NCBI RefSeq assembly: GCF_030384885.1
Contig: NZ_CP128613.1
Reading direction: 5' to 3' (one strand)
DNA length: 64,000 nucleotides
Source of the DNA: Escherichia coli
GTDB taxonomy: Bacteria > Pseudomonadota > Gammaproteobacteria > Enterobacterales > Enterobacteriaceae
Shown here: positions 1 through 64,000 of the stretch, one piece after another
How positions within the stretch are numbered: position 1 is the stretch's first letter
Layout: the number at the start of each line of letters is the position of its first letter
Program-made: the position numbers and the translations under genes
Notes under the pieces: model-generated
Databases searched by the model: none
The model's input: only the letters and a program-made list of their open reading frames with translations
What the model was told of the DNA's origin: nothing

Positions 1-289
1 GCAGCACTGAGTCTACCATGGACATTACACGTTCAACTTCACCACCGAAGTCGGCGTGCCCCGGGGTATCAACGATGTTGATACGGTAATCATTCCATTT
101 GATAGCGGTGTTTTTCGCGAGGATGGTAATCCCACGCTCTTTCTCCAAATCGTTGGAGTCCATCACGCGCTCTTGGGTTTCGGCACGAGAGTCGAACGTA
201 CCAGATTGTTGGAGCAGCTTGTCTACCAGGGTGGTTTTACCATGGTCTACGTGCGCGATGATGGCGATATTACGCAATTTTTCGATCAC
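1..289 (-). CDS. typA: GTP-binding protein TypA/BipA, N-terminal portion only (gene continues beyond window start)
   Basis: Reverse complement of 1-289 translates to a translational-GTPase N-terminus ([16 protein letters not shown]... G1 motif, [15 protein letters not shown]3 motif); initiation appears to be GTG at 287-289. The + strand track ORF 56..337 is the antisense frame of this gene. Confidence 0.85.
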
Positions 290-440
290 AACTTTGCCTC
301 AGGCATTAGAAATAGCGCGTTATTGTACACGGATTAATCGCACTACAAAACAGGATCACAAACATCCTCCGCAAACAAGTATTGCAGAGTCCCTTTGTGA
401 TCGCTTTCACGGAGCATAAAAAGGGTTATCCAAAGGTCAT

Positions 441-523
441 TGCACCAATATGGTGCTTAATGTTTCCATTGAAGCACTATATTGGTGCAACATTCACATC
501 ATGGTGCAGCCCTTTTGCACGAT
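441..523. promoter_or_regulatory. NtrC (NRI) enhancer-like binding sites upstream of glnA
   Basis: TGCACCAATATGGTGCT at 441-457 and GCACTATATTGGTGCAA at 473-489 fit the dyad TGCACCA-N3-TGGTGCA; a weaker copy lies at about 501-523. Position upstream of the glnA sigma-54 promoter matches the known architecture. Confidence 0.7.
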
Positions 524-562
524 GTTAAGCATGATAACGCCTTTTAGGGGCAATTTAAAAGT

Positions 563-578
563 TGGCACAGTTTTCGCT
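563..578 (+). promoter_or_regulatory. sigma-54 promoter (glnAp2-like), -24 GG / -12 GC
   Basis: TGGCACAGTTTTCGCT: GG at 564-565 and GC at 576-577 with the canonical 12-nt register, about 85 bp upstream of the glnA ATG. Confidence 0.75.
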
Positions 579-661
579 TTATCTTTTTTACGGCGACACG
601 GCCAAAATAATTGCAGATTTCGTTACCACGACGACCATGACCAATCCAGGAGAGTTAAAGT

Positions 662-2071
662 ATGTCCGCTGAACACGTACTGACGATGCTGAACGAGCAC
701 GAAGTGAAGTTTGTTGATTTGCGCTTCACCGATACCAAAGGTAAAGAACAGCACGTCACTATCCCTGCTCATCAGGTGAATGCTGAATTCTTCGAAGAAG
801 GCAAAATGTTTGACGGCTCCTCGATTGGCGGCTGGAAAGGCATTAACGAATCCGACATGGTGCTGATGCCAGACGCATCCACCGCAGTGATTGACCCGTT
901 CTTCGCCGATTCTACCCTGATTATCCGTTGCGATATCCTTGAACCAGGCACCCTGCAAGGCTATGACCGTGACCCGCGTTCCATCGCGAAGCGCGCTGAA
1001 GATTACCTGCGTTCTACTGGCATTGCCGACACCGTACTGTTCGGGCCAGAACCTGAATTCTTCCTGTTCGATGACATCCGTTTCGGATCTTCTATCTCCG
1101 GTTCCCACGTTGCTATCGACGATATCGAAGGCGCATGGAACTCCTCCACCCAATACGAAGGTGGTAACAAAGGTCACCGTCCGGCAGTGAAAGGCGGTTA
1201 CTTCCCGGTGCCACCAGTAGACTCTGCTCAGGATATTCGTTCTGAAATGTGTCTGGTGATGGAACAGATGGGTCTGGTGGTTGAAGCCCATCACCACGAA
1301 GTAGCGACTGCTGGTCAGAACGAAGTGGCTACCCGCTTCAATACCATGACCAAAAAAGCTGACGAAATTCAGATCTACAAATATGTTGTGCACAACGTGG
1401 CGCACCGCTTCGGTAAAACCGCGACCTTTATGCCAAAACCGATGTTCGGTGATAACGGCTCCGGTATGCACTGCCACATGTCGCTGTCTAAAAACGGCGT
1501 TAACCTGTTCGCAGGCGACAAATACGCAGGTCTGTCTGAGCAGGCGCTGTACTACATTGGCGGCGTAATCAAACACGCTAAAGCGATTAACGCCCTGGCA
1601 AACCCGACCACCAACTCTTATAAGCGTCTGGTCCCGGGCTACGAAGCACCGGTAATGCTGGCTTACTCTGCACGCAACCGTTCTGCGTCTATCCGTATTC
1701 CGGTGGTTTCTTCTCCGAAAGCACGTCGTATCGAAGTCCGTTTCCCGGACCCAGCGGCTAACCCGTACCTGTGCTTTGCTGCCCTGCTGATGGCCGGTCT
1801 TGATGGCATCAAGAACAAGATCCACCCAGGCGAAGCCATGGACAAAAACCTGTATGACCTGCCGCCAGAAGAAGCGAAAGAGATCCCACAGGTTGCAGGC
1901 TCTCTGGAAGAAGCACTGAACGAACTGGATCTGGACCGCGAGTTCCTGAAAGCCGGTGGCGTGTTCACTGACGAAGCCATTGATGCGTACATCGCTCTGC
2001 GTCGCGAAGAAAATGACCGCGTGCGTATGACTCCGCATCCGGTAGAGTTTGAGCTGTACTACAGCGTCTAA
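662..2071 (+). CDS. glnA: glutamine synthetase (type I)
   Basis: 469-aa ORF with SD GGAGAG upstream; sequence recognised as GlnA ([31 protein letters not shown]...). Confidence 0.98.
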
Positions 2072-2131
2072 TAGTTGAAGTTGTACTACCCGGTGCAAAG
2101 AAGGCCGGGATTTAGTTGCCGTGGAAACTTT

Positions 2132-2158
2132 CAGCCCATCTCTGCATGGGCTTTTTTC
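2132..2158 (+). terminator. rho-independent terminator downstream of glnA
   Basis: Stem GCCCAT (2134-2139) / ATGGGC (2146-2151) followed by a T-run (cttttttct). Confidence 0.6.
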
Positions 2159-2245
2159 TCCGTAACTTCTTTGATGCTTCGCGCTTTTTATCCGTAAAAA
2201 GCTATAATGCACTAAAATGGTGCAACCTGTTCAGGAGACTGCTTT

Positions 2246-3295
2246 ATGGCAACAGGCACGCAGCCCGATGCTGGGCAGATCCTCAACTCGCTGATTAACA
2301 GTATTTTGTTAATCGATGACAACCTGGCGATCCATTACGCCAACCCCGCCGCGCAACAACTGCTCGCCCAAAGCTCCCGCAAATTGTTTGGTACACCGTT
2401 ACCGGAACTGTTGAGCTACTTCTCATTAAATATCGAGCTGATGCAAGAAAGTCTGGAGGCGGGGCAAGGTTTTACCGATAACGAAGTGACGCTGGTCATC
2501 GACGGGCGCTCGCATATCCTTTCTGTGACGGCCCAGCGTATGCCGGACGGCATGATCCTGCTGGAGATGGCACCGATGGATAACCAGCGCCGCTTAAGTC
2601 AGGAACAGCTACAGCACGCCCAGCAGGTTGCTGCCCGTGATTTAGTGCGCGGCCTGGCACATGAGATTAAAAATCCGCTTGGCGGTTTACGTGGTGCAGC
2701 GCAGCTGCTCAGCAAAGCATTACCTGACCCGTCACTGCTGGAATATACCAAAGTGATTATTGAACAGGCGGATCGGCTGCGAAATCTGGTCGACCGTCTG
2801 TTGGGGCCGCAACTGCCCGGTACGCGCGTTACCGAAAGTATTCACAAAGTGGCTGAACGCGTGGTGACGCTGGTGTCGATGGAACTGCCGGACAACGTGC
2901 GGTTGATTCGTGATTACGACCCCAGCCTGCCGGAACTGGCGCACGATCCGGATCAAATTGAACAGGTATTGCTGAATATTGTGCGCAATGCGCTACAGGC
3001 GCTGGGGCCGGAAGGTGGTGAAATCATTCTGCGTACCCGCACCGCGTTTCAACTGACCTTACACGGCGAGCGCTATCGGCTGGCGGCGCGGATTGATGTG
3101 GAAGATAACGGGCCAGGCATTCCGCCTCATTTGCAGGATACGCTGTTTTACCCGATGGTCAGCGGCCGCGAAGGTGGCACCGGGCTTGGCTTATCCATCG
3201 CCCGTAATTTGATTGATCAGCATTCAGGCAAAATTGAATTTACCAGTTGGCCAGGTCATACCGAGTTCTCGGTTTACCTGCCTATCAGGAAATAA
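2246..3295 (+). CDS. glnL: nitrogen regulation sensor histidine kinase NtrB (NRII)
   Basis: 349-aa ORF with the histidine kinase H-box ([11 protein letters not shown]) and an ATP-binding G-box; sits between glnA and glnG. Confidence 0.97.
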
Positions 3296-3306
3296 AGGTG
3301 ACGTTT

Positions 3307-4716
3307 ATGCAACGAGGGATAGTCTGGGTAGTCGATGACGATAGTTCCATCCGTTGGGTGCTTGAACGTGCGCTCGCTGGAGCGGGTTTAACCTGTACGA
3401 CATTTGAGAACGGCGCGGAAGTACTGGAGGCGCTGGCGAGCAAAACGCCGGATGTGCTGCTTTCAGATATCCGTATGCCGGGAATGGACGGGCTTGCGCT
3501 GCTCAAGCAGATTAAACAGCGCCATCCGATGCTTCCGGTCATCATTATGACCGCACATTCCGATCTGGATGCTGCCGTCAGCGCCTATCAACAAGGGGCG
3601 TTTGATTATCTGCCCAAACCATTTGATATCGACGAAGCCGTGGCGCTGGTTGAGCGCGCCATCAGCCATTATCAGGAACAGCAGCAACCGCGTAATGTTC
3701 AGCTTAACGGCCCGACGACCGATATCATCGGCGAAGCGCCAGCCATGCAGGACGTGTTCCGGATTATCGGTCGGCTTTCACGTTCTTCTATTAGCGTGCT
3801 GATTAACGGCGAATCCGGCACCGGTAAAGAACTGGTCGCTCATGCCCTGCATCGCCACAGTCCTCGAGCCAAAGCGCCGTTTATCGCGCTGAATATGGCG
3901 GCTATCCCGAAGGATTTGATCGAATCAGAACTGTTCGGTCACGAGAAAGGCGCGTTTACCGGCGCGAATACTATTCGTCAGGGGCGTTTTGAACAGGCCG
4001 ATGGCGGCACGTTATTCCTCGATGAAATTGGCGATATGCCGCTCGATGTACAGACGCGTTTGCTGCGCGTGCTGGCAGACGGTCAGTTTTATCGCGTTGG
4101 CGGCTATGCGCCGGTGAAAGTGGATGTGCGGATTATCGCTGCGACCCATCAGAATCTCGAACAGCGGGTACAGGAAGGCAAGTTCCGTGAGGATTTGTTC
4201 CACCGCCTGAACGTTATCCGCGTTCATCTGCCGCCATTGCGCGAGCGTCGGGAAGATATTCCCCGCCTGGCGCGCCATTTCCTGCAGGTTGCCGCGCGCG
4301 AACTGGGCGTAGAAGCGAAGTTGCTGCATCCGGAAACCGAAGCCGCGCTGACGCGTCTGGCGTGGCCGGGTAACGTACGCCAGCTGGAAAACACCTGTCG
4401 CTGGCTAACGGTGATGGCCGCCGGGCAGGAAGTGTTGATTCAGGATTTGCCTGGCGAACTGTTTGAATCAACCGTAGCGGAAAGCCCTTCGCAATTACAG
4501 CCGGACAGTTGGGCAACGCTGTTAGCGCAGTGGGCAGACAGAGCGCTGCGTTCCGGTCATCAAAACCTGCTTTCCGAAGCGCAGCCTGAGCTTGAGCGGA
4601 CGTTACTGACGACCGCGTTGCGACATACGCAGGGGCATAAACAGGAAGCGGCGCGGCTGCTTGGCTGGGGTCGCAACACACTGACACGTAAGTTAAAAGA
4701 GCTGGGGATGGAGTGA
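3307..4716 (+). CDS. glnG: nitrogen regulation response regulator NtrC (sigma-54 activator)
   Basis: Receiver domain ([18 protein letters not shown]), AAA+ sigma-54 activation domain ([14 protein letters not shown] motif) and C-terminal HTH; start taken at ATG 3307 ([11 protein letters not shown]) rather than the longer track ORF. Confidence 0.97.
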
Positions 4717-4827
4717 TTCACGGCTTGTGTGTAAAGATTGATTATTGAGCGCAAATTGCTGGTATTTTGCGCTTTACTGTTCCGATAAGTTCAGTATGAT
4801 CTTGCCCGGAAAACGGGGAGAGTCATT

Positions 4828-4938
4828 ATGCTGGAATCAATAATTAATCTGGTATCGAGTGGCGCAGTTGACAGCCACACACCGCAAACTGCCGTTGCTG
4901 CCGTGCTGTGTGCTGCGATGATTGGGCTGTTTAGCTGA
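4828..4938 (+). CDS. yshB: small protein YshB-like (36 aa)
   Basis: Short ORF MLESIINLVSSGAVDSHTPQTAVAAVLCAAMIGLFS preceded by GGGGAGAG; matches my recollection of the annotated small protein between glnG and hemN. Not in the ORF track because it is below the length cutoff. Confidence 0.55.
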   Translation: MLESIINLVSSGAVDSHTPQTAVAAVLCAAMIGLFS

Positions 4939-4939
4939 A

Positions 4940-5060
4940 GCTCGTTGTTTATGCCGGATGCGGAGAAAGTCGTAGGCCTGATAAGACGCGACCAGCGTCG
5001 CATCAGGCATCATGCTCAGATGCCGGATGCAGCGTAAACGCCTTATCCGGCCTACAAAAG
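4940..5060. repeat. REP/BIME-type palindromic repeat cluster
   Basis: Repeated GCCGGATGCGG...CGCCTTATCCGGCCTAC and GCCTGATAAGACGCG...CGCATCAGGC units typical of enterobacterial REP elements. Confidence 0.6.
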
Positions 5061-5166
5061 CAATAATTTCAACAGGTTTTCTTAACCAGCGCATCAGGCA
5101 ATCTTGTTCTCAGCACATTGATGGCGCTTTCGTTTTCTACTTTGTAAACGAAGCGCCATTCACCAT

Positions 5167-6540
5167 TTAAATCACCCGTGAGAACTGCTGCATCCGCGCT
5201 TTCTGGCGCAGATAGGTATCAAAGCACATGCAAATGTTGCGGATCAGCAGGCGACCTTTCGCCGTTACCTGAATCCCCTTCTCATCCACATCCACCAGCC
5301 CATCTTTTGCTAACGGGGCAAGCAGCTTGAGATCTTCTGCAAAGTAATCAGCGAAGTGCAAATCCCACTGTTGCTCAATGGGGGCGTAATCCAGACGGAA
5401 GTTGCAGATGAGCGACTTAATCACATCGCGGCGAATACAGTCATCACGCGTTAGCGCAATACCACGCCACAGCGCATTGCCTTGTTCATCCACTTGCTGA
5501 TAGTACTGCTTCAACTCTTTCTGGTTCTGCGCGTAGCAGTCGCCAATCATGCTGATGGCGGAAACGCCCATCCCCAGCAGATCGGTATCGCCCTGAGTGG
5601 TGTAGCCCTGGAAGTTACGATGCAGCACGCCTTCACGCTGGGCCACCGCCAGCTCGTCATCCGGGCGAGCAAAGTGATCCATACCGATAAACTGATAGCC
5701 CGATTGTGTCAGGAAGGCGATGGTTTCCTGCAGGATATCGAGTTTTTGCTGCGGACTCGGCAGGTCAGCATCTTTGATTTTACGCTGAGCAGCAAAAATG
5801 GTCGGCAAATGCGCGTAGTTAAAGACACTCAGGCGATCGGGGTTAAGTTCCGCCACGCGTTTCAGGGTAAAGGCGAAACTCTCCGGCGTCTGTTTCGGCA
5901 GGCCGTAAATCAGGTCGATGTTGGTGGAGGTAAAGCCAATCTCACGCGCATGGTTAAGCAGTGCAAAGATGAAATCTTCATCCTGCTCGCGGTTAACCAG
6001 ACGTTGCACTTCTTTGTTGAAGTCCTGCACGCCCATGCTCAGGCGATTAAAGCCTTCGGCGCGTAAATGATCGAGTACATCCAGTTCGATTTCCCGCGGA
6101 TCGACTTCGATCGAAATCTCCGCATCGGCATTGAACTGGAAGTTTTCGCGCAGCAACTTCATCAGTCGGCTGATTTGCGCTTTGTTCAGATACGTCGGCG
6201 TACCTCCGCCCCAGTGCAATTGGCTGATGTGACGCCCGGCGAACAGCGGTGCACGATGGACGATTTCTTGCTCCAGTGCGTCCAGATACTGATCGGCCTT
6301 GTGCTGCTGGCGAGTCACTATCTTATTGCAACCGCAGAAGTAACAAAGCTTATGGCAGAACGGAATATGTACGTAGAGAGATAATGGACGCTCAGGATAG
6401 CGCGCCACGGCTTGTAAAAACGCCTGTTCGCCGAAGTCTTCTGAAAACTCCAGCGCGGTCGGGTACGAGGTGTATCGTGGCCCGGAATAGTTATATTTCT
6501 GGATCAGGGCCAGATCCCAGTCGATTTGCTGTACAGACAT
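5167..6540 (-). CDS. hemN: oxygen-independent coproporphyrinogen III oxidase (radical SAM)
   Basis: ORF with radical-SAM CxxxCxxC motif (CHKLCYFCGC); start taken at the ATG giving MSVQQIDWDLA. Confidence 0.95.
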   Translation of the reverse strand: MSVQQIDWDLALIQKYNYSGPRYTSYPTALEFSEDFGEQAFLQAVARYPERPLSLYVHIPFCHKLCYFCGCNKIVTRQQHKADQYLDALEQEIVHRAPLFAGRHISQLHWGGGTPTYLNKAQISRLMKLLRENFQFNADAEISIEVDPREIELDVLDHLRAEGFNRLSMGVQDFNKEVQRLVNREQDEDFIFALLNHAREIGFTSTNIDLIYGLPKQTPESFAFTLKRVAELNPDRLSVFNYAHLPTIFAAQRKIKDADLPSPQQKLDILQETIAFLTQSGYQFIGMDHFARPDDELAVAQREGVLHRNFQGYTTQGDTDLLGMGVSAISMIGDCYAQNQKELKQYYQQVDEQGNALWRGIALTRDDCIRRDVIKSLICNFRLDYAPIEQQWDLHFADYFAEDLKLLAPLAKDGLVDVDEKGIQVTAKGRLLIRNICMCFDTYLRQKARMQQFSRVI

Positions 6541-6728
6541 GCTCACTCCTTCCGATGGCGTCTCTGGCGGCTACGGCGTACCGGCGGATGCCCGTTTCGG
6601 GTCATCAGCCGGTTGCGCAGCCACTTTTGTCGCCGCGACAACCGCTGTAGTTTAACGAATAACCACACCAGATAACATATAACCGGAAGGGTTATCAGCA
6701 GAACGGGAAGGCCCACGGCGGCAATCCG

Positions 6729-7238
6729 TTAGTTGCCCCGCAGCAGACGCATCATGTCTTCTTGCTTCTCGTCTTCTTCCTCTTCTTCGTCATCGTCATA
6801 AGAGAGGCCGAGTTTCTGCATCAACTCATCAATACGATCCAGTTTGGCATCCACCCAGGATTGCTCTTCGGCGCTCAGGGTTTCGCCTGCCTCCAGACGT
6901 TCCAGCAGCGCATCCAGACGCTCATCCGTTTCCAGTAACTCCAACTCCGCCTGCGGTGAAAGCATAGGTTTCTCACTCTTCGGTTTGTGCTGTTTGGTGA
7001 CTTTTTCAGTCACGCCCAATGGAATAGGGGTTTTACTGCCAATACGTGGATCTTTCGGTGCGTTCTGGCCTTTGCTGCCTGACGTGGTGTTACCGCCCGC
7101 TGCGCGGCTGCCCGGCGCATGACCACGACGTTTTTTCTGACGCTTACGGTCACGAGCTTCCTGATCCAGCTCCTCGCGTGTTTTTCGACGCGCTTTTGCA
7201 TGACCTTTGCTGCGTGAGTTTGAAGATGATGGTTTCAT
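6729..7238 (-). CDS. yihI: Der GTPase-activating protein YihI
   Basis: 169-aa basic/acidic low-complexity protein ([19 protein letters not shown]...[12 protein letters not shown]); start chosen at MKPSSS inside the longer track ORF. Confidence 0.9.
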
Positions 7239-7305
7239 AATGGTTCGTCTTTTAGCCGTTTTATTCAGTATAGATTTGCGGCGGAATCTAACAGAAAGCA
7301 AGCAA

Positions 7306-7549
7306 AGAAAAAAGGCGACAGATTACTCTGTCGCCTTTTTTCCTGACTCATAACCCTTAACGGGTCTTACAATCCTTGCAGGCCGCCAACACACCCTGTT
7401 TTTCCATTAGCCGGAACAATCCGTGTTGATTCCATTTCCGTTTAATTACGTCTCCGGACGTTTGTCTTCCTGACAATCCTCTGTCTTCGCCTCCTGGCGC
7501 TCCTGACCCTCATCCTGAGTCATTGTTCCTGTTAGCGTCCTCGCTCTAT
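7306..7549 (-). ncRNA. csrC: CsrC small RNA (CsrA-sequestering)
   Basis: Minus-strand sequence begins ATAGAGCGAGGACGCTAACAGGAACAATGACTCAGGATGAGGGTCAGGAGCGCCAGGAGG and carries many GGA/AGGA motifs; ends in a hairpin (AGGCGACAG / CTGTCGCCT, 7313-7336) plus U-run. Lies in the yihI-engB intergenic region. Confidence 0.8.
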
Positions 7550-7819
7550 GGGTGCTACTTTACGCCTTTGCTTTAAACAAACAATCAACCGCCATCAGTA
7601 TTTGCACATTTTCAGAGTTTTATATAAAAGCAATTAACTGATTTATATAGCTTATTTGACATGCATCGCAGAATTTTCTCTGCTATTTCGCATAAAGACT
7701 ATCGGCAATGTCTCACAAAGCGTATGGCTTTTACTTACAACGCTCACGCCGAAAAATCCGCCTTTTATTATGGTTCAGGTATAATCGCCGCAAAGCTTTG
7801 ACTGACGGAGACGACCGCT

Positions 7820-8452
7820 TTGACTAATTTGAATTATCAACAGACGCATTTTGTGATGAGTGCGCCTGATATTCGCCACCTACCTTCCGATACCGGAATT
7901 GAAGTGGCTTTTGCAGGCCGTTCCAACGCAGGTAAATCCAGCGCGCTGAACACGCTGACTAACCAGAAAAGCCTGGCGCGGACCTCAAAAACCCCAGGGC
8001 GCACCCAGCTTATCAACCTGTTTGAAGTGGCTGACGGCAAGCGTCTGGTTGACCTGCCCGGCTATGGCTACGCGGAAGTCCCGGAAGAGATGAAGCGCAA
8101 ATGGCAACGCGCGCTCGGCGAATACCTCGAAAAACGTCAGAGCCTGCAAGGCCTGGTGGTACTCATGGATATTCGCCATCCGTTGAAAGACCTCGATCAG
8201 CAGATGATTGAGTGGGCGGTAGACAGTAATATCGCCGTACTGGTGCTGCTGACCAAAGCGGACAAACTGGCAAGCGGCGCACGTAAAGCACAATTGAATA
8301 TGGTGCGTGAAGCAGTGCTGGCGTTTAACGGTGATGTGCAGGTTGAAACGTTCTCTTCGCTGAAGAAGCAAGGCGTGGACAAGCTGCGGCAGAAACTGGA
8401 TACCTGGTTTAGCGAGATGCAGCCTGTCGAAGAAACGCAGGACGGCGAATAA
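7820..8452 (+). CDS. engB: ribosome biogenesis GTP-binding protein EngB/YsxC (YihA)
   Basis: 210-aa ORF with P-loop GRSNAGKSS and the typical EngB fold; apparent TTG initiation at 7820 (track translation MTNLNYQQ), with an in-frame ATG alternative slightly downstream. Confidence 0.9.
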
Positions 8453-8459
8453 TTTTCTT

Positions 8460-8570
8460 GCCTTAATGCTTGTGCCGGATGTGGCGTATCCGGCCGGTAA
8501 ATTCAATAGATTACGATTCTACCGTTGGCCTGATAAACATGGCGCATCAGGCATTACAGATCTTTTCTTT
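8460..8570. repeat. REP-like palindromic elements
   Basis: GCCGGATGTGGCGTATCCGGCC and GCCTGATAAACATGGCGCATCAGGC units between engB and spf. Confidence 0.5.
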
Positions 8571-8577
8571 CGCCCAA

Positions 8578-8686
8578 TAAAAAACGCCCCAGTCATTACT
8601 GACTGGGGCGGCTAAAATATTCAGCCAAATCCGATTACGTGAAGTAAAAGGTCTGAAAGATAGAACATCTTACCTCTGTACCCTAC
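8578..8686 (-). ncRNA. spf: Spot 42 small RNA
   Basis: Reverse complement reads GTAGGGTACAGAGGTAAGATGTTCTATCTTTCAGACCTTTTACTTCACG...GCCGCCCCAGTCAGTAATGACTGGGGCGTTTTTTA, the Spot 42 sequence with its terminator hairpin. Confidence 0.9.
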
Positions 8687-8833
8687 GCGACTAACTTTAC
8701 TCTTTTTTGTTCAGTTCAGAAAGCATTTTTTGTAATTTTTTTTCAGTTGTTGCATAGGAATTTCTAATAGCCATCACAAAACGTGACAGCTTATGTTGCT
8801 TACTTACGAAAAAAGGGCATGTTCAGGCGAATC

Positions 8834-11620
8834 TTAGTGCGCCTGATCCCAGTTTTCGCCACTCCCCACTTCCACCAGCAACGGCACATCCAGACGGGTA
8901 CAGTTTTCCATCAGTTGATGAATCTGTTTCGCGACGGCATCGACATCATCTTTATGAACTTCAAATACCAGTTCATCGTGTACCTGCATAATCATACGCA
9001 CACGCGGTTGCTCAGCTTGTAACCACGCATCAACGGCAATCATCGCTCGTTTGATAATGTCGGCGGCGGTTCCCTGCATTGGCGCGTTAATGGCTGCACG
9101 TTCAGCCGCTGCACGACGAGCACCATTGCTGGATTTGATATCCGGCAGATACAGACGGCGTCCGTCCAGCGTTTCAACGTAGCCCTGTTCTTTCGCCTGC
9201 GCACGGGTGCGCTCCATATACTCCAGCACGCCTGGGTAGCGTTCGAAGTAAAGGTCCATGTACTTCTGCGCTTCTTTACGTGGAATGTTCAATTGTCGCG
9301 CCAGACCGAAAGCACTCATGCCATAAATCAGACCAAAGTTGATCGCTTTCGCGCTACGACGTTGCTCGCTGGTGACGGTTTCCAGTGGCAAACCAAACAC
9401 TTCTGCCGCCGTAGCCCGGTGGATATCTTTTCCTTCCGCGAATGCGGTCAGCAAGCCTTTGTCACGCGAGAGATGCGCCATAATGCGCAGTTCAATCTGC
9501 GAGTAGTCCGCCGAGACAATCACATAATCCTCTGGCGCAATAAACGCCTGGCGGATACGACGACCTTCTTCGTTACGCACCGGAATGTTTTGCAGGTTAG
9601 GATCGGTTGACGATAAACGTCCCGTTGCGGTTACTGCCTGGTGATAAGAGGTATGTACACGCCCGGTTTTCGGGTTGATCATCAGCGGCAGCTTGTCGGT
9701 GTAGGTCGATTTCAGCTTCGCCAGACCACGATACTCCAGAATCACTTTTGGCAACGGATAGTCCAGCGCCAGTTCTTCCAGTACCTCTTCCGACGTTGAC
9801 GGCGCACCACCCGGCGTTTTCTTCAGCGGTTTAATGCCCTGTTTTTCAAACAGAATGGTTTGTAACTGCTTGGTGGAAGAAAGGTTAAATTCTTCACCTG
9901 CAATTTCATGCGCTTTCTTTTCCAGCTCAGCCAGACGTAGAGTGAGCTCTTCAGAATGATTATGAAGCACTTTCGGATCGATCTTCACACCGTTACGTTC
10001 AATGCGTGAAAGCACCGGCACCAAAGGCATTTCGATATTCTCGAAGACGTTCAACGGCCCTTTGTGTTTTTGCAGATCCGGCCACATTTTCAGATGCAAC
10101 TGCAAGGTGACATCTGCATCTTCGGCGGCGTAACGTCCGGCCTCTTCGAGGGCAATCTGGTTAAAGGTCAGTTGATTTTTGCCTTTACCGGCAATCTCTT
10201 CAAAAGTGATGGTTTTGTGCTTCAACCAACGTTCCGCGAGGCTGTCCATATCGTGACGCCCGGCAACGCTATTGAGAATGTAGGACTCCAGCATGGTATC
10301 AAACGCAATCCCACGTAGTTCAATGCCGTAGTTCGCCAGAATACCGCGATCGTATTTCAGGTTTTGCCCGACCTTCAGCGCCTTTTCATCTTCCAGCAGC
10401 GGTTTTAGCAACTCGAGTGCACGCTCGCGAGAGATTTGATCGGGCGCATCAAGATAATCATGAGCAACTGGAATATATGCCGCTACGCCTGGCTCGATAG
10501 CAAAAGAAAGCCCGACCAGGTTAGCAGAGATGTTATCGAGGCTGTCGGTTTCGGTATCAAATGCAAATACCGGCGCTTTTTCCAGCTTCGCAATCCACGC
10601 TTTCAGTGTTTCTTCATCAAGGATGGTGACGTAGTTGTCATAAGAAATCACCGTTGCCGTCACTTCTGGCGCGTCGTCTGCAACACTGGTTTCCTGCGGC
10701 TTCGCGGCTGGTTTTGCCCCTTTGGCCTGTAACCATTTGCCCGCTTCGACATCAGCAGTCCAGCGTTTGAACTCATACTTTTTGAACAGCCCCAACAACT
10801 CTTCCGCCGCCGGTTGCTGCACTTCCAGTTGTTCACAGGTCAGCTCCAGTTCAACGTCGGTTTTAATCGTCGCCAGCTGGTATGAGAGATAAGCAACTTC
10901 TTTGTTTTGCTCGAGCTTCGCTGCCATTGTTTTCGCGCCACGGAAGCTCAACCCAGCAATTTTTTCTGGCTCGGCATACAGCGTATCCAGTCCGCCAAGA
11001 CCTTGCAGCAATGCCTGCGCGGTTTTTTCACCAACGCCCGGTACGCCAGGGATGTTATCGGAGGAGTCACCCATCAGCGCCAGGAAATCGATGATCAGTT
11101 CTGGCGGCACGCCGTACTTATTCACCACCTCTTCCGGTCCGAGGATGGTATTCGTCATGGTATTGATAAGCGTAATATTTGGCGTCACCAGCTGCGCCAT
11201 ATCTTTATCGCCAGTGCTGATCAGCACCGGACGCCCGGCTTTTTCGGCTTCGCGCGCCAGAGTACCGATAACGTCGTCCGCTTCTACGCCAGAAACCGCC
11301 AGCAGCGGCAGTCCCATCGCTTTGACCATCGCGTGCAGAGGTTCGATTTGTGCTCGCAGATCGTCCGGCATTGGCGGGCGATGTGATTTGTAATGTTCAA
11401 ACAGTTCATCACGAAAGGTTTTTCCCTTGGCGTCAAAGACCACCGCTGCATGCGTCGGTTTATATTGCATGATTAGACTGCGCAGCATGTTGAGGACACC
11501 ATACATCGCACCGGTCGGCTCGCCTGCGCTGTTAGTCAGCGGGGGAAACGCGTGATATGCGCGATAAAGATAAGATGAACCATCTACAAGGATAAGTGGA
11601 TTTTGGGGGATCTGAACCAT
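8834..11620 (-). CDS. polA: DNA polymerase I
   Basis: 928-aa ORF ([25 protein letters not shown]...) with 5'-3' exonuclease, 3'-5' exonuclease and polymerase regions. Confidence 0.98.
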
Positions 11621-11744
11621 AATGTCCGTGCCTGTTTATCAGATTATGGGTAAAGGATGCCACAGACAGGATGAAAACATGAGTTTTTCACCGCTTTTCG
11701 TGAAAATCTTTTGTAGATCTTCTGGATCGCTCGCAAATCGTCAT

Positions 11745-11753
11745 GTGGATAAC
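11745..11753. promoter_or_regulatory. DnaA box in the polA/yihG divergent promoter region
   Basis: TGTGGATAA is the exact reverse complement of the consensus TTATCCACA; a one-mismatch copy (TGTGGATAG) lies near 11886. Confidence 0.5.
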
Positions 11754-11983
11754 TTTGTGCATAAATTATTTACATCACTTTTAATTTATTATCATGCTTT
11801 TTACAGCATGATGTTTGTCTTTGCTTTTCATACAGTTAAATATAAAGCCATCCCTAATAATTGTGATAATGGGATTTTTTCTAATGTGGATAGATATGAA
11901 TTATTTTTCTCCTTAAGGATCATCCGTTATTTGGGGCGTTTTCTGCTAAAATCGGCGCCTTGCGCTTCTTTAGCGCACTGTCT

Positions 11984-12916
11984 ATGGCTAACCTTTTGAA
12001 TAAATTCATTATGACGAGAATACTCGCTGCGATAACCCTTTTGCTGAGTATCGTATTGACCATTTTGGTCACTATTTTTTGCTCCGTCCCGATCATCATT
12101 GCCGGGATTGTAAAACTATTGCTACCTGTGCCAGTCATTTGGCGAAAGGTTTCGCGTTTTTGTGATTTTATGATGTATTGCTGGTGTGAAAGTCTGGCGG
12201 TATTACTGCATCTGAACCCACACCTGCAATGGGAAGTTCACGGGCTGGAAGGGTTAAGTAAGAAGAACTGGTATCTGCTTATTTGTAACCACCGTAGTTG
12301 GGCAGATATTGTCGTACTGTGCGTGCTGTTTCGTAAGCACATTCCGATGAATAAATATTTCCTCAAGCAGCAGCTTGCCTGGGTGCCATTTCTTGGCCTG
12401 GCATGCTGGGCGCTGGATATGCCGTTTATGAAGCGTTATTCCCGCGCTTATTTATTACGTCATCCGGAACGACGTGGTAAAGATGTTGAAACCACCCGGC
12501 GTTCTTGTGAAAAGTTTCGCCTGCACCCCACCACCATTGTCAATTTCGTTGAAGGCTCCCGTTTCACGCAAGAAAAACATCAGCAAACCCACTCCACTTT
12601 TCAAAACTTGTTGCCACCAAAGGCGGCAGGCATTGCGATGGCGCTAAATGTACTGGGTAAACAATTCGATAAACTGCTTAATGTTACGCTGTGTTATCCG
12701 GACAATAACCGTCAGCCGTTCTTCGATATGTTAAGCGGTAAACTGACGCGAATTGTCGTACATGTGGATTTACAGCCTATTGCCGATGATTTACATGGCG
12801 ACTACATCAATGACAAAAGCTTTAAGCGCCATTTTCAGCAATGGCTGAACTCACTGTGGCAGGAAAAAGACCGACTTCTGACGTCGTTGATGTCATCACA
12901 GCGTCAGAATAAGTAA
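11984..12916 (+). CDS. yihG: putative acyltransferase YihG (PlsC family)
   Basis: 310-aa ORF from MANLLNKF; membrane N-terminus and acyltransferase HX4D-like region ([11 protein letters not shown]). Confidence 0.9.
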
Positions 12917-12920
12917 GTTT

Positions 12921-12950
12921 TACTCGCCTCTGAATGAGCAGAGGCGAGTG
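12921..12950. terminator. bidirectional hairpin between convergent yihG and yihF
   Basis: Perfect stem ACTCGCCTCTG / CAGAGGCGAGT with loop AATGAG, flanked by T/A-rich runs on both sides. Confidence 0.6.
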
Positions 12951-12956
12951 AGTATT

Positions 12957-14387
12957 TTAATGAACAAAACGTCCGGCACGAGACATAAATTCTTCTTCGC
13001 TCATTTCCTGTCCGTTAAAAACAACTTTACCCGGTGTATAACGCAGTTGCAGCGAGGCGGTATTGTTGTCAATCGTGATTAACTGAAACATCTGACCTAA
13101 TGTCATCATCCCGCTGATTTGTTTATCAGCCTGCTTTTGCGCTTTTTCCGCATCCATGCCTTCAGATAAATTAAGCTGTTTTGCGGTTTCTGTGACAACA
13201 TTAAGCGGTAACTTCACGTCAAAATTGAGCGATTTAATATCTTTGTTTGTGGATGATGAAGATTTGGCTGGGTCGGCAATACTGATATCCAGATTGGCAT
13301 TTAGTTCGCCGAGTGCGTTCTTCCATCTTACCGGTTGTTTAATGGTCGGCTCACTTTTTTGTAATAACGGTAAATACTCTTTGAACAATGCAGCATTCAC
13401 TTCTTGCAGAGCAACTTCATCGTTTGCTAACTCAGGGTGTGCAGCAAGCTGCTTCTGCATCGCAATGTTATACTGAATGATAAATTGGCGCACCGCTGAG
13501 GGATCAATAGATTCCGCAATCAAGGACCACTCTCCACTACCGAGTTGCTGATTCCCTTTTGTTAACTTATCAAGTTCGTAGGTCAGATTGACATTGATAT
13601 AATCTTTGTCTTTAACGCGATCCAGCCTGGTTTTTGCAACGAAAGCATCGATTTGGGCAACGTCTTCTCCCTGATTGATAATGTTAATCTGATTGAATTT
13701 CGACTCGCTTTCGCCAACCGGAAATTTCTTTTCTTCTAATCGCGTCAGAGAATCAATGGTAAAACTTTTCGCCGTTACTTTGTTCAATGGCGATAATTCC
13801 AGAACAATATCTTCGACTTTGCCTTCAATATCCAGGTTAGACAATGAGCTACCATCACCATTAAAAGTAAACTGGCCTTCACCAAAAGAAAACTTTCCAT
13901 ATTTTGCAGGGGCAACATCTAATGTCGTGGAGAATGAGCCACCAAACGCGAATCGCAATGTCGCTTCCACGGGCGATTTATTTTTTGCGGCGATAAATAG
14001 CGGTTGTGTCAGTTCATTATTCACTAAGTTCACTTTTGCCGCTGCCAGTGCGGGGATGACATTACCACGCATTAACATTGTGATGGGCAACGGACCGTGC
14101 TCAACATCCACATCAAATGCAACTTTCTGGCCTGGCTTGATATTGAGATCGGGTGCACCGTTATCAAATGTCATTTGCATTTGAAAATGAGAATTAAAAA
14201 AGCCTTTGTCAAAGTTTTTATAACTTAACGTCATATCGTAGGCATGTTCACCTTTCTTTTTAGCATCGTTAAAATCTTTAATGAACTTTTCGACACCAGG
14301 CTGAATTTGCGTACCTGTGTACCATGTGCCACCACCCCAGATTACGGCTAACGCAACAATAATACCTGTAGCTGACTTACGTATCAT
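12957..14387 (-). CDS. yihF: DUF945-family periplasmic/membrane protein YihF
   Basis: Long ORF with N-terminal signal/anchor (MIRKSATGIIVALAVIWGGG); start set at MIRKS, 14 codons inside the track ORF. Start position uncertain. Confidence 0.85.
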   Translation of the reverse strand: MIRKSATGIIVALAVIWGGGTWYTGTQIQPGVEKFIKDFNDAKKKGEHAYDMTLSYKNFDKGFFNSHFQMQMTFDNGAPDLNIKPGQKVAFDVDVEHGPLPITMLMRGNVIPALAAAKVNLVNNELTQPLFIAAKNKSPVEATLRFAFGGSFSTTLDVAPAKYGKFSFGEGQFTFNGDGSSLSNLDIEGKVEDIVLELSPLNKVTAKSFTIDSLTRLEEKKFPVGESESKFNQINIINQGEDVAQIDAFVAKTRLDRVKDKDYINVNLTYELDKLTKGNQQLGSGEWSLIAESIDPSAVRQFIIQYNIAMQKQLAAHPELANDEVALQEVNAALFKEYLPLLQKSEPTIKQPVRWKNALGELNANLDISIADPAKSSSSTNKDIKSLNFDVKLPLNVVTETAKQLNLSEGMDAEKAQKQADKQISGMMTLGQMFQLITIDNNTASLQLRYTPGKVVFNGQEMSEEEFMSRAGRFVH

Positions 14388-14493
14388 ATAAATATTCCCT
14401 GATAAAACAGCAAAACTTTGAATATCCACTTATGCTGAAATAATGTCCAGCGGCAGGACGCATTATCAGAATGTATTTATATTTATTAAATAA

Positions 14494-14522
14494 TAAAAAA
14501 AGCCCGTGAATATTCACGGGCT
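14494..14522 (-). terminator. rho-independent terminator downstream of dsbA
   Basis: Stem AGCCCGTGAA / TTCACGGGCT followed on the minus strand by a U-run (A-run 14494-14500 on +). Confidence 0.65.
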
Positions 14523-14541
14523 TTATGTAATTTACATTGAA

Positions 14542-15168
14542 TTATTTTTTCTCGGACAGATATTTCACAGTATCAGCATACTGCTGAACAAAAACATCCA
14601 TATTGCTGGTATCCATACCCTGCGGATTCAGCTGATATTTACCGTTAACAAACATCGCCGGAACGCCACGCAATTGCACGTCGGCTGCGGCTTTTTCCTG
14701 CTGAGCCACCAGAGATTTCACCACGAAGCTGTTCCAGGCCGCGTCGTACTCTTCACCTTTAATACCTGCGTTGATAAATACATCGCGGATATCAGATGCA
14801 GAACGAATGGTCTGGGTTTTCTGTACGCCTTCAAACAGCGGAACAGTCACTTTGTCTTCCACGCCCAGCGCCATCGCCACTGCCCATGCCTGAGTCAGTT
14901 CTTTGCCCAGATCCCCGCCCATGAAGTTGACGTGGTATTTAGTCATTTTCACGCCTTCCGGCAGTTTTTTCTTCACGTTATCAGAAATATGCAGAACTTC
15001 TTCAAACTGATAGCAGTGCGGGCAGAAGAAAGAGAAAAACTCCAGCACTTGCGGCGCGCCAGCTACCGGTTTTTCCAGGGTAGTGTACTGTTTACCATCT
15101 TCATACTGCGCCGCCGATGCGCTAAACGCTAAAACTAAACCAGCCAGCGCCAGCCAAATCTTTTTCAT
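14542..15168 (-). CDS. dsbA: periplasmic thiol:disulfide oxidoreductase DsbA
   Basis: 208-aa ORF with signal peptide and CPHC active site ([12 protein letters not shown]). Confidence 0.97.
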
Positions 15169-15184
15169 GATCTACTCTCTCCGA

Positions 15185-16171
15185 TTAATACATAGGTGTT
15201 AATTGCAAAGGGGGTTCTTGTAGAACTTTTGCCTGTTCTATAAAAGTCGCCGTCTGTCGCAGCCAGTAATCTTCCCCGGTTAACCACGGGAAATTTTTCG
15301 GGAACGCGGGATCAGCCCAACGCCGCATTAGCCAGGCAAGATAATAAACCAAACGCATGGCGCGTAAAGGTTCAATCAGTCCGATTTCAGCGGTATCGAA
15401 CTCGCTAAATTCTTCATAAGCTTCAATAATAGTTTCCAGTTGCATCCGCTGCTCGGATTTATCGCCATTGAGCAACATCCACAAATCCTGAACGGCTGGA
15501 CCATTACGTGCATCATCCAGATCAACGAACATTGGACCATCACGCCAGAGAATATTCCCGGCGTGGCAGTCTCCATGTAGCCGCAGAACGGTGAAATCTT
15601 CCCGCCAATGTGCTGTAACGGCGGCGATCAGCTCATCTGTCGCTTTCAGGAATGCCGCTTTCAACCCGGAAGGTATCAGTGTAGCGTCCTCAAACAGCTT
15701 GCGTGGCTCAATGAGATATTCATTCAGACCGATGGTCGGGCGATGGATAAAAAGCTGTTTGCGCCCCGTCTGGTGCATACGCCCTAAATAACGCCCAACA
15801 GCTTCCATCTGATCGATATTATCAGCTTCGAACTGGCGACCACCGACGCTTGGAAAAACAGCGAAATAAAATCCCTGATGATTCAATAAAGTCTGACCGT
15901 TAAAGGCCACAGGCGCTGCGACCGGAACCTCATCGTTAACCAGCTGCAACGCAAATTGATGTTCTTCGAGGATTTGATCGGCTGTCCAACGTTCAGGGCG
16001 ATAAAATTTGACGACAAAACGTCGACGATCTTCGTCCTGAAATTGATAGACACGGTTTTCATAGCTGTTAAGCGGGGTAAGACCGGAATCCACCCGGATC
16101 CCATGCTCAAACAGAGCGTCCATGATGGTATCCGGGTGTAGTGTCTGGAAAGTAAAAGCGCTGTTGTTCAT
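15185..16171 (-). CDS. srkA: stress response Ser/Thr protein kinase SrkA (YihE/RdoA)
   Basis: 328-aa ORF with eukaryotic-like kinase motifs (HGDCHAGNILW, DLDD). Confidence 0.95.
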   Translation of the reverse strand: MNNSAFTFQTLHPDTIMDALFEHGIRVDSGLTPLNSYENRVYQFQDEDRRRFVVKFYRPERWTADQILEEHQFALQLVNDEVPVAAPVAFNGQTLLNHQGFYFAVFPSVGGRQFEADNIDQMEAVGRYLGRMHQTGRKQLFIHRPTIGLNEYLIEPRKLFEDATLIPSGLKAAFLKATDELIAAVTAHWREDFTVLRLHGDCHAGNILWRDGPMFVDLDDARNGPAVQDLWMLLNGDKSEQRMQLETIIEAYEEFSEFDTAEIGLIEPLRAMRLVYYLAWLMRRWADPAFPKNFPWLTGEDYWLRQTATFIEQAKVLQEPPLQLTPMY

Positions 16172-16247
16172 CCCATCATCCGGAAAACATTACGAATGAT
16201 GAAGGATATCATTTCACGATGATTTTGGTGGCACCGCTTACAAGCTT

Positions 16248-16517
16248 TTACTCTTTAATTACGCCGCGAGCGCGTAACAGCGCCGTTTTGAAATCTTCTT
16301 CATAATCTTTCTGCAAACCCGGGATCACCGCATCTTTCGCGGAATCACGCATTTTCAGGTGATAGATCAGAATGTCATCCGTCAAATCCGCCAGTTCGCC
16401 GTCAAAACCTGACTCTTTCGCCAGTTTCTGCAAAAATTGCAGCAGGTTAAGGTCTGGCTCTTTTTGCCAGGCTGGCTGGAGGAGTTCAATAACTTCATTC
16501 AGACGTTTACATTTCAT
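16248..16517 (-). CDS. yihD: DUF1040 protein YihD
   Basis: 89-aa ORF from [24 protein letters not shown]; start chosen inside the track ORF. Confidence 0.9.
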
Positions 16518-16586
16518 AGTAATGCTCCTTACTCTTGAGACAGACACGTTAGCAGGGTCAATCCCACAATAAAAGAGGCGATATCG

Positions 16587-17168
16587 GTGAATCTGATGAC
16601 GACGATAACAGGCGTTGTGCTGGCGGGCGGTAAAGCCAGACGAATGGGCGGCGTAGATAAAGGATTGCTTGAATTAAACGGCAAACCATTATGGCAACAT
16701 GTCGCTGACGCGCTTATGACGCAGCTCTCTCACGTCGTGGTTAATGCTAATCGTCATCAGGAAATCTATCAGGCAAGCGGTCTGAAAGTGATTGAAGATA
16801 CACTGGCGGATTACCCAGGCCCTCTGGCAGGAATGCTTTCAGTAATGCAGCAGGAAGCGGGGGAGTGGTTTTTGTTTTGCCCATGCGATACGCCTTACAT
16901 TCCCCCTGATTTAGCTGCCCGGCTTAATCATCAGCGCAAAGATGCGCCTGTCGTGTGGGTCCACGACGGTGAACGCGATCACCCGACTATTGCTCTGGTA
17001 AACCGCGCAATTGAGCCTTTATTACTGGAATATCTGCAAGCAGGAGAACGCCGGGTAATGGCATTTATGCGTCTGGCTGGCGGTCATGCGGTTGATTTCA
17101 GCGATCATAAAGAGGCATTTGTGAACGTGAATACGCCAGAGGAGCTTGCCCGATGGCAAGAAAAGTAA
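16587..17168 (+). CDS. mobA: molybdenum cofactor guanylyltransferase MobA
   Basis: ORF with [11 protein letters not shown] nucleotide-binding motif; apparent GTG initiation at 16587. Confidence 0.93.
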
Positions 17169-17680
17169 TGATACCGCTACTCGCCTTTGCCGCGTGGAGT
17201 GGCACTGGAAAAACTACGCTGCTGAAAAAACTGATCCCGGCATTATGCGCCAGAGGGATCCGTCCGGGACTGATTAAGCATACGCATCATGATATGGATG
17301 TTGATAAGCCAGGCAAAGATAGCTATGAACTGCGCAAGGCTGGCGCGGCGCAAACCATCGTTGCCAGCCAGCAACGATGGGCTTTGATGACGGAAACGCC
17401 AGACGAAGAAGAGCTGGGTCTACATTTTCTCGCAAGCCGGATGGATACCTCAAAGCTGGATTTGATTCTGGTCGAAGGGTTTAAGCATGAAGAGATCGCA
17501 AAGATTGTGCTTTTTCGTGAAGGGGCTGGACATCGACCGGAAGAATTAGTGATAGACAGACATGTTATTGCTGTAGCCAGTGATGTGCCGCTTAAGCTTA
17601 ATACCACATTACTGGATATTAATGATGTTGAGGGGCTGGCTGATTTTGTGGTGGAGTGGATGCAAAATCAGGACGGATAA
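17153..17680 (+). CDS. mobB: molybdopterin-guanine dinucleotide biosynthesis adapter MobB
   Basis: 175-aa ORF with P-loop GTGKTTLL; overlaps the mobA 3' end by 16 bp. Confidence 0.93.
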
Positions 17681-17739
17681 GCAAGAGTAGTCTGGATCAG
17701 ACGCGCCAGCGTCGCATCCGACCTTTTTTTCTGCACCAA

Positions 17740-17772
17740 CGCAAAAAGGCCATCCGTCAGGATGGCCTTCTG
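17740..17772 (-). terminator. rRNA operon terminator (T1-like hairpin)
   Basis: Stem AAGGCCATCC / GGATGGCCTT (17746-17769) with a flanking run, immediately downstream of the 5S gene on the minus strand; a second T-rich element at 17714-17733 may also terminate mobB on +. Confidence 0.7.
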
Positions 17773-17781
17773 CTTGATTTG

Positions 17782-17901
17782 ATGCCTGGCAGTTCCCTAC
17801 TCTCGCATGGGGAGACCCCACACTACCATCGGCGCTACGGCGTTTCACTTCTGAGTTCGGCATGGGGTCAGGTGGGACCACCGCGCTAAGGCCGCCAGGC
17901 A
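17782..17901 (-). rRNA. rrfA: 5S ribosomal RNA
   Basis: 120 nt; reverse complement reads TGCCTGGCGGC...GGAACTGCCAGGCAT, the enterobacterial 5S sequence. Confidence 0.97.
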
Positions 17902-17994
17902 AATTCTGTTTCATCAGACCGCTTCTGCGTTCTGATTTAATCTGTATCAGGCTGAAAATCTTCTCTCAATCCGCCAAAACACCTTCGGCGTTGT

Positions 17995-20899
<2,905 letters not shown>

Positions 20900-21082
20900 T
20901 CACAACCCGAAGATGTTTCTTGCGATTCATCATCGTGTTGCGAAAATTTGAGAGACTCACGAACAACTCTCGTTGTTCAGTGTTTCAATTTTCAGCTTGA
21001 TCCAGATTTTTAAAGAGCAAAACTTCGCAGTGAACCTTTGCAGGTACACTCTGAAGTATTTTTTATTTAATCACTACAGAGA

Positions 21083-21158
21083 TGGTGGAGCTATGCGGGA
21101 TCGAACCGCAGACCTCCTGCGTGCAAAGCAGGCGCTCTCCCAGCTGAGCTATAGCCCC
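21083..21158 (-). tRNA. alaT: tRNA-Ala (anticodon UGC)
   Basis: Reverse complement GGGGCTATAGCTCAGCTGGGAGAGCGCCTGCTTTGCACGCAGGAGGTCTGCGGTTCGATCCCGCATAGCTCCACCA, in the 16S-23S spacer. Confidence 0.97.
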
Positions 21159-21200
21159 ATAACATGTAGTTAAAACCTCTTCAAATTTGCGGTGCAAATT

Positions 21201-21277
<77 letters not shown>

Positions 21278-21345
21278 GTAGAGGTTTTACTGCTCATTTT
21301 CATCAGACAATCTGTGTGAGCACTGCAAAGCACAGTTCTTTAAGG

Positions 21346-22887
<1,542 letters not shown>

Positions 22888-23018
22888 AAAAGTTTGATGC
22901 TCAAAGAATTAAACTTCGTAATGAATTACGTGTTCACTCTTGAGACTTGGTATTCATTTTTCGTCTTGCGACGTTAAGAATCCGTATCTTCGAGTGCCCA
23001 CACAGATTGTCTGATAAA

Positions 23019-23031
23019 TTGTTAAAGAGCA
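23019..23031 (-). promoter_or_regulatory. boxA antitermination element in the rRNA leader
   Basis: Reverse complement reads TGCTCTTTAACAA, the rrn boxA consensus, between P2 and the 16S 5' end. Confidence 0.7.
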
Positions 23032-23068
23032 GTGCCGCTTCGCTTTTTCTCAGCGGCGCGGGGTGTGC

Positions 23069-23096
23069 ATAATACGCTTTCCCGCTACAGAGTCAA
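23069..23096 (-). promoter_or_regulatory. rrn P2 promoter
   Basis: Minus-strand -35 TTGACT (23091-23096) and -10 TATTAT (23069-23074) with a 16-bp spacer. Confidence 0.75.
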
Positions 23097-23186
23097 GCAT
23101 TTTTTTGCTTTTCTCTGTCGAGATTCTCAGAAGAACCCCGCTGATCCGGCGGCGTGTTTGCCGTTGTTCCGTGTCAGTGGTGGCGC

Positions 23187-23237
23187 ATTATAGGGAGTTA
23201 TTCCGGCCTGACAAGAGGAAATTTAAAATAATTTTCC
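23187..23237 (-). promoter_or_regulatory. rrn P1 promoter with upstream A/T-rich UP element
   Basis: Minus-strand -35 TTGTCA (23209-23214), 16-bp spacer, -10 TATAAT (23187-23192); matches the rrn P1 core TCTTGTCAGGCCGGAATAACTCCCTATAATGCGCCACCACTG. A/T-rich UP region at 23217-23237. Confidence 0.8.
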
Positions 23238-23263
23238 GACCGCGCATTTTTTACTCTTTATGC

Positions 23264-23809
23264 TTATTTCAGCGTCGGTTTGTCGGTTAAATGGGCGATT
23301 TCTCGGGCGAAATTCGCCACCTGCTGCCAATCGGTATAGACAACTTCTTTGCGCGTATCCGTTTCACCGCCTGACATCTTCATAATCAGCTTGATCATAA
23401 AGCGGTCGTACCAGCGGTAACGTGGATAACGTAGCGCCCCGGCAATGACGGCACAGCGATCGGGACGCCATTGTGAACTCATCAGAAACTTGCGCGCGTA
23501 GCTGTTGGTCTGTGGAGTACGCTTCTCCGGTTTACGCGCCACCAGGTTTACGGAGTAAAAGGCGCTCGGCATCGAATTCAGCCGCGTCGCATGCTTTTTG
23601 ACAAATTCCTGGAACGCAGAGTGGTAGTGACCATAGCGAATAGAAGCACCAATGACCACACGGTCGTAGTTTTCCCACTGTGGTTCTTCAATGCGGTGCA
23701 CATTGGCGACATCCGCCTGGATCCCCAATTCTTTCAGTTCCGAAGCCAGGTAGGCGGCAATCTCGCGCGTTTGTCCGTCCCTTGTTGAGAAAAGAATTAA
23801 TGTTTTCAC
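23264..23809 (-). CDS. hemG: protoporphyrinogen IX dehydrogenase (menaquinone-dependent, flavodoxin-like)
   Basis: 181-aa ORF with flavodoxin-like N-terminus ([18 protein letters not shown]). Confidence 0.95.
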
Positions 23810-23820
23810 GTATTACTCCA

Positions 23821-25272
23821 TCATTCACGCCAGAAAGTCGGGGTAAAGAGCACCAGTAATGTAAAGACCTCGAGACGACCAAACAGCATATTGGCAATCA
23901 GGATCCATTTAGCCACCGGGTTCATACTGGTAAAGTTATCAGCAACCACGCCAAGCCCTGGCCCCAGGTTATTCAATGTCGCAACAACCGAGGCAAAGGC
24001 AGAAAAGTCATCCACCCCCGTGGCGATAATCGCCAGCATACTGACAATAAACACCAATGCATAGGCAGAGAAAAATCCCCAAACAGCTTCGAGGATACGT
24101 TCCGGCAGTGCGCGATTCCCTAGCTTAATGCTATAGACGGCGTTCGGATGCACCAGTCGTTTCAGCTCACGGTTCCCCTGCTTAAACAGCAGCAGAATGC
24201 GGATCACTTTCAGGCCACCGCCCGTAGACCCGGCGCAACCGCCAATAAATGCTGAACATAACAGCAGTACCGGCAAAAAGAGCGGCCAGCGGGCAATGCT
24301 ATCTGTCGTAAACCCGGCGGTTGTCGCCATCGACACCACCTGAAAAAACGCCTGGTTAATTGTCATCAGCGCCGAACTATAGACATTATGAAACCACAGC
24401 ACGAGGGTACAAATAACCACCAGCGTAAACTGTACGCCGATAAACATGCGAAATTCCGGATCGCGCCAATAAACCTTCAGACTACGCCCACTTAACAGCG
24501 AAAAGTGCAGACCGTAGTTACAGCCGGAGATCAGCAGGAAGATAGCAATGATGGTGTTAATAGTCGGGCTGTCGAAATAACCGATACTGGCATCATGTGT
24601 CGAGAAGCCGCCAATAGCGATAGTCGCAAAGCTATGGCCGATGGCATCAAAGGCATCCATTCCGGCAAACCACAACGCCAGCGCACAGGCGACGGTCAGC
24701 AAGACATAAATCAACCACAGGGTTTTCGCCGTTTCCGCAATTCGCGGGCGCATTTTGTTATCTTTCAGCGGGCCGGGCATTTCTGCGCGATAGAGCTGCA
24801 TCCCACCCACGCCGAGGATAGGCAGTATCGCAACCGCCAAAACGATGATCCCCATCCCGCCAAACCATTGCAGCATCTGGCGATAAAAGAGGATTGCGTG
24901 AGGAAGTGTATCCAGTCCCACCAGCGTAGTGGCCCCCGTGGTAGTCAGACCGGAGAAAGATTCAAAAAACGCATCGGTAATCGTGAGGTTTGGGCTTTCC
25001 GAAAAGATAAAAGGGAGCGCACCGACGCTACCCAACACGGTCCAGAACAGCACCACTATCAGAAACCCTTCACGGGATTTCAGTTCGCCCTTTTCTTTAC
25101 GGTTCGGCCACCACAGCATAGAACCAATGGCAAGGGCGACAAAAAAGGTCTGGGTAAAGGCGCGGCCCGCACCATCCCGGTAGATGAGTGCTACCAGCCC
25201 AGGGATAATCATGGTCCCTGAAAATAAGATGACCAGTAGTCCAACAATTCGGGTAATGGCGCGAAAATGCAT
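23821..25272 (-). CDS. trkH: potassium uptake protein TrkH
   Basis: 483-aa polytopic membrane protein, TrkH/KtrB family, 12 bp upstream of hemG. Confidence 0.96.
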   Translation of the reverse strand: MHFRAITRIVGLLVILFSGTMIIPGLVALIYRDGAGRAFTQTFFVALAIGSMLWWPNRKEKGELKSREGFLIVVLFWTVLGSVGALPFIFSESPNLTITDAFFESFSGLTTTGATTLVGLDTLPHAILFYRQMLQWFGGMGIIVLAVAILPILGVGGMQLYRAEMPGPLKDNKMRPRIAETAKTLWLIYVLLTVACALALWFAGMDAFDAIGHSFATIAIGGFSTHDASIGYFDSPTINTIIAIFLLISGCNYGLHFSLLSGRSLKVYWRDPEFRMFIGVQFTLVVICTLVLWFHNVYSSALMTINQAFFQVVSMATTAGFTTDSIARWPLFLPVLLLCSAFIGGCAGSTGGGLKVIRILLLFKQGNRELKRLVHPNAVYSIKLGNRALPERILEAVWGFFSAYALVFIVSMLAIIATGVDDFSAFASVVATLNNLGPGLGVVADNFTSMNPVAKWILIANMLFGRLEVFTLLVLFTPTFWRE

Positions 25273-25310
25273 CTCTGCCGCTTCCTTAGTTCTGCAAAAT
25301 GAAGTGGGGA

Positions 25311-25925
25311 TTATTCTTCAATCGCTAACAATTGCAATGAACCACGGCTAAAATCCGCCAGTTTTGCGGAAAATTCAGCCACTTTCGCCGCCGGAAGCGC
25401 CACCCGCAGCAGAACGAATGCCTGATAATCACTGTTGATAATTTTGCCGCCACACTGCCCCAGCAACGCTTCAATGCCGGTTAACTGACTATATTCACAT
25501 TGCAAAGTATATTCGGTTAATGGCGTCTTGCGTTGGGTCGTTAGCTGGCGCAGTGCCTGATTCACGCCGCCGCCATACGCTTTCACTAACCCACCGGTGC
25601 CCAGCAATATGCCGCCGTAGTAGCGCACCACCACGGCGGTAATTTCCCCGACGCCGCTGCCCATAAGTTGGGCGAGCATCGGTTTACCTGCCGTTCCCGC
25701 CGGTTCCCCGTCATCAGAGAAACCCAGTTGTTGAGAATCATCCGGTGCGCCAGCTACCCACGCCACACAATGGTGGCGAGCATCGGGATGCTCTGCCCGC
25801 ACCGATTCAACAAACGCTTTCGCCGCCTCAACGCCATCGGTATGCGCCAACAGCGTAATGAAGCGGCTCTTTTTGATCTCTTCAACGACCGTGACCGGTG
25901 CCGCAGGGATTAACCAGCTTTCCAT
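25311..25925 (-). CDS. yigZ: IMPACT-family protein YigZ
   Basis: About 204-aa ORF ([22 protein letters not shown]...); start codon overlaps the pepQ stop (TGATG). Confidence 0.9.
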   Translation of the reverse strand: MESWLIPAAPVTVVEEIKKSRFITLLAHTDGVEAAKAFVESVRAEHPDARHHCVAWVAGAPDDSQQLGFSDDGEPAGTAGKPMLAQLMGSGVGEITAVVVRYYGGILLGTGGLVKAYGGGVNQALRQLTTQRKTPLTEYTLQCEYSQLTGIEALLGQCGGKIINSDYQAFVLLRVALPAAKVAEFSAKLADFSRGSLQLLAIEE

Positions 25926-27256
25926 CACGCCAGTTTCAGATCCCGGGTCATGTTTTCCACGTTGTTTTCGTGGATCACCACGTTGTCTTCGATACGAATG
26001 CCACCAAACGGTTTCAGTGCTTCAATTTTCTGCCAGTTGAAGTGTTTGCTGAACTGCCCTTCACGCCACGGCGCCAGCAGCGATTCGATGAAGTAGATAC
26101 CCGGTTCGATGGTTAACACCATGCCCGGCTGGAGAATACGAGTGCAGCGCAGGTACGGATATTTTGCCGGTGCCGCGAGGTGCGTACCGCTATCATCCTG
26201 CATAAAACCAGCGACGTCATGCACCTGCAGGCCCAGCGGATGGCCGATACCATGCGGCATAAACGGTCCGGTAAGATCATTTTCGACCATCGCCTCTTCA
26301 CTCATATCGGTGATGATTTGATGTTTACGCAGCAGTTTGGCGATACGCTGATGGAACTGGATGTGGTAATCCACATAGCTGACGCCTGCTTTCATGGTAG
26401 CGATCAGCGCCAGTTGTTCATCATTTACGTCTTTCACCAACTGTGCATAGTCGTTGTCGCTTTTTGCCGACCAGGTACGAGTCAGGTCAGCCGCATAGCC
26501 GTTATATTCGGCCCCGGCATCCAGCAGGAAGCTGCGCATCTCTTCCGGTGCCTGATGGTCCAGTTTGGTGTAATGCAGTACCGCAGCATGTTCGTTGAGC
26601 GCCACAATGTTGCTGTAAGGCACGTCGGTATCACGATGACCGGTCGCGGTCAGATAGGCAATGTTGATATCGAACTCGCTCATGCCAGAACGGAACGCTT
26701 CTTCTGCCGCGCGATGGCCGTTGACCGCCATTTTCTGCGCTTCACGCATACAGGCCAGTTCGTACTCGGTTTTGAAGGAGCGGTAGTAATGCAGGTAGTC
26801 GATCACCCCTTTCGGGTTGATATTGCTGGCCTCAATACCCAGTTGCAGCGCACGTTCCGGCACCGGACCGATATAACCGATATTGCCGCGCGCAGCTGGC
26901 AACAGGCTACCAATGCCATCGGCTTTCGGCAGCGCGATCACTTCTATATCTTCAGTCCAGAAGGAGTTCGGCAGCGGTTCAACGTTGTGCCAGTAATCAA
27001 CCGGCAGATAGAACCACAGTTTCGGCTTATTCACGCCATCTACCAGCAGCCAGCAGTTTGGCACCTGAGTTACCGGCACCCACGCTTTGAATTGCGGGTT
27101 CACTTTAAACGGATAGGGATGATCGTCGAGAAAAACGTTGAACAGTTCGCCGGAGTGAATAAGTAACGCATCCAGTTTGAAGCGCGCCAGCGCATCGCGA
27201 GTCCGTTCCTGTAAGGTAGCTATATGATTTTTATAGAGCGAGGCCAGTGATTCCAT
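25925..27256 (-). CDS. pepQ: Xaa-Pro dipeptidase (prolidase)
   Basis: 443-aa ORF of the M24 metallopeptidase family with the metal-binding HGxGHxLG region ([13 protein letters not shown]). Confidence 0.96.
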
Positions 27257-27402
27257 TTTTTACCCTTCTGTTTTTTGACCTTAAGTCTCCGCATCTTAGC
27301 ACAACGTTAATACAGAGCGTGATTTCTGCCGAGCGTGATCAGATTGGCATTTCTTTAATCTTTTATTTGCATATTTTTAACACAAAATACACACTTCGTC
27401 CC

Positions 27403-27419
27403 ATCTGGTACGACCAGAT
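27403..27419. promoter_or_regulatory. FadR operator upstream of fadB
   Basis: Perfect 17-bp palindrome ATCTGGTACGACCAGAT about 25 bp upstream of the fadB ATG, resembling the FadR consensus (AACTGGTCNGACCAGTT). Confidence 0.7.
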
Positions 27420-27444
27420 CACCTTGCGGATTCAGGAGACTGAC

Positions 27445-29634
27445 ATGCTTTACAAAGGCGACACCCTGTACCTTGACTGGCTGGAAGATGGCATTGCCGA
27501 ACTGGTATTTGATGCCCCAGGTTCAGTTAATAAACTCGACACTGCGACCGTCGCCAGCCTCGGCGAGGCCATCGGCGTGCTGGAACAGCAATCAGATTTA
27601 AAAGGGCTGCTGCTGCGTTCGAATAAAGCAGCCTTTATCGTCGGTGCTGATATCACCGAATTCTTGTCCCTGTTCCTCGTTCCTGAAGAACAGTTAAGCC
27701 AGTGGCTGCATTTTGCCAATAGCGTGTTTAATCGCCTGGAAGATCTGCCGGTGCCGACCATTGCTGCCGTCAACGGCTATGCGCTGGGCGGTGGCTGCGA
27801 ATGTGTGCTGGCGACCGATTATCGTCTGGCGACGCCAGATCTGCGCATCGGTCTGCCGGAAACCAAACTGGGCATTATGCCGGGCTTTGGCGGTTCTGTA
27901 CGTATGCCACGTATGCTCGGTGCTGATAGTGCGCTGGAAATCATTGCCGCCGGTAAAGATGTCGGCGCGGATCAGGCGCTGAAAATCGGTCTGGTGGATG
28001 GCGTAGTCAAAGCAGAAAAACTGGTTGAAGGCGCGAAGGCGATTTTACGTCAGGCTATTAACGGCGACCTCGACTGGAAAGCGAAACGTCAGCCGAAGCT
28101 GGAACCGCTAAAACTGAGCAAGATTGAAGCCACCATGAGCTTCACCATCGCTAAAGGAATGGTCGCACAAACGGCAGGGAAACATTACCCCGCGCCCATC
28201 ACCGCAGTAAAAACCATTGAAGCGGCTGCCCGTTTTGGTCGTAAAGAAGCATTAAATCTGGAAAACAAAAGTTTTGTCCCGCTGGCGCATACCAACGAAG
28301 CTCGCGCACTGGTCGGCATTTTCCTTAACGATCAATATGTAAAAGGCAAAGCGAAGAAACTCACCAAAGACGTTGAAACCCCAAAACAGGCCGCTGTGCT
28401 GGGCGCAGGCATTATGGGCGGCGGCATTGCTTACCAGTCTGCGTGGAAAGGCGTGCCGGTTGTCATGAAAGATATCAATGACAAGTCGTTAACCCTCGGT
28501 ATGACTGAAGCCGCAAAACTGCTGAACAAGCAGCTTGAGCGCGGCAAGATCGATGGTCTGAAACTGGCTGGCGTGATCTCCACGATTCATCCAACGCTCG
28601 ACTACGCCGGGTTTGATCGCGTGGATATTGTGGTAGAAGCGGTTGTTGAAAACCCGAAAGTGAAAAAAGCCGTGCTGGCAGAAACCGAGCAGAAAGTACG
28701 CCCGGATACCGTGCTGGCGTCTAACACTTCAACCATTCCTATCAGCGAACTGGCCAACGCGCTGGAACGTCCGGAAAACTTCTGCGGGATGCACTTCTTT
28801 AACCCGGTCCACCGAATGCCGTTGGTGGAAATTATTCGCGGTGAGAAAAGCTCCGACGAAACCATCGCGAAAGTTGTCGCATGGGCGAGCAAGATGGGTA
28901 AAACGCCAATTGTGGTTAATGACTGCCCCGGCTTCTTTGTTAACCGCGTGCTGTTCCCCTACTTCGCCGGATTCAGCCAGCTGCTGCGCGACGGCGCGGA
29001 TTTTCGCAAGATCGACAAAGTGATGGAAAAACAGTTCGGCTGGCCGATGGGTCCGGCATACCTGCTGGATGTCGTGGGCATTGATACCGCGCATCACGCC
29101 CAGGCAGTGATGGCAGCAGGTTTCCCGCAGCGGATGCAGAAAGATTATCGCGATGCCATCGACGCACTGTTTGATGCCAACCGTTTTGGTCAGAAAAACG
29201 GCCTCGGTTTCTGGCGTTATAAAGAAGACTGCAAAGGTAAGCCGAAGAAAGAAGAAGATGCCGCCGTTGACGACCTGCTGGCAGAAGTCAGCCAGCCGAA
29301 GCGCGATTTCAGCGAAGAAGAGATTATCGCCCGCATGATGATCCCGATGGTCAACGAAGTGGTGCGTTGTCTGGAGGAAGGCATTATCGCCACTCCGGCA
29401 GAAGCCGATATGGCACTGGTCTACGGCCTGGGCTTCCCTCCGTTCCACGGCGGCGCGTTCCGCTGGCTGGACACCCTCGGTAGCGCAAAATATCTCGATA
29501 TGGCACAGCAATATCAGCACCTCGGCCCGCTGTATGAAGTGCCGGAAGGTCTGCGTAATAAAGCGCGTCATAACGAACCGTACTATCCCCCGGTTGAGCC
29601 AGCCCGTCCGGTTGGCGACCTGAAAACGGCTTAA
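27445..29634 (+). CDS. fadB: fatty acid oxidation complex alpha subunit (enoyl-CoA hydratase / 3-hydroxyacyl-CoA dehydrogenase)
   Basis: 729-aa ORF from [16 protein letters not shown]; crotonase-fold N-terminus and NAD-binding [10 protein letters not shown] motif. Confidence 0.97.
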
Positions 29635-30807
<1,173 letters not shown>

Positions 30808-30814
30808 CCACTTG

Positions 30815-30940
30815 CCGGATGCGGCGTGAATGCCTTATCCGGTCTACCGACCCGGCACTAATGTAGGCCTGATAAGACGCACCAGCGTCGCATCAGGCAT
30901 CGTGCATCGATTGCCGGATGCGACATAGATCTAAATGCCA
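30815..30940. repeat. REP/BIME palindromic repeat cluster
   Basis: GCCGGATGCGGCGTGAATGCCTTATCCGG, GCCTGATAAGACGCACCAGCGTCGCATCAGGC and a further GCCGGATGCGAC unit. Confidence 0.6.
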
Positions 30941-30976
30941 CTGTATCACTGTATAAAGTTTTAGTTGCCGTTCTTC

Positions 30977-31003
30977 CCGCCTGTCAGGGGCGGGTTTTTT
31001 ATA
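30977..31003. terminator. hairpin terminator between convergent fadA and fre
   Basis: Stem CCCGCC...GGCGGG (cccgcctgtcaggggcggg) followed by TTTTTTAT. Confidence 0.55.
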
Positions 31004-31005
31004 TC

Positions 31006-31707
31006 TCAGATAAATGCAAACGCATCGCCAAACAGGCGATCTTCCCGCGCATTACGCTCACTGCAAAACAGGTCACGGGCAATTTTCGCCATCTCAAAAC
31101 GTCCGGCAATATAGATATCATGCTCTGCCAGCGTACCGTGATCCTGCAATACCGCCGTTAACACAGTGCCAGTACGCCCACGCCAGCCCGCTTCCGGTTG
31201 TTCAACCACCGGCACCACTTGCAAACCTGGATGCTTAAGCGAAAGCGCCTCAAGCTCGGAGAGATCATAAAGATGCTGCTCTTCACGCCCGCCCCAGTAA
31301 ATGGTGATATCACGGTTTGGGTTACGCGCCAGCGCCGTCAGCAAAATCGAGCGCGCATAAGAGAAGCCTGTACCGCCCGCAATCAAAATCATCGGACGCT
31401 CTTCATCATCGCGCAGCCACGCTTCTCCGTGGGGAATATCGACCACGATTTGATGATCTTTGAGGATGCGGTCCATGACTGCTTTCGCGTAAAGGTTGAT
31501 TTCAGAAGCGCCAATATGCAGCTCGATAAACTCTTTTTCATCCGGCGTCGAAGCCATTGAGAATGGACGTTTATCGCGCTCATCCATCACCACCATCAAA
31601 TACTGACCAGCACGAAAAGAAAAGGCCGCGTCTGGCACGATGCGGACACGATATACGGTATCGGTGATAGCTTCTACCGAGGTCACTTTACAGCTTAAGG
31701 TTGTCAT
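31006..31707 (-). CDS. fre: NAD(P)H-flavin reductase
   Basis: 233-aa ORF from [21 protein letters not shown]; ferredoxin-NADP reductase-like fold. Confidence 0.93.
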
Positions 31708-31752
31708 GCGCTTTCTCTGTCGGATCGATAAATAGGGCAAAACAAACGCGCA

Positions 31753-33246
31753 TCAGGCGCTTTTACCGTTGTTAAAAATAGCCAGTTCATCCCAGATGGC
31801 GTCAATATGCGCGACAACATCCGGATCTTTTTTGATGGGACGTCCCCATTCACGCTGGGTTTCCCCTGGCCATTTATTCGTGGCATCCAGCCCCATTTTT
31901 GAACCCAGCCCGGAGACAGGCGAGGCAAAATCCAGATAATCAATAGGCGTATTTTCGACCAACACCGTGTCCCGCGCCGGGTCCATACGGGTGGTAATCG
32001 CCCAAATCACATCGTTCCAGTCGCGTGCGTTGACGTCATCATCGCAAACGATCACAAATTTAGTGTACATAAACTGGCGTAAGAACGACCAGACGCCCAT
32101 CATGACGCGCTTCGCGTGTCCGGCGTACTGTTTTTTGATTGTCACTACCGCCAGACGATATGAACAGCCTTCCGGCGGCAGGTAAAAATCGACAATTTCC
32201 GGGAACTGTTTTTGCAGAATCGGCACGAACACTTCGTTCAACGCTACGCCCAGTACCGCGGGTTCATCTGGCGGACGCCCGGTATAGGTGGAATGGTAAA
32301 TCGCATCTTCACGCTGGGTAATATGCGTCACGGTGAATACCGGGAAACTATCGACTTCGTTATAGTAACCGGTGTGGTCGCCATACGGCCCTTCCGGCGC
32401 CGTTTCACCTTGTTCGATATACCCTTCCAGCACAATCTCCGCACTGGCGGGCACTTCAAGGTCATTGGAGATACACTTCACCACTTCGGTCTTGGTGCCG
32501 CGCAGCAATCCGGCAAACGCATATTCTGAAAGTGTATCCGGAACGGGCGTTACCGCACCGAGAATCGTTGCGGGATCAGCACCCAGCGCCACAGAAACCG
32601 GGAAACGTTCGCCCGGATGTGCCGCGCACCACTCCTGATAATCTAGCGCGCCGCCGCGATGCGACAGCCAACGCATAATCAGTTTGTTTTTACCAATCAG
32701 CTGCTGGCGATAAATACCCAGATTCTGCCGTTCTTTATTCGGGCCGCGCGTCACTGTCAGCCCCCAGGTAATCAGCGGCGCGGCATCTTCCGGCCAGCAG
32801 GTCATAATGGGAATGCGATTGAGATCGACGTCATCGCCAGAGACGATTTTTTGTTGGCAGGGCGCACCACGCAGTCGCTTTGTCGGCATGTTCAATACTT
32901 GTTTAAACTGCGGCAGTTTATCAAACAGGTCGCGGAAACCTTTTGGCGGCTCCGGCTCTTTCAGAAAAGCCAATAATTTACCCACTTCACGCAGCGCCGA
33001 AACATCTTCCTGCCCCATGCCCATCGCCACGCGCTTCGGCGTACCGAACAGGTTGCAAAGCACCGGCATTGAGTACCCTTTAGGGTTTTCGAATAACAGC
33101 GCAGGCCCACCTGCACGCAAAGTGCGGTCAGCAATTTCAGTGATTTCCAGATGCGGATCCACCGGGAGAGTGATACGTTTTAGCTCACCCTGCTGTTCAA
33201 GCAGCGTCAGGAAGTCGCGTAAATCGTTATATTTCATGGCATCCAT
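31753..33246 (-). CDS. ubiD: 3-octaprenyl-4-hydroxybenzoate decarboxylase
   Basis: 497-aa ORF ([25 protein letters not shown]...), UbiD family. Confidence 0.96.
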
Positions 33247-33367
33247 TGTAGCCTCTTAATCTGCGCCCATTATACGGCGTTCATCTTTGCGATGCTGTAA
33301 ATTTGTTAAATTAGCGTGAACTCTGACGGTATAACGCAAACCGGGGAATATAATTAACTTAGCGTAA

Positions 33368-34680
<1,313 letters not shown>

Positions 34681-34721
34681 CCTGTACTCCATATGACAAC
34701 CGCCCTGACGGGCGGTTGAAT

Positions 34722-35498
34722 TTATTCTTCAGTTTTTTCGCTTTCTGCTTCAGCGTCGTTTTCCTCTTCCCGGTTTCGACCCTTACCAACGTAAAAGCGT
34801 GAGAAGAAGACACCAATTTCAAACAAGCAGTACATCGGGATCGCCAGCAGCGTTTGCGAGAAGACATCCGGCGGCGTCAGCAACATCCCGACGACGAATG
34901 CGCCAACCAGCACATACGGACGTTTTTTGCGTAAGTCTTCTGGCGAGGTAATCCCCATCCAGCACAGCAACACAATTGCCACCGGCACTTCAAAGGAGAC
35001 ACCAAACGCCATAAACAACGCCATAACGAAGCTTAAATAGCTGGCGATGTCGGTGGATACCTGTACCCCTTCCGGCGCGGTATTGGCAAGGAAGCCAAAT
35101 GCCAGAGGAAAGACCACAAAGTAGGCGAACGCCATGCCGATATAAAACAACAGAGAGCTGGAAACCAGCAGCGGCACCACCAGGCGACGTTCATGCTTAT
35201 ACAGCGCTGGGGCGATAAACGCCCACACCTGATAGAGAATCACCGGCGCTGACAGAATCAGCGACACCATAAAGGTCAGCTTGATCGGCGTAAAGAACGG
35301 TGAGGCCACGTCGGTGGCGATCATCGTTGAACCTTGCGGCAACTGCTTGATCAATGGCGCGGATACCAGGTGATAGATGTCATTGGCGAAATAGACCAGA
35401 CACAGGAATATCACGATCACCGCGATAATGCAGTTCAGCAGACGCTTACGCAGCTCAATCAGGTGCGTGATAAGCGGTTGAGTATCTTCTACAGACAT
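34722..35498 (-). CDS. tatC: twin-arginine translocase subunit TatC
   Basis: 258-aa six-TM protein ([21 protein letters not shown]...). Confidence 0.97.
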
Positions 35499-35500
35499 GT

Positions 35501-36016
35501 TTACGGTTTATCACTCGACGAAGGGGAAGGTGCAGCGGTTTTCGGTTCAGCGTCCGCAGCTGGTTTTACCGCCGGCTCTGGCGTGGTTTCTGGCTTCTGT
35601 TGCGGCGAACTGGCCTGCGTTTGTGCAGCGGCAGGCGTTACGCCTTCATGCGCAGCTTCATTATCTTTCACCACCGGGTTATGGATGGTGTGCGCTTCAT
35701 CGCTCGCCTTTTCAGGATCGTTTGCAACGTAGGAACGCTTCATCGACTCCGCGGCCTGGCGTAGTTCATCCATCGACGCTTTCAGTTCGGGCGTCAGGTT
35801 AGTGAGGCTCGCCTTTTCAACCTTTTTCAGGCTGTCCTGAAACTCCTGGAGTTTTAACTCCTGGGTCAGTTCGTTCTGCACCGTTGTCGCCAGTGAACGC
35901 AACGCGCGAATCCAGCCAGCTACCGTTTTTACCGCCACAGGCAGTCGTTGCGGCCCCAGAACGACGAGGCCGATGATGAACACCAATAGCAGTTCGCTAA
36001 AACCGATATCAAACAC
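35501..36016 (-). CDS. tatB: twin-arginine translocase subunit TatB
   Basis: 171-aa ORF with N-terminal TM helix ([26 protein letters not shown]) and Pro/Ala-rich tail. Confidence 0.96.
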
Positions 36017-36019
36017 GGA

Positions 36020-36289
36020 TTACACCTGCTCTTTATCGTGGCGCTTCGCGTCTTCTGTTTTAGCCTGTTCCTGATTCGTATCCGCCTGCTTATCGGCGAT
36101 AGTTTTCGCAGTAAAATCAGCATCCTGACTGGTTTTATCCTGCTTTGGTTCATCATCGCTCATTGCTTTTTTAAAGCCTTTGATCGACGCACCAAGATCG
36201 GAACCGATGGAGCCGAGCTTTTTGGTGCCAAAAAGCAGTACAACGATGACGGCAATAATCAATAACTGCCAAATACTGATACCACCCAT
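36020..36289 (-). CDS. tatA: twin-arginine translocase subunit TatA
   Basis: 89-aa ORF from [27 protein letters not shown]; start chosen inside the track ORF. Confidence 0.95.
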
Positions 36290-36367
36290 ACATGTTCCTC
36301 TGTGGTAGATGATGATTAAACAAGGCCGCATTATACGTTACACGGCCCGCCTTGAGCGATGAAAAAA

Positions 36368-38610
<2,243 letters not shown>

Positions 38611-38623
38611 TTCCGGTCTCCTG

Positions 38624-39379
38624 TCAGAACTTATAACCACGATGCAGCGCCACAACCCCTGCCGTCAGGTTGTAATAGTCGACACTTTCGAATCCAGCAT
38701 CCTGCATCATAGCTTTCAGGGTGTCCTGATCGGGATGCATGCGGATAGATTCAGCAAGATAACGGTAGCTGTCAGCGTCGTTCGCGACCAGTGAGCCAAT
38801 ACGCGGCAGCACATGGAAGGAGTAAGCGTCATAGGCCTTACTTAACGGCTCGATAATCGGCTTCGAGAACTCAAGCACCAGCAGTCGGCCGCCAGGTTTC
38901 AGAACGCGATACATTGAACGCAGAGCTTTATCTTTGTCAGTGACGTTACGCAGACCAAACGAAATGGTGATGCAATCAAAGGTGTTATCCGGGAACGGCA
39001 GCGCCTCAGCGTTCGCCTGAACATACTCAACGTTGCCAATCACACCAATATTACGCAGCTTCTCGCGGCCCATTTTGAGCATGGATTCATTGATATCAGC
39101 AAGGACCACTTTGCCAGTTTCACCCACCAGGCGGGAGAATTTCGCTGTCAGGTCGCCAGTACCGCCTGCCAGATCCAGCACGGTCTGCCCGCGGCGTACG
39201 CCACTGCAATCAATCGTGAAGCGTTTCCACAAACGATGTATGCCAAAAGACATCAAATCATTCATGACATCGTATTTCGATGCCACGGAATGGAAAACGT
39301 GGGCGACCATATCCGCTTTTTGTTCCTTCGCGACGGTCTGAAAACCAAAGTGCGTCGTTTCTTGTGACTTATCCACCAT
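38624..39379 (-). CDS. ubiE: ubiquinone/menaquinone C-methyltransferase
   Basis: 251-aa ORF with SAM-binding motif ([11 protein letters not shown]). Confidence 0.96.
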
Positions 39380-39473
39380 CTCAATGCCTGCTCATCAAAA
39401 AATTGTTCCAGAAGTGTAACAGATTGGGCGTCGATGCCCTAGATTTCTACCCGGCTTAACTACCCCCAATGGG

Positions 39474-40901
39474 CTAGCGCGACTGCTGATTATATTCATC
39501 ATCGCGTTGATAAGCTTCATCATTCGGCTGCTCCGGTACCGACCGCAGTCGATACTCTTCATCCTGGCTCACCGCTTGTTCAGCCAAATCCGGATTAATC
39601 TCGCGTTTAATTTCTACTCCTAAACCGCGAAACGCTTCTGCCTGCGCCAGCACATTTCCGCGACCTGAAGAGAGTTTTTTCATTGCCTGGCGATAGTTGT
39701 CCTGTGCTTTGTCCAGACTTTGACCAATCGCGGACATATCATCGACAAACAAGCGCATTTTGTCGTACAACTTGCTGGCGCGATCGGCTATTTTCTGGGC
39801 GTTACGACTTTGATGCTCATAGCGCCAGAGGTTGGCGATAGTGCGCAGCGCCACCAGCAGCGTGGTCGGGCTAACCAGCATGATATTGTTTTTCAACGCT
39901 TCGGTGATCAGCTCCGGCTGGCGGTCAAGCGCCAGTAAAAAAGCGGGTTCAACGGGAATAAACATCAGCACGTAATCCAGGGTTCGCAGCCCCGGCAGCT
40001 GTTGATAATCTTTGCGTCCCAGCAAACGGATATGGTTACGCACCGACGCGATATGTTCCTGTAGCGCGCTTTCGCGGGTGTAGTCGTCTTCTGCGTTGAA
40101 ATAGCGTTCATAGGCGACCAGTGTCATTTTTGCGTCGATCACCACATCTTTGCCCTGCGGCAACCGCACGATGACATCCGGCTGCATCCGCGAGCGGGCG
40201 TCATTTTCGATGCTGACCTGGGTTTCATATTCATACCCTTCACGCAGACCGGAAGCCTCCAGCACACGCGTCAATACTACCTCGCCCCAGTTGCCCTGGG
40301 TTTTATTGTCGCCTTTCAGCGCACGCGTCAGGTTGATCGCTTCCTGGGCCATTTGCGCGTTGAGCTGCTGGAGATTGCGTATTTCGTGAGTCAGGGTATG
40401 GCGTTCTTGTGCTTCTTTACCGAAACTGTCCTGAACCTGACGACGAAAACCGTCCAGTTGTTCACGTAGTGGCGACAACAGGCTGTTCAGACTCTGACGG
40501 TTTTGCTCATCAACCCGGCGATTGCTGTGCTCGAAAATACGGTTGGCGAGGTTTTCAAACTGCTCACTGAGGCGCTGTTCGCTGTTGATCATTTGGCGAA
40601 TTTTATCGTCAGCATGTTGCTGTACGGCCTCCATTCGCGTGGTGACTTCACGCAGATCCGCCTCCAGCGAGGTGTTAATGCTTTGCAGACTGCGCACTTC
40701 ATTATTGAGTAACTCGCACTCAGCACGCCAATGTTCGCTTTGGGTAATTTGTTGTTTTGCCGCACTTAACTCCGCGATCATCTCTTCACGTTCAGCGAAT
40801 TGCTCGGCTTTTTGCTGCGCATGCTGATAACTGGCAATCAGCCAGCCAATCGCCACGCTCACCAACGCAATAACTGCGTAAACCATGATTGAGATATCCA
40901 C
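39474..40901 (-). CDS. rmuC: DNA recombination protein RmuC
   Basis: RmuC family with N-terminal TM helix and long coiled-coil; start set at GTG (VDISIMVYAV...) giving about 475 aa, with an ATG alternative 5 codons downstream. Confidence 0.9.
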   Translation of the reverse strand: MDISIMVYAVIALVSVAIGWLIASYQHAQQKAEQFAEREEMIAELSAAKQQITQSEHWRAECELLNNEVRSLQSINTSLEADLREVTTRMEAVQQHADDKIRQMINSEQRLSEQFENLANRIFEHSNRRVDEQNRQSLNSLLSPLREQLDGFRRQVQDSFGKEAQERHTLTHEIRNLQQLNAQMAQEAINLTRALKGDNKTQGNWGEVVLTRVLEASGLREGYEYETQVSIENDARSRMQPDVIVRLPQGKDVVIDAKMTLVAYERYFNAEDDYTRESALQEHIASVRNHIRLLGRKDYQQLPGLRTLDYVLMFIPVEPAFLLALDRQPELITEALKNNIMLVSPTTLLVALRTIANLWRYEHQSRNAQKIADRASKLYDKMRLFVDDMSAIGQSLDKAQDNYRQAMKKLSSGRGNVLAQAEAFRGLGVEIKREINPDLAEQAVSQDEEYRLRSVPEQPNDEAYQRDDEYNQQSR

Positions 40902-41019
40902 AACGCCTCCAGCCTCATTACTTACCCGCACAAAATAGAATTGTGCTGTACAAACGTCCAGTTTGAAAGAAGTTTCCTGCGAGGCGCTACGCAAAACGAT
41001 CCTTAATTTTTATTATTTT

Positions 41020-41055
41020 ATCCCACAATATGAGACGTAGTTTATATTGTGGGAT
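41020..41055. promoter_or_regulatory. perfect inverted repeat, candidate operator upstream of the IclR-family gene
   Basis: ATCCCACAATAT (41020-41031), 12-bp spacer, ATATTGTGGGAT (41044-41055); about 60 bp upstream of the regulator start in the rmuC-divergent intergenic region. Confidence 0.4.
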
Positions 41056-41116
41056 ATATCACCTTTTCCCCACGTCATTATGTGGAACACTTCAGCAATA
41101 TCATCAGGAGAAACGT

Positions 41117-41884
41117 ATGGCAGATACCTCTTCAACCACCGCTGGCGCACAAACGTTATTACGCGGGCTGGCGGTTCTTAATGCTGTTTATAACGGCTGC
41201 CATGACCTGAAAAGTATCGGCGAGTTCACCGGCACGACCCGGAGCACAACCCATCGTTTAGTCACCGTTCTGGTGGAACAACGCTACCTGCGCCACGTCC
41301 CAACGCAGGGCTACCAACTGGGCGCCAAACTGATCGAATTCGGTGCCAGAGCGCTGGAAAGCACCTCGCTGTACGAAATTGCGCTGCCCGTTTTGCAGCG
41401 TCTGGCCCGTTACACCCTGGACACCGTGCATCTGGGGATCGTTGAAGGCGACGAAGTGCTGTATCTGGAGAAGATCAACAGTCAGCGTGGGCTGGAAATG
41501 CGCTCACGCCCAGGCCATCGCATGCCACTGGCAATCACCGGCATCGGCAAGGCATTGATCCTCAACCGAACAGAAGAAGAGTGGCGCACGCTGTTTAAGA
41601 CCTGTGGTGATGAAACAAAACTGGGCACATTTATTCAGAACATGCGTCGTTATGCCGCCAGTGGTTTTGCTTTTGATCTGGAAGAGAACGAGCCGACTAT
41701 CCGTTGCGTTGCAGCGCCGGTTTACAACGCCCGGGATGAAATTGTGGCGGCTATTTCTGTCGCCAGTACCACTACGTATATGTCACTGGCGCGTCTGGAA
41801 GAACTGGCACCTTACGTCAAATCCTGTGCAGAAGAGATATCCGCTGAACTGGGCTGGGGTAAGCACGTCCGCAAAAATAAATAA
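41117..41884 (+). CDS. IclR-family transcriptional regulator
   Basis: 255-aa ORF from MADTSS with SD AGGAGA; N-terminal wHTH (LRGLAVLNAV...IGEFTGTTRSTTHRLVTVLVEQRYL) and C-terminal IclR effector domain pattern. Confidence 0.85.
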   Translation: MADTSSTTAGAQTLLRGLAVLNAVYNGCHDLKSIGEFTGTTRSTTHRLVTVLVEQRYLRHVPTQGYQLGAKLIEFGARALESTSLYEIALPVLQRLARYTLDTVHLGIVEGDEVLYLEKINSQRGLEMRSRPGHRMPLAITGIGKALILNRTEEEWRTLFKTCGDETKLGTFIQNMRRYAASGFAFDLEENEPTIRCVAAPVYNARDEIVAAISVASTTTYMSLARLEELAPYVKSCAEEISAELGWGKHVRKNK

Positions 41885-41907
41885 ACCATGACTAAAGGAA
41901 ACGGCTA

Positions 41908-42912
41908 ATGTCGGGAAACACCTCATTTATTGCCCTGGACTGGGGAACGTCATCGCTTCGGGCATGGCGTTTTGGCGACTCACCAAATCCACAAGAAAAA
42001 CGTGAATTCCCGTGGGGGATCATGAAATTACCCTCCCAGGCAGCAACACGTGAGGACGCTTTCCACGATACGTTTTTACGTGTCTGCGGCGACTGGCTGG
42101 CACAATCCCCATGCCCGATTCTGGCTTGCGGCATGATCGGCAGTGCGCAAGGGTGGCAACCCGCAGCTTATTTACCTTGCCCGGTCACTCTCGAGGGTCT
42201 GGCAAAGCAGTTGACGCCTGTTATCTACCAGCAGCAGACAATGCTGCACATCATTCCCGGCGTGATTAAAGAAGGTGAAATGCCCGAAGTGATGCGTGGC
42301 GAAGAGACACAAATCTTCGGTGCTATCTCGATGGAACCGGCCCTGCAAAACGCGCTCCGCCAGGGTATGCCTGTGCTGATTGGCTTACCTGGCACACATG
42401 CGAAATGGGCGGTAGTTGAAAACAACACCATTACCGATTTTCGAACCTTTATGACAGGCGAGTTATTTGATGTTTTATCCCGCCATTCGATTCTCGGTGC
42501 CACCATGCGTTCGGGAGATGAACCGCACTGGGATGCCTTCGCCCACGGGCTGACAGCGGCACAAGAGCATCATCAGACCGGATTATTATCGACGCTGTTT
42601 TCGACCCGTTCGCGCCTGCTGACCAGTAATCTTACGCCGTCCTCACAGGGGGATTACCTTTCAGGATTACTGATAGGCCATGAATTATGCGGTCTGGCAT
42701 CCAGTTTGCTACGTGATTTACCCGCCACAACACCGATCGCCTTAATCGGTAGCGCCACTCTGAACAGCCGCTATTCACAAGCATTCAGCCACGTTTTTCC
42801 CGACAGACAGCTACACGCCATTCCTAATGCCACTGAACAGGGGTTATGGCGAATCGCCCACGCTGCCGGGCTACTCTCCACCAACGCCAGGGAATGTACT
42901 CATGCCATTTAA
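41908..42912 (+). CDS. 2-dehydro-3-deoxygalactonokinase-like sugar-acid kinase (DgoK family)
   Basis: 334-aa ORF sharing the motifs I recall from DgoK: ALDWGTSSLRAW, MRGEETQ, PGTHAKW, FRTFMTGELF. Confidence 0.85.
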   Translation: MSGNTSFIALDWGTSSLRAWRFGDSPNPQEKREFPWGIMKLPSQAATREDAFHDTFLRVCGDWLAQSPCPILACGMIGSAQGWQPAAYLPCPVTLEGLAKQLTPVIYQQQTMLHIIPGVIKEGEMPEVMRGEETQIFGAISMEPALQNALRQGMPVLIGLPGTHAKWAVVENNTITDFRTFMTGELFDVLSRHSILGATMRSGDEPHWDAFAHGLTAAQEHHQTGLLSTLFSTRSRLLTSNLTPSSQGDYLSGLLIGHELCGLASSLLRDLPATTPIALIGSATLNSRYSQAFSHVFPDRQLHAIPNATEQGLWRIAHAAGLLSTNARECTHAI

Positions 42913-43531
42913 TACGCTTTTGCAAAAAACCGGGTTAGTCGCCATTTTACGCGGCGTGAAACCGGATGAGATTGTCGCCATCGGTGAAAAGCTGTATGCC
43001 GCTGGATTTCGCCTGATTGAGATTCCCATGAACTCGCCGGAGCCGTTGCAAAGTATCAGTTTACTGCGCGACGCCCTGCCTAAGGACTGCCTGGTCGGAG
43101 CCGGAACGGTGCTTTCGGTGGAGCAAGTCGTCGCGGTTAAAGAGGCTGGAGGCCAGATTATCGTAATGCCGCATTGCGATACTGCGGTGATCCGTCGTGC
43201 CCGTGCGCTGGGTATGTATTGTGCGCCTGGCGTCGCTACGCCCACCGAAGCTTTTGCTGCCATTGAACATGGCGCCAATGCCATCAAGCTGTTCCCGGCT
43301 GAACAAATTACGCCTGAAGTCACCAAAGCCTGGCGTGCGGTTATTCCACAATCCGTTCCGATGTTACCGGTTGGCGGTATCACTCCAGACACAATGGCGC
43401 GTTATCTGAGCCACGGCGCAAACGGCTTTGGCCTCGGTTCTGCGCTATATCGCCCCGGCATGACGCCAGAGCAAGTCTATGAAAATGCAGTACTGTTTAT
43501 GAACGCATGGAACAATTTAAATAGCAAATAA
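42902..43531 (+). CDS. 2-dehydro-3-deoxy-6-phosphogalactonate / KDPG-type aldolase (DgoA/Eda family)
   Basis: About 209-aa ORF from MPFNTLLQKTGLVAILRG; class I aldolase TIM-barrel pattern (EIPMNSP, GAGTV, KLFPA, GGIT). Start overlaps the kinase 3' end by 11 bp. Confidence 0.85.
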   Translation: MPFNTLLQKTGLVAILRGVKPDEIVAIGEKLYAAGFRLIEIPMNSPEPLQSISLLRDALPKDCLVGAGTVLSVEQVVAVKEAGGQIIVMPHCDTAVIRRARALGMYCAPGVATPTEAFAAIEHGANAIKLFPAEQITPEVTKAWRAVIPQSVPMLPVGGITPDTMARYLSHGANGFGLGSALYRPGMTPEQVYENAVLFMNAWNNLNSK

Positions 43532-43555
43532 CTGATAAATAAGGATATAAAAGCA

Positions 43556-44530
43556 ATGATAAAACATCTTACCTTACCGAAAAAAATGGCTGCAATGGTA
43601 CTTCTTGCCGGCGCTGCCCTCAGCACTGCGCCTGTGCAGGCGGCCTCCTGGCCAACCAAACAGATCGAGTTAGTCGTACCCTACGCGGCCGGAGGCGGTA
43701 CGGATCTGGTTGCCCGTGCCTTTGCTGATGCCGCCAAAAACCATTTGCCCGTCAGCATCGGGGTTATCAATAAACCTGGCGGTGGCGGCGCTATCGGCCT
43801 GAGTGAAATCGCCGCTGCCCGCCCTAACGGTTACAAAATGGGTTTAGGCACGGTTGAACTGACCACCCTTCCCAGTCTCGGAATGGTGCGTTTTAAAACC
43901 AGCGACTTTAAACCCATTGCCCGTCTGAATGCGGATCCTGCGGCTATCACCGTCCGTGCCGATGCACCGTGGAATAGCTATGAAGAATTTATGACTTACG
44001 CCAAAGCGAATCCCGGAAAAGTACGCATTGGTAACTCAGGCACCGGAGCAATCTGGCATCTGGCGGCAGCTGCACTGGAAGACAAAACGGGCGTGAAGTT
44101 TTCTCATGTCCCATATGACGGCGCAGCCCCTGCCATTACAGGCCTGTTAGGCGGGCATATTGAAGCGGTTTCCGTAAGCCCAGGTGAAGTTATCAATCAT
44201 GTGAAAGGCGGCAAGCTGAAGACACTGGTAGTGATGGCGGATGAACGTATGAAAACCATGCCTGACGTCCCGACGTTAAAAGAGAAAGGCGTTGATCTCT
44301 CCATCGGCACCTGGCGCGGCCTGATTGTGTCGCAAAAAACGCCGCAGGATGTGGTTGATGTTCTGGCTAAGGCCGCAAAAGAGACGGCTGAAGAGCCTGC
44401 ATTCCAGGATGCTCTGCAAAAGTTGAATCTCAACTATGCATGGCTTGATGGTGCCAGCTTCCAGACCCAAATCAACGAACAGGAAAAGTACTTTGACGAG
44501 TTACTAACTCGGCTGGGCTTGAAAAAATAA
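43556..44530 (+). CDS. tripartite tricarboxylate transporter substrate-binding protein (TctC/Bug family)
   Basis: 324-aa ORF with signal peptide (MIKHLTLPKKMAAMVLLAGAALSTAPVQA) and the TctC-type motifs ...VVPYAAGGGTD..., ...NKPGGGGAIG.... Confidence 0.85.
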   Translation: MIKHLTLPKKMAAMVLLAGAALSTAPVQAASWPTKQIELVVPYAAGGGTDLVARAFADAAKNHLPVSIGVINKPGGGGAIGLSEIAAARPNGYKMGLGTVELTTLPSLGMVRFKTSDFKPIARLNADPAAITVRADAPWNSYEEFMTYAKANPGKVRIGNSGTGAIWHLAAAALEDKTGVKFSHVPYDGAAPAITGLLGGHIEAVSVSPGEVINHVKGGKLKTLVVMADERMKTMPDVPTLKEKGVDLSIGTWRGLIVSQKTPQDVVDVLAKAAKETAEEPAFQDALQKLNLNYAWLDGASFQTQINEQEKYFDELLTRLGLKK

Positions 44531-44546
44531 TCCCGAGGTACGGTCG

Positions 44547-45053
44547 ATGAACACAAAACAGTCTGTTGCTCAACTCGCCGTACCGCACCGCAAGCGCTTT
44601 TCATCCACTGTGGTGGTGGCGCTGTTACTTTGTGTGGTTGCTGGCGCGGTGATAATTAATGCCGCTGATTTTCCAGCAACTGCCATTGAAACGGATCCCG
44701 GTGCAAGTGCCTTCCCTACTTTCTATGCCTGCGCTCTGATTGTGCTCGCTGTCTTACTGGTGATACGCGATCTTTTGCTGGCAAAACCAGTCCCTTGCGC
44801 CAACGCACAGGAAAAACCGGCATTCAGGAAAACGGCAACGGGAATTGCGGCAACCGCGTTTTATATTGTGGCGATGAGCTACTGCGGTTATCTCATTACT
44901 ACTCCTGTTTTCCTCATCGTCATTATGACGTTGATGGGCTACAGGCGATGGGTACTCACACCGGGTATTGCGCTGCTGTTAACGGCAATCCTCTGGTTGC
45001 TGTTTGTCGAAGCGTTACAGGTGCCATTGCCTGTCGGCACATTTTTCGAATAA
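44547..45053 (+). CDS. tripartite tricarboxylate transporter small membrane subunit (TctB-like)
   Basis: 168-aa hydrophobic protein with about 4 TM segments, positioned between tctC-like and tctA-like genes. Confidence 0.75.
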   Translation: MNTKQSVAQLAVPHRKRFSSTVVVALLLCVVAGAVIINAADFPATAIETDPGASAFPTFYACALIVLAVLLVIRDLLLAKPVPCANAQEKPAFRKTATGIAATAFYIVAMSYCGYLITTPVFLIVIMTLMGYRRWVLTPGIALLLTAILWLLFVEALQVPLPVGTFFE

Positions 45054-45065
45054 CAGGGGCCTGCA

Positions 45066-46556
45066 ATGTTTGAAAGTGAACTTTTAACTCAGGGGTTTTC
45101 GACATTACTCAGTAATCCTCAGGCGCTGCTGTTTGCCACGTTTGGAGTGATACTGGGTATTATGATTGGCGCTCTGCCTGGCCTGACAGCGACCATGGGT
45201 GTGGCGATTTTGCTGCCTTTCACCTACGGCATGGAGCCTGTTTCTGGCTTGTTGATGATTTGCGGTGTCTTTTTTGGTGGTGTGTATGGTGGTTCTATCA
45301 CCGCAATTTTGCTCAAAATTCCCGGTACGCCTGCCGCCGCTGCCACCGCCATTGACGGTTATGAGTTAACGAAGCAGGGAAAAGCCGGGCTGGCATTAAG
45401 TGCCGCCACGTTCTCTTCTTTTAGCGGTGGAACGCTCAGCATTATCGTATTGATGTTTCTCTCTCCGGTACTTGCCAGTTGGGCGTTGAAATTTAGTGCC
45501 TCGGAGTCCTTCGCCCTGGCAACCTTCGGACTAAGTATTATTGCCAGTATTTCCGGTGAGTCACTGATTAAAGGGCTGATTGCCGGGGTTGGCGGATTAC
45601 TGATCGCAACGATAGGCCTCGATCCGATGGGCGGTTTTCCACGCTTTACGGGCGGGTTTGTGGAACTGATGAATGTGCCATTTATCCCGGTGATGATTGG
45701 TCTGTTTGCTGCTTCAGAAGCGTTCCGTTCTATGGAACAAAATCAGCATATTCGTCAGAGCGCGAACGTGGCTATCGGCAGTCTGTTACTGCCCTGGCAA
45801 ACGCTACGCCGCATCGCATTAACCATTTTGCGCTCATCAGGATTAGGGGTTTTTATCGGCATGATCCCCGGTGCGGGGGCAGATATTGCAGCTTTTGTTG
45901 CCTATAACGAAACTCGTCGTTTCAGTAAGACGCCTGAAAACTTTGGTAAGGGTGAGATTAAGGCGGTGGCCTCCTGTGAGGCAGGCGCGAATGGCTGCAC
46001 CGGTGGCGCATTGTTACCTATGCTGACGTTGGGGATCCCAGGCGATGCGGTAACTGCCATCATGCTGGGCGCGTTAACGTTACAAGGGATGCAGCCAGGC
46101 CCACTGATGTTTACCGACCACGGCGATATGGTTTATACGCTGTTTGTCGGCATGATCTTTTGTTACTTCATGCTGCTAGTTCTTGGACTGCTCTCTTTGA
46201 AAGTCATCGGTAACGTGGTGAAGATCCCCGGCAATATTCTCACGCCGATGATCCTCGCACTTTGTGTGGTCGGGACTTATGCGTTGAACAATAGCCTGTT
46301 TGATGTTGGCATTATGCTGATTGCAGGCGTGGTGGGCTATTTCATGCAAAAAGGGGGGTATCCGGCATCACCCGTAGTGCTGGCATTGATTATGGGGCCA
46401 ATGGCGGAAAGTAATTTTCGCCGTGCGCTGTCGCTTTCTGGTGGGTCACTCGACTTTCTGTATACCCGACCGATAACCCTGGCATTGCTGACACTGGCAG
46501 CCTTTACGCTACTGACGCCAATAATACGCAAAATTATGCGCTTACGGCGTCAGTAA
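45066..46556 (+). CDS. tripartite tricarboxylate transporter large permease (TctA family)
   Basis: 496-aa polytopic membrane protein with Gly-rich TM segments typical of TctA (GALPGLTATMGVAILLPFTYGM, GGSITAILLKIPGTPAAAAT). Confidence 0.9.
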   Translation: MFESELLTQGFSTLLSNPQALLFATFGVILGIMIGALPGLTATMGVAILLPFTYGMEPVSGLLMICGVFFGGVYGGSITAILLKIPGTPAAAATAIDGYELTKQGKAGLALSAATFSSFSGGTLSIIVLMFLSPVLASWALKFSASESFALATFGLSIIASISGESLIKGLIAGVGGLLIATIGLDPMGGFPRFTGGFVELMNVPFIPVMIGLFAASEAFRSMEQNQHIRQSANVAIGSLLLPWQTLRRIALTILRSSGLGVFIGMIPGAGADIAAFVAYNETRRFSKTPENFGKGEIKAVASCEAGANGCTGGALLPMLTLGIPGDAVTAIMLGALTLQGMQPGPLMFTDHGDMVYTLFVGMIFCYFMLLVLGLLSLKVIGNVVKIPGNILTPMILALCVVGTYALNNSLFDVGIMLIAGVVGYFMQKGGYPASPVVLALIMGPMAESNFRRALSLSGGSLDFLYTRPITLALLTLAAFTLLTPIIRKIMRLRRQ

Positions 46557-46589
46557 TTGATATCGCTCCCCGACGTTGGGGAGTATGAG

Positions 46590-46740
46590 ACTGATGACAA
46601 ACGCTAAATTGCCTGATGCGCTGCGCTTATCAGGCCTACCACAGAAATGCAATATATTGAATTTGCATGCTTTTGTAGGCCGGGTAAGGCGATCACGCCG
46701 CATCCGGCATGAACAAAGCACACGTTAACAACAATCGGAA
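46590..46740. repeat. REP/BIME palindromic repeat cluster
   Basis: GCCTGATGCGCTGCGCTTATCAGGCCTAC, TGTAGGCCGGGTAAGGCGATCACGCCGCATCCGGC units between the transporter gene and udp. Confidence 0.55.
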
Positions 46741-46766
46741 TGCTCCCCTAAGCCAGGGAGCTTTTT

Positions 46767-47531
46767 TTATTTCAGCAGACGACGCGCCGCTTCCACCACG
46801 ATTTTCACCGCCTGGCTTTCGGTTTGTTTCATCGTCTCAGCATTCGGGATCTCTTGTTGGGTACGATTGACGATAACGCCCGCCACCATACCGGCACGAA
46901 GGCCCTGGCTTGCACACATGGTCAGCAGGGTTGCAGATTCCATTTCATAGTTCATTACGCCCATCGCCTGCCACTCTTCCATAGAACCTTTAAAGTGACG
47001 GACTACGCGACCAGAGTAAGTATCGTAACGTTCCTGACCCGGGTAGAAGGTATCAGAAGAAGCCGTCACACCAACGTGAGTGGTGGCACCAATTGACTTC
47101 GCCGCTTCAACCAGCGCGGTCGTACATTCGAAATCTGCGACAGCCGGGAACTCCAGCGGAGCGAAGTGCAGGCTCGCGCCATCCAGACGAACAGACGCCG
47201 TGGTCACCAGCACATCGCCGACATTGATATGCGGCTGGATAGCGCCCGTTGTACCGATACGCAGGAAGGTGCGAATGCCCAGCTGTGCCAGCTCTTCAAC
47301 CGCAATAGAGGTAGACGGGCCGCCGATACCGGTAGAGCAGACGATAACAGGTTTACCATCCAGCTCTGCACGCCAGGTGGTGAATTCGCGGTGAGATGCC
47401 AGCTTAACCGGCTTATCCATCAGCGCGGCGATCTTTTCCACACGATCCGGGTCGCCAGGGACGATGGCAAGCGTAGCCCCTTGTAAATCGTTTTTAGTGA
47501 GGCCGAGATGAAAAACATCAGACTTGGACAT
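46767..47531 (-). CDS. udp: uridine phosphorylase
   Basis: 253-aa ORF from [19 protein letters not shown]; PNP/UDP phosphorylase family. Confidence 0.96.
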
Positions 47532-47792
47532 ATACAACTCCTCTGTGAATCGGTTTAGTCAGAAGAAGCAAAAAGACACTTTACCGAAGGGTTTAACATT
47601 TTTTCGTGACACTCATCACCTTGATGCAAATGCGTTGCATAAATTTACCCAGCAAAAGTGATGCGAATCACATAAATCACTCTTCATTCTGCATGACTGC
47701 ATAAAAGATGAGCCGATTCAGGCAATGTGATTTGTTGCATGCTGACTATAGTTAACATTGCGCAACATTTTTATAAGGGTACGGAGAATACC

Positions 47793-48605
47793 ATGGCAAC
47801 AACACAACAATCTGGATTTGCACCTGCTGCATCACCTCTCGCTTCGACCATCGTTCAGACCCCGGATGACGCGATTGTAGCAGGCATCACCTCTATCCCT
47901 TCACAAGGGGATAACATGCCTGCTTACCATGCCAGACCAAAGCAGAGCGATGGCCTACTACCAGTGGTCATTGTAGTGCAGGAAATTTTTGGCGTGCATG
48001 AACATATCCGCGATATTTGTCGCCGTCTGGCGCTGGAGGGGTATCTGGCTATCGCACCTGAACTTTACTTCCGCGAAGGCGATCCGAATGATTTTGCCGA
48101 TATCCCTACGCTGCTTAGCGGTCTGGTAGCAAAAGTGCCTGACTCGCAGGTGCTGGCCGATCTCGATCATGTCGCCAGTTGGGCGTCACGCAACGGCGGC
48201 GATGTTCATCGCTTAATGATCACCGGATTTTGCTGGGGTGGACGTATCACCTGGCTATATGCTGCGCATAACCCGCAACTGAAAGCGGCGGTGGCATGGT
48301 ACGGCAAACTGACAGGCGATAAGTCGCTGAATTCACCGAAACAACCTGTTGATATCGCAACCGATCTTAACGCGCCGGTTCTCGGCTTATATGGTGGTCA
48401 GGATAACAGCATTCCGCAGGAGAGCGTTGAAACCATGCGCCAGGCGCTGCGGGCTGCTAATGCGAAAGCAGAGATTATCGTCTACCCGGATGCCGGGCAT
48501 GCATTCAACGCCGATTATCGCCCGAGCTATCATGCTGAGTCGGCGAAAGATGGCTGGCAGCGTATGCTGGAGTGGTTTAAGCGGTATGGTGGGAAACGGA
48601 ATTAG
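47793..48605 (+). CDS. ysgA: dienelactone hydrolase-family protein YsgA
   Basis: About 270-aa ORF from MATTQQSGF; alpha/beta hydrolase with nucleophile elbow GFCWGG. Confidence 0.9.
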   Translation: MATTQQSGFAPAASPLASTIVQTPDDAIVAGITSIPSQGDNMPAYHARPKQSDGLLPVVIVVQEIFGVHEHIRDICRRLALEGYLAIAPELYFREGDPNDFADIPTLLSGLVAKVPDSQVLADLDHVASWASRNGGDVHRLMITGFCWGGRITWLYAAHNPQLKAAVAWYGKLTGDKSLNSPKQPVDIATDLNAPVLGLYGGQDNSIPQESVETMRQALRAANAKAEIIVYPDAGHAFNADYRPSYHAESAKDGWQRMLEWFKRYGGKRN

Positions 48606-48996
48606 TTTCCTCTTATTCTATATTTGAGATGGTGAGTGAACGAATGCGTTTTGCTGCCATCTCTGTCCCCCAAAAAATAATCAGTATGAATTGATTGGAG
48701 AGCACGACTCCGCTATTTGACCTTAAGAAAGTCGGCAAGTCATAGTCATAAATGAGTCTCTTCACTGGCAGACACCTTAAAGATTTACCATCAACTCCCA
48801 TTCTCAAACAAACATTAATTATTATCAACACATTCACATTAATTATAAATTACCTCAGACCTTCCTGATAAAAAGATATTAAAGTGAAACATTTTGTTTT
48901 TCACATTTTAGTTCATCCCTTTTAGGCGTAAATAAAGGTAAAAAATAACAATACTATTTTTCTTTCACAAAAAAATTAACAAAAGGTTTTTCAAGG

Positions 48997-50145
48997 ATGA
49001 GTGATATTATCTACCTGACCATAACCGGAGAACAACACGGATGTATTTCCTCTCGTTGTGGAACGAGCACATCAATAGGTAATCGCTGGCAGATTGGTCA
49101 TGAAGATGAAATCTTCGCATTCTCGCTCTCTAATAGTATTACGAATACAGGAAAAGGGTCACATTTGCATGGCCTTAGTTTCTGTAAGTTGATTGACAAA
49201 AGCTCCCCGTTACTTATTAACGCTATTAACAATAACGAGCAGTTGTTCATGGAGTTTGACTTCTATCGGATCAATAGATTTGGTCGATGGGAGAAATATT
49301 ACAACATTCAACTCCGCGGCGCGCTCTTATCAGCAATCAATCACCTGTTTACGGAGAACAATCTGGATACAGAAACCATCACTGTCAGTTATGAATATAT
49401 ACTCTCCAGGCATCTGATTGCTAATACTGAATTTAGTTATTTGGCATTTCCCGATAACTACAATCGTCTGTTTATACCACGGCCAAAAACTAAAGATGAT
49501 AATGGCCTCAAAACACTCAATAGTAAAGCTGTTGGCAGACTGCTTGCTGCTGGCGGCATATACAATGGGAATATCGAAGGATTCAGGGAAACAGCAAACA
49601 AGTTGGGGGGAGATGCACCTGCTGGTTACGATCAAGTTATGGATAACAAAGGGTTACTCATCGCTGGTGCTTCAATAGTTGCTGGAGCAGTTCTGGGGAG
49701 AATGAGACTCCCTGATTTGGAATCACTTGAGCATTTCGGAGCCAGAGGAGCAGTATCAGGAAGACCATTTAATCCCGACCTTGCCGGTGGTCCAATAGAA
49801 AATCTGACGACAGATGGCGTAACAATCAACAGGGAAGGTATCGCTATTGTTGAAAAACACATAGCCAGATTTGGTCATGACCCTGTAAATGAAGTGATGA
49901 TCAATAGACTGAAAGACATTGAGAAAGGAAAAATCCCCCCAGAACAAGTAGATCTTAACTTCTATACTCATGAATGTCGGGAATATCAGCGTTACTGTAA
50001 TCTTGGTTGGGAAACAGGACAACCTGATGGTGACGCAGGCTATGCACTCTGGAATCATACGCATACTGCTACTCTAGAAGATTATAAACTTAAGGGAGAA
50101 CTTAATGACTTATACCACCAGGACGCACTTGACTATGATAACTGA
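48997..50145 (+). CDS. Hcp (T6SS tube protein, TssD) fused to a C-terminal extension; candidate evolved-Hcp toxin effector
   Basis: 382-aa ORF. The N-terminal ~160 aa follow the Hcp pattern (ITGEQHG...NRW..GHEDEIFAFS...KLIDKSSPLLINAI...EFDFYRIN) as I recall it; then a Gly-rich linker and a ~130-aa His/Cys-containing C-terminal region. Low GC and AT-rich upstream region. Confidence 0.8.
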   Translation: MSDIIYLTITGEQHGCISSRCGTSTSIGNRWQIGHEDEIFAFSLSNSITNTGKGSHLHGLSFCKLIDKSSPLLINAINNNEQLFMEFDFYRINRFGRWEKYYNIQLRGALLSAINHLFTENNLDTETITVSYEYILSRHLIANTEFSYLAFPDNYNRLFIPRPKTKDDNGLKTLNSKAVGRLLAAGGIYNGNIEGFRETANKLGGDAPAGYDQVMDNKGLLIAGASIVAGAVLGRMRLPDLESLEHFGARGAVSGRPFNPDLAGGPIENLTTDGVTINREGIAIVEKHIARFGHDPVNEVMINRLKDIEKGKIPPEQVDLNFYTHECREYQRYCNLGWETGQPDGDAGYALWNHTHTATLEDYKLKGELNDLYHQDALDYDN

Positions 50146-50380
50146 AACTGAAATTAACATACTGAAAGTTATGGCTGAGAAAGATATAAACTGGAACTGG
50201 ATGAATCTCGATCGCACACTATCTATAAGGCAAATTCCAGGATTCGGTAATGTTGTTAACATTGTTAACAAATTAGCTAACGAGGGTTTGGTTATTATTG
50301 AGGATAGCGGACATAAGTCTATGCCTCACTACCACGTTACTGATAAGGGATACAATCTCGTGAAAAGTGAGAATAAATAA
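50135..50380 (+). CDS. small protein downstream of the Hcp fusion; candidate immunity protein (alternative: small wHTH-like protein)
   Basis: 81-aa ORF (MITETEINILKVMAEKD...), or 91 aa from the upstream ATG at 50105. Its start overlaps the Hcp-fusion stop (ATGATAACTGA), the arrangement seen in toxin/immunity pairs. Confidence 0.5.
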   Translation: MITETEINILKVMAEKDINWNWMNLDRTLSIRQIPGFGNVVNIVNKLANEGLVIIEDSGHKSMPHYHVTDKGYNLVKSENK

Positions 50381-50527
50381 CGTAGCGTTGATTACTGAAC
50401 AAATCGCTCAGGATTATATTTTGCGAAAAAAATGATTCGGTTATTTCTGTGTCTGAACGGCCGCAGATAGCAAAATGGCTTCCGGTGATGGAAGCCATCA
50501 GATTATTGGCAAAGTGCGTGTTGTTCA

Positions 50528-50562
50528 TGCCGGATGCGGCGTGAACGCCTTATCTGGCCAAC
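50528..50562. repeat. REP element
   Basis: GCCGGATGCGGCGTGAACGCCTTATCTGGCC. Confidence 0.5.
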
Positions 50563-50666
50563 TAAATCTTGAAAATTCAATAAATTGAATAAATTATGTA
50601 GACTTGGTATCAGGCAGTTTTGCCTCTTTCATCGTACTGCAATTTACAGTGACTCGTTAATACTCA

Positions 50667-52928
50667 TCACCCCCGACGCAAATTCTGCGCCGCCTGCACC
50701 ATGTTCGCCAGTGCCGCGCGGGTTTCTGGCCAGCCGCGCGTTTTCAGACCACAGTCCGGGTTGACCCACAGACGCTCTGCCGGAATGCGTTTTGCCGCTT
50801 TCTTCAGCAGGGCTTCAATCCATTCCACGCTCGGTACGTTTGGCGAGTGAATGTCATAGACGCCAGGACCGATTTCATTTGGATAATCAAACTCTTCAAA
50901 CGACTCCAGCAACTCCATGTCGGAACGCGAGGTTTCGATTGTGATGACGTCTGCGTCCAGCGCCGCAATCGAATCCATGATGTCGTTGAACTCGCAGTAA
51001 CACATGTGAGTGTGGATTTGCGTGTCATCTTTCGCTACGGCAGCGTTGATACGGAAAGCCTCCACGCCCCACTGGAGATAGGCATCCCAGTCGCTGCGAC
51101 GCAGCGGTAAACCTTCGCGTAGCGCCGGTTCATCAATCTGGATGATGCCAATTCCAGCGGCTTCCAGATCGGCCACTTCATCACGAAGCGCCAGCGCAAT
51201 TTGTTTGGCGATGGTTTCACGGCTGACATCTTCACGCGGGAACGACCAGCAGAGAATGGTCACCGGGCCAGTCAGCATCCCTTTCACCGGTTTGTCGGTC
51301 AGCGATTGCGCATACTTTGCCCACTCCACGGTAATCGGTGCCGGGCGGCTAACGTCACCAATGACAATCGGCGGTTTCACGCAGCGGGAACCGTAGCTCT
51401 GTACCCAACCGTTTTGTGTAAAGACAAAACCGTCGAGGTGCTCACCAAAGTATTCCACCATGTCATTACGCTCGGCCTCACCATGCACCAGCACATCCAG
51501 ACCCAGACGTTCCTGCTCAACAATGGCCTGCTTGATATGTTCTGCAATGCCCGTACGATAGTTGTTGGCGTCGAGATTACCCTTTTTGAAATCCAGACGC
51601 AGGGTACGGATTTCTGTGGTTTGCGGGAAAGAGCCAATCGTGGTGGTCGGCCACGCGGGCAGTTTAAAACGCGCACGCTGGGCTTCAGCACGCACTTCAT
51701 AGACATTCGCACGCTGACTGTCCTGGGCGGTGATCGCCGCCAGACGCTTTTCTACTGCCGGATTATGTACACGAGTAGAGTGACGACGCGCCTGAATCGG
51801 TGCACTCCACTCTGCCAGAGCTGCCGTGTCACCACTGTTCAGCGCATCGCGCAGCAATGCCAGTTCATGGCATTTTTGCAGGGCGAAGGCAAACCAGCTT
51901 TTCACTTCTGCATCAAGACGCGTTTCCACGCTCAGGTCGATAGGGCTGTGCAGCAATGAGCAGGAAGATGCCACCCACAAATCACGTTTGCCGACAATGT
52001 CCTTAATTTGCGCATATTTCTCGGTAAGATCGGCGCGCCAGACGTTACGACCATTGATAAGACCCGCAGACAGCAGCCAGTCAGAAGGCAGACGCTTGTG
52101 CAGTTCAGCAACGTCATCTTTACCATGTACGAGATCGACATGCAGCCCCTGAACAGGCAGCGCAGTAATGGTGTCGAGGTTTGGCGTTACGCCTTCAAAA
52201 TAGGTGGTCAGCAGCAGTTTCACCTGGCCCTGGAGCGCGTCGTAAGCGGGTTTATAGGCGTCCAGCCACGCCTGCGGCAGTTCCAGCACCAGTGCGGGTT
52301 CGTCGATCTGTACCCACTCAATGCCACGTTTTGCCAGTTCTGCCAACACTTGCTGATAAACCGGCAGAATGTCGTTTAGCAGGCTCAGGCGATCAAACTG
52401 TTCACCTTTCACTTTACCCAGCCACAGGTAGGTAACCGGTCCCAGCAGCACGGGCTTGACCTTGTGGCCCAGCGCCAGCGCCTCGTCCACTTCCTCCAGC
52501 AGCTGCGTCCAGGTCAGTTTGAACTGTTGGCCTTTAACGAACTCCGGCACCATGTAGTGATAGTTGGTGTTAAACCATTTGGTCATTTCCGCTGCCGCCG
52601 CAGGTTCGCCAGTCGGCGCACGTCCACGACCAATACGGAACAGGGTGTCGATATCTACCGAACCATCTTTGTTCTGATGACGTGGCGGAACGTTACCCAG
52701 CAGCAGACTGGTGGTCAGTACATGATCGTACCAGGCAAAATCGCCCACCGGCAGCAGGTCGATACCCGCTTGCTTTTGTTGATCCCAGTGACGAGCACGC
52801 AGTTCACGCCCTACCGCCAGCAGTTCTTCACGCGTGGTGTTCCCGGCCCAATAACTCTCTTGCGCTTTTTTCAGCTCGCGACGCAGGCCAACGCGAGGGA
52901 AACCGAGGGTGTGATTCAATATTGTCAT
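50667..52928 (-). CDS. metE: cobalamin-independent methionine synthase
   Basis: 753-aa ORF ([30 protein letters not shown]...). Confidence 0.97.
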
Positions 52929-53163
52929 TTTTCTTCCTCTAATTATATGTAAATCCTATGGATTTTGAATTTAGGGAAGGCGGCAAGTTTATTCATCCCC
53001 GGGAGCTTACTGAAGTAAGTGACCGGGGTGAAGAAACGCAGCCAACGCACCATAAATTTAAAAGACGAAGGATTTTAGCCGTCCAGATGTTTACACATCC
53101 ATAATTGGCGGTTACTGTATATTCCTCAAGCGCAAATTATTCATGCCGAAGTGAAGGACTTTC

Positions 53164-54117
53164 ATGATCGAAGTAAAACACCTGAAAACGCTACAAGCGT
53201 TGCGGAACTGCGGCTCACTCGCAGCCGCTGCGGCGACGTTGCATCAAACGCAATCCGCCCTGTCTCACCAGTTTAGCGATCTGGAACAACGCCTTGGCTT
53301 CCGGCTATTTGTGCGTAAAAGCCAGCCGCTTCGGTTTACACCGCAGGGAGAAATCCTGTTGCAACTGGCGAATCAGGTGCTGCCGCAAATCAGCCAGGCA
53401 CTGCAAGCCTGCAATGAACCGCAGCAGACGCGCCTGCGCATTGCCATTGAGTGCCATAGCTGTATTCAGTGGCTGACGCCCGCGTTAGAAAATTTCCATA
53501 AGAACTGGCCGCAGGTGGAGATGGATTTTAAATCGGGCGTGACGTTTGACCCGCAGCCCGCGTTGCAGCAGGGTGAGCTGGATCTGGTGATGACCTCCGA
53601 TATTCTGCCGCGCAGTGGCCTGCATTATTCGCCGATGTTCGATTATGAAGTGCGTCTGGTGTTGGCACCTGACCATCCACTGGCGACAAAAACGCGAATC
53701 ACGCCGGAAGATCTCGCCAGCGAAACGCTGTTGATTTATCCGGTGCAGCGTAGCCGACTGGATGTCTGGCGGCATTTTCTTCAGCCCGCAGGCGTTAGCC
53801 CGTCACTGAAAAGCGTCGATAACACCTTGTTGTTGATTCAGATGGTTGCCGCGCGGATGGGCATCGCTGCGCTACCGCACTGGGTGGTGGAGAGTTTTGA
53901 ACGCCAGGGTCTGGTGGTCACCAAAACCCTGGGCGAAGGCTTGTGGAGCCGACTGTACGCCGCCGTGCGCGATGGCGAGCAGCGTCAGCCGATTACAGAA
54001 GCGTTTATTCGCTCAGCGCGCAATCACGCCTGCGATCATCTGCCGTTTGTGAAGAGCGCGGAGCGACCCACTTACGATGCACCCACAGTGAGGCCAGGAT
54101 CACCAGCGCGCCTGTAA
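53164..54117 (+). CDS. metR: LysR-family transcriptional regulator MetR
   Basis: 317-aa ORF with N-terminal LysR HTH ([39 protein letters not shown]); divergent from metE. Confidence 0.96.
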
Positions 54118-54904
54118 TAAACGTTGGCCAGTGCGGCTGTTGGTGCCAGATAGCCAGGTTAACCAACAGCCCTGCCGGAACGTGCATATTATTCATAATG
54201 CCCAGCGTTCCGGCGTCCACCTGAGTCGCGCCGTAGTTCCACATAAAGTAGCCAATACCGGAAGCCACCACGCCAAGAAACACCAGAATGCCCCATTGCA
54301 GCGTGGTTTGCGGCATTTTCTGCGCATTTCCCAGCAAGAACCATGCAATCACCGCCACCAGGAACGCGCCAAGATAGAACCACGCAAAGGCGTTATGCTG
54401 CGGCATCGGGCGAGTTTCCATCAGGCGTTTGTAACCCACCATGCCGATGGCAAAAGTGATATTGGAGAGTTGTACCAGTAACAGGCCGGTCCAGAAGTGG
54501 TCGGTGACCTGATCATAGCGAATAATTCCGGCACCAATCACCGCCAACAAGGCGCTAAAAGCATAGCCCCAGCGCAGACGGCGCTTACTCATGATGTCAT
54601 AAATCAGCGTGATGTAGAGCGGAGTCAGTACGGTGAACAGCAACAGCTCGGAGACCGTCAGGTAGAGATAGGCGCGAAAACTCAGCATATACATCACGCC
54701 AAGCTGCATCGCGCCCACCAGCATATACAGGCCAACCGTTTTCAGGCTATTGCCACGGGTACGCAGAAACGGCAGAAACACGAGTGCCGCCAGGCCAACG
54801 CGCACCAGCACTGCAAAATAGCTATCGACGTGCCCCGCAAGGTACTCGCCATAAAAGCTAAAGGAGAAGGCCCACAGAATCGTGGTGATGATAAGTAGCG
54901 CCAC
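54005..54904 (-). CDS. yigM: DMT-family inner membrane transporter YigM (BioP-like)
   Basis: 299-aa ten-TM EamA-type protein; its 3' end overlaps the metR 3' end on the opposite strand. Confidence 0.9.
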
Positions 54905-54979
54905 AATGGAAAACTCTTTGATTAACGAGTATCCATTGTAGCGAAGTATCAGGTTGACAACTGACCAAATAAAGAACGA

Positions 54980-55780
54980 TTACGATAAATAGAGTTTACG
55001 CAGATAATGCGGCACCGCGTCTTCGGCATTAGTACCAATCACTTCCAGCTCCGGATGCAGATCTTTCAGACGCTGGTGCGCACTGCCCATAATGCAGCCT
55101 TTACCTGCCATCGACAGCATTTCGGCGTCGTTCATCCCGTCACCAAAGGCAATACAATCTTTCAGACTGTAGCCCAGTTTCTTCGCCACCGCTTCCAGGG
55201 CATGGCCTTTTGAAACGCCGCCCGCCATCACTTCCAGACAAGTTAGGGTAGAGAAACTGACATTGACGCGATCGCCCCAACGAGCGTTGATTGCCTGTTC
55301 CAGCGGCAGCAGTTGTTCATGAGAATCACAGGTGAAGAACACTTTACTGACGCCTTCCGGATCCAGTAATCCTGGCTCATACAGCGCATACTTGAACACC
55401 GCTTCTTTAAAAAAGCGCATCTCTTCCGGGCGGTGGCGATTCATAAACCATTCGTCGTCGCGATAAACGTTAGTAATGATGTCCGGGTTGTCGTTGACCA
55501 CGCCAAACAGATCGCTGGCAATGTCGCGATCCAGGTTATGAGCAAAAATCAGATTGCCATCCAGATCGTGAACACGCGCGCCATTGGAGGTAATCATGTA
55601 AGACTTAATCTCCAGATTATCGCGAATTTGCCCTACATCAACGTGGTGGCGACCGGTCGCAAACACAAAGTTAATGCCGCGCGCGGTGAGGAGCTTCAGA
55701 GTTTCTTTGGCGTAAGGGGATAACGTATGGTCGGGAGAAAGTAACGTGCCATCTAAATCAGACGCAACAACCTGGTACAT
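54980..55780 (-). CDS. yigL: HAD-family sugar phosphatase YigL
   Basis: 266-aa ORF from MYQVVASDLDGTLL (HAD motif I DxDGT); start chosen inside the longer track ORF. Confidence 0.9.
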   Translation of the reverse strand: MYQVVASDLDGTLLSPDHTLSPYAKETLKLLTARGINFVFATGRHHVDVGQIRDNLEIKSYMITSNGARVHDLDGNLIFAHNLDRDIASDLFGVVNDNPDIITNVYRDDEWFMNRHRPEEMRFFKEAVFKYALYEPGLLDPEGVSKVFFTCDSHEQLLPLEQAINARWGDRVNVSFSTLTCLEVMAGGVSKGHALEAVAKKLGYSLKDCIAFGDGMNDAEMLSMAGKGCIMGSAHQRLKDLHPELEVIGTNAEDAVPHYLRKLYLS

Positions 55781-55787
55781 AAGAAAT

Positions 55788-56810
55788 TTAAACCTCTGTA
55801 GAGCGGTTTCCGCTGGGTGAGTTATGCCTGTTGAAAAAATCAACAATGGCGTGGAGCGCGACTGAGCGCATTGCGTCCTTTTCAAAAAGGATCTCATGGT
55901 ACGCACCTTTAATTACCAGCGGTCGTCCTCCTTCGACAGGATGGCCCGCAGCGGTGCGGAGTTCACAAAAACGGTCGTGCATGCGGTTATCCACCACGCG
56001 TTCCTCTTCAGCCTGCAAGAGAAGCGTTGGCGTGGCGTCATCACCCGCACCGGCTAACACCTGTTCGCCAGCCAGAATACTTTCGCGTACCCAATGGTAG
56101 GTCGGCCCACCGACGCGAATCGTTGGGTCATCAGCATAGAAGCGTAAGTTACGTCGATATCGCTGTCTGCTGTGGGTCAGTACGTTGATAGCAAACGGCA
56201 ACGCGCGCCAGCGCCCGGTGCCTATTGCATAGCCATCACGGAAACGTGGATGTGCTTCGGCCCAGTTAAGGATCTGCCGCGCCATAAATGACGGCATACG
56301 AATCACGATCCCAAACATTGGTGCAGTTAGCGCAATGGCGTCACATACACCTGGATGGCGTTGCAGAAATAACGTGGAGATCGCACCGCCCATCGAATGT
56401 GCCAGTATATAGCGCTTACGCCACGGACCGGGCTGGACCTCCTGTTGCCAGAATGCCGCCAGATCATCAACATAATCATTGAAGCGATTAACATGCCCAA
56501 GATGCGGATCGGCTAACAGGCGACCGGAACGTCCCTGCCCGCGATGGTCGATGATTAAGACATCAAACCCCAAATGGAACAGGTCGTAGGCCAGTTCCGC
56601 ATATTTTACGTAGCTCTCAATACGCCCCGGGCAGATGACTACCACCCGGTCATGGTGCTGTGCGCGAAAACGGACAAAGCGCACCGGAATGTCATCTACA
56701 CCAGTAAACTCTGCTTCATCACGCTGACGCCAGAAATCAGTCAGCGGTCCCATGGTAAAAGCAGCAAACGCGTTTTCTCTTGTTTCCCAGTCTTTTTGCT
56801 GCTGAAACAT
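55788..56810 (-). CDS. pldB: lysophospholipase L2
   Basis: 340-aa alpha/beta hydrolase with GHSMGG nucleophile motif. Confidence 0.95.
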   Translation of the reverse strand: MFQQQKDWETRENAFAAFTMGPLTDFWRQRDEAEFTGVDDIPVRFVRFRAQHHDRVVVICPGRIESYVKYAELAYDLFHLGFDVLIIDHRGQGRSGRLLADPHLGHVNRFNDYVDDLAAFWQQEVQPGPWRKRYILAHSMGGAISTLFLQRHPGVCDAIALTAPMFGIVIRMPSFMARQILNWAEAHPRFRDGYAIGTGRWRALPFAINVLTHSRQRYRRNLRFYADDPTIRVGGPTYHWVRESILAGEQVLAGAGDDATPTLLLQAEEERVVDNRMHDRFCELRTAAGHPVEGGRPLVIKGAYHEILFEKDAMRSVALHAIVDFFNRHNSPSGNRSTEV

Positions 56811-56920
56811 CGGGTAATCTGCCTCTTAAACCACGTAAAATCGTTTTTTTAAGCGTGCCTGACACAACGCTTCGACAGTAGCGTATTGTGGCACAAAAAT
56901 AGACACACCGGGAGTTCATC

Positions 56921-57541
56921 ATGACCTTAGAATGGTGGTTTGCCTACCTGCTAACATCAATCATTTTAAGCCTGTCGCCAGGCTCTGGTGCAATCAACAC
57001 CATGACCACCTCGCTCAACCACGGTTATCGTGGTGCGATGGCGTCTATTGCCGGTTTGCAGACGGGGCTGGCAATACATATTGTGCTGGTTGGCGTGGGT
57101 TTAGGAACGCTATTTTCCCGCTCAGTGATTGCGTTTGAAGTGTTGAAGTGGGCAGGTGCAGCTTATTTGATTTGGCTGGGAATACAGCAGTGGCGCGCCG
57201 CTGGCGCAATTGATCTTAAATCGTTGGCCTCAACCCAATCACGCCGACATTTGTTCCAGCGCGCAGTTTTTGTGAATCTCACCAATCCCAAAAGTATTGT
57301 GTTTCTGGCGGCGCTCTTTCCGCAATTCATCATGCCGCAGCAGCCGCAACTGATGCAGTATATCGTGCTCGGCGTCACCACTATTGTGGTCGATATTATT
57401 GTGATGATCGGTTACGCCACCCTCGCCCAACGGATCGCATTATGGATAAAAGGGCCAAAACAGATGAAGGCGCTGAATAAGATTTTCGGCTCGTTGTTTA
57501 TGCTGGTAGGAGCGTTGTTGGCATCGGCGAGACATGCGTGA
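56921..57541 (+). CDS. rhtB: homoserine/homoserine lactone efflux protein (LysE/RhtB family)
   Basis: 206-aa six-TM ORF ([27 protein letters not shown]). Confidence 0.95.
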
Positions 57542-57549
57542 AAAATAAT

Positions 57550-57590
57550 GTCGGATGCGGCGTAAACGCCTTATCCGACTTACTCTGATG
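57550..57590. repeat. REP element between convergent rhtB and rhtC
   Basis: TGTCGGATGCGGCGTAAACGCCTTATCCGAC palindrome. Confidence 0.5.
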
Positions 57591-57602
57591 ACGCGTCTGG
57601 CA

Positions 57603-58223
57603 TCAACGCGAAATAATCAAATGAATGCCAAATCCGGCAAATAACGCCCCGGCAAAACCATCAATCCACTTCGCCAGACGTTGATAACCACGGCGCATTT
57701 GCGGTAGAGCAAACAGGCTGGCAACCACCGTAAACCACGCCAGCGTTTCGACAATAATCAACGCGAAAATGCCCCAGCGCTCAGTGGTGCCGACGTTCTC
57801 ACCAACAAACAATGAGAATACCGAACCAAAGTAGATAATCGCTTTCGGATTGGCGAGATTAGTCAGTAATCCTTTGAGGAAACTACGCCCGCTTTTCGCC
57901 AGCTCGACCTGTGGCGCAGGCGCAGAAACAGCCTCTTTTTTCAGCGCGCCACGCAGCATCTGGTAACCCATCCAGCAAAGATACAGGCCACCGCCCACCA
58001 TAATCAGCGTATGCAGCCAGGCCATTTTTTCGATAATCAAATGCAGGCCAAGCAACGCGATCCCTGCCCAAACCATTACGCCGCAGGTAATGCCCAGCAC
58101 GCCCATCATCGCCTCTTTACGGGAACGACTGACAGCGGTCTGAGAAACAAAGAAGAAATCGGGACCGGGGCTCATAAGCGCCACAATATGAACCATGGCA
58201 ACGGTGAGGAATAACATCAACAT
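57603..58223 (-). CDS. rhtC: threonine efflux protein (LysE/RhtB family)
   Basis: 206-aa six-TM ORF (MLMLFLTVAMVHIVALMSPGPDFFFV). Confidence 0.95.
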   Translation of the reverse strand: MLMLFLTVAMVHIVALMSPGPDFFFVSQTAVSRSRKEAMMGVLGITCGVMVWAGIALLGLHLIIEKMAWLHTLIMVGGGLYLCWMGYQMLRGALKKEAVSAPAPQVELAKSGRSFLKGLLTNLANPKAIIYFGSVFSLFVGENVGTTERWGIFALIIVETLAWFTVVASLFALPQMRRGYQRLAKWIDGFAGALFAGFGIHLIISR

Positions 58224-58286
58224 ACAATTGACTCGCGGAGAAATCGTTTACGGAGTCTTCATCCTGGCACTTTTTTATGCTGCTGA

Positions 58287-60116
58287 CTACTCTTCGTCAT
58301 CGCCATCGACATGCGCACGGATAAGTGCCATAAACGGTTTGCCAAAGCGTTCCAGCTTGCGCATCCCAACGCCGTTAACGCTGAGCATTTCGCTGGCGGA
58401 GATCGGCATCTGTTCCGCCATCTCAATCAAGGTCGCATCGTTAAACACCACATACGGCGGGACATTACTTTCATCGGCAATCGATTTACGCAGTTTGCGT
58501 AATTTAGCGAACAGTTTACGATCGTAATTGCCGCCGAACGATTTCTGCATCGCCTTCGGTTTAAGCGCCACAATACGCGGCACGGCAAGTTGTAAAGAGG
58601 ATTCGCCGCGCAACACAGGCCGTGCGGCTTCTGTCAGTTGTAATGCCGAATGCTGGGCGATGTTTTGCGTCACCAGACCGAGGTGGATCAACTGGCGGAT
58701 TACGCTCACCCAGTGCTCATGACTTTTATCGCGACCCATGCCGTAGACTTTCAGTTTGTCATGACCATAGTCGCGGATTCGCTGGTTATTGGCGCCGCGA
58801 ATCACTTCCACTACATAGCCCATACCAAAACGCTGATTCACACGACCAATGGTGGAAAGCGCAATCTGCGCATCGGTTGAACCATCGTATTGTTTCGGCG
58901 GATCGAGGCAGATATCGCAGTTCCCGCACGGCTCCTGCCGCCCTTCGCCAAAGTAGTTCAGCAGCACCAGACGACGGCAAGTTTGCGCTTCGGCAAACGC
59001 GCCCATCGCATTGAGTTTATGGCGCTCGATATCCTGCAACTGCCCCTGCGGCTTCTCTTCCAGACAACGGCGCAGCCACGCCATATCAGCCGGATCGTAA
59101 AACAGCATCGCTTCCGCGGGCAGGCCATCACGCCCGGCGCGACCGGTTTCCTGATAATAGGATTCGATATTGCGTGGAATATCAAAGTGAACCACGAAGC
59201 GGACGTTAGGCTTGTTGATGCCCATGCCGAACGCTACCGTCGCCACCACAATTTGCAGGTCATCACGCTGGAATTTTTCCTGCACGTCCGCACGGACATC
59301 GTTTTCAAGCCCGGCGTGATAAGCCGCTGCGCTGATACCCTTGCTTTGCAGACGTGCGGCGGTGTCTTCTACTTTCGCACGACTATTACAGTAAATAATC
59401 CCCGACTTACCGCGTTGTTCCTGCACGTAGCGCATCAACTGATCGAGCGGTTTGAATTTCTCCATCAGCATGTAGCGAATGTTCGGGCGATCAAAACTGC
59501 TGATTTGAATCAGCGGATCGTTCAGCCCCAGCAGGCGCACGATATCCTGCCGCGTGGTGTCGTCGGCGGTGGCGGTTAGCGCCATAAACGGCAGAGTAGG
59601 AAAACGCTGACGCAGCTGACCGAGCGCGGCGTATTCCGGGCGGAAATCGTGCCCCCATTGGGAGATACAGTGCGCTTCATCAACGGCTAATAACACTGGA
59701 TTCCAGTGCGCCAGATGCTCAAGGAAGTTATCCAGCATCAGGCGTTCCGGCGCGATATACAGCAGGCGGATTTGCCCGGTGCGGCAGCCTGTCATTACTT
59801 CAAGCTGCTGCTCGCGGGTTTGCGTCGAGTTAAGGCACGCCGCCGCCACGCCGTTGGCCTGTAGCTGATCCACCTGATCTTTCATCAACGAAATCAGTGG
59901 TGAAACAACCACGGTAAGACCGTTTAGCAGTAAGGCAGGAATTTGATAGCAAAGGGATTTTCCGCCACCAGTGGGCATGACGACCAGGCAATCGCTACCG
60001 GAAAGTACGGTGTCGATAATCTCTTCCTGGCCGGGGCGAAACTGTTGGTAGCCAAAGGTTTCTTGTAAAACCTGTTTAGCCCCGGACTCCAGATTCAACA
60101 CTTCCGCCTGCGCCAC
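58287..60116 (-). CDS. recQ: ATP-dependent DNA helicase RecQ
   Basis: 609-aa ORF with helicase motifs ([16 protein letters not shown]), zinc-binding cluster (CGNCDIC) and C-terminal HRDC region. Confidence 0.97.
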
Positions 60117-60133
60117 ATTAACCCCGATTGCCT

Positions 60134-60165
60134 GAAATAAAAACAGGCGCTATTTTCAGCGCCTG
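60134..60165 (-). terminator. hairpin terminator downstream of pldA
   Basis: Stem CAGGCGC / GCGCCTG with a U-run on the minus strand (A-run at 60137-60145 on +). Confidence 0.5.
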
Positions 60166-60247
60166 CGCGAGAAACTGCAATGCTTTTAGTCTCTGAGAGG
60201 GTAATCCTGGATGCTGGATTCCAGTTTTGCCTTTCAATCAACTCACA

Positions 60248-61117
60248 TTAGAACAAGTCGTTCAGCATAACCCCCACACCCACACGGGTCTGGTTAAAGT
60301 TATAGTCGATGAGCGATTCGCCATAACCGCTGTAAACCTGGGTATAAAGGCGCACATGCCTGGTGATCGGGTAACTTAAGCCTAACTCCGCACCACCGTA
60401 ACCGGTGTTCCAGTTGTACTGTCCTTTCGCACTCAGCACCGCATCACCCAGGTGATAGCCGATTTTAAGCTGGTAGTAACCCATATATTTGGTGATATCT
60501 GGGTTATCGTCAGTATTCCCCACCACATACCACGGCTTCACCTCTACCAGCCAGTTACCGTTTTCTGCCATCAGACGGGTATAAAGGCGGTTCCAGCTGC
60601 GGGAAGTCGGGTCTGAACGCCCGTTAGAGTCGTGGTTATAACCCATCTCCACATCGCGCAGCGTCCAGCCAGCAAAGCGGTAATCTGTGGCAAAACCAAG
60701 GAACAATTGCGGTTCGTAGTTGGTTTCACGAAACGGTGAAGACTCTTCGCTATTGGACAGTTGCCACCAGGATTTTTGCGTGTAAGAAGCTCCCAACACC
60801 GAATTTGGCCCCAATATTCCGCGCCACAGCGGAAATGCCAGGCTCAACTGGAATTTCACTTCATCCTTACGCGCGTTTTCCGCCCAGTCATAACTGGCGA
60901 TCGCTTCTTTGTTCAGATCGCTGGTTTGGGTGTAGATGAGGTAGTTGGTGTCATAAGGATAGAGCGTGAAAGGATTGTCATGCTCCTGCAGCATATTCGC
61001 AATAATACTGCCACGCACCGCAGGCGCGTCATGCACCTCTTTTACCGTTGCCTCTTGCGCATACACTGCCATTGGCAACATAAACACCGGCAACAACCAG
61101 CCCTGCAGAGTCCGCAT
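60248..61117 (-). CDS. pldA: outer membrane phospholipase A
   Basis: 289-aa ORF with signal peptide (MRTLQGWLLPVFMLPMAVYA) and beta-barrel C-terminal Phe. Confidence 0.96.
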   Translation of the reverse strand: MRTLQGWLLPVFMLPMAVYAQEATVKEVHDAPAVRGSIIANMLQEHDNPFTLYPYDTNYLIYTQTSDLNKEAIASYDWAENARKDEVKFQLSLAFPLWRGILGPNSVLGASYTQKSWWQLSNSEESSPFRETNYEPQLFLGFATDYRFAGWTLRDVEMGYNHDSNGRSDPTSRSWNRLYTRLMAENGNWLVEVKPWYVVGNTDDNPDITKYMGYYQLKIGYHLGDAVLSAKGQYNWNTGYGGAELGLSYPITRHVRLYTQVYSGYGESLIDYNFNQTRVGVGVMLNDLF

Positions 61118-61281
61118 CGGTCGTGTTCTCCGTAACGAATTATTGATTAGATGAATATTTTTCTGCGGGCTATTTTACATACTTAACTCCTTTGCCGTTA
61201 GTTATCCCTTCCTAAAGTAGAAACCAACAAAAAAGAAGCATAAAATCAACATTTCATTAACCAATGAAGTGTAAGGATGAT

Positions 61282-61749
61282 ATGTCTGCCGTACTGACCG
61301 CTGAACAAGCCCTGAAATTAGTGGGTGAGATGTTTGTTTATCACATGCCATTTAACCGTGCGTTAGGGATGGAACTGGAGCGTTACGAAAAAGAGTTCGC
61401 ACAGCTGGCCTTTAAAAATCAGCCAATGATGGTGGGTAACTGGGCGCAAAGCATTTTGCACGGCGGGGTCATTGCGTCGGCGCTGGATGTCGCCGCAGGT
61501 CTGGTGTGCGTGGGAAGTACCTTAACCCGCCACGAAACCATCAGTGAAGATGAACTACGCCAGCGGCTATCGCGGATGGGGACCATTGATCTTCGCGTCG
61601 ATTATCTGCGCCCAGGCAGGGGCGAGCGTTTTACTGCTACCAGTAGTCTGTTGCGTGCAGGCAATAAAGTCGCCGTTGCCCGCGTTGAATTACACAATGA
61701 AGATCAGCTTTATATTGCCAGTGCCACCGCCACCTATATGGTAGGTTGA
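61282..61749 (+). CDS. yigI: hotdog-fold thioesterase-like protein YigI
   Basis: 155-aa ORF from [18 protein letters not shown] with SD TAAGGA; PaaI/4HBT-like pattern. Confidence 0.88.
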
Positions 61750-61800
61750 TAACGTAAAAGCAGGTAAACTGCTTTTACCCATAAAAAATGAGTTTTTCCA

Positions 61801-62691
61801 ATGGATATCAAACAAACGCGGCAGGGCGTATTACTCGCTCTTGCCGCTTATTTTATTTGGGGTATTGCGCCAGCGTACTTCAAGCTGATTTACTACGTGC
61901 CCGCCGATGAGATCCTGACGCATCGCGTGATCTGGTCGTTTTTCTTTATGGTGGTGCTGATGAGCATTTGCCGCCAGTGGTCCTATTTAAAAACGCTGAT
62001 TCAGACACCACAGAAAATTTTTATGCTGGCAGTCTCTGCCGTGCTGATTGGTGGCAACTGGCTACTGTTTATCTGGGCGGTGAACAATCACCATATGCTG
62101 GAAGCGAGCCTTGGTTACTTTATTAACCCGCTGGTGAACATTGTGCTGGGGATGATTTTCCTCGGCGAGCGATTCCGCCGGATGCAATGGCTGGCGGTGA
62201 TTCTGGCGATATGTGGTGTATTGGTCCAGCTCTGGACTTTTGGTTCGCTGCCAATCATCGCGCTGGGGCTGGCGTTTAGTTTTGCCTTCTACGGCCTGGT
62301 ACGCAAGAAAATTGCCGTTGAAGCGCAAACCGGCATGTTAATCGAAACCATGTGGCTGCTGCCCGTGGCGGCGATTTACCTGTTTGCTATTGCCGACAGC
62401 TCAACCAGCCATATGGGGCAAAACCCGATGTCGCTGAATTTACTGCTGATCGCCGCCGGTATTGTCACCACCGTGCCACTGTTATGTTTTACCGCAGCAG
62501 CTACACGCTTACGACTCTCAACATTAGGCTTTTTCCAGTACATTGGGCCGACGCTAATGTTCCTGTTGGCAGTGACGTTTTATGGTGAAAAACCGGGAGC
62601 CGATAAGATGGTGACTTTCGCCTTTATTTGGGTAGCGCTGGCAATTTTTGTGATGGATGCGATTTATACGCAGCGTAGAACGTCCAAATAA
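61801..62691 (+). CDS. rarD: DMT-superfamily transporter RarD
   Basis: 296-aa ten-TM EamA-type protein (MDIKQTRQGVLLALAAYFIWGIAPAYFKL). Confidence 0.95.
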   Translation: MDIKQTRQGVLLALAAYFIWGIAPAYFKLIYYVPADEILTHRVIWSFFFMVVLMSICRQWSYLKTLIQTPQKIFMLAVSAVLIGGNWLLFIWAVNNHHMLEASLGYFINPLVNIVLGMIFLGERFRRMQWLAVILAICGVLVQLWTFGSLPIIALGLAFSFAFYGLVRKKIAVEAQTGMLIETMWLLPVAAIYLFAIADSSTSHMGQNPMSLNLLLIAAGIVTTVPLLCFTAAATRLRLSTLGFFQYIGPTLMFLLAVTFYGEKPGADKMVTFAFIWVALAIFVMDAIYTQRRTSK

Positions 62692-62785
62692 AAAATAAAT
62701 ATATTCTGAAAAAATATGCCGACTCTTGCATGAGAGTGGGCATATTGCCATGCTGACAGGAGACTCACACAAGGATGTAAAATTT

Positions 62786-63166
62786 ATGTTGCGTATATTT
62801 ATCCCAACATCTAACGGTAAGATTTCCAGACGTCGTTATATATTTTCATTTATTTTAATAAATTTCATTTTTGCCTTTCTTATTATCTTTTTTAACGATG
62901 GGGACGCAGGTTTTCTTGTTATTGTCTCTACCATCGCACTCCATTATCTCGTCATCAACATGAATTGCCAACGACTCCGTGATAGTGGTTTCATATATAT
63001 AAAAACTTATATTTTTGGTACATTAGCAGTATATATCATCTCTATCATCACAATGATAGCCGAACATTTTGATTGTTCAGGCAATGGTTCGATGATTTTT
63101 TTGATTTGTTATTTTTCCACTTTCAGTATGCTAATGCTTGCACCTACTGATTCATCAAAACAATAG
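62786..63166 (+). CDS. yigG: small inner membrane protein YigG
   Basis: 126-aa hydrophobic ORF from [18 protein letters not shown] with SD AAGGATG; AT-rich codon usage. Confidence 0.8.
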
Positions 63167-63179
63167 TTATGGAGTATTT

Positions 63180-63560
63180 ATGAGTAAGGAATATATGAAC
63201 GATGGTTCATTAAGTGAAAAATGGAAATATCGCTTTAGTTTTTATGATCAACATGGCTTTCCTGGATTCTGGGGGGCAACACCAGAATATAAAGCAGCAT
63301 TTAAAGCATTAAAAGTAAGACAACGATTAACTATTCAAATTAATTTCATTGCTTTCTTCTGTTCCTGGATCTATCTATTTGTTCTGGGTTTATGGAAAAA
63401 AGCAATTATAGTTCTATTACTTTGCATTCTATCTCTATTTGTTGGTGCACTAATTGGCGTTAACATTTTGGGAATTGCCGTAGCAGCCTATGTTGCTGTT
63501 AACACGAACAAATGGTTTTATGAGAAAGAGGTAAAAGGGTTAAATACCTGGAGCCTTTGA
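63180..63560 (+). CDS. yigF: DUF2628 inner membrane protein YigF
   Basis: 126-aa ORF from MSKEYMNDGSLSEKWKYRF with SD GGAG; two predicted TM helices. Confidence 0.8.
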   Translation: MSKEYMNDGSLSEKWKYRFSFYDQHGFPGFWGATPEYKAAFKALKVRQRLTIQINFIAFFCSWIYLFVLGLWKKAIIVLLLCILSLFVGALIGVNILGIAVAAYVAVNTNKWFYEKEVKGLNTWSL

Positions 63561-63602
63561 ATAACTGGTGGCTTAGCCGGGCTAAACCACCACTCTCGTT
63601 TT

Positions 63603-64000
63603 TTACAACCAGTTCTTCCGTTTAAAGTACAGATACGGTGCCAGGCCCGCGAGGATCATAAAGATAATCGCGCCTGGGTAGCCGAAGCTCCACTTCAGTT
63701 CCGGCATAAACTCAAAGTTCATCCCGTAGCTGGAAGCGACCAGCGTCGGTGGCAGGAACACCACGGATACCACCGAGAAGATTTTGATGATGCGGTTCTG
63801 CTCGATATTGATAAAGCCCATCGCCGCCTGCATCAGGAAGTTCACCTTCTGGAACAGGGATTCGTTATGCGGCAGCAGGGATTCGATATCTCGCAGGATT
63901 TCACGCGCCTGCTCCAGTTGCCCACCCGGTAAGCGTGCTTTACGTACCAGGAAGTTGAGCGCGCGCTGGGTATCCATCAGACACAGGCGAACTTTCCAGC
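63603..64000 (-). CDS. corA: magnesium/cobalt transporter CorA, C-terminal portion only (5' end beyond window)
   Basis: Minus-strand frame ends ...[41 protein letters not shown] with the CorA GMN signature and two C-terminal TM helices; open to the window end. Confidence 0.9.

Follow-up and report, generated by a model that had tools for sequence, protein, structure and literature searches.

The annotated GTG and TTG codons of typA (bipA), engB (yihA), mobA, and rmuC are, with high confidence, the genuine primary start sites of these four Escherichia coli genes, each belonging to an ordinary, SD-led initiation site, while the ATG codons located nearby encode internal methionines. An SD motif is found 4-8 nt 5' of all four starts (GAGG with a 7-nt, GGAGA with an 8-nt, AGAGG with an 8-nt, and GGAGG with a 4-nt spacer for typA, engB, mobA, and rmuC, respectively). 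In relatives, the start codon is kept at the homologous position and coding-type substitution begins there. The upstream frame is closed or unconserved in each case, and the N-termini typical of the respective protein families fit the GTG and TTG starts (BipA, EngB, and MobA when compared with PDB entries and homologues, RmuC when compared with homologous proteins). All four starts are already known from current K-12 and RefSeq annotation.

Results

Non-ATG start codons are not enriched in the window

The window, i.e. the complete 64,000-nt stretch of E. coli DNA analysed here, displays the gene order typA-glnALG-hemN-yihI-engB-polA ... mobAB-rrnA-hemG ... tatABCD-ubiB/J/E-rmuC ... metE-recQ-pldA. 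Over its first 3 kb, the best match is strain 2013C-4282 of E. coli (NZ_CP027579.1) at 100%, with the remaining E. coli genomes at 95-99%, and only 4 SNPs separate the window from NZ_CP027579.1 across the first 42 kb. Annotated starts were taken from the RefSeq/PGAP annotation of the near-identical NZ_CP027579.1 and from K-12 MG1655 (NC_000913.3). The species comparison covered 50-80 Enterobacteriaceae/Erwiniaceae species (typA, 53; engB, 80; mobA, 69) and, for rmuC, eight lineages. The 3' tail of 16S rRNA, GAUCACCUCCUUA, was taken from the window's own rrs; spacer values obtained from RNA duplexfold were skewed by bulged extensions, and explicit motif and spacer coordinates were used in their place.

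Among the 55 annotated CDSs of the window, 47 start with ATG and seven with GTG (typA, mobA, hemG, tatB, rmuC, bioP, and recQ), while engB is the sole TTG starter. Start codon usage in E. coli has been reported as 83/14/3% for ATG/GTG/TTG (~17% non-ATG), and non-ATG starts account for ~18% in 34 well-annotated genomes (Hecht et al., preprint). Given that eight non-ATG starts out of 55 (14.5% vs ~17-18% expected; binomial P(X>=8) = 0.74-0.80) sit close to this genome average, such starts are not enriched in the window. The first-pass annotation had listed four genes with non-ATG starts, and the coordinates and strands given for typA (GTG at 287..289, minus strand), engB (TTG at 7820..7822, plus strand), mobA (GTG at 16587..16589, plus strand), and rmuC (GTG at 40899..40901, minus strand) all coincide with the CDS starts in NZ_CP027579.1 and NC_000913.3. 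The list was incomplete, though, as half of the cases had been left out: hemG (GTG at 23807..23809), tatB (GTG at 36014..36016), bioP (GTG at 54902..54904), and recQ (GTG at 60114..60116), all annotated on the minus strand.

We also note a 382-aa TssD/Hcp-like ORF at 48997-50145 (plus strand), which is intact in the window and annotated as 'frameshifted' in NZ_CP027579.1. Its poly-C run near 49,940 carries one C more in the window (C6 vs C5), a difference that may stem from phase variation of the tract or from a sequencing error in the homopolymer. K-12 lacks this gene, and ysgA adjoins metE there.

The GTG start of typA is invariant across species

The start region of typA reads tGAGGcaaagttGTG. 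GTG is found at the start codon in 53 of 53 species, and the SD sequence GAGG (297..300, minus strand), together with its 7-nt spacer CAAAGTT, is invariant or nearly so among them. The frame is closed by a TGA (299-301, minus strand; -12 relative to the start) that overlaps the SD. Similarly, 51 of the 53 species carry an in-frame stop codon at most 45 nt 5' of GTG with no start codon in between, and upstream indels among the species disrupt the frame 5' of the start. The sole nearby alternative is a start-like TTG at codon 5 (275..277, minus strand); 27 species carry TTG and 26 carry CTG there, which rules out codon 5 as a conserved start. The first in-frame ATG of typA is codon 43 (161-163), located past the GTPase P-loop AHVDHGKT. 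Homology of the typA product to the GTPase domains of EF-G, LepA, and EF2 sets in at residue 2-5, and a later typA start is therefore impossible.

The typA start codon underwent no changes on the species tree. However, the four-fold sites of the gene average only 3.9 changes and 14% of them have none, so that the invariance of GTG is indistinguishable from the generally slow synonymous evolution of typA and is by itself not evidence for a selected weak codon. We also considered a special start-codon mechanism associated with the conserved typA leader. This idea was rejected because the whole glnA-typA intergenic region is >90% conserved throughout the 53 species and typA synonymous sites evolve slowly.

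Upstream of typA and on the same strand (region 343-478), the Rfam model of the ES222 sRNA matches at 371-478 (minus strand). The match is followed by a strong hairpin, GAUCACAAA...UUUGUGAUC, and a U-rich tract, which are terminator- or attenuator-like in appearance. The fold z-score of 260-410 is -2.5.

The TTG start of engB is conserved and experimentally supported

The engB start region reads TGA ctg acG GAG Acg acc gct TTG. Here, the SD sequence GGAGA (7807..7811, plus strand; 8-nt spacer) stands out as conserved among variable non-coding flanks, and an in-frame TGA (7799-7801; -21) shuts the upstream frame. Across 80 species, the start codon is TTG in 74 and GTG in six (five Enterobacter genomes and Silvania), and never ATG. 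Directly 3' of TTG, third codon positions become variable: conservation per codon position is 0.96/0.90/0.77 3' of TTG, compared with a flat 0.58 on its 5' side, and this pattern indicates that the coding constraint of engB starts at TTG. The ATG at codon 13 (7856..7858, plus strand), which was the annotated start in K-12 before 2014, is not a start codon: ATG occupies this position in 18 of 79 species, whereas the others mostly carry ACC, and also ACT, ACG, CTC, CTT, or ATC. No SD motif is present upstream of codon 13. Moreover, for solved EngB structures of distant bacteria, the alignment with the E. coli protein begins at residue 6-9 of the latter, and initiation at codon 13 would therefore cut into the conserved EngB fold.

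The TTG start has already been mapped experimentally. For K-12 yihA, Nakahigashi et al. (2016, DNA Res, PMC4909307, Table S2 row 57) replaced the annotated ATG start by the TTG located 36 nt upstream. The same table lists TetRP read depths of 181/190/153 at TTG vs 0/0.36/0 at the 2006 ATG, and its "N'-peptide found" column reads "1. new annotation" for this gene. Between -29 and +60 of the start, K-12 and the window share the same sequence; a single SNP separates them at -30. What is new here for engB is the conservation of the start across ~80 species.

To judge the pace at which this codon evolves, we compared it with the gene's own four-fold sites in the same species (n=50). The first position of the start codon shows a single parsimony change (T to G) on the 80-species tree, while the four-fold sites average 20 changes (minimum 2), or 9.7 when only transversions are counted. 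Three of the 50 sites have at most one transversion, which corresponds to an empirical rank of ~0.06; the Poisson P is 6e-4, and both values have to be read with the phylogenetic relatedness of the species in mind. Since the positions immediately 5' of TTG vary across species, the constraint falls on the start codon itself. By empirical rank, the signal is modest, and these comparisons are suggestive, not conclusive, of a weak engB start maintained by selection.

Not far from engB, PGAP placed a pseudo-CDS ('hypothetical protein, frameshifted; internal stop') at 7357-7523. It lies inside the CsrC sRNA gene (7296-7549, minus strand; Rfam RF00084, 278 bits) and is probably a spurious call.

The start codon of mobA switches among GTG, ATG, and TTG

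For mobA, whose start region reads aAGAGGcgatatcgGTGaatctgATG, no start-like codon lies between the preceding stop and GTG, and the SD sequence AGAGG (16574..16578, plus strand) precedes GTG with an 8-nt spacer. In nearly all species compared, the SD is kept as AAAGAGG at a spacing of 7-11 nt. The starts anchored by this SD in 69 species comprise 45 GTG, 18 ATG (Klebsiella, Raoultella, Pantoea, and others), and six TTG codons, and the start codon experienced eight state changes on the 69-species tree. Judged from this conserved context, GTG appears to be the primary start of mobA. That the start switches among GTG, ATG, and TTG argues against a selected weak codon in this gene.

An in-frame ATG at the offset of codon 4 (16596..16598, plus strand) is found in only four genomes, two from Escherichia and two others; in Salmonella and Citrobacter, codon 4 is GAT. 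In E. coli, the GTG start is itself part of a GGTGA motif located 5 nt 5' of this ATG, with a predicted 16S-tail pairing of -8.2 kcal/mol. Minor secondary initiation at codon 4, restricted to Escherichia, is thus possible. The MobA chains deposited in the PDB start with MNLMTTIT, which reflects only the annotation used in cloning. According to the title of an earlier study, the mob locus shows very low expression (Iobbi-Nivol et al., 1995).

At the other end of the gene, the ATG of mobB overlaps the 3' end of mobA by 16 nt (17153-17168, plus strand). TetRP data led to the mobB start of K-12 being moved 15 nt upstream, to this same ATG (Nakahigashi et al., 2016, PMC4909307, Table S2 row 56).

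The GTG start of rmuC is shared by eight lineages

The rmuC start region reads GGAGGcgttGTGgatatctcaatcATG. At the DNA level, GTG followed by GAT (Asp) is present in eight of eight lineages. The SD sequence GGAGG (40906..40910, minus strand) is separated from GTG by a short 4-nt spacer, and GGAGG, GGGGG, or GGGGA are found at the same site in other genera. RmuC N-termini across genera follow the pattern M-D-[IFT]-[SAT]-[IL], with M, L, or I at residue 6, and JGI records of RmuC in which the first residue is given as encoded have V there, corresponding to GTG. Codon 6 (40884..40886, minus strand) is ATG in the window but not a conserved start, with CTT, ATT, or ATC in its place in Pseudocitrobacter, Kosakonia, Scandinavium, and another Escherichia lineage; no SD was found within range of this codon. 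Gene models of Citrobacter rmuC from the same genomes differ by annotation pipeline, including 476-aa GTG models (P0013/P0014) and a 471-aa ATG model (P0042). Across the eight lineages available at the DNA level, the comparative data favour GTG over codon 6 ATG as the probable start.

Two further start-like codons located upstream, GTG at 40931 and TTG at 40994 (40929..40994, minus strand), lengthen the rmuC ORF in this strain only. We rejected both as starts, as they are brought into frame in this strain alone via a 1-nt indel. In K-12, an in-frame TAA lies seven codons 5' of GTG, and the 1-nt indel relative to the window maps just upstream of the SD. Indels set K-12 and six further lineages apart from the window in this region. 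An in-frame stop codon at most 10 codons 5' of GTG is shared by K-12, Citrobacter, Pseudocitrobacter, Kosakonia, Scandinavium, and another Escherichia lineage; in Salmonella, the stop codon is 22 codons away. The indel is part of a divergent patch of ~14 nt at 40911-40925 (minus strand), just 5' of the SD, which reads aatgaggctggagg in the window vs tgttgcgtcaggagg in K-12, with no resemblance between the two, a 1-nt length difference, and identical flanks. In this strain, the patch opens the upstream frame and gives rise to a second SD-like GAGG. The upstream extension of rmuC is a strain-specific accident of the indel.

The region between rmuC and udp (41,000-46,600) encodes an IclR-family regulator, a 2-dehydro-3-deoxygalactonokinase, a KDPGal aldolase, and a TctCBA tripartite tricarboxylate transporter. 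K-12 lacks this block, and udp directly follows rmuC. On the other side of rmuC, ubiJ contains in its 3' part a match to the Rfam 'Erse' (EsrE) sRNA (38005-38256, minus strand; 318 bits), which is likewise annotated in K-12.

Discussion

The four starts are best explained by canonical initiation. The 3' tail of 16S rRNA would pair with GAGG, GGAGA, AGAGG, or GGAGG and position the 30S subunit, allowing fMet-tRNA to read GUG or UUG in the P site, and each protein would start with formyl-methionine. We find no difference from the canonical GUG and UUG initiation of E. coli (~14% GUG, 3% UUG): typA, engB, mobA, and rmuC share its SD-led fMet-tRNA start, its usual frequency, and starts annotated in K-12, and are ordinary members of this class. 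For engB, the codon is identical to the TTG of the yihA re-annotation (Nakahigashi et al., 2016, PMC4909307), while the window comes from a different E. coli strain.

The first-pass annotation had considered the true starts uncertain owing to an in-frame ATG near each of them. Such an ATG does exist in engB (codon 13), mobA (codon 4), and rmuC (codon 6). For typA, where the first in-frame ATG is codon 43, the premise is wrong and the doubt falls with it. In the other three genes the doubt has been largely settled, because the downstream ATGs give way to non-start codons in most related genera; some ambiguity is left by the disagreement of gene callers on Citrobacter rmuC and by the GGTGA motif before codon 4 of E. 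coli mobA. Two of the checks suggested at the time can be answered: SD spacing is 4-8 nt at every one of the four starts, and for engB, published TetRP data and an N-terminal peptide put the start at TTG and not at the downstream ATG. The remark that non-ATG starts often indicate translational down-tuning is fair as a generality; within these four genes, data back it for engB only. In sum, the original observation was correct but routine, with one slip (the ATG of typA) and an over-general interpretation.

Could translation nevertheless begin at the downstream ATG in at least one of engB, mobA, and rmuC, with GTG or TTG over-extending the ORF? ATG is the commonest start codon, engB was annotated at its ATG in K-12 until 2014, some callers chose 471 instead of 476 aa for Citrobacter rmuC, and codon 4 of mobA has GGTGA 5 nt upstream. 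We consider this scenario very improbable: the ATGs are unconserved (18 of 79 species for engB, four genomes for mobA, and Leu or Ile codons in several genera for rmuC), the conserved SDs are too distant from them (17 nt in mobA, 19 nt in rmuC, and 44 nt in engB), coding-type conservation starts at GTG or TTG, the TetRP signal at the engB ATG is essentially zero, and typA has no such ATG at all. A related scenario invokes dual initiation in Escherichia, with mobA and possibly rmuC being translated from both GTG and ATG to yield two proteoforms 3-5 residues apart. The GGTGA motif of mobA, 5 nt from ATG4 and with its predicted 16S pairing of -8.2 kcal/mol, would be compatible with this view. So would published reports that paired starts at close spacing occur commonly in E. 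coli, as TetRP detected signal at the two sites of 22 out of 67 re-examined genes and TRAINSPOTTER points the same way. As in the alternative-start genes known from Ribo-RET and TRAINSPOTTER, mobA and rmuC of E. coli carry an in-frame start-like codon 3-5 codons downstream. However, this second codon is unconserved in both genes, and the hallmark of dual-start genes, a conserved second start with its own SD, is absent from mobA (ATG4 in four genomes), rmuC (ATG6 without an SD), and engB (ATG13 without an SD). Given that the second start of mobA is lineage-specific, functional selection of a shorter proteoform is unlikely, and we regard dual initiation as a whole as improbable, albeit less so than exclusive use of a downstream ATG. 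Primary initiation at the annotated GTG and TTG codons remains the preferred reading. Regarding published initiation data, the TRAINSPOTTER supplements returned no match for typA, mobA, or rmuC by gene name, accession, b-number, or peptide, and the supplements of the Salmonella riboproteogenomics study and of Giess et al. gave no hits for these three genes either. A literature search on the bipA start codon, the mobA start, and the mob locus retrieved nothing specific besides the title of Iobbi-Nivol et al. (1995).

Whether the choice of GTG or TTG carries a function is a separate question. GUG and UUG lower translational output relative to AUG. In reporter assays, they yield roughly 10-100% of AUG output (Hecht et al., preprint). 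Across prokaryotes, purifying selection acts weakly to maintain AUG, and stronger SDs tend to compensate for sub-optimal starts (Belinky et al., 2017). The non-ATG codons could accordingly be a neutral mutational residue without any tuning, retained under weak start-codon selection in genes of low expression, and we hold the chances of this account to be about even. The eight start switches of mobA fit well with it, as do the overall weakness of start-codon selection (Belinky et al., 2017) and the 14% of typA four-fold sites that equal the zero changes of its start codon. The exception is engB: position 1 of its start changed once, while its four-fold sites average 9.7 transversions, and ATG never arose there despite AUG being favoured in general. 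Lowered output through GUG or UUG may thus have been selected for in engB alone (one change to GTG, and never ATG, in 80 species); that selection actively maintains the weak TTG of this essential gene, which encodes a ribosome-assembly GTPase, throughout Enterobacteriaceae and Erwiniaceae is a tentative proposal, which we judge to be possible and still rather doubtful.

Regulated non-canonical starts with demonstrated feedback are found in infC, where AUU mediates IF3 autoregulation, and in pcnB, which also uses AUU. These genes and engB have in common that a sub-optimal start was retained in evolution. In contrast to infC and pcnB, which combine AUU with feedback, engB employs TTG, a canonical start, and we know of no feedback of engB on its own start. 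AUU start usage is also mentioned by Hecht et al. (preprint). Features that define dual-start genes or infC-type AUU starts are absent from all four genes studied here.

Beyond annotation hygiene, the significance of these results is small: the four non-ATG starts can be trusted, with experimental support for the TTG of engB, and gene models that begin at a downstream ATG, such as the 471-aa RmuC of Citrobacter and the pre-2014 198-aa YihA, are truncations. One point that specialists might pursue is the retention of UUG on engB in ~80 species, which runs counter to the general trend toward AUG. If the engB start is indeed kept weak by selection, excess EngB would be harmful, and the level of the protein would be capped by its start codon and not by the promoter or the SD.

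What the first reader, a model, noticed from the sequence alone, without database searches (positions are those of the whole stretch)
4828..4938. 36-codon small ORF between glnG and hemN, missed by the ORF track
A short ORF with a good SD (GGGGAGAG) encodes a hydrophobic 36-aa peptide and is followed directly by REP elements. It matches what I recall as yshB, but small proteins of this kind are easily missed or mis-annotated.
Basis: partly seen in the sequence, partly recalled or inferred. Interest (0 to 1): 0.2.

Follow-up and report, generated by a model that had tools for sequence, protein, structure and literature searches.

The report
Known small membrane protein gene yshB

Summary
An ATG-started 36-codon ORF lies at window 4828-4938 (+). 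A GGGGAGAG Shine-Dalgarno sequence precedes it at 4815-4822, and REP/BIME palindromes follow it from about 4951. The peptide scores 72.1 bits against NCBIfam NF033841 (YshB equivalog, cutoff 34). It is identical to K-12 YshB, and every RefSeq E. coli record listed annotates the match as yshB. It is present once in 5425 of 5426 complete E. coli genomes.

In 61 loci from about 60 species of Enterobacteriaceae and neighbouring families, the frame is always intact (35-41 codons, in-frame indels only). It always sits between glnG and hemN where the flanks are held, and it is under purifying selection (pN/pS 0.25). All 61 carry the same sigma-70-type promoter.

Published work reports the intact protein by top-down mass spectrometry. 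It also reports cleavage of tagged YshB by the intramembrane protease RseP, and a role in Salmonella intracellular replication.

The ORF track most likely missed it on a length threshold. The molecular function is still unknown, but nothing here is new. Interest is low.

The parts
4747..4774 (+). Hairpin GAGCGCAAA-N10-TTTGCGCTT, 31 nt after the glnG stop codon. It is probably the terminator of the glnALG operon. Its 3' arm and the T-rich tail overlap the -35 hexamer of yshB.
   Evidence: RNA fold gives a 9-bp stem, but the whole 84-nt segment folds no better than shuffles (z = -0.21). The sequence is strongly conserved across genera. The consensus terminator scan did not call it, because the loop is 10 nt and the T-run is interrupted. 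The terminator role is inferred.
4773..4800 (+). yshB promoter of sigma-70 type: -35 TTTACT (4773-4778), a 16-nt spacer, and -10 TATGAT (4795-4800).
   Evidence: The consensus scan found it. The pattern TTTAC[T/A]-N16-TA[T/A]NAT, with exactly 16 nt of spacer, is present in 61 of 61 distinct upstream sequences, and these are invariant columns in the alignment. [quoted passage not shown] The transcription start was not mapped here.
4815..4822 (+). Shine-Dalgarno sequence GGGGAGAG; the GGAG core lies 7 nt before the ATG.
   Evidence: Read directly from the sequence. A G-rich purine run sits at the same position in all orthologous loci.
4828..4938 (+). yshB coding sequence: 36 codons plus a TGA stop. 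It encodes a small hydrophobic protein with a predicted short N-terminal helix, the conserved S-H-T-P-Q-T-A motif, and a C-terminal membrane-spanning helix.
   Evidence: identity. (conservation, synteny, pN/pS 0.25). (invariant M1, H17, P19, Q20, T21, A22, A25, C28, A29). (AlphaFold2: helices 2-12 and 17-35, pLDDT 74.7).
4951..5055 (.). A cluster of REP palindromes (BIME) between yshB and hemN. It probably forms the stable 3' structure of the yshB transcript.
   Evidence: REP-consensus matches. Inverted repeats I1, I4 and I5. Rfam RF02564 naRNA4 scores 81.2 bits at 4975-5052. The fold of 4936-5070 is -52.6 kcal/mol with z = -4.2. The segment recurs at a median of 4 places per E. coli genome.
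5120..5160 (.). A hairpin 7 nt beyond the hemN stop codon (5167 on the minus strand). It is probably the hemN terminator, and possibly a shared convergent terminator.
   Evidence: Fold energy is -20.8 kcal/mol (+ strand, z = -4.1) and -21.4 kcal/mol (- strand, z = -2.5). There is no T-run, so the terminator scan did not call it. Every other species holds a strong hairpin in the yshB-hemN gap.

Best explanation
The ORF is yshB, a translated single-copy core gene of E. coli and related Enterobacterales.

Shown here:
- The reading frame, start codon, ribosome-binding site and a sigma-70-type promoter (TTTACT-N16-TATGAT) are conserved across about 60 species.
- Substitutions fall mainly on third codon positions.
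- Length changes are whole codons, confined to the linker between the two predicted helices.

Inferred from the sequence and the AlphaFold2 model:
- The 36-aa product has a short N-terminal helix (residues 2-12) and a variable linker.
- It has an invariant H-x-P-Q-T-A motif and a C-terminal hydrophobic helix of about 19 residues (17-35), containing an invariant Cys28, that inserts into the inner membrane.

Taken from the literature:
- The intact protein is detected by top-down mass spectrometry.
- It has been predicted to be abundant in stationary phase.
- Tagged versions are cleaved by the site-2 protease RseP in vivo and in vitro.
- The Salmonella orthologue promotes intracellular replication and virulence.

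Most likely mechanism (inference by analogy, not shown): like other bacterial small membrane proteins, YshB acts by binding and modulating a larger inner-membrane protein or complex through its transmembrane helix. Its level would be set by its own constitutive or stationary-phase promoter and by RseP-dependent turnover. The downstream REP cluster probably acts as a 3' stabiliser or terminator for the short transcript.
For: Identity:
- NCBIfam NF033841 scores 72.1 bits against a cutoff of 34.
- The exact sequence is named YSHB_ECOLI and equals the K-12 sequence in PMC10470546 Table S1.
- It is annotated yshB in every RefSeq record listed.
- It is present once in 5425 of 5426 complete E. coli genomes at 95% identity or more.

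Coding:
- 61 of 61 complete orthologous ORFs start with ATG and are intact, at 35-41 codons.
- Aggregate pN/pS is 0.25 and median dN/dS is 0.12.
- Entropy by codon position is 20.0 / 9.8 / 48.1.
- There are no stops in this frame in 60 of 60 distinct sequences; 11 to 58 sequences have stops in each of the other five frames.

Synteny: glnG lies upstream in every locus that held upstream flank. hemN lies convergent downstream in all but one locus, the Brenneria one.

Expression signals: the promoter hexamers with a 16-nt spacer occur in 61 of 61 sequences, and a conserved G-rich SD is present.

Structure: two helices, pLDDT 74.7; GRAVY +1.12.

Literature:
- Top-down MS detection (PMC12529367).
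- Class I RseP substrate in four assays (PMC10470546).
- Own promoter, not induced by nitrogen limitation (PMC9731577).
- More than 11,000 copies predicted in stationary phase (PMC7549839; PMC10502375).
- Salmonella virulence role (Bomjan et al. 2019, as cited).
Against: - No partner protein or biochemical activity is known, so the 'modulator of a larger membrane protein' step rests only on analogy.
- Plasmid-expressed C-terminally His-tagged YshB could not be detected by western blot in one study (PMC7549839).
- Membrane topology has not been determined experimentally. TOPCONS predicts N-out/C-in, whereas RseP normally cleaves N-in/C-out proteins.
- The hydrophobic stretch is short, and 37 of 38 distinct family members have no basic residue, so the positive-inside rule gives no orientation.
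- RseP cleavage was shown only for tagged constructs.
- I could not read Hemm 2008 or Bomjan 2019 directly.
Confidence: 0.95

Rival explanations
1. The ORF is a chance reading frame in a non-coding spacer or 3' UTR of the glnALG operon and makes no protein.
For: It is only 36 codons long. It has no Pfam family. It lies in an intergenic region rich in repeats.
Against: The frame is intact in 61 of 61 complete loci, with only in-frame indels. pN/pS is 0.25 and variation is concentrated at third codon positions. The start codon, SD and promoter are conserved. The intact protein was detected by top-down MS.
Confidence: 0.01
2. The transcript acts mainly as a regulatory RNA, or is dual-function. 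This would be comparable to the sRNA NrsZ, which lies downstream of ntrBC in Pseudomonas, and the peptide would be secondary.
For: PMC9731577 points out that yshB occupies the locus corresponding to NrsZ. The transcript is short, has its own promoter, and ends in strong secondary structure.
Against: Synonymous sites vary freely (pS 0.56, median dS about 1), while amino acids are conserved. Every invariant column within the ORF that I checked in the alignment is a first or second codon position. There is no Rfam match over the ORF. The mRNA segment 4800-4945 folds no better than shuffles (z = -0.5). PMC9731577 reports no induction under nitrogen limitation, unlike NrsZ.
Confidence: 0.03
3. YshB is a small hydrophobic membrane toxin of a type I toxin-antitoxin system, like the Hok, Ibs or Ldr peptides.
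For: It is a small hydrophobic peptide with one predicted membrane helix. It falls in the same RseP substrate class as HokB and HokE.
Against: It is a single-copy core gene in fixed synteny across about 60 species, not a multi-copy or mobile locus. The 'plasmid' hits are non-mobilizable records, and several are chromosome-sized. No antisense RNA gene or conserved antisense promoter was seen. High copy numbers are predicted in stationary phase. It has no basic residues, unlike the Hok sequences listed beside it in the table. A loss-of-function phenotype (reduced virulence) is reported, rather than toxicity.
Confidence: 0.01

Closest known systems
YshB family small membrane protein (NCBIfam NF033841; UniProt YSHB_ECOLI; gene yshB, G0-10657)
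   Same: The amino-acid sequence is identical to E. coli K-12 YshB. It has the same length (36 aa) and the same position between glnG and hemN. The family model scores 72.1 bits against a cutoff of 34.
   Different: Nothing differs. The window's strain differs from other E. coli only by a few silent or flanking substitutions and in the layout of the downstream REP cluster.
Salmonella enterica YshB (Bomjan, Zhang and Zhou 2019, J Bacteriol 201:e00314-19)
   Same: It is the orthologue at the same locus, 92% identical (MLESIINLVSSGAVDSHTPQTALAAVLCAALVGLFS). It has the same promoter and SD.
   Different: It has three conservative substitutions in the C-terminal helix. The virulence and intracellular-replication phenotype has been reported only for Salmonella; no phenotype is known for E. 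coli.
Bacterial small membrane-protein regulators (MgrB-PhoQ, AcrZ-AcrB, MgtS-MgtA, CydX-cytochrome bd)
   Same: It is similar in size (under 50 aa), has a single predicted transmembrane helix, and was found by the same type of screen. Like MgrB and CydX, it was tested as an RseP substrate.
   Different: There is no sequence similarity, no known partner, and no basic residues flanking the helix. The analogy concerns the likely mode of action only, not family membership.
REP/BIME elements; Rfam RF02564 naRNA4 (REP325-derived)
   Same: The downstream segment 4975-5052 matches the full-length model above its gathering score (81.2 against 59.5 bits). It consists of inverted REP units.
   Different: This is a different genomic copy from the one the family was described from. 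The match most likely reflects the shared REP repeat, not a demonstrated nucleoid-associated RNA at this locus.

Membership tests
YshB family small membrane protein (NF033841, equivalog) | Whole-protein score above the curated NCBIfam cutoff | tested here: met
   72.1 bits against a cutoff of 34, E = 2.4e-20, covering residues 1-36 of the protein and 1-40 of 40 in the profile.
YshB family small membrane protein (NF033841, equivalog) | Length of about 35-41 aa, with the conserved central motif S/T-H-T/A-P-Q-T-A and a conserved Cys in the C-terminal hydrophobic helix | tested here: met
   The window protein has S16-H17-T18-P19-Q20-T21-A22 and C28. These columns are invariant or nearly invariant in 24 diverse members.
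YshB family small membrane protein (NF033841, equivalog) | Genomic position downstream of glnLG (ntrBC) and convergent with hemN | tested here: met
   In the window, glnG ends at 4716, yshB is 4828-4938, and hemN is 5167-6546 (-). The same order holds in every related locus that held the flanks, except one without a hemN match.
YshB family small membrane protein (NF033841, equivalog) | The ORF is translated | not testable with these tools
   Indirect support comes from the purifying-selection signature and the conserved SD and ATG. Direct evidence comes only from the literature: top-down MS detection of YshB in E. coli (PMC12529367).
YshB family small membrane protein (NF033841, equivalog) | Integral inner-membrane localisation with one transmembrane helix | tested here: inconclusive
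   The hydropathy of residues 20-36 averages about +1.8, and the AlphaFold2 helix 17-35 is long enough to span a bilayer. TOPCONS predicts one transmembrane segment in PMC10470546 Table S1. No experimental localisation or topology was available to me.
REP/BIME repeat (downstream element) | Imperfect palindromic units of about 35 nt matching the REP consensus, in alternating orientation, repeated many times in the genome, and extragenic | tested here: met
   Four consensus matches in alternating orientation lie at 4953-5051. The window holds 15 matches against 2.95 expected. Inverted repeats are present. The Rfam naRNA4 hit is above its gathering score. The 471-nt query that contains the cluster matches a median of 4 places per E. 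coli genome, whereas the yshB-only query matches exactly 1.
Type I toxin-antitoxin membrane toxins (Hok/Ibs/Ldr-like) | A cis-encoded antisense RNA and multi-copy or variable genomic distribution | tested here: not met
   The gene is single-copy in 5425 of 5426 genomes and in fixed synteny across genera. There is no Rfam antisense family. Toxicity itself was not testable.

The most novel reading that the evidence does not exclude
YshB's molecular role is still open. The evidence does not exclude a specific cofactor-linked or partner-linked function built on the invariant His17-x-Pro-Gln-Thr-Ala motif and the invariant membrane-embedded Cys28. One possibility is an accessory subunit or sensor of a conserved inner-membrane complex, perhaps connected with the ever-adjacent anaerobic haem-synthesis gene hemN. 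The family-wide lack of basic residues might also permit dual topology. Any such function would be a new finding about a known protein, not a new genetic element.
Probability: 0.07. Interest if true: 0.4.

Novelty: already known. Interest (0 to 1): 0.07.

Why it matters
It matters little as a discovery, because yshB has been known since 2008 and is annotated in every listed E. coli RefSeq record that matched. The check does show that the first-stage reader can correctly pick out a true 36-codon gene from raw sequence. It also gives a clean comparative confirmation, which may help anyone studying this still functionally uncharacterised protein: the frame, start codon, SD and promoter are conserved in about 60 species, pN/pS is 0.25, and there is an invariant HxPQTA motif and an invariant Cys.

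Tried and rejected
I used the exhaustive representative search instead. It found only 15 hits at E up to 1e-3, all short YshB-like sequences or run-on calls of the same ORF, so the family is narrow.

2. Pfam has no family for it.

3. I considered a small stem-loop in the leader, CCCG-gaaaa-CGGG at 4805-4817, overlapping the G-run of the SD. It showed a few compensatory-looking variants (CGCG/CGCG, CCAG/CTGG, CCGGT/ACCGG).
   - RNAalifold predicted no consensus pair.
   - Pair counting gave only weak excess over shuffles: 79.5% paired against 76.9%, with 20-47 of 500 shuffles as good.
   - Register-free best-stem lengths equal those of composition-matched shuffles: 4.30 bp against 4.31 bp.
   - With the -10 hexamer ending at 4800, the transcription start probably falls inside or next to the 5' arm.
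   - I rejected it as unsupported.

4. The antisense frame also shows a low pN/pS (0.29). This is the expected mirror effect of the sense codon pattern. That frame has stops in 11 of 60 sequences, and the window's antisense ORFs (4791-5003 and 4837-5094, minus strand) run into the REP cluster. I rejected them as genes.

5. The hairpin after glnG as a canonical intrinsic terminator: the scan did not call it, and the 84-nt segment containing it folds no better than shuffles (z = -0.21). I keep it only as a probable terminator on grounds of position and conservation.

6. Mobility: tblastn against plasmids gave 9 hits, all non-mobilizable. Several of these records are chromosome-sized (4.8-4.9 Mb), so they are probably mislabelled chromosomal sequence.

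7. I could not open the primary papers (Hemm 2008, Hemm 2010, Fontaine 2011, Bomjan 2019) in the held library. Their content is cited only as reported by papers I could read.

Full report
**Observation.** The window holds an ATG-started ORF at 4828..4938 on the + strand. It encodes 36 aa, MLESIINLVSSGAVDSHTPQTAVAAVLCAAMIGLFS.
- The sequence GGGGAGAG lies at 4815-4822, and its GGAG core is 7 nt from the ATG.
- The peptide is hydrophobic: GRAVY is +1.12, it has no Lys or Arg, and the C-terminal 17 residues average about +1.8 on the Kyte-Doolittle scale.
- The upstream gene is glnG (NR-I, ending at 4716). The downstream gene is hemN, convergent, at 5167-6546 on the minus strand.
- Thirteen bases after the stop codon a cluster of REP palindromes begins. 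Four matches to the REP consensus lie in alternating orientation between 4953 and 5051. The window holds 15 such matches against 2.95 expected by chance.
- Inverted repeats are present.
- Positions 4975-5052 match the REP-derived Rfam family naRNA4 (RF02564) at 81.2 bits, above its gathering score of 59.5.

**Identity.**
- The peptide scores 72.1 bits against the NCBIfam equivalog model NF033841, 'YshB family small membrane protein', whose cutoff is 34 bits. There is no Pfam family.
- The exact sequence is in the public protein collection under the names 'YshB family small membrane protein' and 'Uncharacterized protein YshB ... RepID=YSHB_ECOLI'.
- It is identical, letter for letter, to the K-12 YshB sequence printed in Table S1 of PMC10470546.
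- Megablast of 4700-5170 against all complete RefSeq E. coli genomes found 100% identical loci. The features under the match are glnG, 'yshB: YshB family small membrane protein' and hemN.
- A query limited to the promoter and ORF (4770-4940) matches exactly once in 5425 of 5426 genomes, always at 95% identity or more. The match is annotated yshB in all listed rows.

The window is thus an E. coli chromosome segment, and the ORF is the known gene yshB. The ORF track presumably missed it on a length threshold. Current annotation does not miss it.

**Is it really coding?** I fetched 62 related loci from one genome per species. They cover Escherichia, Salmonella, Citrobacter, Enterobacter, Klebsiella, Kosakonia, Trabulsiella, Pluralibacter, Franconibacter, Mangrovibacter, Phytobacter, Leclercia, Erwinia, Izhakiella, Pantoea and Brenneria.
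- glnG lies upstream in every locus that held upstream flank. hemN lies convergent downstream in all but the Brenneria locus.
- One locus is cut by its edge. Among the 61 complete loci analysed, which include one annotated E. coli reference locus (L001), the ORF starts with ATG and is uninterrupted. It runs 35 to 41 codons, and all length differences are whole codons located in the linker before the conserved motif.
- Across 60 distinct ORF sequences, the summed column entropy is 20.0, 9.8 and 48.1 for codon positions 1, 2 and 3.
- Aggregate pN/pS is 0.25 and median pairwise dN/dS is 0.12, at a median dS of about 1.
- None of the 60 sequences has a stop in this frame. Each of the other five frames has stops in 11 to 58 sequences.
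- The low pN/pS of one antisense frame (0.29) is the expected mirror of the sense codon pattern, and that frame is interrupted in 11 sequences.

**Expression signals.**
- The glnG-stop-to-ATG distance is nearly constant, at about 108-113 nt in most species.
- The spacer is well conserved.
- The consensus scan finds one sigma-70-type promoter: TTTACT (4773-4778), a 16-nt spacer, and TATGAT (4795-4800).
- The pattern TTTAC[T/A]-N16-TA[T/A]NAT, with exactly 16 nt of spacer, is present in all 61 distinct upstream sequences. It leaves 24-29 nt between the -10 hexamer and the ATG. [quoted passage not shown]
- Immediately upstream, a conserved 9-bp hairpin (4747-4774) overlaps the -35 hexamer. It is probably the glnALG terminator. 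That role is inferred from position and conservation, since the terminator scan did not call it and the fold is not better than shuffles.

**The yshB-hemN gap.**
- Downstream, every species has a strong hairpin in the yshB-hemN gap.
- Franconibacter and Mangrovibacter have a plain bidirectional terminator. Salmonella, Citrobacter and Enterobacter have REP-like palindromes. Escherichia has a longer REP cluster.
- In the window, the segment 4936-5070 folds at -52.6 kcal/mol (z = -4.2).
- A further hairpin lies at 5120-5160, next to the hemN stop codon.

**The protein.**
- In an alignment of 24 diverse members, M1, H17, P19, Q20, T21, A22, A25, C28 and A29 are invariant. L2, E3, S16, T18, A24, L27 and F35 are nearly invariant.
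- AlphaFold2 run on this alignment gives helix 2-12, a break at 13-16 and helix 17-35. Mean pLDDT is 74.7, which is moderate confidence.
- Thirty-seven of 38 distinct family proteins have no Lys or Arg. The positive-inside rule therefore gives no orientation.
- PMC10470546 lists a TOPCONS prediction of N-out/C-in and no experimental topology.
- The exhaustive search of 1.84 billion representative proteins found only 15 hits. All are YshB-like or run-on calls of the same ORF, so the family is confined to this narrow lineage.

**Published knowledge, as read here.**
- The gene was found by Hemm et al. 2008, and the Salmonella orthologue promotes intracellular replication and virulence (Bomjan et al. 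2019). Both are known to me only as cited in PMC9731577 and PMC10470546.
- YshB is a 'class I' RseP substrate. Tagged versions were cleaved with overproduced RseP, with chromosomal RseP, as 3xFLAG fusions, and in vitro. Additional cleavage by unidentified proteases was also seen.
- Intact YshB is detected by top-down proteomics. It has no tryptic sites, which fits the absence of Lys and Arg.
- More than 11,000 copies per stationary-phase cell have been predicted.
- One study failed to detect plasmid-expressed His-tagged YshB.
- I could not open the primary Hemm, Fontaine and Bomjan papers.

**Mechanism.** Comparative evidence and the published mass spectrometry show that yshB is a translated gene with its own conserved promoter, and the published assays show RseP cleavage of tagged YshB. 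Three points are inferred:
- YshB inserts into the inner membrane through helix 17-35.
- It works, like MgrB, AcrZ, MgtS or CydX, by binding a larger membrane protein.
- RseP contributes to its turnover.

No partner is known, so this last layer is analogy only.

**Rivals.** Each is contradicted by the data above:
- A chance ORF.
- An RNA-only function analogous to Pseudomonas NrsZ.
- A type I toxin.

**Things tried that led nowhere.**
- A small leader stem-loop (4805-4817) with some compensatory-looking variants did not exceed composition-matched controls.
- The plasmid hits are non-mobilizable records, several of chromosome size, and probably mislabelled.

**Verdict.** The feature is already known and annotated. 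Interest is low; what remains open is YshB's molecular function, which these tools cannot address.

Noticed in passing
window 4773-4800, and L002-L063 at the equivalent position: The yshB promoter (TTTAC[T/A], exactly 16 nt, TA[T/A]NAT) is present in all 61 distinct upstream sequences from about 60 species. The whole glnG-yshB spacer keeps an almost constant length of about 110 nt. The -35 hexamer overlaps the 3' arm and T-tail of the hairpin that probably terminates glnALG.
   Followed up: partly
window 4805-4817: A small stem-loop, CCCG-gaaaa-CGGG, lies between the -10 hexamer and the SD. A few species show compensatory-looking changes (CGCG/CGCG, CCAG/CTGG, CCGGT/ACCGG). It does no better than composition-matched shuffles, so it is unsupported.
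   Followed up: yes
window 4975-5052 (both strands): The REP/BIME cluster downstream of yshB matches Rfam naRNA4 (RF02564, a nucleoid-associated RNA derived from REP325) above its gathering score on the minus strand (81.2 bits). It scores 46.4 bits on the plus strand. This probably reflects the shared repeat, not a specific RNA gene here.
   Followed up: partly
L006-L063, the gap between the yshB stop and the hemN stop: The convergent yshB-hemN gap holds a strong hairpin in every species, but of different kinds. Franconibacter and Mangrovibacter have a classic A-run/T-run bidirectional terminator. Salmonella, Citrobacter and Enterobacter have REP-like palindromes. Escherichia has multi-REP clusters of 136-604 nt. 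In Pantoea sp. A4 the two genes' ends overlap (gap of -2 nt).
   Followed up: partly
YshB family proteins: 37 of 38 distinct family members contain no Lys or Arg at all, which is unusual for a membrane-anchored peptide. The only charged or titratable residues are E3, an acidic residue in the linker, and the invariant H17.
   Followed up: no
window 371-478 (-), 7296-7549 (-), 8578-8696 (-), 17784-22887 (-), 38005-38256 (-): Other Rfam matches above their gathering scores in the window: ES222 sRNA (antisense, in the glnA-glnL region), CsrC, Spot 42, a complete rRNA operon with two tRNAs, and the Erse sRNA. These fit the E. coli chromosome around glnALG-hemN-yihI.
   Followed up: no
L001 5158-5324 (-), that is, just beyond yihI; about window 7357-7523: RefSeq annotates a frameshifted 'hypothetical protein' pseudogene here. 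In the window this stretch overlaps the CsrC sRNA match (7296-7549, minus strand), so the pseudogene call is probably an annotation artefact over an sRNA gene.
   Followed up: no
plasmid collection hits H28-H35: Several PLSDB 'plasmid' records that carry yshB are 4.8-4.9 Mb long, or are 150-430 kb non-mobilizable records from Salmonella and Citrobacter. They look like chromosomal sequence filed as plasmids.
   Followed up: no

Follow-up and report, generated by a model that had tools for sequence, protein, structure and literature searches.

The minus strand of the window, by which we mean the whole 64,000-nucleotide stretch of Escherichia coli DNA that was analysed, almost certainly carries at 7549..7304 the gene for the small RNA CsrC, activated by UvrY and terminated by a hairpin, with the neighbouring gene yihI transcribed from start sites of its own in the spacer between the two. 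Scanning the entire 64 kb with Rfam 15 at the gathering threshold (61 for RF00084, the CsrC family) gave a match at 7549..7296 (-) with a score of 277.9 bits and an E-value of 1.2e-87, which extends over the full length of the model (1-255 of 255) and reaches 8 nt past the annotated 3' end of csrC; in Rfam clan competition CsrC stays the best model at this position. The curated csrC of K-12 MG1655 (b4457, 246 nt, 4051036..4051281) aligns to 7549..7304 with 245 of the 246 positions identical. A first-pass annotation, made from the letters alone, had placed CsrC on the minus strand at 7306-7549 and had named a covariance-model search as the way to check it; the full-length match bears this out, and the ends mapped from K-12 show the placement to have been right within two bases. 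The sole difference to K-12 is at nucleotide 144, where the A of K-12 is replaced by U (window 7406), adjacent to a GGA and at a position that is variable across species. No functional effect of this substitution is expected, and from the single-nucleotide difference to K-12 we infer that the U144 allele would also bind CsrA.

The surroundings of the gene are those of K-12. In the window the order is hemN, yihI, csrC, yihA/engB (divergent), spf and polA, the same as in K-12 (polA-spf-yihA-csrC-yihI-hemN) with the orientation reversed, and csrC is intergenic between yihA and yihI, where there is no credible ORF. A position next to yihA and yihI is a trait of the CsrC family (Kulkarni et al, 2006, PMC1488887), and csrC adjoins both genes at this locus. 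Of 5426 complete E. coli genomes, 5425 contain the 631-nt segment 7200..7830, and in 3948 of them its identity is at least 99%. CsrC at its expected locus is thus already known and biologically nothing new: it is a textbook component of the Csr system, and its identification here is correct but ordinary. The coordinates of the features discussed below are collected in Table 1.

Table 1. Features of the csrC locus and its flanks, in window coordinates.
Feature	Position	Strand	Basis
csrC (CsrC sRNA, 246 nt, +1 = 7549)	7304..7549	-	RF00084 match and identity to K-12 b4457
Putative csrC core promoter: -35 TTGTTT (7584..7579), 16-nt spacer, -10 TAAAGT (7562..7557)	7557..7584	-	Hexamers read from the sequence
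UvrY (BarA-UvrY) inverted repeat TGTGAGACATTGCCGATA, -168..-151 of csrC	7700..7717	-	Exact match to the repeat in PMC4682653
Extra half-site TGTAAG	7734..7739	-	Exactly 16 bp upstream of the repeat, in agreement with PMC4682653
Thirteen conserved GGA motifs, presumed CsrA-binding sites	7375..7542	-	Density, Rfam structure, kept in at least 60 of 64 species
First G of each of the 13 conserved GGA motifs	7540, 7529, 7515, 7503, 7494, 7479, 7470, 7455, 7439, 7433, 7422, 7405, 7375	-	csrC sequence
csrC intrinsic terminator: 18-bp stem, 4-nt loop, T6 (7313..7308)	7305..7344	-	Terminator scan; -27.7 kcal/mol, z -7.8
Conserved csrC-yihI spacer block TTTCTGTTAGATTCCGCCGCAAATCTATACTGAA, 34 nt, yihI core promoter region: TAGATT 7290..7285, start sites 7277 and 7265, TATACT 7272..7267	7264..7297	-	91% identity; PMC10469882 Table S5
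yihI CDS, Der GTPase-activating protein, 169 aa, ATG 7238	6729..7238	-	PF04220 (3.5e-55); K-12 b3866; PGAP
yihA/engB promoter: TATAAT 7780-7785, start site 7792 (28 nt before the TTG start codon, EHEC Cappable-seq)	7780..7792	+	PMC10469882 Table S5
yihA/engB CDS, divergent from csrC	7820..8452	+	ORF; PF01926; K-12 annotation
Spurious ORFs 6844..7122 and 7046..7240, antisense inside yihI	6844..7240	+	No Pfam match; absent from K-12 and PGAP annotation
Mechanical ORF over the yihI start and the csrC terminator	7207..7353	+	No Pfam match

The RNA was described in the first-pass annotation as rich in GGA motifs and as ending in a strong hairpin about 70 bp before the yihI start codon, and both statements hold. 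The 246 nt of csrC contain 14 GGA motifs, the highest density of the window: across the 64 kb, both strands included, 246-nt sliding windows contain 3.0 on average (sd 1.8), and 14 is reached only by those overlapping csrC. Mononucleotide shuffles of csrC average 7.8 GGA (sd 2.3, maximum 15), so that part of the excess must be attributed to base composition and part to the motif. Nine of the 14 motifs read AGGA, and one of these nine also reads AAGGA (ARGGA). Placed on the Rfam consensus structure, 11 of the 14 motifs are unpaired, six of them within hairpin loops and the other five within linkers, while the remaining three touch stems, one of them at the base of the terminator. This last motif, the fourteenth (7343), is poorly kept (36 of 64 species); over the 64 sequences the number of GGA motifs per CsrC homologue ranges from 12 to 17. 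Folded as a single sequence csrC gives -87.7 kcal/mol with a z-score of -6.2. The terminator hairpin is 92% identical across 58 non-Escherichia species, and the ATG of yihI lies 65 nt past the csrC 3' end and 69 nt past the T-run. The hairpin is also symmetric (A6-stem-loop-stem-T6), which is the form of a bidirectional terminator, and it could also halt antisense transcription from within yihI. One 3' end mapped by Term-seq, K-12 4051237 (window 7348, CsrC nt 202), classed as 'internal' to csrC and called not Rho-dependent (PMC7815308 supplement), falls in the unpaired stretch immediately 5' of the terminator stem; it plausibly marks a decay or processing intermediate, for which we infer a link to CsrD and RNase E.

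Features by which CsrA-sequestering small RNAs can be recognised have been set out as an intergenic position, a high density of AGGA/ARGGA, a Rho-independent terminator, GGA motifs situated in loops or in free regions and, upstream, a conserved site of the UvrY/GacA type (Kulkarni et al, 2006, PMC1488887). All five of these sequence-level features are found at csrC here.

Conservation was followed by an exact-pattern scan of species-representative genomes with an 18-mer from the most conserved hairpin, which returned 120 DNA stretches, 64 of them matching the csrC region and 63 analysed further. The 63 loci come from Escherichia, Salmonella, Citrobacter, Enterobacter, Klebsiella, Kosakonia, Pluralibacter, Leclercia, Trabulsiella, Superficieibacter, Silvania, Pseudescherichia and Pseudocitrobacter, and together with the window they provide 64 distinct CsrC sequences, in whose alignment the pairs of the Rfam structure were counted. 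The body of csrC is 75-78% identical across the 58 non-Escherichia species. In the 64 sequences 86.7% of the cells that the structure pairs hold standard pairs; sliding the 3' partners by 1-3 columns lowers this to 40-48%. Pairs changed on both sides occupy 75 cells, a number that none of 500 shuffles attained. Since the alignment was built from sequence and joins related species, these figures are to be read as supportive rather than as a formal test. Among the compensatory changes, helix 1 shows GC<->AU in 25 sequences, helix 5 UA<->CG in 16 and helix 6 CG<->AU in 16. Together with the kept GGA motifs these changes indicate, at the level of sequence comparison, selection on csrC as an RNA.

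Upstream of the gene the first-pass annotation had noticed a TCTCACA near 7706-7716, which it rated as weak. The motif is present at 7711-7717 (+) and the low rating was not warranted, the motif being letter for letter the left half of the published 18-nt UvrY inverted repeat (PMC4682653). In E. coli this repeat lies inside the upstream ChIP-exo crosslinking region of csrC, and DNase I footprinting shows the upstream site to be the one that UvrY binds specifically (Zere et al, 2015, PMC4682653). Across the 58 non-Escherichia species conservation stands at 86% for the left half of the repeat, 65% for its right half and 85% for the extra TGTAAG half-site, whereas it is just 49% over the 114 nt that separate the repeat from the -35; at the upstream site the form TGTnAGA is conserved across species. 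In E. coli as well as in K. pneumoniae csrC has a listed 5'-triphosphate start (PMC3415461 supplement). The -35 and -10 hexamers of csrC in Table 1 are candidates, and GTAAAGT and TTGT near the start are near-invariant in 62 species. On the other side of the control region the promoter of yihA is conserved across species, on the opposite strand, as GATTATACC. The start of yihA given for K-12 in RegulonDB differs from that in EHEC, lying 220 nt upstream at about 7600 (PMC10469882 Table S5), and transcription from there would read through the csrC control region. A simple sigma-70 consensus scan called no promoter anywhere in 6700..7900, including the spacer between csrC and yihI; its silence is uninformative, since the promoters of csrC and yihA, which have published start sites, also went uncalled.

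The way in which such an RNA works is well established. CsrA dimers bind GGA motifs displayed in short loops, the subject of reviews by Romeo and Babitzke, and CsrB and CsrC, with many GGA sites in hairpin loops and linkers, sequester CsrA and so relieve its control of target mRNAs. Transcription of both RNAs is activated by BarA-UvrY, and CsrD directs both to RNase E-dependent decay. The K-12 CsrC was reportedly found by Weilbacher and co-workers in 2003 to bind CsrA and to antagonise its activity, and work by Dubey and co-workers in 2005 is said to be among the sources for this mechanism. In the window, transcription of csrC would start at 7549 from a promoter of weak consensus, activated by the binding of phosphorylated UvrY, as known from the published work, to the inverted repeat at 7717..7700, and would stop at the 18-bp hairpin and T-run at 7344..7305. 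Each GGA motif of the RNA would mimic a CsrA-binding site, and CsrA would be titrated off its mRNA targets. A further 65 nt on, yihI would be initiated within the spacer, at 7277 as the main site and at 7265, with its -10 region in the conserved block.

For K-12, RegulonDB 10.5 places the transcription start of yihI 39 nt before the start codon, and for EHEC EDL933 Cappable-seq places starts 39 and 27 nt before it (PMC10469882 Table S5). These sites map to 7277 (the main one, an A after a C, 27 nt past the csrC 3' end) and to 7265, both within the spacer and downstream of the csrC terminator. The convention by which the distances are counted was verified on the yihA row of the same table, where the 28 nt given for EHEC leads to 7792, exactly 7 nt after the perfect TATAAT at 7780-7785. 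For the start at 7277 the candidate -10 is the invariant TAGATT (7290..7285; -13..-8), which matches the consensus at four of six positions, and a 17-bp spacer from it would put the -35 on the T-run of the csrC terminator (7313..7308), where TTTTTT is a poor match. The 3' end of csrC and the promoter of yihI would therefore physically overlap, within some tens of bases. The arrangement is conserved across the Enterobacteriaceae: the distance from the T-run to the yihI ATG is 61-73 nt in all 63 of the species loci in which yihI was located. In Citrobacter a 5-nt deletion moves the T-run relative to TAGATT, and the overlap may be geometric rather than functional. For practical purposes a deletion or replacement of csrC should spare 7313..7264 to leave the expression of yihI undisturbed. 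An N-terminal extension of YihI from the in-frame TTG at 7301, giving a 190-aa ORF, was considered and rejected, the indels in the spacer not being multiples of three and the lengths varying.

Within the spacer the block at 7297..7264 is 91% identical in the 58 non-Escherichia species, compared with 49% for neutral-looking intergenic DNA and 75-78% for the body of csrC itself, while the 25 nt preceding the yihI ATG are 67% conserved. Folding revealed no significant RNA structure in the block (z 0.14), and a structured RNA in the csrC-yihI spacer was rejected on this value; that the spacer is conserved yet without RNA structure points to a signal at the level of DNA. The hexamer TATACT (7272..7267) is 100% conserved in the same 58 species. 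As the main -10 of yihI, possibly of sigma-S type, it would predict a start at about 7260 with a 5' UTR of about 22 nt, which is at odds with the published starts at 7277 and 7265. These lie 5 nt upstream and 2 nt downstream of the hexamer, so that TATACT occupies +6..+11 of the main yihI transcript and fits as the -10 of neither. Possible roles for it are those of a pause element or of a promoter active under specific conditions. A by-eye comparison of the block with the consensus of sigma-32, sigma-28, sigma-54 and sigma-E promoters produced none that was convincing; the best partial resemblance was a sigma-32-like CTTGCTT-N14-CCGCAAAT, the -35 of which is lost in Citrobacter through the 5-nt deletion.

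The conservation of the block and of TATACT, and the fixed spacing of 61-73 nt, are real; a coupling between csrC and yihI is speculation. It is a rather unlikely idea that the terminator of csrC and the promoter of yihI are deliberately overlapped and that the block holds a further control element of a kind not yet recognised. Were it true, the T-run at the yihI -35 would mean that transcription or termination of csrC occludes or modulates initiation at yihI, the Csr system would be linked to YihI, an activator of the Der GTPase involved in biogenesis of the 50S ribosomal subunit, and TATACT would be a sigma-dependent promoter-proximal pause element or an extra, condition-specific -10. Searches of the literature for a coupling of csrC and yihI, or for transcription of yihI (promoter, read-through, RpoS, Der/lag), found no paper, and data on the yihI start sites or on read-through were not found in SMRT-Cappable-seq, Cappable-seq 2016, the Rend-seq annotation or Conway 2014.

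That any yihI promoter must lie within csrC or read through it, as the first-pass annotation had put it, is correct for one part of the promoter: the -35 and upstream portion would overlap the terminator. The start sites themselves are in the spacer, and being downstream of the terminator they make read-through unnecessary; the mapping of the yihI 5' end, named as a check and answered here by a published table, thus bears out only half of the claim. We consider it very unlikely that yihI lacks its own promoter and depends for expression on transcription running through the csrC terminator. The two genes are on the same strand and just 65 nt apart, an arrangement and spacing kept in the 63 species loci, and the consensus scan calls nothing in the spacer, all of which such an explanation would accommodate. 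It does not readily account for primary (capped, 5'-triphosphate) starts 39 and 27 nt before the ATG and past the terminator in two strains, for a terminator as strong as this one (18 bp, -27.7 kcal/mol, U6), or for a block around the start sites that is conserved beyond csrC itself. Read-through may still make a minor contribution to yihI.

The block might instead serve CsrC, as a 3' extension or as a processing or termination signal, and have no part in the transcription of yihI. The Rfam model does cover 8 nt past the annotated 3' end, and the block directly follows the terminator and is equally conserved. It lies, however, 7-40 nt past the annotated end of csrC, beyond the U-tract, it lacks significant structure as an RNA (z 0.14) and it contains both mapped start sites of yihI, while the sole Term-seq 3' end of csrC retrieved from the files searched, at nt 202, is upstream of it (PMC7815308 supplement). 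This makes a role in CsrC highly improbable, and a block belonging to the yihI promoter region is the reading we prefer.

The view of the locus in automated annotation is a different one, and it is misleading. In NZ_CP023820, a genome annotated by RefSeq/PGAP that is identical over the 631-nt query, no csrC feature is annotated, and inside csrC, at what corresponds to 7357..7523 (-) of the window, there is a pseudogene labelled 'hypothetical protein; frameshifted; internal stop'; the label 'hypothetical protein' recurs under the match in 12 of the 12 genomes listed. The warning that csrC would be invisible to annotation based on ORFs is therefore fully justified, with a bogus pseudogene standing in its place. 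That the region is a decayed protein gene, as this pseudo-CDS in a 631-nt-identical genome and its recurrence in 12 of 12 genomes would have it, can be set aside with practical certainty, given that there is no minus-strand ORF of at least 40 aa at 7357..7523, that PGAP itself flags a frameshift and an internal stop, that the CsrC covariance model matches over its full length, that compensatory pair changes and kept GGA motifs mark selection at the RNA level, and that csrC is annotated in the curated K-12 record. With csrC dropped from PGAP/RefSeq annotation of E. coli, ORF-centred readings of the locus are bound to mislead. The short ORFs at 6844..7122 and 7046..7240, which the first-pass annotation had called probably spurious, exist as frames and match no Pfam family, the frame of yihI being the one that matches PF04220 (3.5e-55).

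Several other RNAs were seen in the window. Spot 42 (spf) lies at 8578..8696 (-) between polA and yihA with an Rfam score of 122.8 bits; in the K-12 record spf also contains the annotation of a small protein, SpfP, and a UvrY ChIP-exo signal has been reported near spf (Zere et al, 2015, PMC4682653). Rfam matches were also found to the ES222 sRNA at 371..478 (-) with 133 bits and to naRNA4, a nucleoid-associated RNA, at 4975..5052 (-) with 81 bits, immediately downstream of hemN. A complete rRNA operon occupies 17784..22887 (-), with 16S, two spacer tRNAs, 23S and 5S, and a StyR-44 match at 20907..21015 immediately upstream of 23S; its position relative to csrC fits that of K-12 rrnA. A match to the Rfam 'Erse' sRNA (318 bits) at 38005..38256 (-) falls on the 3' end of an ORF of 216 aa, the stop of which overlaps the start of the next ORF of 546 aa. 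By position relative to K-12 these two ORFs look like ubiJ (yigP) and ubiB, in which case the 'Erse' sRNA would be inside coding sequence.

Compared with known systems, the closest counterpart is the CsrC of E. coli K-12 itself (b4457; RF00084, in clan CL00106 with CsrB/RsmB), which has the same ends, flanks, terminator, UvrY repeat and TGTAAG as are found here. The overlap of terminator and promoter is likewise of a kind met with in tandem bacterial genes, the T-run of the upstream terminator occupying the position of the downstream -35, although for csrC and yihI a functional coupling is only hypothetical. The larger E. coli paralogue CsrB (RF00018) is similarly a CsrA sponge with GGA motifs in loops, activated by UvrY at a far-upstream inverted repeat (PMC4682653), and differs from CsrC in its locus, at syd/yqcC, and in its length of about 360 nt. 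The inverted repeat of csrB is also nearly perfect (TGTGAGAGATCTCTTACA) and its activation dependent on IHF, whereas the csrC repeat is less symmetric and csrC has no requirement for IHF (PMC4682653).

Follow-up and report, generated by a model that had tools for sequence, protein, structure and literature searches.

Predicted Fis sites of the rrnA P1 upstream activating region overlie the 3′ end of hemG in Enterobacteriaceae

Upstream activating regions of stable-RNA promoters

Each rrn promoter has been proposed to carry three to five Fis sites, and in gel shifts with a roughly 500-bp rrnA fragment the number of sites agreed with the reported number; deletion of fis reduces expression of the rrn operons, to an extent that varies (PMC4696680). 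In Salmonella LT2, a Fis ChIP-seq peak was assigned upstream of rrsA (PMC3662779 supplement). Within the upstream activating sequences of stable-RNA promoters, Fis sites stand in helical register (PMC8099737).

The rrnB P1 promoter resembles rrnA P1 in its core and UP element, which are near-identical, in a site I at -71 and in further Fis-type sites upstream. In both operons the end of a co-directional gene lying upstream falls within the region; at rrnB this gene is murI, ending at -82. Fis footprinting on rrnA was reportedly carried out by Hirvonen et al. in 2001. The mapped Fis sites of rrnB are taken here to be centred at -71, -102, and -143; because murI ends at -82, sites II and III at these positions lie inside murI. 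The two promoters differ in the upstream gene (hemG versus murI) and in the upstream sites, for which the candidates at rrnA are -91 and -111, with a spacing of 20 bp, versus -102 and -143 at rrnB.

Like rrnA P1, the stable-RNA promoter of tyrT is preceded by several Fis sites that lie close together in helical register (PMC8099737). Unlike rrnA P1, it is a tRNA promoter. We take its Fis sites to be centred at -71, -91, and -122, of which the first two coincide with rrnA positions, and we know of no coding sequence overlapped by the tyrT upstream activating sequence.

Two further rrn operons, known here from K-12 alone, were compared. Upstream of rrnH the co-directional gmhB ends at -77, as a result of which its TGA stop codon (-79 to -77) falls inside the predicted site I core of rrnH, GATTAAAAGATGAGC. 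Upstream of rrnG the co-directional clpB ends at -152. Both operons differ from rrnA in the gene concerned and in the positions of the sites. Counted over the seven rrn operons, three show coding overlap with the upstream activating region, or four if clpB is included.

The overlap between hemG and rrnA is that of a standard enterobacterial rrn P1 upstream activating region and, being not peculiar to rrnA (murI, gmhB, clpB), its description is correct but already implicit in established knowledge. Literature searches on hemG, rrnA, and Fis and on the overlap of murI with rrnB P1 returned nothing relevant, partly because rrnA was matched to rRNA and murI to murine. The evolutionary signature found at this locus, with wobble positions frozen, TTA imposed at one codon, and the stop codon shifting within an indel-free scaffold, is apparently undescribed; we have not seen it reported.

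The hemG-rrnA junction and its Fis-type cores

The window, that is, the whole 64,000-nucleotide stretch of E. coli DNA analysed, carries on its minus strand trkH, then hemG, then rrnA, in the same arrangement as K-12 (Table 1). Following comparison of the encoded HemG with NCBIfam equivalog NF008316, a match over residues 1–176 of 181 was obtained (E = 4.8e-100; 332.7 bits, cut-off 142), making it a full-length member of the HemG family (menaquinone-dependent protoporphyrinogen IX dehydrogenase) by this profile. Pfam Flavodoxin_5 covers residues 4–152. RefSeq names the same gene hemG, and RefSeq genomes label 22880–23820 as hemG plus 16S rRNA.

The P1 hexamers match consensus at 11 of 12 positions in the promoter scan. 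A GC-rich discriminator, GCGCCACC, lies between the -10 hexamer and the A at +1, completing the characteristics of an rrn P1 core, and this core is identical to that of K-12 rrnA and rrnB P1. The +1 position of rrnA P1 was placed by homology at the A at 23178, because the sequence from about -68 to +9 is near-identical to K-12 rrnA and rrnB P1; the rrnB start site used for this purpose is an assumed one. Position -n thus corresponds to window position 23178 + n, and the hemG stop codon occupies -88 to -86. The UP element is A/T-rich as expected, and its sole difference from K-12 rrnA and rrnB is at -59. The sequence-only reading had put rrn P1 at 23187–23214 and the end of hemG at 23264; both were exact, the first by direct reading of the hexamers and the promoter scan, the second by the open reading frame and its stop codon.

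Table 1. Features of the trkH-hemG-rrnA region. Positions are those of the window; centres are given relative to the P1 start.
Feature	Position	Strand	Description
trkH	25272..23821	-	
hemG coding sequence	23809..23264	-	181 aa; GTG start; TAA stop at 23266..23264; from the open reading frame list
Candidate Fis site III core, centre -111	23282..23296	-	GCCCATTTAACCGAC; score 7.5; hemG codons A172-H173-L174-T175-D176
Candidate Fis site II core, centre -91	23262..23276	-	GACGCTGAAATAAGC; score 7.1
Predicted Fis site I core, centre -71	23242..23256	-	GAGTAAAAAATGCGC; score 8.0 (top); exact match to GNNYRNNWNNYRNNC; intergenic, 7 bp past the hemG stop
UP element, about -38 to -60	23216..23238	-	GGAAAATTATTTTAAATTTCCT
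rrnA P1	23214..23187	-	-35 TTGTCA at 23214..23209; 16-bp spacer; -10 TATAAT at 23192..23187
rrnA P2	23096..23069	-	-10 TATTAT at 23074..23069
rRNA operon	downstream of P1; 16S at 22887..21346	-	complete 16S-tRNA-tRNA-23S-5S

Comparison of the window with K-12 between 22880 and 23820 shows differences at 29 of 941 positions. Eighteen of these differences lie in hemG upstream of -224 and a cluster is found at +33 to +60, between P1 and P2. From -223 to -60 there are only three (-148, -76, and -59), and these leave the Fis-informative bases untouched. The same segment is 100% identical to that of E. coli strain 2013C-4282; identity of at least 99% occurs in only 4 of 5432 E. coli records.

A strict degenerate Fis consensus, GNNYRNNWNNYRNNC, was scanned over the whole window. 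In 23238–23330 (-60 to -152), where the sequence-only reading expected the Fis sites of P1, one match only was found, in the intergenic part at 23242–23256. Over the window as a whole its matches show no enrichment (117 versus 139 expected), so that the consensus proves little by itself. A second exact match, GTGTGCATAATACGC at 23063–23077, overlaps the -10 hexamer of rrnA P2 and, given this lack of enrichment, may be due to chance.

The strict scan was replaced by a graded score, checked against rrnB. In short, the score has terms for G and C at ±7, for an A/T centre, and for Y-R steps at ±3–4 (or shifted by one), and G at -8 is penalised. The determinants of Fis binding behind these terms, including the inhibitory G just outside the core, have been described (PMC4784862). 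This ad hoc score was calibrated on one promoter, rrnB, against assumed site positions; for the check, the upstream regions of the seven K-12 rrn operons were used. At K-12 rrnB the three best positions within -60 to -210 were -143, -71, and -102. At rrnA, both in K-12 and in the window, the best three in the same range were -71, -111, and -91, so that the core centres are spaced 20 bp apart. A candidate core centred at -71 or -72 is present in each of the seven rrn P1 regions of K-12. Scores of at least 7 are reached at only 0.23% of window positions, as compared with three cores of at least 7.1 within 60 bp, which makes the cluster more than a chance occurrence.

At the level of sequence, the region thus has a promoter-proximal Fis-type site at about -71 and additional upstream candidates in helical register at -91 and -111. 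Candidate site II spans the third base of codon 178, codons 179–181, the stop codon, and 2 nt beyond. Neither upstream candidate fits the strict consensus: the left half of site II is without a Y-R step, and at +4 site III has C in place of R. The motif scan proposed in the sequence-only reading therefore gives three cores by graded score and site I alone by strict consensus, and its statement that the upstream activator zone runs into hemG is borne out by the stop codon at -88 to -86 and by the candidate cores at -91 and -111.

A fourth, distal site comparable to that at -143 of rrnB was sought and rejected: nothing is conserved in -125 to -210, where the best positions (-202 and -159) pass in at most 40% of species. 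Farther into hemG, a Fis-like 15-mer, GACCGCTTTATGATC (23393–23407, centre -222), has a score of 7.6 and fits the consensus exactly in this strain. Only 12% of the 81 species pass the threshold at this position, and conservation of the site is therefore unlikely.

Conservation of the junction among Enterobacteriaceae

One genome per species was scanned, resulting in 80 hemG loci from Escherichia, Salmonella, Citrobacter, Enterobacter, Klebsiella/Raoultella, Kosakonia, Buttiauxella, and other genera. Conservation was counted over 81 hemG-rrn loci of Enterobacteriaceae in an ungapped alignment. An rrn P1 follows hemG in every locus extending far enough, and all 61 related loci that extend to the -35 hexamer have it at an unchanged offset. 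In the UP element, the T-rich and A-rich columns are kept across 78–79 species.

HemG of the relatives is 176, 177, 180, 181, or 183 aa long, and the first base of the stop codon is found at five positions (-103, -100, -91, -88, and -82). Three times the HemG length plus the distance from stop codon to -35 hexamer equals 592 nt in all loci; therefore, no lineage has an indel between hemG codon 1 and the P1 -35 hexamer. Between P1 and 16S, the distance in these loci ranges from 266 to 305 nt. The trkH-hemG spacer (23810–23820 in the window) measures 10–12 nt and its length differs by species, unlike the indel-free hemG-P1 junction.

A score of at least 6.5 is held at -71 in 99%, at -91 in 95%, and at -111 in 98% of the 81 species; among all other positions in hemG, the best attains it in 70%. 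In the core at -71, G-78 and R-74 are present in 81/81 and C-64 in 78/79 sequences. In the core at -91, G-98 is present in 78/81 and C-84 in 81/81, with A/T at -92 to -90 in 94–99%. In the core at -111, G-118, C-115, and T-111 are each present in 81/81 and C-104 in 79/81. All three cores have an A/T centre, never G at -8 and never C at +8, and A/T tracts recur every 20 bp (-72 to -70, -92 to -89, and -112 to -109). The signature of site III is in part (G-118, C-115, A-114, and T-111) also fixed by conserved amino acids.

Changes per site were counted by parsimony on a neighbour-joining tree of 79 taxa, built from 400 trkH codons and 175 hemG codons. The six ±7 positions underwent 0, 1, 3, 0, 0, and 2 changes, the two end positions of site I accounting for 0 and 1. 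The ±5 and ±6 positions changed 2–27 times (median about 16), and the difference between both groups gave p = 7e-4 in a Mann-Whitney test in which kinship between taxa is ignored. The N positions flanking site II changed 15–21 times. Because columns adjacent to the invariant bases change 15–27 times, shared ancestry cannot explain the invariance.

Within hemG, this effect is visible at the level of single codons. Codon 176 (23284..23282) underwent 19, 20, and 2 changes at its first, second, and third position, respectively; among the sequences it specifies 12 different amino acids, yet it reads NNC in 77/79, with its third base at 23282 (-104). Similarly, codon 178 (23278..23276) underwent 13, 7, and 3 changes and reads NNG in 76/79 (third base at 23276, -98). 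Both frozen third bases coincide with informative positions of the Fis-type cores. Thirty-five control columns with at least five amino acids had at least 6 changes at the third position (mean 18), and none shows this pattern. Leu174 (23290..23288), at the centre of candidate site III, is encoded by TTA in 64 of 68 Leu codons; over 61 other conserved Leu columns the share of TTA is 8.5%, with 58% as the highest value for a single column. Where the stop codon lies at -100 to -98 it is TAG in 20 of 23 species, by which G at -98 is retained, and elsewhere it is TAA in 51 of 58. Both the TTA at codon 174 and the TAG at -100 to -98 run contrary to usual codon and stop preferences. The sequence-only reading had proposed to examine the conservation of synonymous sites at the 3′ end of hemG, and the outcome is positive at these specific sites, namely codons 174, 176, and 178.

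A region-wide drop in third-position change was considered as well and is small, with a mean of 13.2 changes for -152 to -89 as compared with 16.3 for the remainder of hemG and 15.7 for trkH. The four-fold sites at -116, -125, -128, -137, and -140 changed 13–33 times, which is normal compared with a control mean of about 20. The constraint signal belongs to specific sites rather than to the region. Inside hemG, the data support constraint at the DNA level for -118 to -84 only (23262–23296), since four-fold sites farther into the gene vary normally. Of the interval 23238–23330 highlighted in the sequence-only reading, 23262–23296 is therefore constrained, while the distal part, 23297–23330, shows normal four-fold variation (13–33 versus about 20 changes).

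Codons 176–181 (23267–23284) form a hypervariable tail past the end of the HemG family profile, in which first and second positions change at about the rate of silent sites elsewhere. Protein-side constraint on these residues is weak and the DNA requirement dominates there. The earlier claim that the C-terminal codons of hemG are under dual constraint consequently stands as regards a DNA-level requirement at -118 to -84, but residues 176–181 are hardly under dual constraint, as their amino acids change like silent sites.

Proposed mechanism and alternatives

The 3′ end of hemG very probably doubles as the upstream activating region of rrnA P1, with three predicted Fis sites (-71, -91, and -111) in helical register. 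Because hemG is co-directional with the operon and ends at -86, candidate site II falls on the gene's final codons and stop codon, and candidate site III on codons 172–176. By analogy with rrnB P1 and tyrT, Fis would bind the three sites during fast growth and bend the DNA. The dimer at -71 would touch the RNA polymerase alpha subunit's C-terminal domain bound at the UP element, the upstream dimers would extend a coherently bent nucleoprotein loop, and bound Fis and bent loop would jointly raise rRNA transcription. We infer from the sequence that sites II and III are occupied by Fis and contribute to promoter activity. At rrnB, the upstream Fis sites are reported to contribute far less than site I, and for this reason the rrnB model does not fully account for the strong conservation of candidate sites II and III.

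Since sites II and III overlie hemG codons, selection for P1 would fix within the gene both the bases critical for Fis (the G at -7, the C at +7, and the A/T centre) and the exact spacing to the promoter. For the protein, the cost would be that Leu174 is held to the rare TTA codon and that two wobble positions are frozen, while the last five to six residues of HemG would be an almost unconstrained translation of regulatory DNA with a stop codon drifting between species. A further reading, which we consider somewhat better than even, is that the HemG tail (residues 176–181 in E. coli) amounts to translated regulatory DNA: a Fis scaffold that is rigid and free of indels would set the nucleotides, the frame would run on to whichever stop it meets, and the choice of stop would follow the motif, with TAG where G is needed. 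The same may hold for murI at rrnB and for gmhB at rrnH.

Three other explanations for the conserved bases were weighed. The phased A/T tracts could serve an architecture other than Fis binding, such as intrinsic curvature or binding of H-NS or Lrp. The recurrence of these tracts each 20 bp (-72 to -70, -92 to -89, and -112 to -109) fits such a role, and both proteins are listed among the regulators of rrn, deletion of hns altering rrn promoter activity (PMC4696680). However, none of these predicts that each A/T centre is flanked by an invariant G and an invariant C separated by exactly 14 bp, nor that G at -8 and C at +8 are missing at all three sites, and the graded Fis score returns the Fis positions taken for rrnB as its top three; we regard this explanation as improbable. 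It is highly improbable that hemG carries no regulatory constraint at all, so that only the intergenic site I works and the remainder reflects protein constraint, codon bias, and shared ancestry. In line with this view, several bases of site III are first or second positions of codons for conserved residues, the four-fold sites from -152 to -112 vary freely (13–33 changes), and the strict consensus matches site I alone. Yet in the codons that end at -104 and -98 the third base is frozen, against 7–20 changes at each of the other two positions, a pattern shown by 0 of 35 amino-acid-variable control columns; TTA at Leu174 and TAG at -100 to -98 run against usual preferences, and the 15–27 changes in adjacent columns are contrary to shared ancestry.

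Conservation could also act on the RNA, through a hemG terminator, a 3′-end stability element, or the context of translation termination, as the conserved stretch surrounds the stop codon, which is directly preceded by AAA in most species. Against this, no intrinsic terminator or conserved RNA structure was found by terminator scanning and consensus folding in 23215–23263, from the hemG stop to P1; RNAalifold predicted zero base pairs for 16 diverse sequences, and the conserved bases are in register with P1, not with the stop codon and its five positions. An effect on RNA has hardly any likelihood, the least of the three. Transcripts of trkH-hemG presumably read through the Fis-type sites and P1.

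If the 3′ end of hemG belongs to the rrnA P1 upstream activating region, as preferred here, about 35 bp of the gene are read both as codons and as predicted Fis sites of one of the cell's strongest promoters, and annotation that sets gene and promoter one after the other conceals a real overlap. Recoding or tagging of the hemG 3′ end, deletion of hemG, or silent changes at L174, D176, and P178 could weaken rrnA expression, and estimates of selection that assume neutral synonymous sites would be biased there. The importance is modest: the locus is a teaching example of dual-use sequence and raises no new question on rRNA regulation. Were the same true for murI at rrnB and gmhB at rrnH, it would represent a clean natural case of a regulatory code overriding the coding code.

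Elsewhere in the locus, the hemG start codon, which is GTG in the window, is ATG or TTG in other genera. The two tRNA genes of the rRNA operon's spacer presumably represent the Ile/Ala arrangement expected for rrnA. Finally, an Rfam StyR-44 match (20907–21015, 122.9 bits) lies in the 16S-23S spacer, directly upstream of the 23S gene.

What the first reader, a model, noticed from the sequence alone, without database searches (positions are those of the whole stretch)
40902..46760. Six-gene sugar-acid catabolism and TTT transport cluster between rmuC and udp
Between rmuC and udp lies a same-strand, tightly spaced cluster: IclR-family regulator, DgoK-like kinase, DgoA/Eda-like aldolase, and TctC, TctB, TctA homologues. 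I recall K-12 gene numbering as contiguous across rmuC-udp, so this looks like an accessory or differentially retained locus. Pairing a tripartite tricarboxylate-type transporter with a 2-keto-3-deoxy-acid kinase/aldolase is not a pathway I know to be characterised in Escherichia. GC content appears similar to the core, suggesting an old acquisition or loss from K-12 rather than recent transfer.
Basis: partly seen in the sequence, partly recalled or inferred. Interest (0 to 1): 0.75.

Follow-up and report, generated by a model that had tools for sequence, protein, structure and literature searches.

The report
Accessory galactonate-type sugar-acid uptake operon
Between rmuC and udp this E. coli carries an intact six-gene operon, absent from K-12 and present in about a quarter of complete E. 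coli genomes, that most likely imports D-galactonate (or its 2-keto-3-deoxy form) through a binding-protein-dependent TTT transporter and splits it into pyruvate and glyceraldehyde-3-phosphate; it is uncharacterised but made of well-known parts.

Summary
Window 41117-46556 (+) holds six intact, tightly spaced genes: an IclR regulator, a DGOK-family kinase, a DgoA-type aldolase, TctC, TctB and TctA. K-12 has only 140 bp between udp and rmuC. Among 5426 complete E. coli genomes, 1452 carry the cluster and 3969 have the empty site. The same six genes sit at the same site in E. whittamii, Buttiauxella, Pseudocitrobacter and two Klebsiella species. GC content and divergence match the flanks, and dN/dS is 0.02-0.29. 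This fits an old, differentially retained locus under purifying selection.

The IclR-kinase-aldolase trio is closer to the Burkholderiaceae De Ley-Doudoroff galactose module than to E. coli's own DgoK/DgoA. TctC relatives in Betaproteobacteria sit beside dgoK/dgoA, true DgoD or IlvD-type sugar-acid dehydratases.

Best reading: TTT-mediated uptake of D-galactonate, dehydrated by the core DgoD, or of 2-keto-3-deoxygalactonate directly. The kinase and aldolase then take it to pyruvate and glyceraldehyde-3-phosphate. A perfect 13-bp palindrome upstream is the candidate operator.

I found no E. coli study of it. A similar IclR+dgoK+TTT pairing was already predicted for D-galactonate in Salinivirga. 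It is a new member of a known kind, of moderate interest.

The parts
40902..41116 (.). rmuC-iclR divergent control region. The first ~95 bp next to rmuC are shared with K-12; the rest is specific to the cluster.
   Evidence: blastn against K-12 aligns window 40902-40996 at 89.6%. Sequences read.
41019..41056 (.). Perfect 13-bp inverted repeat TATCCCACAATAT-n12-ATATTGTGGGATA, 60 bp upstream of the iclR ATG. Candidate operator of the IclR regulator (inferred).
   Evidence: the repeat finder. Conserved in ST131 (1 mismatch) and E. whittamii; Klebsiella has a different TCCCA...GGGA palindrome.
41117..41884 (+). IclR-family transcriptional regulator, 255 aa
   Evidence: NCBIfam hits to BhcR (141 bits) and KdgR (126 bits), below equivalog cut-offs. 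The Buttiauxella orthologue carries HTH_IclR and IclR_C. 54% identical to the IclR of the Burkholderia cepacia dgoK-dgoA cluster.
41908..42912 (+). DGOK-family kinase (predicted 2-dehydro-3-deoxygalactonokinase), 334 aa
   Evidence: Pfam PF05035 residues 11-316, E 1.6e-89. 34% identical to K-12 DgoK. Motifs DWGT11, RGEETQ130 and PGTHAKW161 are present. 46-49% identical to Burkholderiaceae DgoK.
42902..43531 (+). DgoA-type class I aldolase (predicted KDPGal aldolase), 209 aa; overlaps the kinase gene by 11 bp
   Evidence: NCBIfam NF006600, 323 bits against a cut-off of 207. 46% identical to K-12 DgoA. Best PDB match is 2V81. R17, E40, K129 and V157 align with DgoA R14, E37, K126 and V154.
43556..44530 (+). 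TctC/Bug-family periplasmic solute-binding protein, 324 aa, with an N-terminal signal-peptide-like sequence ending VQA|AS
   Evidence: Pfam PF03401, E 2.5e-55. Best PDB match is 4X9T (Polaromonas, ligand unknown), E 5.6e-100. N-terminus and the PYAAGGGTD motif seen.
44547..45053 (+). TctB small membrane subunit, 168 aa, 4 hydrophobic segments
   Evidence: Pfam PF07331, E 1.5e-20. Hydropathy scan.
45066..46556 (+). TctA large permease subunit, 496 aa, about 12 hydrophobic segments
   Evidence: Pfam PF01970, full length, E 1.3e-151. Hydropathy scan.
46585..46742 (.). BIME-type element: two inverted REP sequences (about 46611-46639 and 46676-46709). Not part of the pathway, and absent from the ST131 copy of the locus.
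   Evidence: This stretch alone matches a median of ~5 places per E. coli genome at 85-88%. Sequence read. Sub-threshold Rfam hits to REP-derived naRNA4 and ES036. The tctA-udp gap is 34 bp in ST131 and 210 bp here.
46742..46761 (+). Intrinsic-terminator-like hairpin GCTCCC...GGGAGC followed by T7; likely end of the operon transcript
   Evidence: scan_promoters_terminators.

Best explanation
This is an accessory, IclR-controlled operon for scavenging and catabolising a galacto-configured hexonic acid, most likely D-galactonate.

Proposed steps:
1. The exported TctC binds the sugar acid in the periplasm.
2. TctC hands it to the TctBA secondary transporter.
3. In the cytoplasm, D-galactonate is dehydrated to 2-keto-3-deoxygalactonate (KDGal). 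The enzyme is encoded elsewhere: in this strain, the core DgoD.
4. The operon's DGOK kinase phosphorylates KDGal to KDPGal.
5. The DgoA-type Schiff-base aldolase cleaves KDPGal to pyruvate and glyceraldehyde-3-phosphate.
6. The IclR protein probably represses the operon through the 13-bp palindrome upstream of its own gene and is released by the substrate or by KDGal.

Shown here: gene content, family membership, catalytic residues, purifying selection, population distribution and synteny. Inferred: the ligand, the use of DgoD in trans, the operator, and the direction of regulation.
For: - Family assignments of all six proteins.
- The aldolase scores above the curated KDPGal-aldolase cut-off. 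It keeps the Schiff-base Lys, the catalytic Glu, and the Val that in DgoA replaces the Thr of KDPG aldolases. The role of these residues is from my memory of the 2V81 work.
- IclR, kinase and aldolase are 54%, 49% and 61% identical to the IclR-DgoK-DgoA module of Burkholderia cepacia. In Burkholderia and Pararobbsia that module is followed by SDR dehydrogenase, SGL lactonase, aldose epimerase and a sugar ABC transporter. This is a De Ley-Doudoroff galactose cluster that also lacks an in-cluster dehydratase.
- Betaproteobacterial TctC relatives (52-58% identity) sit next to dgoK and dgoA in L010, L013, L016, L020 and L038. They sit next to a DgoD 74-75% identical to E. coli DgoD in L024 and L040, and next to IlvD-family sugar-acid dehydratases in L020 and L038.
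- The host strain carries a complete dgoRKADT operon about 155 kb away, so DgoD is available.
- dN/dS is 0.02-0.29 against ST131 and 0.02-0.44 against E. whittamii.
- A perfect palindrome lies upstream and a terminator downstream.
- Leyn et al. 2017 independently predicted IclR+dgoK+TTT to mean D-galactonate uptake (PMC5507952).
Against: - No ligand-binding, transport or growth data exist.
- None of the nine six-gene clusters examined contains a dehydratase, including those at non-syntenic sites in Brenneria, 'K. oxytoca' and a soil MAG. A self-sufficient operon would point to KDGal rather than D-galactonate as the imported molecule.
- In the NJ tree, the TctCs of six-gene clusters form their own clade with 100% bootstrap. 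Their link to the DgoD-adjacent TctCs is sister-group, not strict orthology.
- If D-galactonate is imported, it would also induce the core dgoK and dgoA via DgoR. That would make the accessory kinase and aldolase redundant. The kinase does show the highest dN/dS among the enzymes, 0.13-0.25.
- TTT binding proteins characterised so far mostly bind di- or tricarboxylates, aromatic acids or amino acids.
Confidence: 0.6

Rival explanations
1. The operon is a self-contained KDGal route. TctCBA imports 2-keto-3-deoxy-D-galactonate released by other microbes, for example from galactonate or anhydrogalactose breakdown. The kinase and aldolase finish the job with no dehydratase needed. This would be the galacto counterpart of E. 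coli's kdgR-kdgT-kdgK-eda system, whose regulator KdgR is also an IclR protein.
For: A dehydratase is consistently absent from all nine six-gene clusters, including copies at unrelated chromosomal sites. The related orphan-TctC loci in Variovorax and Comamonadaceae do carry dehydratases next to TctC. The regulator's second-best NCBIfam match is KdgR. This route would explain why a second kinase and aldolase are kept alongside the core dgo operon.
Against: The orthologous Burkholderiaceae IclR-DgoK-DgoA module also lacks an in-cluster dehydratase, yet it clearly serves a galactose-to-galactonate pathway. The soil-MAG six-gene cluster has an SDR and an SGL-lactonase-like gene nearby, which implies galactonate is an intermediate there. 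No environmental source of free KDGal in the gut is established.
Confidence: 0.25
2. The transporter's ligand is a different carboxylate: another hexonate such as D-talonate or D-gluconate, KDG, or an aldarate. The kinase and aldolase would then act on a related 2-keto-3-deoxy acid rather than KDGal.
For: The kinase matches no NCBIfam equivalog and is only 34% identical to the characterised DgoK. TctC relatives also occur beside enolase-superfamily dehydratases of unknown specificity (L029, L035) and beside paired SDRs. The closest solved structure, 4X9T, has no assigned ligand.
Against: The aldolase passes the curated KDPGal-aldolase threshold. It scores far lower on KDPG-aldolase models: 135 bits against a cut-off of 156, and lower still on the others. 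It also keeps the DgoA-type Val. The only characterised activity of the DGOK family is KDGal kinase. Aldarate pathways do not use a DGOK kinase (established pathway knowledge).
Confidence: 0.1
3. The cluster is a silent or decaying relic with no current function in E. coli.
For: It has been lost from about 73% of sampled genomes. Its kinase and aldolase are functionally duplicated by the core dgo operon.
Against: All six ORFs are intact here and in the sampled RefSeq records, with no pseudogene flags. dN/dS is well below 1 for every gene across B2, the window lineage and E. whittamii. Catalytic residues are intact.
Confidence: 0.05

Closest known systems
E. coli dgoRKADT D-galactonate operon (DgoT, DgoD, DgoK, DgoA; repressor DgoR)
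   Same: It contains a DGOK-family kinase and a KDPGal-type aldolase whose genes overlap, as dgoK and dgoA do. The predicted end products are the same: pyruvate and glyceraldehyde-3-phosphate.
   Different: The kinase is only 34% and the aldolase 46% identical. The regulator is IclR-type, not GntR-type. The transporter is a tripartite TTT system, not the MFS DgoT. There is no dehydratase. The cluster is accessory (27% of genomes), not core.
Burkholderiaceae De Ley-Doudoroff galactose cluster (IclR-DgoK-DgoA with galactose dehydrogenase, lactonase, mutarotase and a sugar ABC transporter)
   Same: The gene order IclR-DgoK-DgoA is identical, and identities are the highest found outside Enterobacterales (54%, 49% and 61%). 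There is also no dehydratase within the cluster.
   Different: The sugar-oxidising front end and the ABC sugar importer are replaced by a TTT acid importer. The entry substrate must therefore already be an acid.
Predicted IclR ('GalR') + dgoK + TTT D-galactonate locus of Salinivirga fredricksonii HL-109 (Leyn et al. 2017, PMC5507952)
   Same: It has the same combination of IclR regulator, DgoK and a TTT transporter. D-galactonate uptake was predicted from genomic context.
   Different: The host is an alphaproteobacterium. The prediction is untested. Sequence relatedness to the E. coli genes was not examined here.
Salmonella TctCBA citrate transporter and Bordetella Bug proteins (TTT family prototypes)
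   Same: The three-component architecture TctC/TctB/TctA and the Pfam families are the same.
   Different: The regulator differs: IclR here, against the TctDE two-component system in Salmonella (from memory). The predicted ligand is a sugar monocarboxylate rather than a tricarboxylate or amino acid.
kdgR-kdgT-kdgK-eda system for 2-keto-3-deoxygluconate
   Same: The logic matches the rival KDGal-import reading: an IclR-family regulator, import of a 2-keto-3-deoxy acid, a kinase, and a class I aldolase.
   Different: The kinase family differs (PfkB KdgK against DGOK). The transporter family differs. The gluco rather than galacto stereochemistry applies. Those genes are scattered rather than in one operon.

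Membership tests
Tripartite tricarboxylate transporter (TTT) family | Periplasmic TctC/Bug-type binding protein | tested here: met
   PF03401 residues 52-321, full model, E 2.5e-55. PDB homologues include BugD, Bug27, TphC and AdpC. The N-terminus is signal-peptide-like.
Tripartite tricarboxylate transporter (TTT) family | Small 4-TM TctB and large ~12-TM TctA membrane subunits encoded next to TctC | tested here: met
   PF07331, E 1.5e-20, and PF01970, E 1.3e-151. Hydropathy gives 4 and about 12 hydrophobic segments. The gene order is tctC-tctB-tctA with 16- and 12-bp gaps.
Tripartite tricarboxylate transporter (TTT) family | Binding-protein-dependent secondary transport of a carboxylate | not testable with these tools
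   Requires uptake assays.
DGOK (2-dehydro-3-deoxygalactonokinase) family | Full-length DGOK domain with conserved ATP and substrate motifs | tested here: met
   PF05035 model positions 1-281 of 281, E 1.6e-89. DWGT, RGEETQ and PGTHAKW align with K-12 DgoK. PDB matches 3R1X and 3T69.
DGOK (2-dehydro-3-deoxygalactonokinase) family | KDGal kinase activity | not testable with these tools
   No NCBIfam equivalog model matched. An enzyme assay is needed.
KDPGal aldolase (DgoA) subfamily of class I KDPG/KHG aldolases | Score above the curated subfamily threshold | tested here: met
   NF006600, 322.9 bits against a cut-off of 207. All KDPG-aldolase models score below their cut-offs.
KDPGal aldolase (DgoA) subfamily of class I KDPG/KHG aldolases | Schiff-base Lys, catalytic Glu, and Val at the stereochemistry-linked position (DgoA K126, E37, V154; roles recalled from the 2V81 study) | tested here: met
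   K129, E40 and V157 align with them.
IclR family of transcriptional regulators | N-terminal HTH_IclR and C-terminal IclR effector domain | tested here: met
   End-to-end NCBIfam alignments to BhcR, KdgR, PcaR and IclR. The 72%-identical Buttiauxella orthologue carries PF09339 and PF01614. It is not an equivalog of any named regulator, since all scores fall below cut-off.
E. coli dgo operon (duplicate copy) | GntR-type DgoR, DgoD dehydratase and MFS DgoT accompanying DgoK and DgoA | tested here: not met
   The interval contains no GntR regulator, dehydratase or MFS gene. The true dgoRKADT operon lies about 155 kb away in the same genome.
Recently acquired genomic island | Atypical composition, mobility genes, or a tRNA or integrase at the borders | tested here: not met
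   GC content is 0.50-0.56, like the flanks. No integrase or transposase ORFs are present. Divergence matches the flanks. The site is syntenic in four other genera.

The most novel reading that the evidence does not exclude
This would be the first functional TTT transporter of E. coli. It would be a high-affinity scavenging route for D-galactonate or KDGal, retained in the B2, F and related lineages that include most extraintestinal pathogens and lost from the A/B1/E-type lineages. Such a route would give carriers an edge when sugar acids are scarce in the gut or urinary tract. Its binding protein would also give the first ligand for a large uncharacterised TctC clade, including PDB 4X9T, and would extend TTT substrates to hexonic or 2-keto-3-deoxy sugar acids.
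Probability: 0.2. Interest if true: 0.55.

Novelty: new member of a known kind. Interest (0 to 1): 0.35.

Why it matters
Sugar acids, D-galactonate among them, are recognised gut nutrients for E. coli. Published work on E. coli D-galactonate use deals only with the dgo operon (PMC12288454). A second, binding-protein-dependent entry route present in about 27% of complete genomes could explain strain differences in sugar-acid use and in colonisation. Carriers include ST131, ABU 83972, APEC O2:K1:H7 and ST648. The route should also be added to strain-specific metabolic models. It offers an easy genetic system for assigning a ligand to an unstudied branch of the TTT family. Even so, every component belongs to a well-understood family and the predicted chemistry is textbook.

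Tried and rejected
- **Literature.** Ten full-text searches combined TTT/TctC/TctA, galactonate, the kinase names, CFT073, uropathogenic, phylogroup and rmuC/udp. None found a study of this locus in E. coli. There was one incidental tctA row in an EPEC RNA-seq table. The library covers open-access papers only.
- **Anti-phage defence.** No PADLOC hits for any of the six proteins. Rejected.
- **Structured RNA or riboswitch in the interval.** Only sub-threshold REP-related Rfam hits. Rejected.
- **Simple deletion scar.** The 45-bp K-12-specific spacer, with its terminator hairpin, has no counterpart in the window. The empty site is therefore not a plain excision product, and the direction of the event cannot be read from the junction alone.
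- **Recent duplication of dgoK and dgoA.** Rejected on 34% and 46% identity.
- **Technical failures.** Greedy ORF calling in high-GC loci gave spurious antisense ORFs. I replaced it with GC3 filtering and precomputed gene calls.
- **Not attempted.** I did not predict the TctC structure, because the closest solved homologue is ligand-free and a model would not identify the ligand.
- **Not possible.** Phylogroup assignment of all 1452 carriers could not be done. Statements about B2 and F rest on my knowledge of named strains.

Full report
**What is there**

The interval between rmuC (39474-40901, minus strand) and udp (46767-47531, minus strand) contains six plus-strand ORFs. They match the RefSeq annotation of the 100%-identical record, E. 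coli 2013C-4282. The genes are:
- an IclR-family regulator, 41117-41884
- a DGOK-family kinase, 41908-42912
- a DgoA-type aldolase, 42902-43531
- TctC, 43556-44530
- TctB, 44547-45053
- TctA, 45066-46556

Gaps between the genes are 23, -11, 24, 16 and 12 bp, and each gene has a purine-rich stretch before its ATG.

Family assignments are unambiguous:
- Kinase: Pfam DGOK over the full model, E 1.6e-89.
- Aldolase: NCBIfam NF006600 at 323 bits against a cut-off of 207. All KDPG-aldolase models fall below their cut-offs.
- TctC, TctB and TctA: the three Pfam models match at E 2.5e-55, 1.5e-20 and 1.3e-151.
- Regulator: it aligns end to end with BhcR, KdgR, PcaR and IclR but reaches none of their equivalog thresholds.

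Upstream of the regulator gene lies a perfect 13-bp inverted repeat with a 12-nt spacer, at 41019-41056. It is conserved in ST131 and E. whittamii. Downstream of tctA come a short hairpin, a BIME made of two inverted REPs (about 46585-46742), and a terminator-like hairpin with a T7 run at 46742-46761.

The rest of the window is ordinary E. coli backbone, running from glnALG through an rrn operon, fadBA and ubi/tat to metE and recQ.

**Accessory status and age**

K-12 MG1655 has udp and rmuC 140 bp apart. Among 5426 complete E. coli genomes, 1452 carry at least 80% of the cluster. A further 3969 have the K-12-type empty junction. Together these account for 5421 genomes, so the locus is a clean two-state polymorphism.

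Carriers include ST131, ABU 83972, APEC O2:K1:H7 and ST648. From my own knowledge these are B2 and F strains. Only about 18 genomes carry a copy at least 98.3% identical to the window. All other copies are 96.0% identical or less.

Four observations argue for an old locus:
- GC content is 0.50-0.56, like the flanks, whereas the nearby Hcp islet is 0.37-0.44.
- Nucleotide identity to ST131 is 95-98% inside the cluster and 93-97% in the flanking ubiB, ubiE, rmuC, udp and ysgA.
- Synonymous divergence inside the cluster (dS 0.06-0.22) is no higher than in the flanks (0.12-0.35).
- The same six genes lie between rmuC and udp in Escherichia whittamii, Klebsiella spallanzanii, K. indica, Buttiauxella warmboldiae and Pseudocitrobacter cyperus.

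The cluster also occurs at unrelated sites in Brenneria goodwinii, a 'K. oxytoca' assembly and a soil proteobacterial MAG.

The simplest reading is an old enterobacterial locus that was lost on the branch leading to K-12-like lineages. Recombinational spread through the conserved flanks cannot be excluded. The 45-bp K-12-specific spacer has no counterpart in the window, so the junction itself does not settle the direction of the event.

All six genes are under purifying selection. dN/dS is 0.02-0.29 against ST131 and 0.02-0.44 against E. whittamii. The kinase (0.13-0.25) and tctB are the least constrained.

**What it most likely does**

The kinase is 34% and the aldolase 46% identical to K-12 DgoK and DgoA. 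They are therefore deep paralogues, not a recent duplication. The host strain still has a complete dgoRKADT operon about 155 kb away.

The aldolase retains residues equivalent to DgoA R14, E37, K126 (the Schiff-base lysine) and V154. I recall the roles of these residues from the 2V81 structural study. The kinase keeps the DWGT, RGEETQ and PGTHAKW motifs.

Outside Enterobacterales, the closest relatives of the kinase are the ~340-aa DgoK proteins of Burkholderia, Paraburkholderia and Pararobbsia, at 46-49% identity. In those genomes the gene order is also IclR-DgoK-DgoA. It is followed by SDR dehydrogenase, SGL lactonase, aldose epimerase and, in B. cepacia, a sugar ABC transporter. That is a De Ley-Doudoroff galactose cluster. 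The window's IclR is 54% and its aldolase 61% identical to the B. cepacia proteins.

The enterobacterial operon is therefore that same three-gene back-end, with the sugar-oxidising front-end and ABC importer swapped for a TTT acid importer. This implies that the entry substrate is already an acid downstream of galactose oxidation.

The TctC evidence agrees:
- TctC's best solved homologue is Polaromonas 4X9T, which has no assigned ligand.
- A species-level genome scan found 52-58%-identical orphan TctCs in Variovorax, Comamonadaceae and other Burkholderiales.
- These sit beside dgoK and dgoA in L010, L013, L016, L020 and L038.
- They sit beside a DgoD 74-75% identical to E. coli DgoD in L024, whose order is dgoA-dgoD-dgoK-tctC, and in L040.
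- They sit beside IlvD-family sugar-acid dehydratases and DgoR-like GntR regulators.

In an NJ tree, the TctCs of the six-gene clusters form a clade with 100% bootstrap. The betaproteobacterial TctCs are its sister group.

**Mechanism I commit to, and its main rival**

The steps I propose are:
1. TctC captures D-galactonate in the periplasm.
2. TctBA imports it.
3. The core DgoD dehydrates it to KDGal.
4. The operon's kinase and aldolase convert KDGal via KDPGal to pyruvate and glyceraldehyde-3-phosphate.
5. The IclR protein controls the operon through the palindrome.

The main rival is direct import of KDGal. Its support is that no dehydratase appears in any of the nine six-gene clusters, even at non-syntenic sites, and that it resembles the kdgR/kdgT/kdgK/eda logic. 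It is weakened because the orthologous Burkholderiaceae module also lacks an in-cluster dehydratase while plainly serving a galactonate-forming pathway.

I put D-galactonate at roughly 0.6 and KDGal-only at 0.25. Another acid gets 0.1 and a silent relic 0.05. The ligand, the regulation and the involvement of DgoD are all inferences. None could be tested here.

**Comparison with what is known**

- The cluster meets the sequence definitions of the TTT, DGOK, DgoA and IclR families.
- It is not a copy of the dgo operon. It has no GntR regulator, no dehydratase and no MFS transporter.
- It is not a composition-atypical island.
- No study of it in E. coli was found in ten searches. A 2025 paper on natural variation in D-galactonate use considers only the dgo operon.
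- The 2018 TRAP/TTT review lists no sugar monocarboxylate TTT with experimental support. It lists 4X9T as ligand-unknown.
- Leyn et al. 2017 had already predicted, from genome context, an IclR+dgoK+TTT locus for D-galactonate uptake in Salinivirga.

**Verdict**

The locus is a real, conserved accessory operon that is plausibly relevant to ecology. It is built from textbook parts, is already named correctly by automated annotation, and has a function that can be predicted by homology. I rate it a new member of a known kind, with interest about 0.35.

Noticed in passing
window 48606-50665 (ORFs 48997-50145 and about 50134-50379): A second variable spot lies between ysgA and metE. It is an AT-rich islet (GC 0.37-0.44) encoding a 382-aa protein with an N-terminal T6SS Hcp domain (residues 6-135) and a ~245-aa C-terminal extension with no Pfam match. 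A small overlapping ORF follows it, which might be an immunity gene. RefSeq flags the Hcp gene as frameshifted. K-12 has ysgA and metE 39 bp apart, and ST131 carries different genes here (cysteine hydrolase, DUF2877, fdrA).
   Followed up: partly
window 46585-46742: A BIME (two inverted REP sequences) sits between tctA and udp in this lineage. It is absent from the ST131 copy, where the gap is 34 bp. It matches about 5 places per E. coli genome.
   Followed up: partly
window 36368-48605: The backbone genes around the cluster are unusually diverged from both K-12 and ST131. Examples are rmuC at 95.4% and 93.0% nt, and ubiE at 95.1% and 94.6%; rmuC dS against ST131 is 0.35. Only about 18 of 5426 genomes share the window's cluster variant at 98.3% or more. 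The strain may belong to a deep or recombinant lineage. Its phylogroup was not determined.
   Followed up: no
window 46767-46772 (3' end of udp): In cluster-bearing E. coli, udp is one codon longer than in K-12 (765 against 762 nt, ending ...LLK* against ...LL*). The presence/absence boundary therefore abuts or includes the udp stop codon.
   Followed up: partly
L048 5728-7907 and 13888-14652: In one assembly labelled Klebsiella oxytoca, the six-gene cluster lies at a different site. It is accompanied by a divergently transcribed Fe-alcohol-dehydrogenase gene plus a second DGOK-family kinase, and by a second IclR gene downstream. This may be an extended pathway variant.
   Followed up: no
L009 10001-14202: A betaproteobacterial member of the six-gene TctC clade has tctCBA but no kinase or aldolase within 6 kb. 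Instead, an amidohydrolase-family metallohydrolase (NF009060, above its cut-off) follows tctA. The main model does not explain this.
   Followed up: no

What the first reader, a model, noticed from the sequence alone, without database searches (positions are those of the whole stretch)
41020..41055. Perfect 12-bp inverted repeat in the rmuC-divergent promoter region, candidate operator of the IclR-family regulator
ATCCCACAATAT-N12-ATATTGTGGGAT is a perfect palindrome arm pair, about 60 bp upstream of the regulator start. Perfect 12-bp arms are unlikely by chance and the location fits autoregulation or control of the downstream cluster. The wide 12-bp spacer would put half-sites on roughly the same helix face two turns apart, compatible with a dimer or tetramer binder.
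Basis: seen in the sequence. Interest (0 to 1): 0.45.

Follow-up and report, generated by a model that had tools for sequence, protein, structure and literature searches.

The report
Operator of an accessory sugar-acid operon
The palindrome is real and is almost certainly the DNA site where the neighbouring IclR-type regulator binds to control an accessory E. coli sugar-acid operon; this is a well-supported but ordinary kind of bacterial gene switch.

Summary
The repeat has perfect 13-nt arms (41019-41031 / 41044-41056) with 12 nt between them. About 0.03 such repeats are expected per window.

The window is E. coli. The repeat lies 22 bp inside a 5.8-kb accessory island (IclR regulator, dgoK-like, dgoA-like, tctCBA) between rmuC and udp. 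The island is present in 1456 of 5426 complete genomes.

The repeat is best read as two tandem 17-bp IclR "group 1" boxes:
- Box 1: ATCCCAC-AAT-ATGAGAC, 41020-41036.
- Box 2: AGTTTAT-ATT-GTGGGAT, 41039-41055.

Their centres are 19 bp apart, which is the published arrangement for tetramer-binding IclR regulators.

The same element precedes the orthologous regulator-dgoK-dgoA unit in 5 other enterobacterial loci and in 74 of 75 Burkholderiaceae loci. Matrices built only from foreign sites rank it first in the 64-kb window.

In Burkholderiaceae the right arm supplies a -35-like hexamer, so a repressor is likely. In Escherichia the right arm also overlaps a conserved CRP-like site (41048-41063).

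No binding data exist, the E. coli promoter is not mapped and the effector is unknown. It is a new member of a known kind, of modest interest.

The parts
41019..41031 (.). Left arm of the perfect inverted repeat (TATCCCACAATAT). It is the outer half-site of box 1.
   Evidence: It is the best hit in the whole window to an arm matrix trained only on Burkholderiaceae sites: 15.6 bits, next best 10.4.
41044..41056 (.). Right arm of the inverted repeat (ATATTGTGGGATA). It is the outer half-site of box 2.
   Evidence: It is invariant in the six E. coli strains compared (five strains plus the window); Escherichia sp. E1V33 differs at its last two bases (GGGACG for GGGATA).
41020..41036 (.). Box 1: a 17-bp IclR group 1 box, ATCCCAC-AAT-ATGAGAC, centred at 41028 (-89 from the ATG).
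   Evidence: It matches GKTYCRY-W3-RYGRAMC at 14 of 17 positions (consensus from PMC8222616). It ranks 1 of 63,984 positions (20.3 bits) with a matrix built from the published AZC_2273-group sites, and 0 of 300 shuffles reach that score.
41039..41055 (.). Box 2: a 17-bp IclR group 1 box, AGTTTAT-ATT-GTGGGAT, centred at 41047 (-70 from the ATG), 19 bp from the centre of box 1.
   Evidence: It matches the consensus at 13 of 17 positions and ranks 3 of 63,984 (12.5 bits). The tandem score is 32.7 against a maximum of 21.7 in 300 shuffles. The equivalent second box is present in L006, L089, L090, L008 and L009.
41035..41038 (.). Variable centre of the dyad: the last bases of box 1, the 2-nt linker and the adjoining position.
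   Evidence: Six alleles occur among nine Escherichia sequences (ACGTA, ATGGA, ATGAA, ACTGA, ACAGA, AT-GG), while the flanking ATGAGA and GTTTATATTGTGGGA are constant.
41048..41063 (.). CRP-like site TGTGG-GATATA-TCACC. It overlaps the right arm.
   Evidence: It matches TGTGA-N6-TCACA at 8 of 10 positions. TGTGC-N6-TCACC, with variable N6, is conserved just after box 2 in L089, L090, L008 and L009. Escherichia lacks 9 bp there, so box 2's TGTGG supplies the left half. TGTG-N7-TCAC occurs only 4 times in the window. CRP binding is inferred.
41076..41081 (+). Candidate -10 hexamer CATTAT (unconfirmed).
   Evidence: Read from the sequence. L089 has CATTAA at the equivalent place. The consensus scan found no promoter on the + strand.
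41086..41091 (+). Alternative weak -10 (AACACT), at the position expected for a class II CRP promoter with CRP at about -41.5 (unconfirmed).
   Evidence: At +30 to +36 from the centre of the CRP-like site, L009 has CAGAAT, L090 has CAAAAT and L089 has AATACT (counted by hand). Inference only.
41072..41088 (.). Possible weak third box, ACGTCATTATGTGGAAC, over the core-promoter region.
   Evidence: 9.5 bits, rank 7 in the window, which is within the chance range. It is poorly conserved in Escherichia sp. E1V33. Speculative.
40997..41116 (+). Island-specific part of the rmuC/regulator intergenic region. It holds the whole control region of the island operon.
   Evidence: Similarity to island-free genomes, including K-12, stops at 40996.
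41117..41884 (+). IclR-family regulator (255 aa), first gene of the island operon.
   Evidence: Pfam HTH_IclR and IclR_C. RefSeq calls it 'IclR family transcriptional regulator'. It reaches no NCBIfam equivalog cut-off.
41908..42912 (+). 2-keto-3-deoxygalactonate kinase homologue (dgoK-like).
   Evidence: Pfam DGOK, E = 1.4e-89. It is syntenic with the regulator in all relatives examined.
42902..43531 (+). 2-keto-3-deoxy-6-phosphogalactonate aldolase homologue (dgoA-like).
   Evidence: Pfam Aldolase. NCBIfam NF006600 scores 322.9 bits against a cut-off of 207.
43556..46556 (+). tctC, tctB and tctA: a tripartite tricarboxylate-type transporter, the last genes of the operon.
   Evidence: Pfam TctC, TctB and TctA. 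Gene gaps are 12-24 bp or overlaps, so there is no room for an internal promoter region of the usual size.

Best explanation
The inverted repeat is the operator of the adjacent, uncharacterised IclR-family regulator. It consists of two tandem 17-bp IclR group 1 boxes, box 1 at 41020-41036 and box 2 at 41039-41055, with centres 19 bp apart. The weaker inner half-sites and a 2-nt linker fill the 'spacer'.

A tetramer (dimer of dimers) of the regulator most likely occupies both boxes. It would then repress the single promoter of the six-gene island operon (regulator, dgoK-like, dgoA-like, tctCBA), which includes the regulator's own gene. Repression would work by covering the promoter-proximal upstream region and, in Escherichia, the left half of a CRP-like activator site (41048-41063). 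A pathway metabolite would release the regulator. The likeliest effector is a 2-keto-3-deoxy sugar acid such as 2-keto-3-deoxygalactonate, or galactonate.

Shown: the sequence, its non-random nature, its conservation together with the regulator, and its fit to the family motif and spacing. Inferred: binding by this regulator, its oligomeric state, the sign of regulation, the effector, the CRP involvement and the promoter position.
For: 1. The repeat is real and non-random.
2. It occurs once per genome and only in the 1456 genomes that carry the island.
3. Phylogenetic footprint in enterics. In five other enterobacterial loci (L006, L089, L090, L008, L009; regulators 95-67% identical) the two best box hits in each 5.8-8.8-kb locus are a tandem pair upstream of the regulator. 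They are 19 or 20 bp apart and sit at similar distances from the start codon.
4. Phylogenetic footprint in Burkholderiaceae. In 74 of 75 loci (regulator about 55% identical, same regulator-dgoK-dgoA order) there is exactly one site per locus. Its geometry is invariant: TCCCAwTATnTGA-N9-TCAnATATTGGAG.
5. A matrix trained only on Burkholderiaceae left arms gives its best window hit at 41021. The best palindromic pair is also there, at 23.2 bits, and 0 of 200 shuffles reach it.
6. A matrix built only from published alphaproteobacterial sites of the AZC_2273 group ranks box 1 first and box 2 third of 63,984 positions. The tandem score is 32.7 against a shuffle maximum of 21.7.
7. The boxes fit the IclR group 1 consensus. 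The 19-bp spacing lies in the 18-22 nt range reported for 94 orthologous groups and attributed to tetramer binding (PMC8222616).
8. The recognition-helix residues S43, T44, H46, R47 and L48 are invariant in all 19 aligned orthologues.
9. Within Escherichia, substitutions cluster in the linker.
10. In Burkholderiaceae the right arm ends in TTGGAG, followed 17 nt later by a highly conserved TACAAT. This is a good sigma-70-type promoter whose -35 lies inside the operator, which argues for repression.
Against: - There are no binding, expression or transcription-start data for this locus. Nothing was found in the searchable literature.
- The E. coli promoter could not be placed. The consensus scan finds none on the + strand, and three -10 candidates remain.
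- The two-arm Burkholderiaceae matrix does not score the E. coli site as significant (0.1 bits), because the right arms differ.
- Escherichia has 19-bp box spacing where most relatives have 20.
- Box 1's inner half and box 2's inner half are weak.
- In Burkholderiaceae the division into 17-bp boxes is ambiguous, 20 or 22 bp.
- Some IclR proteins are activators, so the sign of regulation is not settled.
- The regulator's own orthologous group was not found in the held part of the published motif tables. The match is therefore to a sister motif, not to a published motif for this protein.
Confidence: 0.82

Rival explanations
1. The site is the regulator's binding site, but the regulator acts as an activator (as MhpR, PobR and PcaU do). 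It would bind upstream of the CRP site and core promoter and recruit RNA polymerase when its effector is present.
For: - If the promoter is a class II CRP promoter with a start near 41098, the boxes are centred near -70 and -51. That is upstream of the core promoter, a position typical of activators (geometry).
- No good -35 or -10 is detectable in E. coli, as in activator-dependent promoters.
- IclR-family members can be activators or repressors (family background cited in PMC8222616).
Against: - In Burkholderiaceae the operator includes the -35-like TTGGAG of a promoter with a near-consensus TACAAT at 17-nt spacing. Such a promoter looks self-sufficient and in need of repression.
- In Escherichia box 2 shares 5 bp with the CRP-like site. 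This favours competition over cooperation.
- From general knowledge, IclR-type regulators of sugar-acid pathways (KdgR, YiaJ, IclR, AllR) are repressors.
Confidence: 0.13
2. The repeat works as a nucleic-acid hairpin or cruciform, not as a protein-binding site. It could be a terminator or insulator between rmuC and the island, or an RNA stem-loop in a leader.
For: The single strand folds into a 13-bp stem at -10.5 kcal/mol, z = -6.4 against shuffles.
Against: - The stem is A+T-rich, the loop is 12 nt and there is no T-run. The true terminators in the window are G+C-rich with flanking A/T runs.
- No transcript is expected to end here, because rmuC and the regulator gene diverge from it.
- In 62 distinct Burkholderiaceae sites the sequence is conserved but pairing is not. 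Outer positions 4/38 and 5/37 are complementary in 2% and 0% of sites. Positions 9/33 and 13/29 pair in 40% and 32%.
- In other enterics each box is a palindrome of its own, so the long-range pairing disappears.
- There is no Rfam match near any threshold.
Confidence: 0.02
3. The repeat is a relic of how the island arrived: a recombination or attachment site, or the terminal repeat of a mobile element. This is suggested by its position only 22 bp inside the island's left edge.
For: It is close to the junction at 40996/40997. The island is present in some genomes and absent in others.
Against: - There is one copy per genome and no copy at the island's right end.
- The island has no integrase or transposase.
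- The same element accompanies the regulator in unrelated genomic contexts, in Phytobacter and in Burkholderiaceae.
Confidence: 0.01
4. The site is bound mainly by another protein, for example CRP alone or a nucleoid protein attracted by A+T-rich DNA. Its linkage to the IclR gene would then be incidental.
For: A CRP-like site overlaps the right arm. The region is A+T-rich.
Against: - The CRP-like element is a separate conserved block outside the boxes in four other enterics. It does not explain box 1 or the left arm.
- The boxes fit the IclR family consensus and a published IclR-group matrix.
- The element follows the regulator into Burkholderiaceae.
Confidence: 0.02

Closest known systems
IclR-family group 1 tandem operators, as catalogued by Suvorova & Gelfand 2021 (PMC8222616). 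The closest is the AZC_2273 orthologous group of alphaproteobacteria: ATCCCAyATwnTGGGAT pairs 20 nt apart.
   Same: - 17-bp boxes of the form GKTYCRY-W3-RYGRAMC.
- Two boxes, one strong and one weaker, 18-22 nt centre to centre, upstream of the regulator and of sugar-acid genes.
- AZC_2272's gTCCCAcAaTATGGGAT and Cseg_2741's gTtCCAcAaTATGaGAg are near-identical to box 1.
   Different: - The E. coli regulator's HTH (…TRSTTHRL…) was not found in the held part of their tables, so membership of that orthologous group is unproven.
- Spacing is 19 bp here, against 20 bp there.
- The regulated genes differ: dgoK, dgoA and a TTT transporter here; an SDR, an enolase-superfamily enzyme and an MFS transporter there.
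- Their sites are also predictions, not footprints.
The RL0918/Acry_2240 'kdgR/dgoR' IclR group (same paper), and the IclR-type 'GalR' predicted next to dgoK and a TTT transporter in Salinivirga fredricksonii (Leyn et al. 2017, PMC5507952).
   Same: An IclR regulator is linked to dgoK-type genes of the De Ley-Doudoroff pathway. The sites are tandem and 20 nt apart (GTTcCATTATtTGGAAC + aTTTgAcTATATGGAAt). In Salinivirga the same combination of dgoK, IclR regulator and TTT transporter occurs.
   Different: The recognition helix differs (PRGTLHRQL against TRSTTHRLV) and the half-site differs (GTTCCA against ATCCCA). This is a separate orthologous group.
TtgV of Pseudomonas putida, the structural paradigm for a tetrameric IclR-family repressor on a long operator (Lu et al. 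2010, as cited in PMC8222616).
   Same: A long (about 40 bp) operator, bound cooperatively by two dimers of one tetramer and overlapping promoter elements. This matches the 36-38-bp element here (for the citation; structural details are from memory).
   Different: It is an efflux-pump regulator with an unrelated operator sequence. No structure or stoichiometry is known for the E. coli protein.
DgoR and the dgoRKADT operon of E. coli K-12.
   Same: It controls a kinase and an aldolase of the same enzyme families for galactonate catabolism (general knowledge).
   Different: DgoR belongs to the GntR family, whereas the island regulator belongs to the IclR family. The island also lacks a dehydratase and an MFS transporter and carries a TTT transporter instead. 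It is an independent regulatory solution, not an orthologue.
XynR (YagI) and YjhI, E. coli IclR-type regulators of the D-xylonate operons.
   Same: They are IclR-type regulators of accessory sugar-acid operons, and their natural effector is a 2-keto-3-deoxy sugar acid (title of PMC13279387; text seen).
   Different: The authors state that their binding sequences are uncharacterised, so no operator comparison is possible. The pathway is also different.

Membership tests
IclR-family group 1 operator (tandem type) | A 17-bp palindromic box matching GKTYCRY-W3-4-RYGRAMC. | tested here: met
   Box 1 matches at 14 of 17 positions and box 2 at 13 of 17 (hand count against the consensus). With the published-site matrix, box 1 ranks 1 and box 2 ranks 3 of 63,984 positions.
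IclR-family group 1 operator (tandem type) | A second box with its centre 18-22 nt from the first. | tested here: met
   The centres are at 41028 and 41047, 19 bp apart. The best tandem score in the window is at this offset, and 0 of 300 shuffles reach it.
IclR-family group 1 operator (tandem type) | Located upstream of an IclR-family gene or its target operon, with most site centres 20-80 nt (tailing to 300 nt) before the start codon. | tested here: met
   The centres are at -89 and -70 from the ATG of an HTH_IclR/IclR_C protein.
IclR-family group 1 operator (tandem type) | Conserved at orthologous loci (phylogenetic footprint). | tested here: met
   Found in five other enterobacterial loci and in 74 of 75 Burkholderiaceae loci.
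IclR-family group 1 operator (tandem type) | Physically bound by the cognate regulator, with binding modulated by an effector. | not testable with these tools
   This needs EMSA, footprinting or ChIP.
AZC_2273 orthologous group (Suvorova & Gelfand 2021) | The regulator is an orthologue of AZC_2273. | not tested
The HTH string of the E. coli protein is absent from the held, truncated supplement.
Intrinsic (Rho-independent) terminator | A G+C-rich stem with a short loop, followed by a T-run at the end of a transcription unit. | tested here: not met
   The stem is A+T-rich, the loop is 12 nt and there is no T-run. The terminator scan does not report it. The flanking genes diverge from it.
Dispersed repeat (REP, MITE or IS end) | Several copies per genome, or paired copies at the ends of an element. 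| tested here: not met
   There is one place per genome in 1456 genomes, and no second copy in the window.
CRP (cAMP receptor protein) site (for the 41048-41063 element only) | TGTGA-N6-TCACA with conserved GTG/CAC cores and a free N6. | tested here: met
   TGTGG-GATATA-TCACC matches at 8 of 10 positions. The cores are conserved and N6 varies across six enterobacterial sequences. The core pattern occurs only 4 times in the window.
CRP (cAMP receptor protein) site (for the 41048-41063 element only) | Bound by CRP-cAMP at an activating distance from a mapped transcription start. | not testable with these tools
   No transcription start is known. A start near 41098 would put CRP at about -41.5, but that is inference.
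DgoR (GntR-family) control of dgo genes | The regulator belongs to the GntR family. | tested here: not met
   Pfam finds HTH_IclR and IclR_C, not GntR.

The most novel reading that the evidence does not exclude
In Escherichia a 9-bp deletion, about one helical turn, has fused the outer half-site of the second IclR box with the downstream CRP site. The five bases TGTGG (41048-41052) would then belong both to the repressor's operator and to the activator's site. This would make a compact switch in which the pathway-specific repressor and CRP compete directly for the same DNA. It would also explain why the right arm is invariant among the E. coli strains compared. The same lineage has 19-bp rather than 20-bp box spacing, which may tune repressor affinity.
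Probability: 0.3. Interest if true: 0.45.

Novelty: new member of a known kind. Interest (0 to 1): 0.3.

Why it matters
The island is carried by about a quarter of complete E. coli genomes, including extraintestinal pathogenic lineages such as JJ1887 (ST131 from memory), clone D i2 and ExPEC XM. No study of it turned up in the literature searched. A defined operator, a likely CRP site and a one-promoter operon model turn an anonymous 'IclR family regulator' into a testable unit. One can ask which sugar acid it senses. Candidates are 2-keto-3-deoxygalactonate or galactonate taken up by a TTT transporter, a rare transporter type in E. coli. The conserved regulator/operator pair, shared from Burkholderiaceae to Enterobacterales, could also be reused as a sensor module. 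Nothing here challenges current understanding of IclR regulators.

Tried and rejected
- A two-arm matrix trained on Burkholderiaceae sites (left plus right arm, spacer 7-11) did not single out the E. coli site: 0.1 bits, within the shuffle range. The Burkholderiaceae right arm is shaped by its -35 role. A symmetric test using the left-arm matrix on both strands was used instead.
- The first attempt to collect sites with a fixed 13-nt gap found nothing because the gap was miscounted. This was corrected.
- The promoter scan found no + strand promoter. Hand inspection left three -10 candidates, and none could be chosen.
- A CRP reading of the spacer (TGAGA-N6-TTATA) was considered and dropped as too weak. 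The better CRP-like element lies at 41048-41063.
- Rfam searches of the E. coli intergenic region and of a Burkholderiaceae leader gave only chance-level matches.
- Literature searches for the island, its protein accessions, or an IclR-type dgo regulator in E. coli or Burkholderia found nothing specific.
- The second-best single box in the window (16561-16577, upstream of the ORF at 16587-17168, which I take to be mobA) scores 13.1 bits. That is within the chance range (shuffle mean maximum 13.7), and it has no tandem partner.
- Loci where the regulator follows tctA (L010, L091, L092) have no boxes upstream of the regulator. The start of those operons lay outside the DNA fetched, so they were not informative.
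- Splitting the Burkholderiaceae element into 17-bp boxes gave an ambiguous register of 20 or 22 bp.
Full report
**1. The observation**

The window at 41020-41055 reads ATCCCACAATAT GAGACGTAGTTT ATATTGTGGGAT. The repeat finder extends each arm by one base: 41019-41031 and 41044-41056, 13 nt, fully complementary, 12 nt apart. No other copy of the arm occurs in the window; the nearest is a 1-mismatch match at 16561.

Perfect inverted repeats with arms of at least 13 nt and a spacer of at most 30 nt occur at three places in the window. First-order Markov simulations of the window give a mean of 0.03. The other two, at 7307-7342 and 14499-14524, are G+C-rich hairpins flanked by A and T runs, which makes them ordinary bidirectional terminators. 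The repeat under study is A+T-rich, has a 12-nt loop and has no T-run. It is therefore real, non-random and of a different kind.

**2. Where it sits**

The window is E. coli, 100% identical to strain 2013C-4282. The repeat lies between rmuC (minus strand) and a 255-aa protein with HTH_IclR and IclR_C domains, at 41117-41884.

Five more genes follow the regulator, separated by gaps of 12-24 bp or by overlaps:
- a DGOK-family kinase;
- a 2-dehydro-3-deoxy-6-phosphogalactonate aldolase (NCBIfam NF006600, above its cut-off);
- tctC, tctB and tctA.

These six genes form an accessory island between rmuC and udp. 1456 of 5426 complete E. coli genomes have it.

Similarity to island-free genomes such as K-12 ends at 40996, at the foot of a hairpin shared by all strains. 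The repeat therefore starts 22 bp inside the island. The only sizeable non-coding stretch available for a promoter of the island genes is 40997-41116.

A 51-bp probe covering the repeat finds one place per genome, and only in those 1456 genomes. It is not a dispersed repeat. The island contains no integrase or transposase, and there is no copy of the arms at its right end, which instead carries REP-like sequences and a terminator.

**3. Related loci**

A scan of one genome per species with an alignment of the regulator and its relatives returned 80 loci. Two more enterobacterial loci were added from contig look-ups.

Gene order:
- Regulator-dgoK-dgoA is kept in Burkholderia, Paraburkholderia, Caballeronia and Trinickia. 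Those regulators are about 55% identical.
- The full six-gene set is seen in Phytobacter massiliensis and Klebsiella spallanzanii. The loci of Pseudocitrobacter cyperus and an unnamed enteric (L089) show the first four genes before the fetched DNA ends.
- In three of these (K. spallanzanii, P. cyperus, L089) the cluster lies next to rmuC.
- Escherichia sp. E1V33 has regulator-dgoK-dgoA without the transporter.

In 74 of 75 Burkholderiaceae loci there is exactly one element of the form TCCCAwTATnTGA-N9-TCAnATATTGGAG per 5-9-kb locus. The remaining locus has only 126 bp of upstream DNA. The element always lies upstream of the regulator and always has the same internal spacing. It is followed, 17 nt after TTGGAG, by a strongly conserved CCTACAAT (information profile). 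This reads as a -35-like hexamer inside the right arm, a 17-nt spacer and a near-consensus -10.

Two matrix tests compare these sites with the window:
- A matrix made only from the Burkholderiaceae left arms gives its best hit in the whole window, on either strand, at 41021 (15.6 bits; next best 10.4). The best inverted pair is also there, at 23.2 bits, and 0 of 200 shuffles reach it; the shuffle maximum is 16.3.
- The stricter two-arm matrix fails on the E. coli site, because the right arms differ.

Across the 62 distinct Burkholderiaceae sites the core positions are invariant. Several symmetric positions are conserved in sequence without being complementary: 0-2% at the outermost two pairs, and 32-40% at two inner pairs. 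This is the signature of protein recognition, not of a hairpin.

**4. What the repeat is made of**

Suvorova and Gelfand (2021, PMC8222616) catalogued IclR-family motifs.
- The main type is a 17-bp palindrome, GKTYCRY-W3-4-RYGRAMC.
- In 94 orthologous groups two such sites sit 18-22 nt apart, centre to centre. The authors relate this to tetramer binding.

Read this way, the E. coli element is box 1, ATCCCAC-AAT-ATGAGAC (41020-41036, 14 of 17 matches), then a 2-nt linker, then box 2, AGTTTAT-ATT-GTGGGAT (41039-41055, 13 of 17 matches). The centres are 19 bp apart. The '12-nt spacer' holds the weak inner halves and the linker.

Their supplementary tables list sites for an alphaproteobacterial group named after AZC_2273. 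These are close to the E. coli boxes, for example gTCCCAcAaTATGGGAT and gTtCCAcAaTATGaGAg, and they occur in pairs 20 nt apart. I built a matrix from 14 of those published sites and scanned the window:
- Box 1 ranks first of 63,984 positions (20.3 bits), and no shuffle out of 300 reaches it.
- Box 2 ranks third (12.5 bits).
- The best tandem score in the window is this pair at a 19-bp offset, 32.7 bits against a shuffle maximum of 21.7.

The same matrix picks, as the top two hits in each of five other enterobacterial loci, a tandem pair upstream of the regulator:

| Locus | Box 1 | Box 2 | Spacing (bp) |
|---|---|---|---|
| L089 (unnamed enteric) | ATCCCACATATAGGGAT | AGTTTATATTATGGGAT | 19 |
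| L090 (Pseudocitrobacter) | TTCCCACATATCGGGAT | ATCTTATTTGTTGGGAT | 20 |
| L008 (Phytobacter) | TTCCCACATATTGGGAT | GTTTTATATTATGGTAT | 20 |
| L009 (K. spallanzanii) | ATCCCATATATAGGGAT | ATCTTATAAATAGGGAA | 20 |
| L006 (Escherichia sp. E1V33) | as E. coli | as E. coli, last base C | 19 |

In these relatives box 1 is a palindrome in its own right, and the long-range 12-N12-12 symmetry is absent. This confirms the two-box reading. In Burkholderiaceae the register of the boxes is ambiguous, 20 or 22 bp.

Within Escherichia, six alleles occur at 41035-41038 among nine sequences, while the flanks are constant. Single substitutions in the left arm are tolerated in some lineages.

The recognition-helix residues S43, T44, H46, R47 and L48 are invariant in 19 orthologues from E. 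coli to Burkholderiaceae. This fits a shared DNA target.

**5. A second conserved element**

Immediately after box 2, four enterobacterial lineages carry TGTGC-N6-TCACC with a free N6 (ATTATA, GCTGTA, GCAACG, AGTAAA). This is the pattern of a CRP site.

Escherichia lacks 9 bp at that point. As a result, box 2's TGTGG, then GATATA, then TCACC form the equivalent site at 41048-41063 (alignment). In E1V33 the N6 differs (GACGCA) and the cores are kept.

The core pattern TGTG-N7-TCAC occurs four times in the window. One other occurrence lies about 130 bp upstream of udp and another near the glnA end of the window; from memory, CRP sites are known in both regions. I therefore regard the element as a probable CRP site that overlaps the right arm. 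This is an inference.

**6. How it probably works**

The most economical model is a tetramer of the island's IclR regulator bound to boxes 1 and 2. It would repress the single promoter of the six-gene operon, its own gene included, until a pathway metabolite releases it.

Reasons to favour repression:
- In Burkholderiaceae the operator contains the -35 of what looks like a strong promoter.
- In Escherichia the operator shares 5 bp with the CRP-like site. In the other enterics it abuts that site, where the polymerase alpha subunit would contact DNA in a class II promoter (inference).
- Characterised sugar-acid regulators of this family are mostly repressors (general knowledge).

An activator role cannot be excluded. 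I give it about one chance in eight.

The effector is unknown. By analogy with XynR and YjhI, E. coli IclR-type regulators that respond to 2-keto-3-deoxy-D-xylonate (PMC13279387), a 2-keto-3-deoxy acid is the best guess. The gene content points the same way: a kinase and an aldolase for 2-keto-3-deoxygalactonate, but no dehydratase. Leyn et al. (PMC5507952) predicted galactonate uptake for a similar cluster of dgoK, an IclR regulator and a TTT transporter.

The E. coli promoter is not resolved. The scan finds nothing on the + strand. Three -10 candidates remain:
- CATTAT at 41076-41081;
- AACACT at 41086-41091, which would put CRP at about -41.5;
- TATATT at 41043-41048, inside box 2.

In all three cases a protein on the boxes would interfere with initiation.

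**7. Rivals**

- Hairpin or terminator. The fold is stable, but the composition, the context, the lack of maintained pairing in relatives and the absence of any Rfam match argue against it.
- Integration relic or mobile-element end. This is excluded by single copy, the lack of a partner at the other end and conservation in unrelated contexts.
- Another binding protein. CRP explains only the right edge.

**8. Comparison with known systems, and novelty**

The element meets every sequence-level criterion of a tandem IclR group 1 operator. Binding could not be tested.

The regulator reaches no NCBIfam equivalog cut-off; BhcR, KdgR and PcaR are the nearest models and all score far below threshold. 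Its nearest solved relative is the Thermotoga IclR protein 1mkm. Its HTH was not found in the held part of the published motif tables, and no paper on the island was found. It is thus an undescribed member of a well-described kind.

The only mildly unusual features are the 19-bp spacing and the apparent fusion of box 2 with the CRP site in Escherichia.

**9. Verdict**

- Observation: confirmed.
- Interpretation: supported, with refined geometry.
- Novelty: new member of a known kind.
- Interest: modest, 0.3.

Noticed in passing
window 41048-41063; L089, L090, L008, L009 just after box 2: There is a conserved CRP-like site (TGTGC-N6-TCACC) downstream of the operator in enterics. Escherichia has a 9-bp deletion that makes box 2's TGTGG serve as its left half.
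   Followed up: partly
window 40946-40961: CTGTACAAACGTCCAG lies in the ancestral rmuC upstream region and is shared with K-12. It resembles a LexA box (CTGT-N8-ACAG, one mismatch). From memory, yigN/rmuC has been listed among LexA-regulated genes.
   Followed up: no
window 40975-40996 (minus strand): A terminator-like hairpin is shared by all E. coli and marks the left edge of the island. In K-12 it follows a separate udp terminator. Island strains replace 43 bp of K-12 sequence with the 5.8-kb island.
   Followed up: partly
window 46556-46770: The right junction of the island carries two REP-like palindromic units (about 46612-46640 and 46676-46712). It also carries a terminator hairpin with a T-run (46744-46770) just before the end of udp, which is one codon longer than in K-12.
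   Followed up: no
L006 (Escherichia sp. E1V33): This Escherichia lineage has regulator-dgoK-dgoA between rmuC and udp but no tctCBA transporter genes. The operator is intact.
   Followed up: partly
L010, L091, L092 (Citrobacter amalonaticus, Serratia odorifera, an unnamed enteric): In these loci the orthologous regulator lies downstream of tctCBA instead of leading the operon. No boxes are found in front of it. The operon start lay outside the DNA fetched.
   Followed up: partly
Burkholderiaceae loci, e.g. L081 3600-3810 and L017 3660-3830: A 200-450-nt leader separates the operator and promoter from the regulator gene. It contains a GGAGAC ribosome-binding site followed by a short ORF. That ORF ends in ...GPLSGPAL in several Paraburkholderia but has a different sequence in the B. 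cepacia complex. Rfam finds nothing there.
   Followed up: partly
window 440-491: TTGCACCAATAT...ATATTGGTGCAA is a perfect 12-nt inverted repeat 27 nt apart. From memory, it looks like the pair of NtrC (TGCACCA-N3-TGGTGCA-type) sites upstream of glnA. A TGTGATCGCTTTCAC CRP-like site lies at 396-410.
   Followed up: no
window 7307-7342 and 14499-14524: These are the two other perfect long inverted repeats in the window. Both are G+C-rich stems flanked by A and T runs, i.e. bidirectional intrinsic terminators.
   Followed up: partly
window 16561-16577: ATCCCACAATAAAAGAG is the second-best single IclR-type box in the window (13.1 bits). It lies 10 bp upstream of the ORF at 16587-17168, which I take to be mobA. 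It has no tandem partner and its score is within the chance range.
   Followed up: partly
window 41066-41088: TTCCCCAC-N8-GTGGAAC is an imperfect inverted repeat resembling the box half-sites, lying over the candidate -10. It ranks 7 with the box matrix but is not conserved in E1V33. It could be a weak auxiliary site.
   Followed up: partly
E. coli genome searches: In one genome the regulator and operator region also has a second copy on a plasmid.
   Followed up: no
L088 (E. coli HS-02): This strain has 1-nt deletions in the left arm (ATCCAC) and in the linker, and a change in the CRP-like right half (TCACT). The control region may be decaying there.
   Followed up: no
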